Origin: a virus
Taxonomy: Duplodnaviria > Caudoviricetes
Reading direction: 5' to 3' (one strand)
Virus record (IMG/VR): IMGVR_UViG_3300044723_000506
Span: 1-36,563 of that record
Length of the DNA: 36,563 nucleotides
The notes under the pieces are model-generated. The model saw nothing but the letters and a program-made list of their open reading frames with translations, made no database searches and had not been told where the DNA came from. Numbering within the stretch: position 1 is the stretch's first letter; each line of letters begins with the position of its first letter. Shown piece by piece: positions 1 through 36,563 of this stretch. Both the position numbers and the translations under genes were made by a program.

Positions 1-6
1 TTGGAC

Positions 7-175
7 CTGGCACGAATGTTGCAACACAAGCAAAACACGTGCCAACATTGGACATGCAAGAGTCGTGCCAATAGTTATCCACAGGTTATCCACAGGTTGC
101 CCCATGCAATACTCGTGCCAACTCTGCGCCCTAGCAAGACTCGTGCCAACTTTGGACATGCAAAAGTCGTGCCAA
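7..175. promoter_or_regulatory. Array of six sigma-54 (-24/-12) consensus sites
   Basis: + strand 7-23 CTGGCACG-AATG-TTGCA. - strand 29-45 (TGTT/TTGCT), 55-71 (ACTC/TTGCA), 105-121 (AGTA/TTGCA), 133-149 (AGTC/TTGCT), 159-175 (ACTT/TTGCA), all starting TTGGCACG with GG-N10-GC spacing. Confidence 0.85.
75..94 (+). promoter_or_regulatory. Two tandem perfect DnaA boxes (TTATCCACA), 11-bp period
   Basis: TTATCCACA at 75-83 and 86-94, identical to the high-affinity R1/R4 box of E. coli oriC. Confidence 0.75.
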
Positions 176-334
176 TGTTAGGCCGGGGGCGGGGGTTGAC
201 TTGTGTTGACAATTGTAGTAGCCACTCAAGCACAAAAAAGGTGAAAACTAGGAAAAAGGAGCCTTAATTAAACACGTGTAAGCCCATGATTTCACTCGTG
301 TTACTACTACCACTGCTACTAAGCCATAAATAGC

Positions 335-363
335 TTGACTTATGTGAAGACTTATGTTATACT
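335..363 (+). promoter_or_regulatory. Sigma-70 promoter for the terS/late arm
   Basis: TTGACT-17 bp-TATACT with extended -10 TG, 28 bp upstream of the terS ATG. Conserved in the right repeat copy. Confidence 0.8.
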
Positions 364-391
364 ATTGTTGTAATTAGGGACAATTTGTGTT

Positions 392-787
392 ATGACCACT
401 GAACTTTCCGAAGTTAAAAAAAGAGGTCGTGGCAGACCCCGTAAGTCAGAGTTAGCCGCTGTAAAACCCGGTAACAAGGGTAAAGTGGGTAGACCCAAGG
501 GTGACGCCGCTATAATCAACGAGTACAAATCTCGTATGTTGGCTTCCCCTAAGTCTAAAAAGGTCCTTGAGACTATTTTTGATGCTGCCTTAGACAACGA
601 CCATAAGAATCAAGCTTCTGCTTGGAAGTTAATTATGGACCGTATGTTGCCTGTAGGTGCATTTGAGCGAGAAGTAGTGAAGGACGGTGGTAGAAACGCC
701 ATACAGATCAACATTACTGGTGTTGGTACTGTAGACGTAAGCGACGACAGTGACGTTATCGAAGGAGAAGTAGTGAATGAGTCTTAA
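392..787 (+). CDS. terS: Terminase small subunit (putative)
   Basis: Upstream of terL; AT-hook-like KRGRGRPRK and GRPKG N-terminus; IQINITGV C-terminal strand. Confidence 0.65.
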   Translation: MTTELSEVKKRGRGRPRKSELAAVKPGNKGKVGRPKGDAAIINEYKSRMLASPKSKKVLETIFDAALDNDHKNQASAWKLIMDRMLPVGAFEREVVKDGGRNAIQINITGVGTVDVSDDSDVIEGEVVNES

Positions 788-1127
788 GTACTTTACATTA
801 GATGAGTTCAACTGCCAAGTCACTGGTGAAAACAAGATGGAACCGGAGTTCCTACAGAAACTTGATCGTTTACGTGCTGGGTGTGGGTTCCCGTTTGTCA
901 TAACGAGTGGTTATAGACACCCCATAGAACATCCTATAGAAGCTGCCAAGGAAGTTCCGGGGACCCATGCCCAAGGCATTGCAGCAGACATCAAAGCCAC
1001 CAGTGCATCCCAAAGATACGACATCGTAAAACAAGCTCTAGCCCTTAATTTCACGGGCATAGGAATTGCTAAGTCCTTTGTTCACGTGGACACACGTGGT
1101 ACTACTCCTGTAATGTGGCTGTACTAA
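777..1127 (+). CDS. Endolysin, peptidase M15 family (Zn peptidase)
   Basis: YFTLDEFNC start, ITSGYR, H-AQG-IAADI and FVHVD zinc-ligand motifs. Confidence 0.85.
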   Translation: MSLKYFTLDEFNCQVTGENKMEPEFLQKLDRLRAGCGFPFVITSGYRHPIEHPIEAAKEVPGTHAQGIAADIKATSASQRYDIVKQALALNFTGIGIAKSFVHVDTRGTTPVMWLY

Positions 1128-1480
1128 TGCTTTATACTAAAAATATAAATCTAACTGATACCAGTACTCAAACCGTTGTTACTATTCCTAACGGTTACGT
1201 AGCTCACTGGAATTTAGTTTTTGTTGCTAATTTAGGCAACGCCACTAACTCCATAACTCTTTACGTGGATAAGCCTAGCCCTACTCCTGATGTTTATATT
1301 TACAACGGAACTAACGTAAACTCCAAAGCAAACTTAATTATTGATGGAGGAGCAGTTTTTGTTCTACAGCCTAACGATATCATTAAGGCATCTTCAGGTA
1401 GTTCAGGAAATGTCGAAGTAGTAGTAACTTTTGATTTACTCCCTGCAACAACACAGTTTAATAACTTTAATGGATCTTGA
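1127..1480 (+). CDS. Hypothetical beta-rich protein, possibly a virion decoration protein
   Basis: Start coupled to the endolysin stop (TAATG at 1125-1129); alternating beta-strand pattern. Confidence 0.6.
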   Translation: MLYTKNINLTDTSTQTVVTIPNGYVAHWNLVFVANLGNATNSITLYVDKPSPTPDVYIYNGTNVNSKANLIIDGGAVFVLQPNDIIKASSGSSGNVEVVVTFDLLPATTQFNNFNGS

Positions 1481-2720
1481 CATTGAGCTACTGCCGTGGC
1501 AACAAGAGGTCTGGGCAGACAACACTAGATTTAAGATTGTAGCAGCAGGTAGACGTACAGGTAAGTCCAGACTTGCTGCATGGATGCTGATTGTAAACGC
1601 TTTGCAGGCCGAAAGAGGCCACGTGTTCTACGTAGCGCCAACACAGGGACAGGCACGTGACATCATGTGGCAGACCTTGTTAGACTTAGGCCACCCTGTG
1701 ATCTCAGGTAGCCACATTAACAACTTGCAGATTAAGTTAATTAACGGTGCAACCATAAGCCTCAAAGGGGCCGACAGACCAGAGACTATGCGTGGTGTGT
1801 CGCTTAAGTTCCTTGTGTTGGACGAGTACGCAGACATGAAGCCTGACGTATTTGAGCAGATCCTAAGACCTGCCTTGGCTGACCAGAAGGGCTGTGCGAT
1901 GTTCATTGGAACACCAATGGGTCGCAACCACTTCTACGACTTATATAAATACGCAGAGATAGGTGACGACGAGACTTACAAAGCATGGCACTTTACTTCC
2001 TATGACAACCCAATCTTGGACCCAAATGAAATTGACACCGCTAAGAAGTCTATGTCGAGCTATGCGTTTCGTCAGGAATTTATGGCGTCATTTGAAGCTC
2101 GTGGGTCAGAAATGTTTAAAGAGGACTGGGTAAAGTTCGGAGAAGAAAGTAGTGGTGAAGGAGACTACTACATTGCAGTTGACTTAGCTGGTTTTGAAGA
2201 AGTAAACAAGAAGCGTACAAAGAACACTAGGCTTGACGAGACGGCCATTGCTGTAGTAAAAGTAAATCCTAATGGTTGGTTTGTTGAAAACATTATTTAC
2301 GGTAGGTGGACTCTCGACGAAACAGCAGCTAAGATATTCCAAGCAGTCCGAGACTACGAACCAGTTAGCGTAGGTATTGAAAGGGGTATCGCAAAGCAAG
2401 CAGTAATGTCCCCTCTGATGGACCTACAGAAGCGTCACGGGACGTTCTTTAGAGTCGAGGAACTAACCCACGGAAATAAAAAGAAGACTGACAGGGTCAT
2501 GTGGGCGTTACAGGGGCGGTTTGAGAATGGCTTTGTAACACTTAAGAAAGGGGAGTGGAACTCTAGGTTCTTAGACCAACTTTTTCAGTTCCCTGACGCA
2601 CTAACTCACGACGACTTGATAGATGCTTTAGCTTACATAGACCAGCTTGCACACGTAGCGTACGACTATGATTATGAAGTCGATGACTATGAAATTTTAG
2701 ACGTAGTATCAGGATACTAA
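1470..2720 (+). CDS. terL: Terminase large subunit
   Basis: Walker A AGRRTGKS, Walker B LVLDEYA, GTP coupling motif, RNase H-like IAVDLAG and HDDLIDALAY. Likely start MDLDIELLPWQ at 1470. Confidence 0.95.
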   Translation: MDLDIELLPWQQEVWADNTRFKIVAAGRRTGKSRLAAWMLIVNALQAERGHVFYVAPTQGQARDIMWQTLLDLGHPVISGSHINNLQIKLINGATISLKGADRPETMRGVSLKFLVLDEYADMKPDVFEQILRPALADQKGCAMFIGTPMGRNHFYDLYKYAEIGDDETYKAWHFTSYDNPILDPNEIDTAKKSMSSYAFRQEFMASFEARGSEMFKEDWVKFGEESSGEGDYYIAVDLAGFEEVNKKRTKNTRLDETAIAVVKVNPNGWFVENIIYGRWTLDETAAKIFQAVRDYEPVSVGIERGIAKQAVMSPLMDLQKRHGTFFRVEELTHGNKKKTDRVMWALQGRFENGFVTLKKGEWNSRFLDQLFQFPDALTHDDLIDALAYIDQLAHVAYDYDYEVDDYEILDVVSGY

Positions 2721-2721
2721 T

Positions 2722-4782
2722 ATGACCGAACTATTTGAACAAGACCCCTTGTTGATAGAAGAAACTATCGAAGACTGGGTAATGACTAAGTGTGACGACT
2801 GGCGTGACAACTACGAGTCAAACTACGAAGCACGTTTTGATGAGTACTACAGGCTCTGGAGAGGCATCTGGGACCCTGCTGACTCAGAACGTAAATCAGA
2901 AAGAAGCCGTATCATTGCCCCTGCTCTTCAGCAAGCTGTGGAGTCTAACGTAGCAGAACTTGAGGAAGCTACTTTTGGAAGAGGCAAGTGGTTCGACATA
3001 GCTGACAACATGGGTGATACAGAGCGTCAAGACGTGTTATTCCTAAGAAACAAACTAACGGAAGACTTTGAGGACTGTAAAGTCCGTAAGGCAGTAGCAG
3101 AGTGTCTTATTAATGCTGCTGTGTTTGGTACAGGTGTTGGCGAGATTGTCATCGAAGAAATGAAAGAGATGGCACCAGCTACACAGCCTATCATGGGTGG
3201 TGACTTAACGGCAGTCGGCGTCAACATTACTGAGCGTGTCAAGGTAAAACTTAAGCCTGTGATGCCTCAGAACTTCCTTATTGACCCTGTAGCAACAAGC
3301 ATAGACGACGCTATGGGTGTTGCCGTAGATGAGTTCGTAAGCTTACATCAGGTAGAGATGCTACAGGAACAAGGGGTTTACAGAGACGTTCACGTAGGTA
3401 TTGCTGCTCCTGACTCTAACTTAGAGCCTGACCAAGACTTAACCATGTACACTGACGACAAAGTACGTCTTACGAAGTACTACGGTTTAGTCCCCAGAGA
3501 ACTACTTGACAACGCCTTTAAGGACGATGAAGACGACAGTGATGACGATGAAGTAGAAGAAGTAGAGTTAGTAGAAGACTCCAAAAGCAAGTCAAAGTAC
3601 GTAGAAGCAGTCGTAGTAGTTGCCAATGGTGGTGTCTTGTTGAAAGCCGAGGCTAACCCTTACATGATGCAGGACAGACCTATCGTAGCCTTCCCTTGGG
3701 ACGTAGTTCCCTCTAGGTTCTGGGGTCGTGGTGTGTGTGAAAAGGGTTACAACTCACAGAAGGCTTTGGACGCTGAGTTACGCGCTAGGATCGACGCTCT
3801 GAGCCTCACGACTCATCCTATGTTAGCCGTAGACGCCACTAGGATGCCACGAGGTGCTAAACCAGAAGTACGTCCGGGCAAGATGATTCTAACCAGTGGA
3901 GACCCGCGTGAAATTTTACAACCGTTTAACTTTGGACAAGTTAGTCAAATCACGTTTGCTCAGGCGGGTGCTCTACAGCAGATGGTACAACAAGCTACTG
4001 GTGCGGTTGACTCTGCTGGAATCGCGGGTTCAATTAATGGAGAAGCTACGGCTTCTGGCATTAGTATGTCTCTTGGTGCTATTATTAAAAGGCATAAACG
4101 TACTCTAATCAACTTCCAGCAGGCTTTCTTAATTCCTTTTGTCAAGAAGGCTGCTTATCGTTACATGCAGTTTGACCCTGAGAACTACCCTGTCGCTGAC
4201 TACAAGTTCAACGCAAGTAGTACTTTAGGTATCATGGCTAGAGAGTACGAAGTAACTCAGCTTGTACAACTACTACAGACTATGGAAAAAGACTCTCCGT
4301 TGTACAACACGCTAATCCAGTCTATTATTGACAACATGAACTTGTCTAACCGTGAAGAACTACTTGCAGCAATGCAGAAAGCTACGCAGCCTAACCCAGA
4401 AGCACAGCAGATGGCTCAGGCAGCACAACAAGCTCAGATGCAGTTCCAGCAGTCCCAGACAGCAGCTCTAGCGGCTCAGGCTCAAGAGTCTGCCGCAAGG
4501 GCTACTAAGCTGGCTGCTGAAGCACAGGCAGTTCCTATGGAGCTAGAAATTGATCGTATTAGCGCAATTACAAGAAACTTGCGAGAAGGCGACCAAGAGG
4601 ACAAAGAGTTTGAAAGACGTATGCGCGTTGCAGAAACTCTTTTAAAAGAAAGACAAATCAAAGGTACAGAAAATGCTAACGGACAAAGAACTAACAATTC
4701 TCCTAGACCAAGTCAAGAAATACCTCCAGCCCCAATGGGACCGCCTAGAGGAATTAGAACGCAAAATGGAGGAATGGAGTAA
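2722..4782 (+). CDS. Portal protein
   Basis: 686 aa directly after terL; FGTGV, NFLIDP and FWGRG motifs; Q/A-rich coiled C-terminus. Confidence 0.9.
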   Translation: MTELFEQDPLLIEETIEDWVMTKCDDWRDNYESNYEARFDEYYRLWRGIWDPADSERKSERSRIIAPALQQAVESNVAELEEATFGRGKWFDIADNMGDTERQDVLFLRNKLTEDFEDCKVRKAVAECLINAAVFGTGVGEIVIEEMKEMAPATQPIMGGDLTAVGVNITERVKVKLKPVMPQNFLIDPVATSIDDAMGVAVDEFVSLHQVEMLQEQGVYRDVHVGIAAPDSNLEPDQDLTMYTDDKVRLTKYYGLVPRELLDNAFKDDEDDSDDDEVEEVELVEDSKSKSKYVEAVVVVANGGVLLKAEANPYMMQDRPIVAFPWDVVPSRFWGRGVCEKGYNSQKALDAELRARIDALSLTTHPMLAVDATRMPRGAKPEVRPGKMILTSGDPREILQPFNFGQVSQITFAQAGALQQMVQQATGAVDSAGIAGSINGEATASGISMSLGAIIKRHKRTLINFQQAFLIPFVKKAAYRYMQFDPENYPVADYKFNASSTLGIMAREYEVTQLVQLLQTMEKDSPLYNTLIQSIIDNMNLSNREELLAAMQKATQPNPEAQQMAQAAQQAQMQFQQSQTAALAAQAQESAARATKLAAEAQAVPMELEIDRISAITRNLREGDQEDKEFERRMRVAETLLKERQIKGTENANGQRTNNSPRPSQEIPPAPMGPPRGIRTQNGGME

Positions 4783-4855
4783 TGCCAAAGGAGAAGGACC
4801 CAAGGTTGGAAAGGGCGGGAGTAAGCGGGTACAATCAGCCAAAGAGGACTCCTAA
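4673..4855 (+). CDS. Possible overlapping small coiled-coil protein (60 aa)
   Basis: AAGG upstream; amphipathic helix in an alternative frame, fully overlapped by the portal tail and the next gene. Confidence 0.4.
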   Translation: MLTDKELTILLDQVKKYLQPQWDRLEELERKMEEWSNAKGEGPKVGKGGSKRVQSAKEDS

Positions 4856-5066
4856 CCATCCGACTAAGTCGCACGTAGTAGTGGCAAAAGAAGGAGACGA
4901 AATTAAAACCATTAGGTTTGGACAGCAAGGAGTTAGTGGTGCAGGTAAAGCCCCTAAGTCTGAGAAAGAAAAAGCCAGACGCAAGTCATTTAAGGCTCGT
5001 CATGCAAAAAACATTGCAAAGGGTAAGATGTCGCCAGCGTACTGGGCAAACAAGGAGAAATGGTAG
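4782..5066 (+). CDS. Small basic phage protein (DUF6321-like)
   Basis: KSHVVVAKEG..IRFGQQG..RRKSFKARH..AYWA; GGAG RBS; translationally coupled to the portal gene. Confidence 0.75.
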   Translation: MPKEKDPRLERAGVSGYNQPKRTPNHPTKSHVVVAKEGDEIKTIRFGQQGVSGAGKAPKSEKEKARRKSFKARHAKNIAKGKMSPAYWANKEKW

Positions 5067-5215
5067 TGGCAGGTCTATATGATAATATCCACGCAAAACG
5101 CAAACGAATCGCTGCGGGTAGTAAGGAGAAGATGCGTAAGCCGGGTTCCAAAGGTGCACCCAGTGCTAAAGCCTTCCAACAAGCAGCCAAAACAGCCAAA
5201 AAGAGGAAAAAATGA
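5066..5215 (+). CDS. Small basic protein (49 aa, not in ORF track)
   Basis: AAGGAG at 5052-5057, GTG start; MAGLYDNIHAKRKRIAAGSKEKMRKPGSKGAPSAKAFQQAAKTAKKRKK; fills the gap between neighbouring genes. Confidence 0.8.
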   Translation: MAGLYDNIHAKRKRIAAGSKEKMRKPGSKGAPSAKAFQQAAKTAKKRKK

Positions 5216-5466
5216 TGGCTAAAGGTGTACCCCACTATTTTAGAGACGGCTCTAAGCACACAGGAGGCACACACAAGATGCCTAATGGTGAAGTACACTC
5301 AGGTGCTACTCATGGCGCTACCTCTAAAAAGTTGTACCACTACGACGAACTTTCTAAAACAGCAAAGGAGAAATCTATGATGTACGGTTCTAAACCAGCG
5401 AAACCAAAGGCAAAACCAAAGCCTAAGCCTAAGCCCAAGAAGAAGCCGATGAAAAAAGGCTACTAA
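5212..5466 (+). CDS. Small basic protein with His-rich N-domain and KP-repeat tail
   Basis: HYFRDGSKHTGGTHKMPNGEVHSG followed by KPAKPKAKPKPKPKPKKK. Confidence 0.75.
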   Translation: MMAKGVPHYFRDGSKHTGGTHKMPNGEVHSGATHGATSKKLYHYDELSKTAKEKSMMYGSKPAKPKAKPKPKPKPKKKPMKKGY

Positions 5467-5473
5467 ATACTCC

Positions 5474-5502
5474 TTGACTTTAACCTAAAAATATGCTATA
5501 CT
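5474..5502 (+). promoter_or_regulatory. Sigma-70 promoter for the capsid operon
   Basis: TTGACT-17 bp-TATACT with extended -10 TG; same hexamers as 335..363. Confidence 0.8.
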
Positions 5503-5532
5503 ATTAACTATAGTATCAACTAAAGAGAACTT

Positions 5533-5781
5533 ATGAAGCCTGAGCTTGAAACTTACTTTAACAACTACAACGAACTCTTCAATACTGAAGGTTTCAAACA
5601 ACTCATTCAAGAGCTTTCTAATAATGCAGTTACTTTGTCTGACATTCAGACAGTCAAAGACACTGAAGACTTCTTATTCCGTAAGGGGCAAGTTGCTGCC
5701 TTAGCTTCTGTAATCAATCTGGAAAACACCATTAAAGTGTCCAGAGAGCAAGCAGAAGAAGAAGAAGAAGTAGATGATTAG
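5533..5781 (+). CDS. Hypothetical head-module protein
   Basis: 82-aa helical protein with FRKGQ motif and acidic tail, first gene after the promoter. Confidence 0.75.
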   Translation: MKPELETYFNNYNELFNTEGFKQLIQELSNNAVTLSDIQTVKDTEDFLFRKGQVAALASVINLENTIKVSREQAEEEEEVDD

Positions 5782-5995
5782 AGTATATGACTTCCGTTGT
5801 GAAAACGGACACGTATACGAAAAATTTGTAAACTCCTGTGACTCAACGAGTAGGTGCGAATGTGGCGCAGGAGCTACAAAAATGCTGTCTGCCCCGCCTT
5901 TTATACTTAATGGAGCTTCTGGGGACTTCCCCGGTAGACACATGAAGTGGGTAAAGGAACACGAACAAGCAGGTAGAAAACCTCAATCTCCATAA
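5774..5995 (+). CDS. FmdB-like zinc-ribbon protein
   Basis: YDFRCENGH...CECG...KMLSAP pattern. Confidence 0.7.
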   Translation: MIRVYDFRCENGHVYEKFVNSCDSTSRCECGAGATKMLSAPPFILNGASGDFPGRHMKWVKEHEQAGRKPQSP

Positions 5996-6019
5996 TGACT
6001 AAGTTCACGGAGTTTAATT

Positions 6020-6817
6020 ATGTCTAGAGCGACAATGGTAGATTCACAGCCTGAAGAGGAAACTGTGCAAGAAACCGAAGAAAACGAAGTACAAGAGATT
6101 CAACAAGAAGACTTTGTTGAGCAACCTCAAGAAGAACCTACAGTACCAGAGAAATACCAAGGCAAGTCTTTAGAAGAAGTCGTGCAGATGCACCAAGAGG
6201 CTGAGAAGCTTCTAGGGCGTCAATCCTCTGAAGTAGGAGAACTTCGTAAGGTTGTGGACGATTACATAAGTAGTCAAACACAGCAACCAGCACCTCAACA
6301 GTACGTTGAGCCTGAAGACGATATTGACTATTTTACGGACCCTCAAGCAGCCGTCAATCGTGCTATTGAGAACCATCCTAAGATTAGAGAAGCGCAGGAG
6401 TACTCTACTCACTACAAAAAACAATCATCTCTGGCAGTGCTTAATAACAAGCATCCAGACATGCAGGATATCCTTAAGGACCCTAAGTTTGCTGAGTGGA
6501 TTAAAGCTTCAAAAATTAGGACTCAGTTGTTCGTAGAAGCTGACCAACAATTTAATGCTGAAGCTGCTGATGAACTGTTTTCACTCTGGAAGGAGCGTAA
6601 AACAGTAGCAGAACAAACCGTGAAGGTTGAGAAACAAGCACGTAAGCAACAAATCAAGGCAGCTAATACGGGTAACATGCAAGGTAGCGGTGAGGCTAGT
6701 CGTAGAAAAGTATATCGTAGGGCCGACATTATTAAACTAATGAAAACGGACCCCGAGCGTTACCAAGCTTTATCAGAGGAAATCTTTAGAGCGTACGCGG
6801 AGGGTCGAGTCAAGTAA
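6020..6817 (+). CDS. Capsid scaffolding protein
   Basis: Acidic N-terminus, PEKYQGKS motif, coiled coil, AYAEGRVK end; directly before the capsid gene. Confidence 0.8.
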   Translation: MSRATMVDSQPEEETVQETEENEVQEIQQEDFVEQPQEEPTVPEKYQGKSLEEVVQMHQEAEKLLGRQSSEVGELRKVVDDYISSQTQQPAPQQYVEPEDDIDYFTDPQAAVNRAIENHPKIREAQEYSTHYKKQSSLAVLNNKHPDMQDILKDPKFAEWIKASKIRTQLFVEADQQFNAEAADELFSLWKERKTVAEQTVKVEKQARKQQIKAANTGNMQGSGEASRRKVYRRADIIKLMKTDPERYQALSEEIFRAYAEGRVK

Positions 6818-6834
6818 TCTAAAAGGAAATTGAC

Positions 6835-7815
6835 ATGGCTACTGCAACTTATCCCGGCGCGGGGGGTTTTACCGCAAAAACTGAAGCAGGTACTTTTATT
6901 CCAGAAATCTGGAGTGATGAGATTATCGCTGCTTACCAAAAAAACCTGAAGATGGCTCCTCTTGTCAAAAAGCTCGCTATGAGTGGCAAGAAAGGCGACA
7001 AGCTTCACATTCCTAAGCCCGTACGTGGCGACGCAAATGCTAAGGCTGCTGATACCGCAGTTACTATCATTGCTAACACCGAAGGCGAACTGACCGTTGA
7101 CATCGATCGACACTTTGAGTACTCACGTCTCATCGAAGACATCGTTGAAGTACAAGCTCTCAACAGTTTACGTCAGTTTTACACTGAAGACGCTGGTTAC
7201 GCTCTGGCTACCAAAATTGATGCAGACTTGCACTCTTGTGGTACTGGTTTTGGTGACGGTGGTGCAGTTGTGTTCTCAGGTTCAGTAGCGCCTACTGACT
7301 ACCAGCACACTGGTGCTTTCTTCAATGACAACGGTACGACGACTCAGTACACTGACGACACGATGGACGCAAGTGACGTGTTTACTGATGCCTTCTTCCG
7401 TAACATGATTCAGAAGTTAGACGACAATAACGTACCGATGGAAAATCGTGTACTTATTATCCCACCTTCTGTTCGTAACACGATCATGGGTATTGACCGA
7501 TACGTGTCTTCTGACTTCGTATCTGGCAGCACTGTAAACTCAGGGCTTATTGGTAACTTGTACGGCGTAGACGTTTATGTGTCTGCTAACTGTGCTACTA
7601 TCGAAGCTGCTGCTGATAACACTGCTTCTTCTGTTGATACTCGTGCTGCACTCTTGTTCCACAAAGACGCTATTGTCCTTGCAGAGCAGCAGTCAGTACG
7701 CTCACAAACCCAGTACAAGCAGGAATACTTGTCAACTCTGTACACGGCTGATTGTCTGTACGGTGTTCAGGTGTATCGTCCTGAAGCTGGTTTCGTTCTC
7801 GCTATTGCTGAGTAA
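6835..7815 (+). CDS. Major capsid protein
   Basis: FIPEIWS, GDKLHIP, IGNLYGVDVYVS and ADCLYGV motifs; biased codon use; followed by a terminator. Confidence 0.9.
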   Translation: MATATYPGAGGFTAKTEAGTFIPEIWSDEIIAAYQKNLKMAPLVKKLAMSGKKGDKLHIPKPVRGDANAKAADTAVTIIANTEGELTVDIDRHFEYSRLIEDIVEVQALNSLRQFYTEDAGYALATKIDADLHSCGTGFGDGGAVVFSGSVAPTDYQHTGAFFNDNGTTTQYTDDTMDASDVFTDAFFRNMIQKLDDNNVPMENRVLIIPPSVRNTIMGIDRYVSSDFVSGSTVNSGLIGNLYGVDVYVSANCATIEAAADNTASSVDTRAALLFHKDAIVLAEQQSVRSQTQYKQEYLSTLYTADCLYGVQVYRPEAGFVLAIAE

Positions 7816-7825
7816 TGAACTCTAT

Positions 7826-7855
7826 GGGGGTCGCTTAGGCCCCCTTTTTTCTTTT
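7826..7855 (+). terminator. Rho-independent terminator after the capsid gene
   Basis: GGGGGTC-GCTTA-GGCCCCC followed by TTTTTTCTTTT. Confidence 0.9.
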
Positions 7856-7887
7856 CTTTATTTTGTTTTCTTTAGCTGGAGCAGTCT

Positions 7888-9039
7888 ATGGGTATCTTTA
7901 GAGGTACAGGTGGTACTGGAGATGCGACTACAGATGCTGTAGCGTCTCAAGTCGGTATCGACGCAACGACTGCTTCAACTAAAGCAAACGAGGCTGCTAA
8001 TTCAGCCACAGCCGCAGCTAACTCAGCTACTGCTGCTGCAACAAGTGCATCTTCTATAGACGGAGACGTAGTAGCAACGGCTAATAATGCTGTTGCAGCG
8101 GCAACCAGCGCAACCAATGCTGCAACTTCTGAAACTAACGCTGGCAATAGTGCAACTGCTGCTGCAACCAGTGAGACTAACGCAGCTACAAGCGCCACTA
8201 ATTCAGCAGCCTCTGCAACCGCCTCAGGAACGTCAGAGACGAACGCAGCGGCCAGTGCTACCACAGCTACTACTAAGGCCTCAGAAGCCGCCACAAGCGC
8301 CACAAATGCGTCTGGGAGTGCTACAGCAGCCAGCACCAGTGCAACTAATGCAGCAACCAGCGCCACTAACGCGGGGACAAGTGAAAGCAACGCAGCCACC
8401 AGTGCCAGCACAGCGTCAACTAAGGCCACTGAGGCAGCTTCCAGTGCTACTAACGCAGCGGCTAGTGAGACTAACGCATCAACTTCAGAAACCAATGCAG
8501 CCGCAAGCGCCACGAGCGCATCTGCAAGTGCCACTACGGCTACTACTAAAGCAACGGAGGCAAGCACAAGTGCAACCAATGCTGCAACATCGGAAACAAA
8601 TGCAGCGACTTCGGCTACAAACGCAGCAACTTCGGCTACAAACGCTAGTAACTCTGCGACGGCTGCTGCTACGTCTGAAACTAATGCTGCTACTTCCGCG
8701 ACCAACGCTGCAACCTCCGCAACCAACGCATCTAACAGTGCAACAGCGGCGGCTACGAGCGAAACTAATGCAGCAGCCAGCGCAACCGCAGCGGCCACAA
8801 GTGAGTCAAACGCGGCAGCAACCTTAGCAGCTTCGGCACTAAAAGCTAACAATCTATCTGACTTAGCTAATGCAGCAACTGCCCGAACTAACTTAGGTTT
8901 AGGCACAGCGGCTACTACTGCTGCTTCTGCTTATGCTACGGCAGCACAGGGTACTCTAGCAGACTCAGCACTACAGTCAAACTCAACTTTAAACGCAGAC
9001 AACATGACAACTGGTACGCTCTCAGGCGGCACTTACTAA
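7888..9039 (+). CDS. Ala/Thr/Ser-repeat fibre protein (coiled-coil shaft)
   Basis: Recurrent ATSETNA/ATSATNA heptads, NNLSDL..ARTNLGLG fibre motif, C-terminal GGTY. Confidence 0.8.
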   Translation: MGIFRGTGGTGDATTDAVASQVGIDATTASTKANEAANSATAAANSATAAATSASSIDGDVVATANNAVAAATSATNAATSETNAGNSATAAATSETNAATSATNSAASATASGTSETNAAASATTATTKASEAATSATNASGSATAASTSATNAATSATNAGTSESNAATSASTASTKATEAASSATNAAASETNASTSETNAAASATSASASATTATTKATEASTSATNAATSETNAATSATNAATSATNASNSATAAATSETNAATSATNAATSATNASNSATAAATSETNAAASATAAATSESNAAATLAASALKANNLSDLANAATARTNLGLGTAATTAASAYATAAQGTLADSALQSNSTLNADNMTTGTLSGGTY

Positions 9040-9054
9040 CAAGGGAACTAAACA

Positions 9055-11076
9055 ATGGCTACAACAATTGTAACTAAAAACGGCTCAGGTGCTCCCACAG
9101 CCTCCGATTTGGTAGCTGGAGAGCTTGCCGTAGACTTAACTAATGGACGTTTGTACACTGAAAACTCAGGTGGTACTGTTCTTGAACTAGGTTTAAACCC
9201 TAGTGGCAATGTGAATGTCACGGGCACCGTCACGGCAAGTAGTACGCTTACAGCTCAAAAACTGGTTTCCACAAATGGCGTTTTGGAGCTGGACGATAAT
9301 GGGAGTCATAACGGCGTCATCAACTCGCCTGCCAGCTTGTTCATAAATATAGATTCAGACGGTACCAATACTGGCGAAGACTTCGTTATAGGTAAAGACC
9401 GAACTGGGACTTCAGGTGGTACTGAGTTATTTAGAGTGCAGGAAGATGGCTCAGTGGGAATCGGGACGGCTTCGCCAGCGGCTTTGATTCACGGCATGTC
9501 TGGTGATTTATTTCTAACAGCCAACAGCACAGCAGCCGACTCTGGTCAGGGTGTGTTTTTCCAAAGCACAACAAGTGGGTGGGCAACTTCGGCTGCACAC
9601 GCAGCGATTTACGGAAAGCGCACAGATGCTTCCAATGGCTATTTACGGTTTGATACTAGGCAGTCAGGTACTACTCAAGAAGCCATGCGCATAGACAGCG
9701 CAGGCAATGTTGATTTATACCAAGGCAACAATCTTACGTGGAGATTTGCGGCTGGTAGCACTATTCGTGGAAGTATAAGTGTTGATAGCGCAGACAATAT
9801 TACTTTTAGCAATACATCTAGCAACACAGAACGCATGCGCATCGATTCCTCGGGCAACGTGGGAATCGGGGTGGTTCCTAGTGCCGACTCGTTTTTTAAA
9901 TCACTGGAAATCGGAAACACTGGCTCTGGTATAACAGGTCGTGGCGCAGCAGATACCCATTTTATGAGTGGGTTGATTTGGGACGGAACTTCAACTCAAG
10001 AATATACGGTTAGCTCTGTTGCAGTAGGTAAGTATCAAATAACCAACGGCATACACTCTTGGGCTACTGCTCCAGCAGGTACAGCAGGAACCGCTGCTAC
10101 GCCTCAAACCAATATGACGCTGGATACGTCGGGCAATTTAGGAATCGGGACGAGTACGCCTAGTGCTGAAATCCCACTAACCGCTTTTTACAGTTCAACT
10201 AGCCAAATGCACTTAGGGGGGGCAGGAAACTTAGTTTCAAACAACACTTATTTTAATGGCAGTGCATGGGTAAATAGAAATGCAGCAGTTGGCGGCAGTG
10301 TAGTGCAGCTTGGTACCGACGGGTCATTTGCATTTAGACGCGCAGGAACAGGGGCAAGTCCTACATTAAGCTATTCTGCTGTCATCGATGCCTCGGGCAA
10401 TTTATTGGTGGGTAAGACTTCTGTTGGTTCTTCTTTTATAGGTTCTGAGTTAAATCCCACAGGATATGTCGTAACTTCATGCGTTAGTGATTTTTGTGGT
10501 TATTTTAATAGGACAACTACCGACGGAGGCATTCTTCAATTCCGCAAAGACAACGCAACCGTAGGTAGTATTGGTACTGATGGCGGAACCATATACTTTT
10601 CTGGTCCATCGGCGGGTGGTTTTAAAATAAGCTATTACAACGCGACTAATGCAACTATTTTTCCAGTAACTACTACTGGCGCTATTGCTGATGGTCTTCA
10701 TGATATAGGTTACTCCGCCTCTCGCTTCAGAGACATTTACGCCACCAACGGCACTATCCAAACCTCTGACCGTAACGAAAAGCAAGACATTGAAGCACTG
10801 TCTGACGCAGAGCAACGTGTCGCTGTAGCCGCTAAAGGCTTACTACGTAAGTTCCGCTGGAAGTCTTCAGTAGCAGAAAAAGGCGACGAAGCTCGTACAC
10901 ACTTTGGAATCATCGCTCAAGACCTACAGGCTGCTTTTGAAGCTGAAGGCTTAGACGCAGGTGACTACGCAATGTTTATTCACAGCACTTGGACAGACGA
11001 AGAAACTGGTGAAGAACGTAGCCGTATGGGCGTGCGTTATTCAGAACTTTTAGCCTTCATCATCGCAGCAATTTAA
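9055..11076 (+). CDS. Tail fibre/receptor-binding protein with C-terminal peptidase S74 chaperone
   Basis: APTASDLVAGELAVD N-domain; repeated MRIDSxGNVGIG units; TSDRNEKQDI, FGIIAQDL and GVRYSEL chaperone motifs. Confidence 0.88.
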   Translation: MATTIVTKNGSGAPTASDLVAGELAVDLTNGRLYTENSGGTVLELGLNPSGNVNVTGTVTASSTLTAQKLVSTNGVLELDDNGSHNGVINSPASLFINIDSDGTNTGEDFVIGKDRTGTSGGTELFRVQEDGSVGIGTASPAALIHGMSGDLFLTANSTAADSGQGVFFQSTTSGWATSAAHAAIYGKRTDASNGYLRFDTRQSGTTQEAMRIDSAGNVDLYQGNNLTWRFAAGSTIRGSISVDSADNITFSNTSSNTERMRIDSSGNVGIGVVPSADSFFKSLEIGNTGSGITGRGAADTHFMSGLIWDGTSTQEYTVSSVAVGKYQITNGIHSWATAPAGTAGTAATPQTNMTLDTSGNLGIGTSTPSAEIPLTAFYSSTSQMHLGGAGNLVSNNTYFNGSAWVNRNAAVGGSVVQLGTDGSFAFRRAGTGASPTLSYSAVIDASGNLLVGKTSVGSSFIGSELNPTGYVVTSCVSDFCGYFNRTTTDGGILQFRKDNATVGSIGTDGGTIYFSGPSAGGFKISYYNATNATIFPVTTTGAIADGLHDIGYSASRFRDIYATNGTIQTSDRNEKQDIEALSDAEQRVAVAAKGLLRKFRWKSSVAEKGDEARTHFGIIAQDLQAAFEAEGLDAGDYAMFIHSTWTDEETGEERSRMGVRYSELLAFIIAAI

Positions 11077-11088
11077 CAGGAGACAAAT

Positions 11089-11385
11089 ATGACAACTTGG
11101 ACAATCTCAACTTTAGAACGTGAACTCAGTGATGACGGCGTAGTCGTTGCCCACTGGCGAGCTACAGCAGTTGATGGTGACTTCTCAGCGACCAACTACG
11201 GCACTTGCGGGTTTACACCAGATCCGTCTAGCCCTGACTGGGTGGCTTATGATTCGATTACAGAGGACTTAACGCTGTCATGGTGCTTTGACTCAGGTGT
11301 TGACAAAGACGCCATAGAAGCGTCCTTAGCGGCTCAGATTGAGCTACAGAAGAACCCAACGCAAGCCACGGGAGTGCCTTGGTAA
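11089..11385 (+). CDS. Fibre-associated small protein
   Basis: AGGAG RBS; follows the fibre gene; ends GVPW. Confidence 0.7.
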   Translation: MTTWTISTLERELSDDGVVVAHWRATAVDGDFSATNYGTCGFTPDPSSPDWVAYDSITEDLTLSWCFDSGVDKDAIEASLAAQIELQKNPTQATGVPW

Positions 11386-11543
11386 TGCTAATACTAGACT
11401 ATATTAACGCCCTCACAGCCCTTGTAACGGCCTGTAGCGCCATTACAGCACTCACTCCTACTCCTAAAGACGACAAGATCATTGGTAAGTTGTACAAGTT
11501 TTTAGAAATTGGTGCATTGGTTATCGGAAAGGCTAAGAAGTAA
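11385..11543 (+). CDS. Small membrane protein (52 aa, not in ORF track)
   Basis: MLILDYINALTALVTACSAITALTPTPKDDKIIGKLYKFLEIGALVIGKAKK; TAATG coupling at both ends. Confidence 0.75.
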   Translation: MLILDYINALTALVTACSAITALTPTPKDDKIIGKLYKFLEIGALVIGKAKK

Positions 11544-11716
11544 TGCAAGAAGAAGCAAAAGCCGCAGTAGACGTAATAGCAGTAACAACTACGGTGTCAA
11601 CCCTTATGGGCTGGCTGCCTGCTGTGGCCGCTGCTTTAAGCATTATATGGACTATCATTAGAATTGTTGAGACAAACACAGTACAAAACTTAATCCATAA
11701 AAAGAAGGAACTATAA
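11543..11716 (+). CDS. Holin-like small membrane protein (57 aa, not in ORF track)
   Basis: MQEEAKAAVDVIAVTTTVSTLMGWLPAVAAALSIIWTIIRIVETNTVQNLIHKKKEL; two hydrophobic segments and a basic tail. Confidence 0.7.
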   Translation: MQEEAKAAVDVIAVTTTVSTLMGWLPAVAAALSIIWTIIRIVETNTVQNLIHKKKEL

Positions 11717-11717
11717 T

Positions 11718-11870
11718 GTGGAGTACATTGATCTTATTGGATCAATTTGGCCCATCTTTGTGGGCTTTATTGTGCTTGTCCTTACATTGGGTAGGCTAAT
11801 GTCTCGTATGGACGTGGTGGAAGAAAAGCTTAAAACTTTGTTTGACTTGTGGAACAAAAGGAATGATTGA
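11718..11870 (+). CDS. Single-TM plus coiled-coil small protein (50 aa, not in ORF track)
   Basis: AAGGA RBS, GTG start; MEYIDLIGSIWPIFVGFIVLVLTLGRLMSRMDVVEEKLKTLFDLWNKRND. Confidence 0.7.
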   Translation: MEYIDLIGSIWPIFVGFIVLVLTLGRLMSRMDVVEEKLKTLFDLWNKRND

Positions 11871-12255
11871 TAAGCTTATAGGGCCAGTCACAAGCTTGCT
11901 AGACAAGTTTATACCTGACGCTGACACTAAGGCCAAGTTGGCGCATGAAATTGCAACCATGTCGCAGAAATACGCGCAAGAAATTGCTAAGGCGCAGTTA
12001 GAGGTCAACAAAGTAGAAGCGGCTCACAAGTCACTTTTTGTTTCTGGATGGAGACCCGCAGTGGGTTGGGTGTGTGTCTTGGGTATGTTTGGTAACTTTA
12101 TTACGATTCCTTTTTCTAACTTTGTACTTGCTCTGTTTGGGTTAGACATTATGATACCTCTAGTTCCTCTTGAAACCATGATGCCTGTGTTGATGGGCAT
12201 GTTAGGGCTGGGCGCTATGCGAACGTACGAAAAGAAAGCAGGAGTGTCTAGGTAA
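11863..12255 (+). CDS. Holin, GTA-type 3TM family
   Basis: LDKFIPD, SLFVSGWRPAVGW and MLGLGAMRTYEK motifs. Likely start MIDKL at 11863. Confidence 0.85.
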   Translation: MIDKLIGPVTSLLDKFIPDADTKAKLAHEIATMSQKYAQEIAKAQLEVNKVEAAHKSLFVSGWRPAVGWVCVLGMFGNFITIPFSNFVLALFGLDIMIPLVPLETMMPVLMGMLGLGAMRTYEKKAGVSR

Positions 12256-14519
12256 TGGCTAAAAGATCAGCACCTACTAAAAGAACTATTAAAAGAGGTC
12301 AGGACACTTTAGTTGGAACTTCTAAAGGTGGTATGCTTGAAGTTTTAACGGAAGAAACTTCACAGGATTTACCAGCCACTCAAACAAGAAACATTAGAGT
12401 TGATGATCCTATGGGTTCTATAGGCAATGCGCCTAAAGCTTGGTGGGACGTAGCAGACCCTAAGGCTTTCTTTGGTGTACAGGGCGACCGTACAGACGAA
12501 CAGAAAAAGCGAGTACAACAGTTTAGACAGGAGTGGGGAAACGTAAGGGGCGCTGCCGCTGTCAATGGTTTAATAGACGGTACGTACACAGCGGATCAAC
12601 TAATTCAAAACTGGGGTGCTCAAAACTTAGCTTCAACTATTAAAGCCGATACCTACAGTTTAGGAGAGTTTACTGAAGGAAGTGATTTCGGTTCTTATTT
12701 AGCATCAGAATGGGAAAACCTTAAGGAGTGGTATGGCGATAAGGACGTAGGTTTAGGAGATATATCTCTTGCTCCTTTACAGGGCTTAGGAGGGTCTAAA
12801 GGTAACGAAAGAGGTGTTTCCGTAACTTCAAACCGTTTAGTTCAATCACAATATTCAAGTGCTTTACAGGCTGCTGCTGCACAAGCTGGCGTACCTATAA
12901 GCGTTATTTCTCCCGATGGCGCACAGTATGAGCTTAATATAGGACAGTTTGATGACGTTCCTTTAGGAGGATATAAGCAAACTGTAGAACCTTTCACTAC
13001 TCTTGATAAAGTTGGAATGATCATGGGTTCTGTTATTAAGGCAGTTTTAATAGCGGGTGTTACGGGAGAAATAACTGGGGCTCTTAACGCGTTAGCGGGT
13101 GGAGTTCAGGGCGCAGGTGGTACGGTACAGACAGCTAATGGAGTAATGACATTTTCAGATGTTGCTGCTACGGCGGATCAAACCAAAGACTTGTTAGATA
13201 CAGCTTCAGACATAATATCTATTTATCAAGATGTTTCAGCGGTTGCCTCAGAAATTGAAACAGCTACTGATTTAATATCTGAAGTAGCGGGTACAATAGA
13301 TCCTGACAAAGAAGTACCAGAAGACGTAATAACAGAGGAAGTAGTCCCGTTAGAAGCAGACCCAGACTTAATGGGTACTGTGACTACTGAAGAGTTAGGT
13401 ACAGGAGAAGTGTTTGGTGCAGAGGATTTAGTACCAGAAACTATAGTTGACGAAGTAGTAATTGACGAAATACCTGTAGAAATAACAGAACCTGAAGTAG
13501 ACATAGAAGTAGATCCTTTTCTCCCAGAACAACCCGTAGAGGCAGTTGATGAATCAGCGGCTGACGGTGGTGGTGGCGGTGAGGAAAGTGGAGGCGCTAG
13601 TACCGCCGGAGCTGGCACTACTGCTACTACTGGGGGAACTGATGCTGCTGGAGGTTCTGATGCTGCTGGAGGAGCTAACGGCGATCCTGTTATTACTAGG
13701 GACGTTGGGGCTGTTGATGATGATCCTTTACTAGTAAACGAAGGAGATATTGTAGGAAGACAGATTAAAGAAGCTTATGAAGCTGAAACTGATCCTGAGT
13801 TAAAAGAAGCTTTAAAAGAAGAGTTAATAGCTTGGTTAGAAGGTGGGGCTGTAGACCCCGAGATTATTCTTTCAACAGAGCAACCTCCTGAAAGTACTTT
13901 TGATCCTAGTGATAGTACCGGCGGAGACACTGGTGACTCTGGTGACTCTGGTGATGCAGGAGAAAGCGAAGACGATCCTTTCGGAGTTGGTGATTTACTA
14001 GATATTCCTATTGATACTTCAGAATCAGCAGAATCAACAGTCCCTACAGATGTAGATACTTCAGGTGGTGACGATGGCGTCACTGATGATGGCTTAGGTG
14101 GTGACGATGGTGTCACTGATGACGCAGGAGGCGCTGTAGACGGAGGTGGCGCTGGTACTGACGGAGACGGTGTAGACACTGGTGACGGCGGGGAAGCTGG
14201 TGGTGGCGACGATACTGGCGATGGAGACGGTGGTGGCTCTGGAGACGGAGATGGATCTGGCGACGGTGATGGCTCTGGGACAGGTACAGGTACTGGAGAA
14301 GGTGATGGGGATGGCGACGGTGATGGTGATGGTGACGGTGATGACGATGGTAGCGGCAGTGGGCGCTCTGGTGGTGGTATGTTAGGCGTTGGACAGCCCT
14401 ATATGGGAGGAGTTTCTTATCAGCTTCCCGGTTTTACAGGAATAGCTTATCAACCAAAAGACTACACTACTGAACTTGATCGAATCATTAATGAAAGTTT
14501 GTTTAAAGGAATGATCTAA
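12255..14519 (+). CDS. Large acidic protein with Gly/Asp repeats, function unknown
   Basis: 754 aa, coupled to both neighbours; E/D-rich middle and GDGDGS repeats. Confidence 0.8.
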   Translation: MAKRSAPTKRTIKRGQDTLVGTSKGGMLEVLTEETSQDLPATQTRNIRVDDPMGSIGNAPKAWWDVADPKAFFGVQGDRTDEQKKRVQQFRQEWGNVRGAAAVNGLIDGTYTADQLIQNWGAQNLASTIKADTYSLGEFTEGSDFGSYLASEWENLKEWYGDKDVGLGDISLAPLQGLGGSKGNERGVSVTSNRLVQSQYSSALQAAAAQAGVPISVISPDGAQYELNIGQFDDVPLGGYKQTVEPFTTLDKVGMIMGSVIKAVLIAGVTGEITGALNALAGGVQGAGGTVQTANGVMTFSDVAATADQTKDLLDTASDIISIYQDVSAVASEIETATDLISEVAGTIDPDKEVPEDVITEEVVPLEADPDLMGTVTTEELGTGEVFGAEDLVPETIVDEVVIDEIPVEITEPEVDIEVDPFLPEQPVEAVDESAADGGGGGEESGGASTAGAGTTATTGGTDAAGGSDAAGGANGDPVITRDVGAVDDDPLLVNEGDIVGRQIKEAYEAETDPELKEALKEELIAWLEGGAVDPEIILSTEQPPESTFDPSDSTGGDTGDSGDSGDAGESEDDPFGVGDLLDIPIDTSESAESTVPTDVDTSGGDDGVTDDGLGGDDGVTDDAGGAVDGGGAGTDGDGVDTGDGGEAGGGDDTGDGDGGGSGDGDGSGDGDGSGTGTGTGEGDGDGDGDGDGDGDDDGSGSGRSGGGMLGVGQPYMGGVSYQLPGFTGIAYQPKDYTTELDRIINESLFKGMI

Positions 14520-15166
14520 TGACTTATTTAGATTTAGTTAATAACGTGCTTAGGAGGATACGTGAAACAGAAGTAAGCTCTGTCCAAACTAATTCCTACA
14601 GCAAACTAATAGGCGACATCGTTAATGACGCTAAGGACCTTGTAGAAACTTCGTGGGACTGGTCTGCACTTAGGACTACCCTTACAATTACTACTGTTGC
14701 TGATGTGTTTAACTACTCTTTAACTGGTAGCCAGAATAACATCAAAGAGCTAAACGTGTTGAATGACACGTCTAATACTACTATGCAGTACCAGACTAAC
14801 AACTGGTTTGACTCACAGTTTCTTTTAGGCAACCCTGTCTCTGGTGCACCTTTGTACTACACGTACAACGGCGTTGATTCAGACGGAGACACGTTAATTG
14901 ATGTTTACCCAAAGCCAGACGGAGTTTACTCCTTACGTTTTAACTGTGCTTTACGTAATCCTAACTTAAGTGCTGACACAGACACGCTAAAAATACCTGC
15001 GATGCCTGTAGTGCATCTTGCTGTGGCCTTTGCTACACGTGAGCGTGGAGAAACAGGTGGTACTTCGACTCAAGAGTACTTCTCAATGGCTAACAAGTAC
15101 TTGTCCGATGCTATTGCTATGGACGCTGCTAGACATCCCGAAGAAACTATCTTCTACACGCCTTAA
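14519..15166 (+). CDS. Tail adaptor (tail tubular protein A-like)
   Basis: MTYLDLVNNVLRRIRE start, WDWSAL and VYPKPD motifs; size and position. Confidence 0.75.
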   Translation: MTYLDLVNNVLRRIRETEVSSVQTNSYSKLIGDIVNDAKDLVETSWDWSALRTTLTITTVADVFNYSLTGSQNNIKELNVLNDTSNTTMQYQTNNWFDSQFLLGNPVSGAPLYYTYNGVDSDGDTLIDVYPKPDGVYSLRFNCALRNPNLSADTDTLKIPAMPVVHLAVAFATRERGETGGTSTQEYFSMANKYLSDAIAMDAARHPEETIFYTP

Positions 15167-15175
15167 GGTACTTAT

Positions 15176-16723
15176 ATGGCACAAGAACTCAAAAGTATTA
15201 ATCTTGTAGCACCTGCGTTCAAAGGCATCAACACTGAGGACGCACCGTTAGCTCAGGACCCTTCTTTTGCTGAAACAGCAGACAACGCTGTTATTGACAA
15301 AAGGGGGCGTATTGCTGCACGTAAGGGCCACTTGGTCATCACAACTGATAAGACGCAGTTAGGCAGTGACTTCTTAAGTTCTATCAAGGAGTTCAGGGAC
15401 GACGCAGGCAACACCGAGATTTTCTCAGTAGGTAACAACAAGATTTTTAGCGGTACAACCACGTTAGTCGATGAGACTCCCGGTAGCTACACGATTACTG
15501 CTGATGATTGGAAGATGGTTAACTTTAACGACAGCATCTACTTTTTCCAGCGTGGTCATGAGCCTCTTATTTACAACAACATTGCTACTATTAATCCGGG
15601 AGGCACTAACGGAGACGTACTAAAACTAAGCACAGTCACAGGTGCAGCCGGTGTTACCTCTAGCATGTACGGGAATGAAGTCCTAGCAGCTTACGGTAGA
15701 CTCTGGACTGCTGACTTTGCTACGGATAAATCAACTGTTTATTGGTCTGATCTTTTGATTGGTCATGACTGGCTAGGCGGGACCTCTGGGTCCATTAACT
15801 TGTCTAAAGTATGGCCTGACGGTCATGACGAAGTTGTCGCACTAGCTGCTCATAATAATAAATTAATTATCTTTGGACAACGTAGTATCGTAGTTTATGA
15901 CGGTGCTGACGCTCCTGCTACTATGGCTCTGTCAGACACAGTAGTAGGTGTAGGCTGCGTAGGCAGAGACACTATACAACATACAGGTGTAGACGTAATC
16001 TTTTTGTCTCATACAGGCTTAAAGAGCTTCGGAAGAACAATCCAAGAAAAGTCCATGCCACTAAGCAGTTTATCCAGTACAATTACTACAGACATTGTTC
16101 AGGTACTCAGAGAAGCAAATGAAGTCTTTAAGTCTGTGTACCACCCAGAAGAAAACTTCTACTTGCTTACTTTCGTAAACCAAAACATTACCTATTGTTT
16201 TGACGTAAGAGGAACATTAGAAAATGGGGCGTACAGAGTTACACGCTGGCCCGGAACTGGTTTTACTTGCTATGAACGAAAGAGTGAAGGTACTTTGCTC
16301 ATAGGAAGTTTACAAGGAATTGGGCAGTACTCAGGGTATCTAGACAACGGGAGTTCGTACAGTTTTAAGTACTTTAGCCCTGAGTTGTCTTTTGGTGATC
16401 CTTCTAAGCTTAAGTTTTTAAAGAAAATTAGACCGACGATAGTAGGTGGAAGTAGTTTAGACATTTTACTAAAGTGGGACTATGACTTTGGATCTGCTTA
16501 CAACACAAGCGTAATCACTTTAAAAGATCAAGCAATAGCTGAGTTTAATGTAGACGAATACACAGTAGGTCAGTTTTCTGACGGGATTTTAACGTCTAAA
16601 GAAGCTGTAAACACTAACGGCAGTGGTGGAACTTTAACTATTGGCATGGAAACTAGCATTAGTGGAAACGAACTGTCTTTACAGGAAATCAACGTACTTG
16701 CACTGGTAGGTAAAACAATATGA
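15176..16723 (+). CDS. Tail nozzle/stabilisation protein (beta-propeller)
   Basis: FKGINT..DNAVID..GRIAARKG start; beta-rich 515 aa after the adaptor gene. Confidence 0.75.
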   Translation: MAQELKSINLVAPAFKGINTEDAPLAQDPSFAETADNAVIDKRGRIAARKGHLVITTDKTQLGSDFLSSIKEFRDDAGNTEIFSVGNNKIFSGTTTLVDETPGSYTITADDWKMVNFNDSIYFFQRGHEPLIYNNIATINPGGTNGDVLKLSTVTGAAGVTSSMYGNEVLAAYGRLWTADFATDKSTVYWSDLLIGHDWLGGTSGSINLSKVWPDGHDEVVALAAHNNKLIIFGQRSIVVYDGADAPATMALSDTVVGVGCVGRDTIQHTGVDVIFLSHTGLKSFGRTIQEKSMPLSSLSSTITTDIVQVLREANEVFKSVYHPEENFYLLTFVNQNITYCFDVRGTLENGAYRVTRWPGTGFTCYERKSEGTLLIGSLQGIGQYSGYLDNGSSYSFKYFSPELSFGDPSKLKFLKKIRPTIVGGSSLDILLKWDYDFGSAYNTSVITLKDQAIAEFNVDEYTVGQFSDGILTSKEAVNTNGSGGTLTIGMETSISGNELSLQEINVLALVGKTI

Positions 16724-16953
16724 GCAACTATACTAAACTAACGGATTTTGCCGCCAAAGATAATCTGTCTTCGGGAGATCCTAATAAAATCGTTAAAGGA
16801 ACTGAGTTTGAAACTGAGTTCGACAACATTGCAACGGCAATAGCTACAAAAGCAAACACTGCTAGTCCTACGTTCACAGGGACTGTCACAATTCCCGCGC
16901 TGACCTTTACTGGGACACTGGCAACTGGGACGATTAATGGAGGGACTTACTAA
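16720..16953 (+). CDS. Short tail-fibre anchor-like protein
   Basis: EFDNIATAIATKA helix, SPTFTGT fibre motif, C-terminal GGTY. Confidence 0.7.
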   Translation: MSNYTKLTDFAAKDNLSSGDPNKIVKGTEFETEFDNIATAIATKANTASPTFTGTVTIPALTFTGTLATGTINGGTY

Positions 16954-17993
16954 TGGGCTGGTTTGAAGATTGGATAAAAGGCGGCGATGCTGTTTCTGAT
17001 ATTGGAGGCGGGGCATTAGGAGCTGCTGGATTAGCCTTTGCTAAAAAAGGGTACGAAGACGTAGGAGCAGTCGGCGAACGTGCTTTTTCTGAGTTTGCAG
17101 GAGAAGGTGGTCTAGCAGATAAACTCTCGGGTATGATGGAGTTTCAACCGTACACCGTTACTTCTGCTACTGGTGGTCAGTTCGGCATGTCAAGGGACCC
17201 AGTGACGGGTCAAATGTCGTACAACCTCGCTACTTCTCCTGAAGAACAAGCATACCAACAATCTTTGTTTGGTGGTGCAAGTCAGTTAGCTCAACAAGCT
17301 ACCGCCCCTTATGACCCTCGGTACGAAGAACTAGCTAATCAAGCTTACGGGGGTGTAGGTGCTTTAATGACACAAGCACAGAAAGCAGCTATAGACGCTG
17401 GGTCTATGGACAGAGGTGCTAGAGAAGATCAAGTTTATGAACAACTTAGGGCCTTACAGTCCCCTGAAGAAGAACGTCAGCGTTTAGCTTTAGAACAACG
17501 TATGGCTGCTCAGGGACGCACAGGCGTACGTACGGCACAGTTTGGTGGTACTCCAGAGCAATTAGCAATGGCTAAGGCTCAGTCGGAGGCTCTGAATCAA
17601 GCGTCCCTTATGGCTATGCAACAGTCAGGCGCTGAACAACAACAAGCACTACAAAGAGCTGCTAGTTTACAAGGTTTAACTTCTGGTATGTTTGGTATGG
17701 GTACGCAAGCTAGAGCGACCCCTAGAGAACTACAATCGATGGACCTGCGAAATATGCAAGGAATGATGACTGCTGGCTACGTGCCACAAGCTCAGTTGCT
17801 CAATGCGTTACAACCCGGAATGACCACAGCAGAACGTCAGAGACAAGCATTGTCAGAGCAAGCAGGAGCGTACGGTGAAACTTACGCTACGGGTCTTGAG
17901 GCATTGCTTCAGTCTGCACTGGCACAAGCTAACATTTCCGGTGGAGTAGGTGGTCAACTAGGTTCAGCAGCACTTGGTGGCTTGTTTAAATAA
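16953..17993 (+). CDS. Internal virion/ejection protein (putative)
   Basis: Q/A/G-rich helical protein with Gly-rich hydrophobic ends, positioned after the tail genes. Confidence 0.65.
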   Translation: MGWFEDWIKGGDAVSDIGGGALGAAGLAFAKKGYEDVGAVGERAFSEFAGEGGLADKLSGMMEFQPYTVTSATGGQFGMSRDPVTGQMSYNLATSPEEQAYQQSLFGGASQLAQQATAPYDPRYEELANQAYGGVGALMTQAQKAAIDAGSMDRGAREDQVYEQLRALQSPEEERQRLALEQRMAAQGRTGVRTAQFGGTPEQLAMAKAQSEALNQASLMAMQQSGAEQQQALQRAASLQGLTSGMFGMGTQARATPRELQSMDLRNMQGMMTAGYVPQAQLLNALQPGMTTAERQRQALSEQAGAYGETYATGLEALLQSALAQANISGGVGGQLGSAALGGLFK

Positions 17994-18005
17994 GGAAAAC
18001 ACGTA

Positions 18006-19247
18006 ATGGCTAAATTTTCACAACAGTTCTTGGCTAACTTAGGTAGGCCACAAATGGCAGAAAGCTTGTTTGGCTTGGGTGCTGCTATTGGTGGTATTCC
18101 GGGTCAAATGAAAGACCAACGAAAGCAGCAAGAGTTTAACCAGTTGATGCAACAGATACAGGGCGCACAAGGCTCTGGAGACTTCGCAAGTATGAAGATC
18201 TTGGCGCAACAGTTAGCTGTTAGGAACCCACAAGAAGCTGCTAAGGTGATGCAGGCTGCTATTGCTGGTGAAAAACAACAACAACAAGCTCAAGAAAAAA
18301 CACAAGAAACCAGAGCTGGCGCACAAATGCTAATGACTGAACTACAAGACTATGCTAATAATCCTTCTCTCCCTGCTTCGGTTAGAACAGAAGCTTCTAA
18401 TTTATTAAAAGCGGCTGCTCAAGCAGGAGACAGGGCAGGACTATTGGAGCCTCGTGTTCAGCAACTAAGAACTCGTTTAAATGAAACTGCTAAACCTGTG
18501 TCTCTTTCTGCGGGAGGAGCTTTAGTTTCTCCTACAGGTGAAGTTTTATATGAACGTCCTTTTAAACCTACTGCTGCTGCAAAACCTAAAATCAATATTA
18601 TAAGACCAACAAAAGATGATCCTAATATTCGAGTATTTGAAGACGGTAAACTTACTCAAACTGTTCCTACTAAACCTGAAGGTAAAACACTAGAACAAAT
18701 AGAAATGGATAATGATCGAATTTCTCAAATCGTAAGAATTAAAGGTGACATTTCAGAACTTATGAAAGAAGAAGGTCGATACACCGACTGGACTGCTTCT
18801 GGAGTTTTAGGACAACTCTTGGGTAATTTTTGGGGAGGCTCAACAGCATACGATAGAAAAAGTTTAATGGACTCTGTTAAGGCTAGTTTAGGTCTTGAAG
18901 CAATTCAGGCTTTAAAAGAAGCTTCAAAACAGGGAGCTACTGGTTTAGGACAAGTCTCTAATTTAGAACTTAGAGCTTTGCAGTCAGAAATTGCTACTTT
19001 AGAAATAGGCCAGTCAGAACAAGCTCAGTTAGACTCATTAACTAAAGTTTTTAACCACTTAGATAGAATACAGCAAATTGCTTCTGGAATAGTCCCTACC
19101 GAAGCTATTGATTGGAACAGTCCTGAGTACAAAGCCGCAGGATACGGAAAAGACGTAGAAACAGGAGTAATCATGTATGCGCCTCAGGGTAGAAACGGAC
19201 CTGCATATAAGCTTGTAGACGGATCATTCAAAAAACTGGACATTTAA
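18006..19247 (+). CDS. Internal virion/ejection protein (putative)
   Basis: Helical Q-rich N-terminus; GATGLGQVSNLE motif. Confidence 0.65.
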   Translation: MAKFSQQFLANLGRPQMAESLFGLGAAIGGIPGQMKDQRKQQEFNQLMQQIQGAQGSGDFASMKILAQQLAVRNPQEAAKVMQAAIAGEKQQQQAQEKTQETRAGAQMLMTELQDYANNPSLPASVRTEASNLLKAAAQAGDRAGLLEPRVQQLRTRLNETAKPVSLSAGGALVSPTGEVLYERPFKPTAAAKPKINIIRPTKDDPNIRVFEDGKLTQTVPTKPEGKTLEQIEMDNDRISQIVRIKGDISELMKEEGRYTDWTASGVLGQLLGNFWGGSTAYDRKSLMDSVKASLGLEAIQALKEASKQGATGLGQVSNLELRALQSEIATLEIGQSEQAQLDSLTKVFNHLDRIQQIASGIVPTEAIDWNSPEYKAAGYGKDVETGVIMYAPQGRNGPAYKLVDGSFKKLDI

Positions 19248-19249
19248 AG

Positions 19250-20929
19250 ATGGATACAGATACAGAAGTTTTTGAAAAAATATTTGGTTCTAGGACAGAC
19301 GCTGATAAAGAAGTAAAAAAACAAGACGACGACTCTGCTATTCTTGCAAGAATTTTAGAAGAAAGACAAGTAACTCTGGATAATGCTAATCTTCCAGAAG
19401 AACCTTCAGCTTTTGATCGTATTTTTACGCAGCCCGGACAAAGGTTTCTTGAGCGTGGTTCCGCGACTGCTGGTCGAATAGGAGAACAGGCGGGTCTTAT
19501 GACACAAGGACCTTCTACTCCCGCTGGTCTTACGGACGTGCAAGCAGGGACTGATTATCCTTCTGTATTGCTTCAAACAGTAGGAAATCCTATTTCTCTT
19601 GGTTTTGATGTTCTTGCTAATACAATTATGGTTGGAGCAGAAGGGGCTTTTGGTTTATTGCCTGATGCAGCTAAAGAAGGAACTATGGAGTTTCTTAATA
19701 GTGCTTTACAAACTGAAACTGGTCAGTTAGCTATGAAAGCTTTATCAGAAGGTGCTGAAGCATGGGAAGAGTATTCAGAAAAAAACCCAAATGATGCAGC
19801 TAACTGGGCATCGTTTTTTGAAATACAGCTGGGACTTCCTAAAAGAATATTAACAAATTTTTCTCCTGACCTAAAACCAATAAAAGTTTCAAGTATTGGA
19901 ACAAGAAAAGTTACGCAGCCGTTAGCAGGAATTGATAAAGATATTTACAATATTGCTTACTCTTCCCCTAAAAAAAGCATAGAGCAAGCTAAACTAACTA
20001 CAGATCCTAGAGGCCCTCTCAGGTCACAACAACAACTAGCAAACCAAGACCAACTTGATGTTATAGACGAGTTAAAAAAAGCAGGAGTTAAAGGAAATTT
20101 AACTTTACAACAAAATTTAAATAAAACACAAGAGTATTTAGATAAGCTTGACAGAATTCTTTTAGGCATGTCTAGAAGAAGAAAAATACAAACAATAGAC
20201 GATGCTAAATTTAGAGAATATCTTGGGGCAGAGTTTAAAGAAATGGTAAGCGCCAATCCTAGAATACTAAATAACAAGGCGGCTAAAAAGAAATTACAGC
20301 AAAACTATGACGAATTTTTAGCTATATTAAAAGAGCAGGGGAATACTGCAGAGGGTTTTTTAAACGCCCGTCGTATTTTTGACGACAAGATGAGACGTTC
20401 TGGTATTGATGTGGGTGGTTCTAAGCTAAATGCAGATACTCTAGTTGCTCATGCTGTTCGTAGAGCAGGAAACAGGTCTATATTTGATGTTGTTCCAGAA
20501 GCCAAAGATATACTTGGACGACAAAGTAGAATACTAAGCGTACAAGATAATATAGCAACGAAAGCAGCTAATGAATCTCAAACAGCTGTGGGTCGTTATA
20601 TTCATGAGTTAGGACTAGATAAATATGTGGGAGAAACTATAACAAGTCAGTTTATAAACGCAGCTGCTACTTTAGGATTAGGCGTTGCTGCTTCTCCTTT
20701 CATAATTTTAAAAAGATTAATTAAAGCAGAAACACCAGCAAATATACGTGCTAAAGTATCTTACGCTCTTAATGATGTTTTTAAAGAGATAGAAAAAGCC
20801 TTAGCTAGGACTAAAGATCCTGTGACTAAAAAATCTTTATTGGCTCAAAGAGCCCTTGTGTATTCAGCATTTAAAGCAGCAGGGGAGCAGATAGTAGCTG
20901 AAGCTGAACAAAATCAGGAAGATAAATAA
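19250..20929 (+). CDS. Internal virion protein (putative)
   Basis: 559-aa helical protein; position in the late arm. Confidence 0.55.
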   Translation: MDTDTEVFEKIFGSRTDADKEVKKQDDDSAILARILEERQVTLDNANLPEEPSAFDRIFTQPGQRFLERGSATAGRIGEQAGLMTQGPSTPAGLTDVQAGTDYPSVLLQTVGNPISLGFDVLANTIMVGAEGAFGLLPDAAKEGTMEFLNSALQTETGQLAMKALSEGAEAWEEYSEKNPNDAANWASFFEIQLGLPKRILTNFSPDLKPIKVSSIGTRKVTQPLAGIDKDIYNIAYSSPKKSIEQAKLTTDPRGPLRSQQQLANQDQLDVIDELKKAGVKGNLTLQQNLNKTQEYLDKLDRILLGMSRRRKIQTIDDAKFREYLGAEFKEMVSANPRILNNKAAKKKLQQNYDEFLAILKEQGNTAEGFLNARRIFDDKMRRSGIDVGGSKLNADTLVAHAVRRAGNRSIFDVVPEAKDILGRQSRILSVQDNIATKAANESQTAVGRYIHELGLDKYVGETITSQFINAAATLGLGVAASPFIILKRLIKAETPANIRAKVSYALNDVFKEIEKALARTKDPVTKKSLLAQRALVYSAFKAAGEQIVAEAEQNQEDK

Positions 20930-22878
20930 TGTCAATCCTATACGCAAACAGGGCTCCTCTTTTTCGTGAAAGAGGTGAAGAAAATATTAAAGGGGCTGTT
21001 GACTTACAGCGCCAAGAATATGGCATGTTTGACCAAGGAGAAATTACTTTTCCTGAGTTAGCACTAAGAACAACGGGTAACCTCTCTAGAGCAACTGTTG
21101 GAAACGTAGCAGGACAAGTATTATCGCCTGTGATGGAAGCTGCTGGGTATATGTTTCCTGCTGCTGGGGTTGTTTTAGAGCCTGTCACAAGACCCGTTAA
21201 AGCTGGTGCAGAGTACTTATCTGAAGAATACCCCCGTTTTTACAGAAATTTAGAAGCGGGCTTAGAAGCCACAGATCTTCTTTTAGGAGGAGGAGGTGCC
21301 GCAGCAGCTATACAAGCAGGAAAGCGAGTAGATAAGATTACTGGAAAAGAGTCAGGTAGAGGTATGCTTTTGGCCTCTTTAGATAACTACATTGACAATT
21401 TTTATGGTCGAAGAGAAGTTACTGCAAATACTCCAGACCCCTCAGGTGCTTCTGCCCCCTTAACTGCTGGACAAAAAACATTAGAAAAGCAGCTGTATTC
21501 TTCAAACTCTGGTTTAAACAGTGTTTTAGACTTTGCTGAGTCTTCTATGCTTGTTCCTTCTTCTTTGCAGGGTAAATTGAAGAATCTTCGCGGTAAACTT
21601 GGACAAAACAAGTTAAAATCAGAAAACTTTGAATCGACAAAAGAAACAAGAGCCGCAGTTTCTAAAATAAGCTCAGTTGCCGATTTTGCAAAAACAGGCT
21701 TCAAAAACACTGTAAAAGACTTGTTTAGTCCTGAATCACGTGCGCTTTTTAGGGAACAAGGTCTGTCTAATACAGGTAAAGAAATTATAGAATCTCACAT
21801 GGTAGCAGCCAGATTAGCTGAGACTCCTGAAGGTAAAAAAATTCTAGAAGACATTGCAGAAAAACAACAAGAATATAGAAATCTTCCGAAACAAAAAGGA
21901 AAACTCACAGAAAAGCATAAAGAAATTGATAGAGAAATACAGGAATTAGGTTCTAAGCTGGCTTCTCGCGGGATTCCAAAAGCCGTAGCGGAAGCTATTT
22001 ATCAGATGCACATTGGGGCTCAGGGCGGTAGAAAAGGAGGACTAAACGAAGGACTTTCTCAAATTGCTTTGGAGTCTTTTGTTGAGCCTTACAACAACTA
22101 TCAACGAGGAACCTTATCTTCTTGGTTTTCAAAAAACAATCAAGCAAAAAGTAATAAGTACGACGTGTCTTTCCCTGAGGGTGTTTCAAACAGACTAGAA
22201 CAAAACATCATAAACGCACATAAAGACTCTCTTGGAGAAGCGGGAGTTCCTGCTTTAGTCGTAATGAAACGAGCAGCTAAAGGAAAAACCTCTGGTAATC
22301 ATTTTTATGACTTGACCAACACTAAAAAAGAAGGCTCTCCTGCTTATAGGATAAACAACGCTTTCAAAGCTTTGGAAGGTCGTAACGTAAACCAAGGAAC
22401 TTTGATTGATGAGTTGTCGAGACAAGGACTAACAATAACAGGAAAAGAAGCAGACGGAAAAGTTTATTTTTCAGGTAGCACAAAAGGATCTGCAATTGTT
22501 GAAGGCGGTATTCATGTGTCTGGTTATGTGAAGCCTGACGGAACAACTGCTTTAATTATGTCAGACGTTCATGACTTTTTTGAAAACTTGAAACCAGTAA
22601 AAACTGTAGTTGACAGAGTTGCACCAAATTCTTTAATAGCAGTGACTCCTCCGGTGTTTAAGAATTTTAAAGACCCTAAAGCTGATATTTCTAATAGAGC
22701 GCCTGTTTCAAAAGACACGCAAGCTGTAGATGTAGAAGCTGCTCTTGAAGATATAGCTTCTGCTAAACCTAGCGCTGAAGTAGTTTCTGCAGAAAGAATG
22801 AGACAAGGAGGGATGCTAACTTCTGCTGCTGGAGTGACTTCAGCTGGTCTTAAACAGCAAGAAGAAGAGGGGCGCTAA
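20929..22878 (+). CDS. Internal virion protein (putative), last late gene
   Basis: 649 aa, TAATG-coupled; no catalytic motif recognised. Confidence 0.55.
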   Translation: MSILYANRAPLFRERGEENIKGAVDLQRQEYGMFDQGEITFPELALRTTGNLSRATVGNVAGQVLSPVMEAAGYMFPAAGVVLEPVTRPVKAGAEYLSEEYPRFYRNLEAGLEATDLLLGGGGAAAAIQAGKRVDKITGKESGRGMLLASLDNYIDNFYGRREVTANTPDPSGASAPLTAGQKTLEKQLYSSNSGLNSVLDFAESSMLVPSSLQGKLKNLRGKLGQNKLKSENFESTKETRAAVSKISSVADFAKTGFKNTVKDLFSPESRALFREQGLSNTGKEIIESHMVAARLAETPEGKKILEDIAEKQQEYRNLPKQKGKLTEKHKEIDREIQELGSKLASRGIPKAVAEAIYQMHIGAQGGRKGGLNEGLSQIALESFVEPYNNYQRGTLSSWFSKNNQAKSNKYDVSFPEGVSNRLEQNIINAHKDSLGEAGVPALVVMKRAAKGKTSGNHFYDLTNTKKEGSPAYRINNAFKALEGRNVNQGTLIDELSRQGLTITGKEADGKVYFSGSTKGSAIVEGGIHVSGYVKPDGTTALIMSDVHDFFENLKPVKTVVDRVAPNSLIAVTPPVFKNFKDPKADISNRAPVSKDTQAVDVEAALEDIASAKPSAEVVSAERMRQGGMLTSAAGVTSAGLKQQEEEGR

Positions 22879-22884
22879 GGCCCC
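22869..22884. terminator. Hairpin at the convergence of the two arms (probable terminator)
   Basis: GGGGC-GCTAAG-GCCCC. Followed by TCTTCTTCTT on the - strand; only a weak T tract on +. Confidence 0.65.
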
Positions 22885-22895
22885 CCAGTTTCACT

Positions 22896-24770
22896 CTAGA
22901 TCTCGCAACTATTGCCAACACAGGCCAACTGCTGCGACCCTTCCGTCATGTCAGAAGCCTCTGAGATGTTCCAGTCGATAGCCTTGGGAAAATCCTTGAC
23001 TAACGATTGGTACGTCTCTAGGTCCACAGGCTCATAAGGTGCCTGTTGGTACGTATGTTCTGAATAAGGCAGAAAGCTGATGCCACTAACCTTGTCGAAC
23101 TTGTTGTACAACCACTGCCCCACCTCTAGGAACTCATCGTCTCTGTAGTAGCAAGTCATGGACGGCTTGTGTTCACACCAGAAGTCCTGATACATCTCCC
23201 ATAACTCAAGCTGCTCCATAGCACCCATGTCCGTAGCCACCACAGCCTTCTTAGGAGACTTGATGGGGAACGAGAAGACCTTAGTAGTAGAAGAAGTCAC
23301 GTCTAGCTCCACAGGGACTCCTGCGGCCTCTAGGACAGCACACAAGGGGTCTCGTGCGTCTGCTCTTACTCGTCTAATGTATTGCTCCGCATATCTAGGG
23401 TGGATGCCAGACGCGCTATCAACCAACTGAGATACAGTACCGGAAGGCTTAACAGCAGTAATGGCAGTGCTAACATTGATGCCAAGGCGTTTAGCCCAAA
23501 CACGGTTAGTTTCAATAGCTTCGTCTTTAAGCCGCGTGAGCCAGTACTGTAGATCTGCACGATTCTTCCTCCCTGACATCACTGGATGGTCCATGATGCC
23601 TGTTAATGATACACCCAAGAGTGCTTCTTCTGCTGTGTTGTCTTTCCAGATTTTACGCAAGTACCTGAAGTCAGTCAGGGTTGCCTGTAGAGTCCCTAAG
23701 ATAGCAGCAGCGCGTACCTTCAGCCGTAAGCCTTCCAAGGTGTCATTGGCCCTAACCACTACTTCCGACAAATTACAGAACTGGTAAGGTCTTAGGATAA
23801 TCTCTGAGCATGGATTAGTCCCGAACTCAAAGGTAGCGTCCCTGCGTCCATTCTTAGCAGCCTGACGCTGACTAGCGACACGACTAAAGACACCTCGTTC
23901 TCCTGACCGTGATTCGTACAGAGACTTCCACTCGTTCAAGAAGGCTTCAAAGTCAGGCTTCTCTGTGTAACAAGCTGAGTTATTAGCCAAGCCACGCTGA
24001 GGATTATCTATCCACCACTGTCCTGATTTGCTTCTACGTATCCTATCGTCAGTGAGGTTACTAAGACTGATGAGAGCACTTCTTCTGACTCCCCCCACGA
24101 CGACGATTTGTGCAATTTTACAGCATAGATCGTGGCACTCAATGGAGCTAAGTCTTCGACCTCTAGCTCCTCTGAAAACATCAACCGTGAACTGAAACAG
24201 ATCAACAAGAGGTTCTGGACCAGACGCTCGACCTCCGAAAGTCTTAAGGGCTGCCCCCGCAGCTCTAACTCCAGACACGTCCCACTTTGGAACTTGACCG
24301 CTAAAGAGCATTGCGATAAGTTCTCGGTATGCTTTAGCCCATCCAATTTTGCTGTCAGCGACGTGTATAACGGTATCTGTATCATGGAACTCCTCAGCTA
24401 CTTCAGGTAGCTTACTAATGTACTGTCGTTCGACACTGAAGCCAACCCCAGTTCCACACATGAGGATGTACATCATTTCGTCGAAGGCTTTAGGGTGATC
24501 GATAGGTAGGTAGGAGCAGTTAAACCCAGCTACGTTGTCTCTGTCCAAGGCTTCCCCGGCAGTCATGAGTGCTCTCATGCTGGGCATCACGTCTAGATCA
24601 TGAATAGGAACGTACAGGTCTAGGGCCTCCTTCTCCGTCAGTTTGTTTTTTGACACCCAGAAGTCCAAGTAACGGTTCACTGTCTCTTCCCATGTTTCCC
24701 GTCGTTGTTCTTCCGGTATGTACCGGGCGTACCTAGATTTATGGATGTACTGTTGATATGCGTCCATCAT
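22896..24770 (-). CDS. nrdJ: Class II (adenosylcobalamin-dependent) ribonucleotide reductase, monomeric RTPR-like
   Basis: FNCSY, GGVRRSA, TNPCSEI, CNL, KPSGT and C-terminal CVGNSCEI. No nrdB in the genome. Confidence 0.9.
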   Translation of the reverse strand: MMDAYQQYIHKSRYARYIPEEQRRETWEETVNRYLDFWVSKNKLTEKEALDLYVPIHDLDVMPSMRALMTAGEALDRDNVAGFNCSYLPIDHPKAFDEMMYILMCGTGVGFSVERQYISKLPEVAEEFHDTDTVIHVADSKIGWAKAYRELIAMLFSGQVPKWDVSGVRAAGAALKTFGGRASGPEPLVDLFQFTVDVFRGARGRRLSSIECHDLCCKIAQIVVVGGVRRSALISLSNLTDDRIRRSKSGQWWIDNPQRGLANNSACYTEKPDFEAFLNEWKSLYESRSGERGVFSRVASQRQAAKNGRRDATFEFGTNPCSEIILRPYQFCNLSEVVVRANDTLEGLRLKVRAAAILGTLQATLTDFRYLRKIWKDNTAEEALLGVSLTGIMDHPVMSGRKNRADLQYWLTRLKDEAIETNRVWAKRLGINVSTAITAVKPSGTVSQLVDSASGIHPRYAEQYIRRVRADARDPLCAVLEAAGVPVELDVTSSTTKVFSFPIKSPKKAVVATDMGAMEQLELWEMYQDFWCEHKPSMTCYYRDDEFLEVGQWLYNKFDKVSGISFLPYSEHTYQQAPYEPVDLETYQSLVKDFPKAIDWNISEASDMTEGSQQLACVGNSCEI

Positions 24771-25006
24771 AATTCGTATTCTCCTCCTGTTAGTAGTGAC
24801 ATTTTCAGTTGGTCCAGTAAGAAAGCTAGTTCGTACGTGTCCATGTTAGTAGAAACCATGATGTACTCTTCGGACTTAATGATGCAAAAAGCATCCTCGT
24901 AGTTCTCTAAGTTTTCATTGTCCACTATGAGTTTAAACACGTCAGGAACAGATATCTTGTTTATGTTCTGCTTGTTTCCACCGAAAGCACCTTCGATCAC
25001 TTTCAT
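24767..25006 (-). CDS. Hypothetical protein
   Basis: Likely start MKVIEGAFG at 25006 with a GGAGG RBS; ATGA overlap with nrdJ. Confidence 0.7.
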   Translation of the reverse strand: MKVIEGAFGGNKQNINKISVPDVFKLIVDNENLENYEDAFCIIKSEEYIMVSTNMDTYELAFLLDQLKMSLLTGGEYEL

Positions 25007-25251
25007 TCTAGCGCCTCCTGTTCTCTGACCATCTTGTTTAAGTACCACTGAGCCTTCTGCAAGTCCTGTAGTCCATTCTTGTAACGCCACCTGTGTAAGT
25101 ACTTAAGCACATTGCCCTCACAGTAGTCTACAATACCTTCTCCTAGCTGCTGCTTAATGTAGTCGATAGCCTCCATACCGCCTTGGTTGTAATGAGGAGG
25201 CTTATGAACTAAAGCGTCCCATTCTTTAGGCGTCGCTAAGTCAATACTCAT
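25003..25251 (-). CDS. DUF3310 / T7 gp1.7-like nucleotide kinase family protein
   Basis: VHKPPHY..EAIDYI..GNVLKYLHRW..KNGLQDLQKAQWYL. Confidence 0.85.
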   Translation of the reverse strand: MSIDLATPKEWDALVHKPPHYNQGGMEAIDYIKQQLGEGIVDYCEGNVLKYLHRWRYKNGLQDLQKAQWYLNKMVREQEALE

Positions 25252-25426
25252 CTTCGTCCTCCTCTTCACTTGCTAACTCCTCCGCAAAGTACTCCAGTCT
25301 ATTTATCAGCTTGTCCTCGAACCTGTCCAGAAGCTCATCAGAGGTTATCTCCAGTGTTTCCAAAAAGTCTTCAGGATCGTAGGTCCTCAGCAGACGTTCC
25401 TTAATTTCTTCCATTGTTAGAGACAT
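25241..25426 (-). CDS. Small acidic hypothetical protein
   Basis: LETLEITSDELLDRFEDK; overlaps both neighbours. Confidence 0.7.
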   Translation of the reverse strand: MSLTMEEIKERLLRTYDPEDFLETLEITSDELLDRFEDKLINRLEYFAEELASEEEDEDEY

Positions 25427-25790
25427 CTTCTATCAACTCCTCTAGTGTATCTAATGTGTACCACGCAAGCCCTTCTTTTTCACACCACTCAGACATTGTC
25501 ATCTTAGCACCCTTTCTTACTTTCTTGTTTGGACCCATGAGGACAAACACAAGTCTCTGATGGCTCTCTAAGCTGTCTCTGACTGCTTTGTACTTCTGAG
25601 TGTCTCCTTCCCTAAAGAACCCCTTACATTCCACCAGCGTGTCACTAGCCATGTGTACAAAGTCTGGCTTGTAGTTACGATGGATGGTGTAAGGGACCAT
25701 ATAAGGTTCGTACTCAAAGCCCTCCAGTACCTTTGCAGTCTCCTCCTCAAAGACACTACGAAACTTCGATTTCTTGGACCTTCGGCTCAT
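25401..25790 (-). CDS. Endonuclease I / Holliday junction resolvase (T7 gp3-like)
   Basis: FRSVFEE, YEP, YKPDF and VECKGFF PD-(D/E)XK motifs. Confidence 0.85.
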   Translation of the reverse strand: MSRRSKKSKFRSVFEEETAKVLEGFEYEPYMVPYTIHRNYKPDFVHMASDTLVECKGFFREGDTQKYKAVRDSLESHQRLVFVLMGPNKKVRKGAKMTMSEWCEKEGLAWYTLDTLEELIEDVSNNGRN

Positions 25791-26622
25791 TGAATACCTC
25801 TACTAAATAACGTGGACCTGATGAATATGCGAACCCTCTTACGGAAGGCCAACACCGTTTTTTGTAAGAGCAGTAGGAGCATCCGATAGCGAGTTTCTGG
25901 TTGCCACTTTTTCCATCTGCGATAGGCTTGTAGCATACTTCGGGTGGTTCCTCCTGCTCCACTAGCTTTTTTATGCGTTCAATCCTTTCTTCTATATCAT
26001 AAGAGATCAGGTCGTACACAGGAGCTTGTGTGTCCTCTGAGTCGTACAGTAAGTACGTCAGGTGCCCATTCTGTTTGTCCATTGCCAACCAGCCAAACTT
26101 GGTTTCACCTTCTGAGTGAGCGTAACCCTTGATTTGACCTATGTACCCGAAGGGGTCGTCGTAAGCCAGAGTACCTTCTTTGAACTTCTTGAACCCGTAG
26201 GTGGAAGTGGACTTAACGTCAGTCACAATCCCGTCGATCCTACAGTCCATAGACCCCTTGATGCCGTTGACCTCACACTTCTTCTGCTCATCAGTCACAG
26301 TGTGACCAGCAGCTCTTGTGAGGAACAGTAGCAGTTCTTCAATGAGATGACCGTAGAGGAACTTGACGTACGTGTGTGGCTCTATGTCTTCTCCTTTTTC
26401 CACGTCGTTGTACACGTTCCAGAGGAAACGCTCGTCGCGCCCAATGTTCGACATACGTAGTTTACGCGAGTCGTCTCGGACCTCTGTGAACTCCTTACGC
26501 ATAAGGTCCTTCACGTTCTCACCGAACAGCTCGATGCAGCTCTCGATGTCTACTCCTTCGGCTACCTCTTTGGTAGACACTAGGCTGTAGATGTCGCTCA
26601 CTAGGTTGTACGTGTTTTTCAT
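25756..26622 (-). CDS. PD-(D/E)XK exonuclease
   Basis: LRMSNIG, GHLIE, GSMDCRIDG..DVKS, Y..Q..GY and CSYC. Likely start MKNTY at 26622. Confidence 0.8.
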   Translation of the reverse strand: MKNTYNLVSDIYSLVSTKEVAEGVDIESCIELFGENVKDLMRKEFTEVRDDSRKLRMSNIGRDERFLWNVYNDVEKGEDIEPHTYVKFLYGHLIEELLLFLTRAAGHTVTDEQKKCEVNGIKGSMDCRIDGIVTDVKSTSTYGFKKFKEGTLAYDDPFGYIGQIKGYAHSEGETKFGWLAMDKQNGHLTYLLYDSEDTQAPVYDLISYDIEERIERIKKLVEQEEPPEVCYKPIADGKSGNQKLAIGCSYCSYKKRCWPSVRGFAYSSGPRYLVEVFNEPKVQEIEVS

Positions 26623-27086
26623 TTGTAATCTTCCGCTGTACTGGAGACGACAACTCTGGCCTGCTCCGGTGTGCATTTGAACCACTCTCCTCTGCGTTCG
26701 TAGAGCTTTTGTAGCTCTGTGTGCGCCTGTGATTCTGCCTGACGACGATCGTTTACGTCATACCTATATTGTAACACATAATCTCTAAAAGGTGAAGAAG
26801 TTTGGTAGTTGTTTAAGCGGTCCTCAGCGTCAACAGCCATACCTACCTTTACCCAGTCAGGGAAGTTAGGGTTGGTAATGGCGTACACCTGACCCTCGAC
26901 ACTGCTCTCGTACTTCTCTAGGCTGCTGAAGGCTGCTTGTTCAAAGTTCTTGTATCGTCCCGGCTTGTGCAAAGGGTGGGTTTGTCTAATGTACTTCCCA
27001 TTTACCCACATGCGATTATTGTTTCTAAATTTTTGCCTTTCAGGATTGTCTTTATAGTACTTGCCGTTTACTTTTGCATAAATCAT
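26619..27086 (-). CDS. GIY-YIG-like (T5orf172/MUG113) domain protein
   Basis: GQVYAITNP..WVKVGMA..RLNNYQTSSP..E..H..GEWF. Confidence 0.8.
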   Translation of the reverse strand: MIYAKVNGKYYKDNPERQKFRNNNRMWVNGKYIRQTHPLHKPGRYKNFEQAAFSSLEKYESSVEGQVYAITNPNFPDWVKVGMAVDAEDRLNNYQTSSPFRDYVLQYRYDVNDRRQAESQAHTELQKLYERRGEWFKCTPEQARVVVSSTAEDYK

Positions 27087-27098
27087 TCGTACTTCTCC

Positions 27099-28730
27099 TT
27101 AGTGGGTATCTGCCCACGTTGTTCCGACTTTGTACTCTCCGTCCAACGGACATCTGAGATTAAACTCCAGACCCGCCGCCTTGAGGCACTCGACTGCGAG
27201 CCAGCCAAACTTCTCTGCGTCTTTCTCTGCAACTTCCGACTGGATTTCATCATGTATATTTCCTATAATTTTGTAGTCCAACTTCCATAGCTTCGCGTAG
27301 TCGTCCAAGATCACCAGTGCCTTCTTCATTACGATGGCCCCTGCTGCTTGCAACAACGTGTTCAAAGCGGAATGTTCAGATCTGACTCCGAGCCTTCTAC
27401 CGTCAAGTCCAGTGAGGTAACCTCTTGAAGACGCGTTTGATACTCTGTCCTTAAGAGCTGCGAATGATGGCAGATTATTAAGGAAAGATTCTCTAAGTTT
27501 TTTGCCAGTCGTTCTACCTCTTCCAACCACAGACCCAAGTTTTTCATCTCCTGCTCCGTATAAGAGGGCATAGATGAAAGTTTTTGCCTGATTTCTTGAT
27601 TCAAGTCCAGCAAGGCGTTGATTTGCTGTGTGGATATCTCCGTTGATAATTTCATTGGTGTAGTCCTCGTCTTTCATGTAATGAGCCAGCATACGCAACT
27701 CAAGACCACTAGCGTCAAAACCCACTAGCTTCTTACCTTCTGGCACAGTCCAACAAGACCGACACTCGTGTCCGTACGGGCTGTGACTTGCTGGAACCTG
27801 CGCCATGTTGGGCGACTGGTGCGTCATACGTCCTGTGACTGCACCGTTGCTGATGACACGTCCGTGGACCCTGCCGTCTTCCTTCACGTGTTCTAGCCAC
27901 GAGTGAACCTGCGCGTATCTTTTCTGTAGCATCAGGTACTCACTGACGACCTTAGCTTCCGGAAGATCGATGGTCTCTAGGACTGCTTCATCGACTATCG
28001 GGTTGCCTTTTTCCGTGAGTTTGTCGAAGCAAACCCCAAGGCTCGAAAGCCTCTTCGCAATTTGCTGCCGAGAACCCACGTTAAAAACTTCAACCTTGTC
28101 CTTAAGCTTCTTGCCCGTTTTCTCTGACCAACGCTCGTGGACAATCGGGGGAAACTTCTGCTGTAAGTCTTCTTCGATTTCATTCATTCTCTCCTTAAAT
28201 GTTGCACACAGGTCCCTAGCCAATGGCTGATCTAGGACCCACCCGTTTATCTCCTGCTGCTGAACTGAGGCTTGTACTTTATGCTCTAGTTCTATGCAAT
28301 TAGGGGAAAAGCAAGTCATTTCTTGCATTAACTTCTGATGCACTGCTTCTGTTACCTCAACGTCTCGGATGCAGTAGTCGATCATCTCCTGTGACAACTG
28401 CGACCAGTCCGTGTGGTCTCCTTTTGGGAAGCCTAAGCACTCTCCCCAGTTTCTCAGTGAGTGCCCACCTAGCTTACTTGGCTCGTACAAACGTGACAAA
28501 ACCAAAGTGTCTAGGACCCTCTCAGGAGCCACTGTGATGCCCCAGAGGCGTTCTAGGACAGGGATATCGTATCCTATTAGGTTATGCCCAACGACGCTCA
28601 CAGAGCCTCTCAGTGCGTCTGACAGCGTATCCGGGGTGGTATGTACTACATTTGCCCCATTCTCACGTGTCACTACGCACCAAATGGTGTCCGGAGTCAA
28701 ACCATTGGCCTCTAGGTCAAGATAAATCAA
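27099..28730 (-). CDS. polA: Family A DNA polymerase with 3'-5' exonuclease (Tyr762 type)
   Basis: DLEANG, HNLIGYD, YCIRDV; motif A DASGLELR, motif B RNQAKTFIYALLYG, motif C HDE. Confidence 0.95.
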   Translation of the reverse strand: MIYLDLEANGLTPDTIWCVVTRENGANVVHTTPDTLSDALRGSVSVVGHNLIGYDIPVLERLWGITVAPERVLDTLVLSRLYEPSKLGGHSLRNWGECLGFPKGDHTDWSQLSQEMIDYCIRDVEVTEAVHQKLMQEMTCFSPNCIELEHKVQASVQQQEINGWVLDQPLARDLCATFKERMNEIEEDLQQKFPPIVHERWSEKTGKKLKDKVEVFNVGSRQQIAKRLSSLGVCFDKLTEKGNPIVDEAVLETIDLPEAKVVSEYLMLQKRYAQVHSWLEHVKEDGRVHGRVISNGAVTGRMTHQSPNMAQVPASHSPYGHECRSCWTVPEGKKLVGFDASGLELRMLAHYMKDEDYTNEIINGDIHTANQRLAGLESRNQAKTFIYALLYGAGDEKLGSVVGRGRTTGKKLRESFLNNLPSFAALKDRVSNASSRGYLTGLDGRRLGVRSEHSALNTLLQAAGAIVMKKALVILDDYAKLWKLDYKIIGNIHDEIQSEVAEKDAEKFGWLAVECLKAAGLEFNLRCPLDGEYKVGTTWADTH

Positions 28731-30340
28731 AAGTCATCCCCTATGTTTGGATTAGCGACTTCACTCAGTCTGCCGGTAGACCTATCATAAGACAGCCAAC
28801 AAGCAGGACCAGTTTCACCAGTGTAACGATTCTTGAGGACACGTACAGTTGTTGTGTTCCTGATCTCTTCGTTTTCATGCTGTTGGTCTCGCTCCATGCC
28901 TATGACAATGTCGGACAACTGGGCGATAGCCTGTGACCCTCTGAGTTCTGACAATGATATCTTGCCTCCGTCCTCATGAGCCTGCCCACTGCTTCTCTTC
29001 AAATGTGACACTAGGAACAGGCAGACTCCGGTTTCAGCCACGAGCGTCCTGAGCTTCGTCATGATCTCGTCGATGGCCTTACGTTCGTCTCCTGATTCCT
29101 GACTTGACACCACGATGGACAGATGGTCTAGGACTATAAACTTGCAGTCCAGAGCCTTCGCCATGTAACGCACACGTGCCAAGAGGTTGTCAGCAGAAGT
29201 AGAACCCCAGTGGTCGAACAGGTAGTACCGCCCGGTACCCATAGTGGCTTCCCAGAAAGGTCTCAGGTCAGCCACGGAAGTCTCTTCTTCTAGGTGCAGA
29301 GGTCTGTTGGCTGCTATGGACATGATGCCCAAAGTAGTCCTAGACAAATCCTCTTCTAACGCTAGGACACCGATGTTACCTTCGCACCGCTTGAGCAAGT
29401 CGTACTCGATCTCACGGATGAACTGAGACTTACCCATGCCTGAGCCACTGGTGATGGTCACAAGTTCGTACGGTCTGTGGCCTCTCGTGAGGACATTCAA
29501 GCCTTCCCACGGATACGGAATAGACTTGACGTTTCTTTTTTCCACGAGGTTGTCCCACGTGTCTGTACCCGCGACGATACCGTCTGGCCTGTAGGTCTTA
29601 GAGTTCCACCATGACTGCGTGAAGTCCTTGACACGGTTGGCTATGAGCATGTCACTAGCGTCCTTGAGGGGGAGCTTGACAATCTTTAGCTTGCTAGGGC
29701 TGAACAAGTCTTTGACTTGGTCCACCGCAGCGTCACCGGCTTTGTCGTTGTCGAAACACAGGACCACGGTCTCGTAGGACTCCAGCCACTCTAGCTGTTC
29801 CTTGACTTCCTTGGCTGCGTTGGACGCCCCTGATCGTAAGGAAACCACGTCCCACTGCTTACCTGACATCTCGTAGACTGCCATTGCGTCCAGCTCACCC
29901 TCAGTGATCGTGATGTACTTGTTTGTTTTACACTGTTTCTGACCAAAGAACCCAACTCCGGTTACGTCACCAGTAGTGTGGAAGTTCTTGGTTTTCACCT
30001 CGCGAACCTTGGAAGAACTCAGCTCGCCTGTGTCTGTCTTGTAGTACGGGTAGTGGTGTCGTATGATTTCTCCTGTTGTCGAGTACTCCACGGTCACACC
30101 GAAGCGCCCACAGGTATCCTGAGACAGCCTACGCTGAGGTATAGAGGACACTACACCAGCCATGTTTAGTGGGGTTGTAGTGGTTGTCTTCTGTGTTGTT
30201 ACTATTGTCATACCTGTTTTACCGTTGATATGGTAGTCACAACTGACGGCGAAGCAATGCGCCCCACCGTCGTCGTAAATGGCTAGGGCATCCGAAGATC
30301 CACACTTCGGACACCCATCATGTCTAATGAATTTAGACAC
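28727..30340 (-). CDS. Primase-helicase (T7 gp4-like)
   Basis: CPKCGSSDA..C..C zinc domain, EGELDA/DND TOPRIM, GSGMGKS Walker A, LDHL, LRGS and KNR. Confidence 0.95.
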   Translation of the reverse strand: MSKFIRHDGCPKCGSSDALAIYDDGGAHCFAVSCDYHINGKTGMTIVTTQKTTTTTPLNMAGVVSSIPQRRLSQDTCGRFGVTVEYSTTGEIIRHHYPYYKTDTGELSSSKVREVKTKNFHTTGDVTGVGFFGQKQCKTNKYITITEGELDAMAVYEMSGKQWDVVSLRSGASNAAKEVKEQLEWLESYETVVLCFDNDKAGDAAVDQVKDLFSPSKLKIVKLPLKDASDMLIANRVKDFTQSWWNSKTYRPDGIVAGTDTWDNLVEKRNVKSIPYPWEGLNVLTRGHRPYELVTITSGSGMGKSQFIREIEYDLLKRCEGNIGVLALEEDLSRTTLGIMSIAANRPLHLEEETSVADLRPFWEATMGTGRYYLFDHWGSTSADNLLARVRYMAKALDCKFIVLDHLSIVVSSQESGDERKAIDEIMTKLRTLVAETGVCLFLVSHLKRSSGQAHEDGGKISLSELRGSQAIAQLSDIVIGMERDQQHENEEIRNTTTVRVLKNRYTGETGPACWLSYDRSTGRLSEVANPNIGDDF

Positions 30341-30342
30341 CC

Positions 30343-30726
30343 CTAGAAGTCCGCAGAATCACCTTCGGCCATCTCTGCTTTCTCTAGGACCTTCACGGCC
30401 TCTAGATAAGTAGCCATGCCGTGTACCGGATGAGGTTGACCTAGTTTGAACTTGAGTCGGACCTTAGAGTTATAAGGGACCTCACCTGTAAACGGTTGAC
30501 CGTCTGCGGTGAAACGCTTGACCTCGTACTTAGACTTGAACTTACGCTGCTTTTTGCCTTGGTAGTCCTTAATCTTGACACCCTGTGAGGCTAAGAAGTC
30601 TGCGTCTTCGTCGTCAATCGTGATGGTCATAGAGTAAGCACCCGTTGACTGACCGTTGAACACGTCGTGCTGCGTTACGTTGCTGAAGTTTACGATGCCT
30701 TCAATTACTGTTGCTGTTGCTGCCAT
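30343..30726 (-). CDS. Single-stranded DNA-binding protein (gp2.5-like, putative)
   Basis: OB-fold-like beta pattern, acidic tail ending in Phe (EGDSADF), next to the primase gene. Likely start 30726 with GGAG RBS. Confidence 0.7.
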   Translation of the reverse strand: MAATATVIEGIVNFSNVTQHDVFNGQSTGAYSMTITIDDEDADFLASQGVKIKDYQGKKQRKFKSKYEVKRFTADGQPFTGEVPYNSKVRLKFKLGQPHPVHGMATYLEAVKVLEKAEMAEGDSADF

Positions 30727-30787
30727 AGGGAATAATCTCCGTTGTTTGCTTTTGTTTTGACCAATGATTCTCACTGGCCATGCTAAT

Positions 30788-30817
30788 AGTATACCACGTT
30801 TTTTTAGCTCGTGTCTA
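30788..30817 (-). promoter_or_regulatory. Sigma-70 promoter for the replication genes
   Basis: TAGACA-18 bp-TATACT with extended -10 TG. Confidence 0.65.
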
Positions 30818-30916
30818 CTTTTTTCACCTCCTTTCGCTAAACTTAAGTTAAACTAATGTAGTACTTCTACTGTTACTTCTCTAGTTTATTACCTAAGTAG
30901 TAACCTAAGTACTACT

Positions 30917-31111
30917 TTAGTAGAGGGTATCATAATCTGCCTCCGGTGTCAATAGGGTTCCCCTGATATTTTCAAAAAAGTTATCGTCTTCTATTTCACA
31001 GGCGTACACACTGCTCAGGCATACTCCGCAGAGGTCGTAGTAGTCGCCCCGTGAGTCCTTCCGGATTAGCTCTAGGTCTTCCAAAATTTTATTACAGGCT
31101 TTGCATCTCAT
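30917..31111 (-). CDS. Small zinc-finger protein
   Basis: MRCKACN...DLCGVC; GGAG RBS. Confidence 0.75.
   Translation of the reverse strand: MRCKACNKILEDLELIRKDSRGDYYDLCGVCLSSVYACEIEDDNFFENIRGTLLTPEADYDTLY
30924..30952 (-). promoter_or_regulatory. Possible second sigma-70 promoter
   Basis: TTGACA-17 bp-TACCCT with TG extension, inside the 3' end of the Zn-finger ORF. Confidence 0.45.
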
Positions 31112-31113
31112 GT

Positions 31114-31245
31114 TTAGTTCTCCTCAAATTCTTTGTGTACTTTTTCTACATCTATGATTAAAAAATATACTCCCAGAAAAAAAACTACTGGTAGCCACAC
31201 TGGTATCGTAAGTATAACTGCCACTGCTTTCTTTAGCTTGTTCAT
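31114..31245 (-). CDS. Small single-TM protein (43 aa, not in ORF track)
   Basis: AAGGAG RBS; MNKLKKAVAVILTIPVWLPVVFFLGVYFLIIDVEKVHKEFEEN. Confidence 0.65.
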   Translation of the reverse strand: MNKLKKAVAVILTIPVWLPVVFFLGVYFLIIDVEKVHKEFEEN

Positions 31246-31439
31246 ACTCCTTCTCCTGTCAGGTCTGCTGTGAGCACTGCCTTGTCTCCGAAGCAGTACA
31301 TTACCACAGTTTCGCCCTTGTCGTCTGTTATCACAATGTCCCAGCTATCTCTAGAATGTTCTACTTTTTCGTCTGCTAAACACCGTTTGATACTGATTGA
31401 TGCAGTGTCATGGACGAAAACTCTAGTTCCTATTGCCAT
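31242..31439 (-). CDS. Hypothetical protein
   Basis: Likely start MAIGT at 31439 after GAGGA. Confidence 0.65.
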   Translation of the reverse strand: MAIGTRVFVHDTASISIKRCLADEKVEHSRDSWDIVITDDKGETVVMYCFGDKAVLTADLTGEGV

Positions 31440-31441
31440 AA

Positions 31442-32089
31442 TTATATCCTCTGAGTTAAACAAGACCAACTGTAACTGATTGGCTCGTAGTTTACAAGTA
31501 GTTGGTCAATCTTTTCTGCTACTATTCTGCACTCGTACTGTGCGTCCTCTGAGATCCTCTGAGACACCACACGAGCAAAGGCTACCAGAGACCCAGTCCA
31601 GTACCATTCAGTCATCATCGACTGCGGTAGGATCATACGGGCCTGCTCCGGTGATACACCAGCCGCAACCATGTTATCGTAGGTTGTTCGCACACGTTCT
31701 AATAGGTCACAGTACTTTTCGTTCCAGCGTTCCTCCTGTTTTCCCTCAAATGTTTCTAATGATGAACCTTGTTTCTTATCTGGCGCACGTTTACGCCATG
31801 CCTCTGGTGCGTGAAACTCTGGTGTAAAGTCCACATAGCGTCTTGAGACCTCGTTCCACACTAGACCCACCTGATGCTTCACAAGCTGCCTAGCGACGAA
31901 CACAGGCGCTTTGATACGCAACTGCACCTGTACGTGTGCAAAGGGTGTCCAGTGTCCGTGGGCTGCTAGGTATCTAATCAGCTTCTTGTCTCTGCTGCCG
32001 AACTCCTCTGACTCCATAGCAAAGGATACTCTGGCAGCGTTGACTACTGTCAGATCACTGCCCATAACGTCTAATAATTCTACTTTCAT
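31442..32089 (-). CDS. thyX: Flavin-dependent thymidylate synthase
   Basis: VVNAARVSF, HWTPF, RQLVKHQ..NEVSRRY, EQARMILP and AQYE. Confidence 0.92.
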   Translation of the reverse strand: MKVELLDVMGSDLTVVNAARVSFAMESEEFGSRDKKLIRYLAAHGHWTPFAHVQVQLRIKAPVFVARQLVKHQVGLVWNEVSRRYVDFTPEFHAPEAWRKRAPDKKQGSSLETFEGKQEERWNEKYCDLLERVRTTYDNMVAAGVSPEQARMILPQSMMTEWYWTGSLVAFARVVSQRISEDAQYECRIVAEKIDQLLVNYEPISYSWSCLTQRI

Positions 32090-32277
32090 AGGTCAAACAC
32101 CGCCCCTGTAGGTTCATGAAGTATAAAAAAGACCACCATAACGAGACCCCAAAGGGTGACAAAGAGCCAGAACAGGTTTTCTTGTTCTTTTTCCGTCAGG
32201 TTTCCTGATATTAGGTCTTCGAATAAGCCTTTAGTCTCTAGGCACACAAAGAGCCATAGCTTCTTAAAAATGTTCAT
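32086..32277 (-). CDS. Small membrane protein
   Basis: Hydrophobic LFWLFVTLWGLVMVVFFIL; GAGGAG RBS. Confidence 0.65.
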   Translation of the reverse strand: MNIFKKLWLFVCLETKGLFEDLISGNLTEKEQENLFWLFVTLWGLVMVVFFILHEPTGAVFDL

Positions 32278-32534
32278 GCGTTTATAAACTCCTCTCTTAT
32301 GGTGAACTCTACTGCTACTTCTCCATCAGGCCAATTCATATAGGCTGAAATTAGGTTTTCTCTAAGATCCGTCAAGATTTTCAACTGATCTTCAAACTCT
32401 AGATCATAGTCCCGGTAAAGACCCACGGACGCCAGAATAACCTTTTCCTTTTTGGTCACGACTTTATCCACTAAAGTATGTTCCCAGTAGTAAACCTCTA
32501 GATAATAATCACAATGGTCTTTCTCAATGTTCAT
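32274..32534 (-). CDS. Hypothetical protein
   Basis: 86 aa, overlapping both neighbours in the early operon. Confidence 0.65.
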   Translation of the reverse strand: MNIEKDHCDYYLEVYYWEHTLVDKVVTKKEKVILASVGLYRDYDLEFEDQLKILTDLRENLISAYMNWPDGEVAVEFTIREEFINA

Positions 32535-32769
32535 AATAACTTCCCTCTGCTACGGTTGCGGTCATTGCGTCGTACTGGCTCGCCGTTAGGGCGTAGTGGT
32601 CGACGGGTTTATCGTCTATGATGATATCACAGAACAGATACGATTCATGTAAACAATTCTCTGGCTCATAGGGCTGGTAGTCCTCCAGATTGAACAGGAT
32701 CAACTCCCCGTCGTGCATTGTGTGGTAATCGTGGTTTTTAAAGCTCATCCTTAGATGTAACTGGCTCAT
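32524..32769 (-). CDS. Hypothetical protein
   Basis: AAGGAGGT RBS before MSQLH at 32769. Confidence 0.65.
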   Translation of the reverse strand: MSQLHLRMSFKNHDYHTMHDGELILFNLEDYQPYEPENCLHESYLFCDIIIDDKPVDHYALTASQYDAMTATVAEGSYYEH

Positions 32770-33260
32770 TGTGTCACCTCCTTTTGTTGTAACCATGCTG
32801 GCATGGGTCGATTGGTCCAACGCATGTCGATTTCGTTGCGTCTTGTGCGGTAGTATGCCCGATACGCTGCCACAGTGTCAACACCTCGACAATCGTCGTA
32901 CATACACTGCGGAGGATCGACAAAAGGCGCTTGTGGCAGGTCCCTAGGGATCACCTTCAGGTACTGTAGTTTTTCCTTTTCTGTCTTGTGAATCTTGCCG
33001 TATCTGTGTGAATACTCAGCGAACAGGGCCTCTAGGTGCTCTAGGCCCCACTTGTACGCATTTTGGGACGATCTGAGCCATTTTGTGCTTGGGTGGTTCT
33101 TGTGGGTCACCTTGTACACAAAGGGCGCTTGTGGGGTCTCTGAGAGCCTGTGAGCAGTGCTGAGCATTTGGGCAGTCTCTAGGATCATCTTGACCACGTG
33201 TTTGTCGCATAGGGCCTGAGCTGCTGCTACCGGCTCCTCCTCAACGAAAAATAGATTCAT
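32766..33260 (-). CDS. Pyrimidine-dimer DNA glycosylase (DenV-like family)
   Basis: MNLFF....CDKHVVKMILETAQMLSTA, HKNHP..W, EYSHRYGKIH and AYRAYY. Confidence 0.75.
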   Translation of the reverse strand: MNLFFVEEEPVAAAQALCDKHVVKMILETAQMLSTAHRLSETPQAPFVYKVTHKNHPSTKWLRSSQNAYKWGLEHLEALFAEYSHRYGKIHKTEKEKLQYLKVIPRDLPQAPFVDPPQCMYDDCRGVDTVAAYRAYYRTRRNEIDMRWTNRPMPAWLQQKEVTQ

Positions 33261-33439
33261 TCTACTTCCTCCTTTCGTGGTTCATCGTACAACCGGGACC
33301 GTTGGAAGCTGTTCAAGGCGTCCATTGCTTCCCGGAGGGTTTGCTTGTAGTACTTCCCGATATTAGGCTCCCCGTCGTGCAATTGATGCAGGACACCGTA
33401 AGCCTGTAGTATTTGTTCTCGTGTTGCTCTCGTGGTCAT
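33257..33439 (-). CDS. Hypothetical protein
   Basis: 60 aa, ATGA overlaps with neighbours. Confidence 0.6.
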   Translation of the reverse strand: MTTRATREQILQAYGVLHQLHDGEPNIGKYYKQTLREAMDALNSFQRSRLYDEPRKEEVE

Positions 33440-33534
33440 AGTTTGGCCCCTATTAGGTCAAAGGCCAACACAAGGCCAAAGATTATACCTGACCCAATGC
33501 AGGCTTGAAATGCTTCTTTGATGTTCTTGGACAT
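33436..33534 (-). CDS. Small hydrophobic peptide (32 aa, not in ORF track)
   Basis: AAGGAG RBS; MSKNIKEAFQACIGSGIIFGLVLAFDLIGAKL. Confidence 0.5.
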   Translation of the reverse strand: MSKNIKEAFQACIGSGIIFGLVLAFDLIGAKL

Positions 33535-33550
33535 GCTCTACTGCTCCTTT

Positions 33551-33790
33551 CTACTTTTCTTTAATCATAAACACATGACAATCTTTGCGCGTCGGATGCT
33601 TGTACAGGCTGTACTTGCCTTTGATGTGCGTTGCAGCCGCCTGTGAAACCTTAGCATAGTTTGGCTTAGTAACCAAGAACCAATGACCCTTTCCCATGCT
33701 TTGAAAGATGGCTCTCCACGTGTTTTGTCTGGTTTTCTGGTTTATTGAAACAGGCGCTTTACGTGTTCTTTGTATTCTAAATGTAGACAT
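33551..33790 (-). CDS. Small basic early protein (possibly nucleic-acid binding)
   Basis: GGAG RBS at 33797-33800; K/R-rich 79 aa. Confidence 0.7.
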   Translation of the reverse strand: MSTFRIQRTRKAPVSINQKTRQNTWRAIFQSMGKGHWFLVTKPNYAKVSQAAATHIKGKYSLYKHPTRKDCHVFMIKEK

Positions 33791-33813
33791 TTTACTCTCC
33801 AGTTGTTTTAAAG

Positions 33814-33878
33814 TTTTATTAATACCTAGACCCCGAAGGGTTTCGCCTGAGTTTCACAGGCTCATCAGTAGGCTAAAA
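33814..33878 (-). ncRNA. Type I hammerhead ribozyme
   Basis: CCUA-CUGAUGA-GCCUG(UGAAACU)CAGGC-GAAA-CCC(UUCG)GGG-UC^UAGG at 33872..33825: complete core and three perfect stems. Stem I extends via UUUUAG/U(AUUAA)UAAAA. Confidence 0.93.
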
Positions 33879-34073
33879 TTCTACTGCGGTAATCTTGCGC
33901 CGTCTCAATTCTTGGGCGGCATAGTGGAACTCATCCCAGTACTGCCCGGTTTTTGGATTGTCTATTGTTTCTCCCGCCTTTGCCGCATTGTAGGCGTCTT
34001 GTCTGATATAGAGTAATGAATCACTATCTAGTGTTTTGAAGCGTTTTATTGTTTCGTTGTGCCAGTTTGTCAT
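33873..34073 (-). CDS. Hypothetical early protein
   Basis: AAGGAGGT RBS; YWDEFHYAAQELRRR. Confidence 0.75.
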   Translation of the reverse strand: MTNWHNETIKRFKTLDSDSLLYIRQDAYNAAKAGETIDNPKTGQYWDEFHYAAQELRRRKITAVEF

Positions 34074-34074
34074 G

Positions 34075-34722
34075 CTATGCCACCTCCTTCAGATTAATTA
34101 ATTTCAACATCGTTTTGCCGTGTGCTGGATATGCTATCACAGACACGTCTTGATTCCAACATGCTCTACAAGGGCCGCATTTGCCTTCTCTGGTACTAGA
34201 CTCGCAAACCGTTAGGTTACCATTGCCAGAGTCTAAACTAGGTACAATCGTGCTTGTGTTGCGTCCTGCTACTACTTCACCTGTAACACTATCAGACGAA
34301 TAGCGCACGACAACATTAGGCAGAGACTCCATTGCAGCAAACACAGCGCGAAATTTGACAAACTTATACATGCGAGTCGGTAGCCAGTGCTTGACCCATG
34401 GCGTCGCCTTCATCACCGCAAGAATCTTTTCGGCCAGCTTTAGACTGTACACGTCGCCGGAGTCAAACCATCGGAAGTATCTATCGTTGTCTAATTCTGC
34501 CACCATGTCGGCAACCCATGTGTCGCGTTTCCAGTCTTTCTGGTTAGACTCACGTGGCTGTTTGACATTGGGGAAGCGATAATTGCCAGCAGTCGCGTAG
34601 CATCCCTTGCAGGCATCCACGAGTTTACCCTTGTCGCCTATGCTACCGGGACAAGTCGTAAGGGCCTGTAATGACCATGACCTGCAAGGCATCTTGCCAG
34701 CTTTAGAAAGTCTGATTGTCAT
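34075..34722 (-). CDS. Gp88-like Cys-rich protein (putative Fe-S / radical-SAM-like)
   Basis: KMPC.SWSL.A..TCPGS..CKGCYA, FRWFDSGD, HWLPTR and CGPCRACW. Confidence 0.7.
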   Translation of the reverse strand: MTIRLSKAGKMPCRSWSLQALTTCPGSIGDKGKLVDACKGCYATAGNYRFPNVKQPRESNQKDWKRDTWVADMVAELDNDRYFRWFDSGDVYSLKLAEKILAVMKATPWVKHWLPTRMYKFVKFRAVFAAMESLPNVVVRYSSDSVTGEVVAGRNTSTIVPSLDSGNGNLTVCESSTREGKCGPCRACWNQDVSVIAYPAHGKTMLKLINLKEVA

Positions 34723-34753
34723 GTTTTGGTGTCCTTGTGTTGTGAATTGTGAA

Positions 34754-34803
34754 AGATACTACAGCAAAGCCCACGTTGCAACATGGGCAGAGCTGTAGAA
34801 TCT
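34754..34803 (-). other. Long intergenic RNA hairpin (RNase III-like processing site)
   Basis: AGAU-U-CUACAGC-UCU-GCCCAUGU(UGCA)ACGUGGGC-UUU-GCUGUAG-U-AUCU. The G-U wobble forms only on the transcribed strand. Confidence 0.6.
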
Positions 34804-34805
34804 CC

Positions 34806-35657
34806 TTAGGCTGCTTCTACTGCTTCAGCTTGTGAAAACTTACACAAGTAGTCAAAAGCTTTTTGGGCTTGACTAGCGGCCGTCATGAGCGCTTTTGTGT
34901 CGCTTTTGAGTACTTTTAACCAGCTTTTGAGGTACTTCGCGTGATTGTCCTGATAGCCCTGATGCACGTCTAAATGAGCACAAAGGAACGTGCTAGACAA
35001 CTCTGCTACCAGTTCCTCGAAGGCATAGGCTTCTTCCCCAAACCTGCTAGTGTTCAAGCCCCTGTCAAGCCTAGACTCGTGCCCGGACCAATGACTCAAT
35101 TCATGCAGTAAAGTACTGTAGTATTCTTGCTCGTTTATGAATAACTCTTTTACGGGCATGTTGATATAGTCGGCAGAAGGTACGTAGAAGGCTCCCCGTG
35201 ATCCGTCTCGCGAGTGGTTCAGGGTCGCACCTGTAGCAACAACAAAAGCCTCTGCTTGTGCTGAATCCTCGAAGGTTCTAGGCTCAATTGTAGGTGCGTT
35301 GTAATTGTCAACCTGAGCTGCTGAGAATACACTGGCAGCGCTGAAGCCTATCAGCATGTCTTCCTTAATCTTCGCCGGGTCCTTCTTGATTATAGGCCGG
35401 AGGATCTTTGTTGACGTTTCACCTTTGCGTACTTGCGCGCCTAGTTCCTGCCATTGTTTATAGGTCGCCCACTGACCACCGCCGGCAATTAAAAGCATGA
35501 AGGCATTTGTGCCGCTGTAGGGTCGACCTGTAAGAGCATTAGTAGGGAAACCGTCGCCTGTGTTTTGCCATGGTCTAATCCATTTACCCTCGACCATGCC
35601 GCCTTCTATGGCGTCAATGAACTGCTGAGTGATTACCGCTGTAGCGTCCTGTTTCAT
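34806..35657 (-). CDS. ardC: ArdC-like antirestriction / ssDNA-binding protein with zincin-like domain
   Basis: W.RPW, YSGTN, WATYKQWQELGAQVRKGE, AFYVPSADYI.MP, HELSHW and YAFEELVAEL. Confidence 0.88.
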   Translation of the reverse strand: MKQDATAVITQQFIDAIEGGMVEGKWIRPWQNTGDGFPTNALTGRPYSGTNAFMLLIAGGGQWATYKQWQELGAQVRKGETSTKILRPIIKKDPAKIKEDMLIGFSAASVFSAAQVDNYNAPTIEPRTFEDSAQAEAFVVATGATLNHSRDGSRGAFYVPSADYINMPVKELFINEQEYYSTLLHELSHWSGHESRLDRGLNTSRFGEEAYAFEELVAELSSTFLCAHLDVHQGYQDNHAKYLKSWLKVLKSDTKALMTAASQAQKAFDYLCKFSQAEAVEAA

Positions 35658-35669
35658 CTTGTGTTTCTC

Positions 35670-35816
35670 CTATGCTTCCAAAAGTATGGCTAACAGTTCG
35701 CAGAGTCGTACAGTCTGCTCGCTGGTTATTTCTTTACCGCTGAACCTATTCTGGTTGATCTGTTCGGCCAGTGTTAAGGCTTCTTTGCGTCTGCTTTCTT
35801 TGATAGCTATTTCCAT
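35670..35816 (-). CDS. First early gene, 48-aa protein (not in ORF track)
   Basis: AGGAG RBS; MEIAIKESRRKEALTLAEQINQNRFSGKEITSEQTVRLCELLAILLEA. Confidence 0.65.
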   Translation of the reverse strand: MEIAIKESRRKEALTLAEQINQNRFSGKEITSEQTVRLCELLAILLEA

Positions 35817-35850
35817 CTGTGTCGCTCCTATTTAGTTTGTGGTGTCCTTG

Positions 35851-35878
35851 ATTTTACGGACGGATTCACGAATAGCAA
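35851..35878 (-). promoter_or_regulatory. Candidate early sigma-70 promoter
   Basis: TTGCTA-16 bp-TAAAAT with A-tract upstream sequence. Confidence 0.5.
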
Positions 35879-35979
35879 CACTTTTTCAGGTTTATTTTAC
35901 TTGTGTTGTGCCTCGTGTTGTGCTAGGCGCTCTAAGGGTCCAACATAAGCCCACACACTTGTCAACCCCAGTTTCCCCA

Positions 35980-36202
35980 TGCAAAACCTCGTGCCAACTT
36001 GCACACTGGCACGCATGTTGCACCGCATGCAAGACTCGTGCCAACTTTGGGCGCGCCTCGTGTTGGCACGAATGTTGCACCGCATGCAAAACCCATGCCA
36101 ACTCTGGACCTGGCACGAATGTTGCAACACAAGCAAAACCCATGCCAACTCTGCGCCCTAGCAAGACTCGTGCCAACTTTAGACATGCAAAAGTCGTGCC
36201 AA
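35980..36202. promoter_or_regulatory. Array of nine sigma-54 (-24/-12) sites
   Basis: + strand 36006-22, 36063-79, 36110-26. - strand 36028-44, 36085-101, 36132-48, 36160-76, 36186-202 (all canonical spacing) and 35980-97 (one extra base). Confidence 0.85.
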
Positions 36203-36563
36203 TGTTGGGCCGGGGGAGGGGGTTGACTTGTGTTGACAATTGTAGTAGCCACTCAGGCACAAAAAAGGTGAAAACTAGCAAAAAGGACCCTTAATTAAAC
36301 GCATGTAAGCCCATGATTTCACTCGTGTTACTACTACTGCCACTACTAAGCTATAAATAGCTTGACTTATGTGAAGACTTATGTTATACTATTGTTGTAA
36401 TTAGGGACAATTTGTGTTATGACCACTGAAATTAAAAAGAGAGGTCGTGGCAGACCCCGTAAGTCAGAGTTAGCCGCTGTAAAACCCGGTAACAAGGGTA
36501 AAGTGGGTAGACCCAAGGGTGACGCCGCTATAATCAACGAGTACAAATCTCGTATGTTGGCTT
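36104..36563. repeat. Terminal redundancy, right copy (includes late promoter and partial terS from 36419)
   Basis: 460 bp aligning to 1..545. terS starts MTTEIKKRG here versus MTTELSEVKKRG in the left copy. Confidence 0.95.

What the first reader, a model, noticed from the sequence alone, without database searches (positions are those of the whole stretch)
35980..36202. Dense array of host sigma-54 (RpoN) binding sites at the probable genome end: candidate decoy or entry element
Seen: nine YTGGCAYG-N4-TTGCW sites in about 220 bp here and six in the left copy (7..175), about 11 distinct positions when the copies are merged. 14 of 15 have exact GG-N10-GC spacing while the N4 spacer varies (AATG, CATG, AGTC, GGTT, ACTT, TGTT, ACTC, AGTA). 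Conservation therefore tracks the bipartite -24/-12 motif and not a simple tandem repeat. Established: sigma-54 holoenzyme forms stable closed complexes that need an enhancer-binding AAA+ activator. I recognise no such activator in this phage, and both arms have sigma-70-type promoters. Inference: the array is a non-coding sponge or landing pad. It could titrate RpoN (silencing Psp, Rtc, nitrogen or flagellar regulons), cap the entering DNA end against exonucleases, or ratchet DNA into the cell in a phage lacking its own RNAP. I know of no described equivalent.
Basis: partly seen in the sequence, partly recalled or inferred. Interest (0 to 1): 0.92.

Follow-up and report, generated by a model that had tools for sequence, protein, structure and literature searches.

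The report
Swappable host-protein docking array in phage
This marine phage packs nine copies of the sequence that the bacterial sigma-54 RNA polymerase recognises into the gene-free gap between its early and late genes, close relatives fill the same slot with boxes for the host replication protein DnaA instead, and the block likely serves to load host proteins onto the phage DNA end that is predicted to enter the cell first.

Summary
Observation confirmed: 14 exact sigma-54 (-24/-12) motifs lie at the two window ends (0.34 expected), plus one with an 11-bp gap. The two "copies" are alleles of one locus, not a terminal repeat. In relatives picked by the neighbouring gene, spacing is strict (260 sites with 4-nt spacers, 2 with others) and unconstrained positions follow the sigma-54 consensus. 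Same-strand sites sit at half-integer helical turns, here and in 92 unrelated viral clusters. The slot is swappable: of 93 alleles, 44 carry sigma-54 arrays, 27 DnaA arrays, 12 both and 10 neither, sometimes beside an identical terminase-like protein. Cultured Vibrio phage VpV262 has six such sites just inside its left terminal repeat; T5-like pVp-1 has them beside DnaA boxes. Best reading (0.4, inferred): host proteins dock on the first-entering end and hold it until sigma-70 transcription takes over. Main rival: titration of sigma-54 or DnaA after replication (0.25). Binding, host and termini are untested. This scan noted similar arrays before on other DNA; ten literature searches found no description.

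The parts
35980..35997 (-). sigma-54-like site with a 5-nt spacer (GG-N11-GC), predicted non-binding
36006..36044 (.). convergent pair of exact sigma-54 motifs (36006-36022 +, 36028-36044 -), 5 nt apart
36063..36101 (.). second convergent pair (36063-36079 +, 36085-36101 -)
36110..36148 (.). third convergent pair (36110-36126 +, 36132-36148 -); it starts 47 bp after the second
36160..36202 (-). two tandem exact motifs (36160-36176, 36186-36202) facing the early arm, 28 and 26 bp after the previous minus-strand site
7..175 (.). second allele of the same cassette: six exact motifs (7 +; 29, 55, 105, 133, 159 -); positions 2-260 are 98.8% identical to relative L134
75..94 (+). two consensus DnaA boxes, 11 bp apart, inside the left allele only
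   Evidence: box consensus as given in 10.1101/866236
35937..35969 (.). conserved left anchor of the cassette, with a -35-like hexamer on the minus strand and no matching -10
36210..36285 (.). conserved core right of the cassette: G-run followed by an A-rich block (left copy about 183-258); candidate terminus, terminase site or origin
   Evidence: consensus of 70 distinct stretches
36362..36390 (+). sigma-70-type promoter with extended -10 for the late arm (left copy 335-363)
35851..35878 (-). sigma-70-type promoter for the early arm
392..787 (+). first late gene, 131 aa, AT-hook; small terminase by position only, not confirmed by family or fold
34806..35657 (-). ArdC-like anti-restriction gene, second ORF of the early arm (first: 35670-35816)

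Best explanation
The array is a variable non-coding cassette of sigma-54 motifs, replaced by DnaA boxes in relatives, that likely loads tightly bound host proteins onto the phage DNA end predicted to enter the cell first and so would hold that end in the cytoplasm. Shown: the motifs, their strict spacing, their half-turn phasing, the exchange with DnaA arrays in the same slot, the position between divergent sigma-70 promoters, and the lack of a phage activator. Inferred: (1) host sigma-54 holoenzyme binds the sites as inactive closed complexes, neighbours on opposite faces of the helix (about 0.85); (2) the genome end lies at or just beyond the G-rich core, so the array precedes the early promoter on entry, as in VpV262 (about 0.6); (3) the bound proteins stop back-sliding and occupy the end until host sigma-70 polymerase starts at the early promoter about 100 bp further in and pulls the rest (the pulling step is recalled from T7); (4) any abundant, tightly binding host protein will do, which is why sigma-54 and DnaA boxes are exchangeable.
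For: Spacing: 260 sites with a 4-nt spacer against 2 with any other of 1-8 nt upstream of the first late gene in 80 loci picked by protein, 0 downstream; about 770 viral stretches hold a tandem pair, 2 with a 5-nt spacer. Free positions in 187 distinct sites: T at 2 (100%), C/T at 7 (100%), G/A at 8 (100%), A/T at 17 (97%). Phasing: 115 of 155 spacings in 92 unrelated clusters lie within a quarter turn of a half-integer turn, p about 1e-4 or less under five nulls; 196 of 212 in the family, while DnaA boxes sit at 11 and 22 bp. Exchange: 44 sigma-54, 27 DnaA, 12 both, 10 neither of 93 alleles. VpV262: all 6 genome-wide sites at 172-347, terminal repeat 1-138. pVp-1: all 4 sites in the two gene-free blocks around the pre-early genes, 3 of them within about 40 bp of DnaA boxes, where T5 has DnaA boxes only. 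Sigma-54 binds in vivo as inactive holoenzyme whatever the condition (PMC4591121). Cobaviruses, with the same two-arm layout, have their ends in this gap with a G+C-rich 5' part (PMC6775973).
Against: No binding data; host unknown, so it may lack rpoN. Termini not located: no peak of contig ends, no start or end signal in runs, terminase class unassigned. 10 of 93 alleles have neither array, and 13 of 15 hand-picked whole phage genomes have no cluster, so no such array is needed for entry in general. A 220-bp array can ratchet only 220 bp. Part of the regularity in the family comes from recent duplication of a 47-bp unit. The T5 DnaA model is itself in silico only. Links between cassette and gene may be chimeric in metagenome assemblies. 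The anticorrelation is not corrected for kinship.
Confidence: 0.4

Rival explanations
1. Decoy (sponge): once the phage has replicated, hundreds of sites titrate a scarce host regulator, sigma-54 in some alleles and DnaA in others, damping sigma-54 stress genes or host re-initiation, as the datA locus does for DnaA (recalled).
For: Near-maximal consensus and half-turn packing maximise bound protein per base pair; both orientations; no activator; dispensable and variable, as an accessory trait would be; 98 of 103 unrelated viral arrays lie outside long reading frames.
Against: One genome adds 9-11 sites to an estimated 250 or more on the E. coli chromosome (PMC4591121). A sponge need not sit at one fixed place, yet it does in this family, VpV262 and pVp-1. 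It needs two unrelated targets to be exchangeable.
Confidence: 0.25
2. Iterons for a phage protein (small terminase or another) that happen to resemble the sigma-54 motif, like the short repeats beside T7's ends (recalled).
For: Adjacent to the terminase-like gene and a conserved G-rich core; cobavirus ends carry other short repeats; the motif is itself a loose 11-bp direct repeat.
Against: Identical terminase-like proteins go with 9 sites and with 0-1 (L137/L138, L144/L154, L158/L161). The same motif and phasing recur in 103 clusters without this gene and in VpV262, which shares no tblastx hit at E<1e-6.
Confidence: 0.1
3. Part of a replication or concatemer-processing hub: bound DnaA or polymerase bends, melts or insulates DNA next to the G-run and A-rich core.
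Against: The phage has its own primase-helicase and polymerase; 44 of 93 alleles have sigma-54 arrays with fewer than two DnaA boxes; GC skew follows the coding strand and does not mark an origin separately.
Confidence: 0.1
4. Real sigma-54 promoters, fired by a host activator, that drive early genes or a short RNA.
For: 238 of 330 family sites face the early arm; phage YuA is reported to depend on host sigma-54 (PMC5053324) and its record lists -24/-12 promoters.
Against: Convergent pairs 3-7 bp apart would overlap each other's start sites; no NtrC, NifA or IHF pattern in the window gap; the early arm has its own sigma-70 promoter; YuA's promoters are single and precede late genes.
Confidence: 0.08
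5. Neutral slippage repeats in a permissive gap.
For: The 47-bp duplication and degenerate 9- and 12-bp repeats in some alleles.
Against: Cores stay fixed while spacers and flanks change; 5-nt-spacer control 2 against about 770; helical phasing in unrelated phages.
Confidence: 0.05

Closest known systems
Bacterial sigma-54 (RpoN) -24/-12 sites, including the silent ones mapped by ChIP-seq in E. coli (PMC4591121)
   Same: 17-bp motif with GG-N10-GC; same tolerated variants at positions 7, 8 and 17; T bias at position 11 (21 of 42 intergenic sense sites in its Table 1, counted by hand; 81% here).
   Different: Dense two-way arrays at half-turn spacing with no activator or enhancer pattern; triple tandem arrays occur in only 39 stretches of 596 billion bases of prokaryote genomes, 19 of them in long reading frames, against about 350 viral stretches.
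Phage T5 injection stop signal region with paired DnaA boxes (10.1101/866236)
   Same: Non-coding cluster of host-protein boxes in first-entering DNA, proposed to hold the DNA; the T5-like phage pVp-1 has sigma-54 motifs beside DnaA boxes in the corresponding gaps.
   Different: T5 has a 10-kb terminal repeat, A1/A2 and two-step transfer; none was found here. T5's first 12 kb has no exact sigma-54 motif. The T5 model is untested.
Sigma-54-dependent promoters of Pseudomonas phage YuA
   Same: A phage using host sigma-54.
   Different: Three single promoters before structural genes in the first 50 kb of the record; the array pattern finds 0 sites in the whole genome.
Zobellviridae (cobaviruses, VpV262): two-arm podoviruses without RNA polymerase
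   Same: Replication and structural arms that converge mid-genome and diverge at a gene-free gap; VpV262 carries six motifs in that gap.
   Different: No close protein relationship: DNA polymerase best matches pelagiphages at 48%, portal at 22-28% to HMO-2011-type phages; ICBM1, RIO-1, ICP2, CW02, HP1, CVT22 and P12053L have no site and PA11 one.
datA DnaA-titration locus of E. coli (recalled, no call)
   Same: Non-coding cluster of high-affinity boxes for a limiting host protein.
   Different: Chromosomal, DnaA only, depends on IHF; no IHF pattern in the window gap.

Membership tests
sigma-54 binding site | GG and GC exactly 10 bp apart within the YTGGCAYR-N4-TTGCW consensus | tested here: met
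   14 of 15 in the window; 260 against 2 in relatives
sigma-54 binding site | Positions outside the searched core follow the consensus | tested here: met
   187 distinct sites against Table 1 of PMC4591121
sigma-54 binding site | Bound by sigma-54 holoenzyme | not testable with these tools
   needs gel shift or ChIP
sigma-54 binding site | Host encodes rpoN | tested here: inconclusive
   no host found
active sigma-54 promoter | Activator gene or upstream enhancer and IHF sites | tested here: not met
   no PF00158 match; no NtrC, NifA or IHF pattern in the gap (patterns recalled, other activators not covered)
active sigma-54 promoter | Transcript start 11-12 nt downstream | not testable with these tools
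   only contigs were served, no strand or start
direct terminal repeat | Identical copies at both ends | tested here: not met
   94% identity, a 9-nt indel and different arrays; record classed linear
direct terminal repeat | Physical ends mapped in this gap | tested here: inconclusive
T5 injection stop signal | Paired DnaA boxes in non-coding first-entering DNA | tested here: inconclusive
   one pair in the left allele, up to 16 boxes in relatives; entry order not shown
T5 injection stop signal | A1 and A2 genes, long terminal repeat, two-step transfer | tested here: not met
   no such family among the ORFs scanned
terminase iterons | Repeat type tracks the small terminase | tested here: not met
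   identical proteins with 9 and with 0-1 sites; the protein's identity as terminase is unconfirmed
Zobellviridae | Shared core proteins with members | tested here: not met
   no tblastx hit to VpV262 or ICP2, four short hits to CW02
structured non-coding RNA | Rfam match or conserved fold | tested here: not met
   no Rfam match; fold-back z -3.2 follows from two-way motifs; one-way alleles exist

The most novel reading that the evidence does not exclude
Many lytic phages carry an exchangeable cassette of host-protein docking sites at the leading genome end. Stalled sigma-54 polymerase or DnaA, packed by each protein's own helical rule, grips the entering DNA, and the choice of motif follows whether the host has rpoN. 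This would be a general, protein-free entry device and would explain the T5 injection stop signal.
Probability: 0.3. Interest if true: 0.9.

Novelty: new variant of a known kind. Interest (0 to 1): 0.76.

Why it matters
How phage DNA gets fully into the cell, and what the T5 injection stop signal binds, are long-open questions. A cassette whose motif switches between sigma-54 and DnaA boxes points to occupancy by a host protein as the selected trait, and gives a direct test by swapping. The family is very large (5,780 clusters of the neighbouring protein), and two cultured Vibrio parahaemolyticus phages carry comparable sites, so the idea can be tested now. If the sponge reading holds instead, it is a non-coding way for phages to silence a host regulon.

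Tried and rejected
Termini: no cluster of contig ends among 48 rows that end within 1,100 nt upstream, some of them the same contig fetched twice; a few start near the left anchor (457-498 nt upstream), which may only mark the allele branch point. In run X1 the exact contig over 35923-36112 has depth 134 against 148 beside it, so no doubling, but contig depth cannot settle this. One search gave no start or end signal. Terminase class: below cut-off for all three NCBIfam models.
Host: no cultured relative, no organism names.
RNA: contigs of metatranscriptome X15 cover the array deeply; strand and DNA carry-over are unknown, so it is not counted.
Small terminase identity: no PHROG or PDB match; fold matches only uncharacterised and DUF5681 phage proteins.
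The 7-nt gap of convergent pairs shared with VpV262 is not special: 41 of 53 gaps in unrelated clusters are 3-7 nt, only 2 are 7.
blastn cannot find such arrays in cultured phages.
Hairpin or RNA structure rejected. Roadblock: PMC4591121 saw no roadblock effect of intragenic sites, and the promoters here diverge. parS, matS and Chi patterns absent from the window gap.
Dropped rows: one search used 46 of 80 loci (both anchors found; L189 was cut short by a misplaced anchor); one search used 129 of 167 loci (700 nt upstream), 93 distinct; searches dropped the one cluster of 85 loci related to the window.

Full report
1. Observation. The pattern matches exactly 14 times, all within 7-175 and 36006-36202; shuffles give 0.34 even with one mismatch allowed. 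A fifteenth site at 35980-35997 has a 5-nt spacer. The right array holds three convergent pairs, 5 nt apart, then two tandem sites facing the early arm. The left array holds two DnaA boxes 11 bp apart. The end overlap is 94% identical with a 9-nt indel in the first late gene. Positions 2-260 match relative L134 at 98.8%, the right-hand junction recurs in L148 and L152, and runs X2 and X15 carry contigs that branch into the DnaA form. The two copies are therefore alleles of one locus.

2. Genome. It is a podovirus-like phage with terminase, portal, capsid and tail genes on + from 392 to 22878, and reductase, polymerase, primase-helicase, ThyX and an ArdC-like gene on - from 35816 to 22896. No RNA polymerase appeared among the 45 ORFs scanned; six-frame searches found no sigma-54 activator and no sigma-54 DNA-binding domain. 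The array lies where the arms diverge, between two sigma-70-type promoters. Runs that hold it are estuary, seawater and sediment metagenomes. No cultured relative or host was found.

3. Is it the sigma-54 motif? In 80 loci picked by the neighbouring protein, 150,276 upstream bases hold 260 sites with a 4-nt spacer, one each with 2 and 3 nt, and none with 1 or 5-8; 209,009 downstream bases hold none. Searching only GGCA-N6-TTGC, 187 distinct sites have T at position 2 (100%), C/T at 7 (100%), G/A at 8 (100%), T at 11 (81%) and A/T at 17 (97%), while 9, 10 and 12 vary. PMC4591121 lists 1, 8, 9, 10 and 12 as low-information positions, and 21 of its 42 intergenic sense sites have T at 11 (counted by hand). 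Across IMG/VR about 770 stretches hold a tandem pair (estimated from 10 of 64 parts) and 2 hold the 5-nt control. Triples occur in about 350 viral stretches and 39 in GTDB genomes, 19 of those inside frames of 200 codons or more, against 5 of 103 viral clusters.

4. Phasing. After clustering 238 motif-picked loci and dropping the window's own cluster, 92 of 103 clusters have adjacent same-strand sites 21-50 bp apart. In the family the figure is 196 of 212 (not independent), and DnaA boxes sit at whole turns, 11 bp (74 cases) and 22 bp (24). I infer selection for several bulky proteins bound at once on opposite faces.

5. The slot is exchangeable. Between two conserved anchors relatives carry different arrays. 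Of 93 distinct upstream regions, 44 have two or more sigma-54 sites only, 27 two or more DnaA boxes only (up to 16), 12 both and 10 neither; totals are 330 and 228 against 27 and 32 in downstream controls (rho -0.49, not corrected for kinship). Identical 131-aa-family proteins occur with 9 sites and no DnaA box and with 0-1 site and 3 boxes. Assembly chimeras could blur these links. The sigma-54 array is thus dispensable and unlikely to be read by this protein, whose identity as small terminase rests on position.

6. Cultured phages. VpV262 has all 6 of its genome-wide sites at 172-347, 34 bp inside the annotated left terminal repeat and ahead of the early genes; 0.0175 are expected in the first 1,033 bases. 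pVp-1 has 4 sites, all in the two gene-free blocks around its pre-early genes, three of them within about 40 bp of DnaA boxes; T5's first 12 kb has DnaA boxes and no exact sigma-54 motif. Against this, 13 of 15 hand-picked whole genomes have no cluster: ICP2, CW02, 1.157.O, MW202753, YuA, ICBM1, LUZ24, RIO-1, H4/4, HP1, PA11, CVT22, P12053L (single sites in H4/4 and PA11). ICBM2 was read for 1,200 bases only.

7. Is it a genome end? Not shown. Cobaviruses with the same two-arm layout end in this gap with a G+C-rich 5' part (PMC6775973), and the left ends of ICBM1, ICBM2, LUZ24 and RIO-1 begin with C-runs like the minus strand of the core here. By analogy the end lies near 36220 and the array enters ahead of the early promoter. 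I put this at about 0.6.

8. Mechanism. Sigma-54 holoenzyme binds its sites in an inactive state whatever the condition (PMC4591121). With no activator, the array would become a row of stalled complexes. Because DnaA arrays take the same slot, and both motifs meet in first-entering DNA of an unrelated family, the simplest common role is occupancy: holding the leading end until sigma-70 transcription pulls the genome in (0.4). Titration after replication is the main rival (0.25); iterons, an origin hub, true promoters and neutrality follow.

9. Literature. Ten searches found no description of sigma-54 site arrays in phages; the library lacks most subscription papers. Seen: PMC4591121, passages, part 1 of 2 of section 6 and one supplement; 10.1101/866236, part 1 of 6 and passages; PMC6775973 and PMC5053324, passages. 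Not seen: the YuA paper, the VpV262 genome paper, which may mention these sites, and the cobavirus supplement that shows the conserved G+C-rich part. T7 entry by transcription, T7's short end repeats and datA are recalled. This scan has 13 earlier notes with the same key words on other genomes, and one on T5-like phages gave the pVp-1 lead; they are not counted as support.

10. Verdict. Real, strongly selected, very likely sigma-54-bound, not described in what I could search. New here are the exchange with DnaA arrays, the half-turn phasing and VpV262 as a test system. Function, host and termini are open.

Noticed in passing
window 75-94; L185, L188-L190, L391, L394, L402, L438, L445 upstream of the first late gene: DnaA-box arrays of 2 to 16 boxes phased at 11 bp, in both orientations, in the slot that holds sigma-54 motifs in the window.
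   Followed up: yes
L364:172-347 (Vibrio phage VpV262, AY095314.2): Six sigma-54 motifs just inside the left terminal repeat, not annotated in the record.
   Followed up: yes
L464 (pVp-1, JQ340389.1 75922-76184 and 78480-78689): Sigma-54 motifs next to DnaA boxes in the two gaps that correspond to T5's repeat regions.
   Followed up: yes
L141, L151, L154, L160, L161, L138, L129 cassettes: 12-bp and 9-bp direct repeats that keep only the -12 half of the motif; unknown binder or slippage products.
   Followed up: partly
L170, L174, L178, L374, L169 cassettes: Other repeat types in the same slot, including repeated -35-like hexamers without a -10; possibly sites for further host proteins.
   Followed up: no
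window 35960-35969 and 36219-36228: Short inverted repeats with a -35-like hexamer flank the array, each pointing outward, neither with a good -10.
   Followed up: partly
L207, L210, L226, L241 (Bacteroidota bins), L214, L230, L235, L237-L239: Variable-spacer sigma-54 arrays on contigs of assembled bacterial genomes; not checked whether they are phage contigs.
   Followed up: no
window 35643-35658 and 35817-35830: The first two early genes share a near-identical leader between the ribosome-binding site and the start codon.
   Followed up: no
window 7888-9039 and 12255-14519: Tail protein with 21-nt (7-residue) repeats, and a 754-aa protein with Gly/Asp-rich 18-nt repeats and no family match.
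   Followed up: no
window 32766-33260 and 26619-27086: Pyrimidine-dimer glycosylase-like gene, and a T5orf172-family gene that starts 12 nt after the DNA polymerase gene.
   Followed up: no
window 35980-36097, run X15: Metatranscriptome contigs cover the array more deeply than the flanking genes; strand and origin unknown.
   Followed up: no
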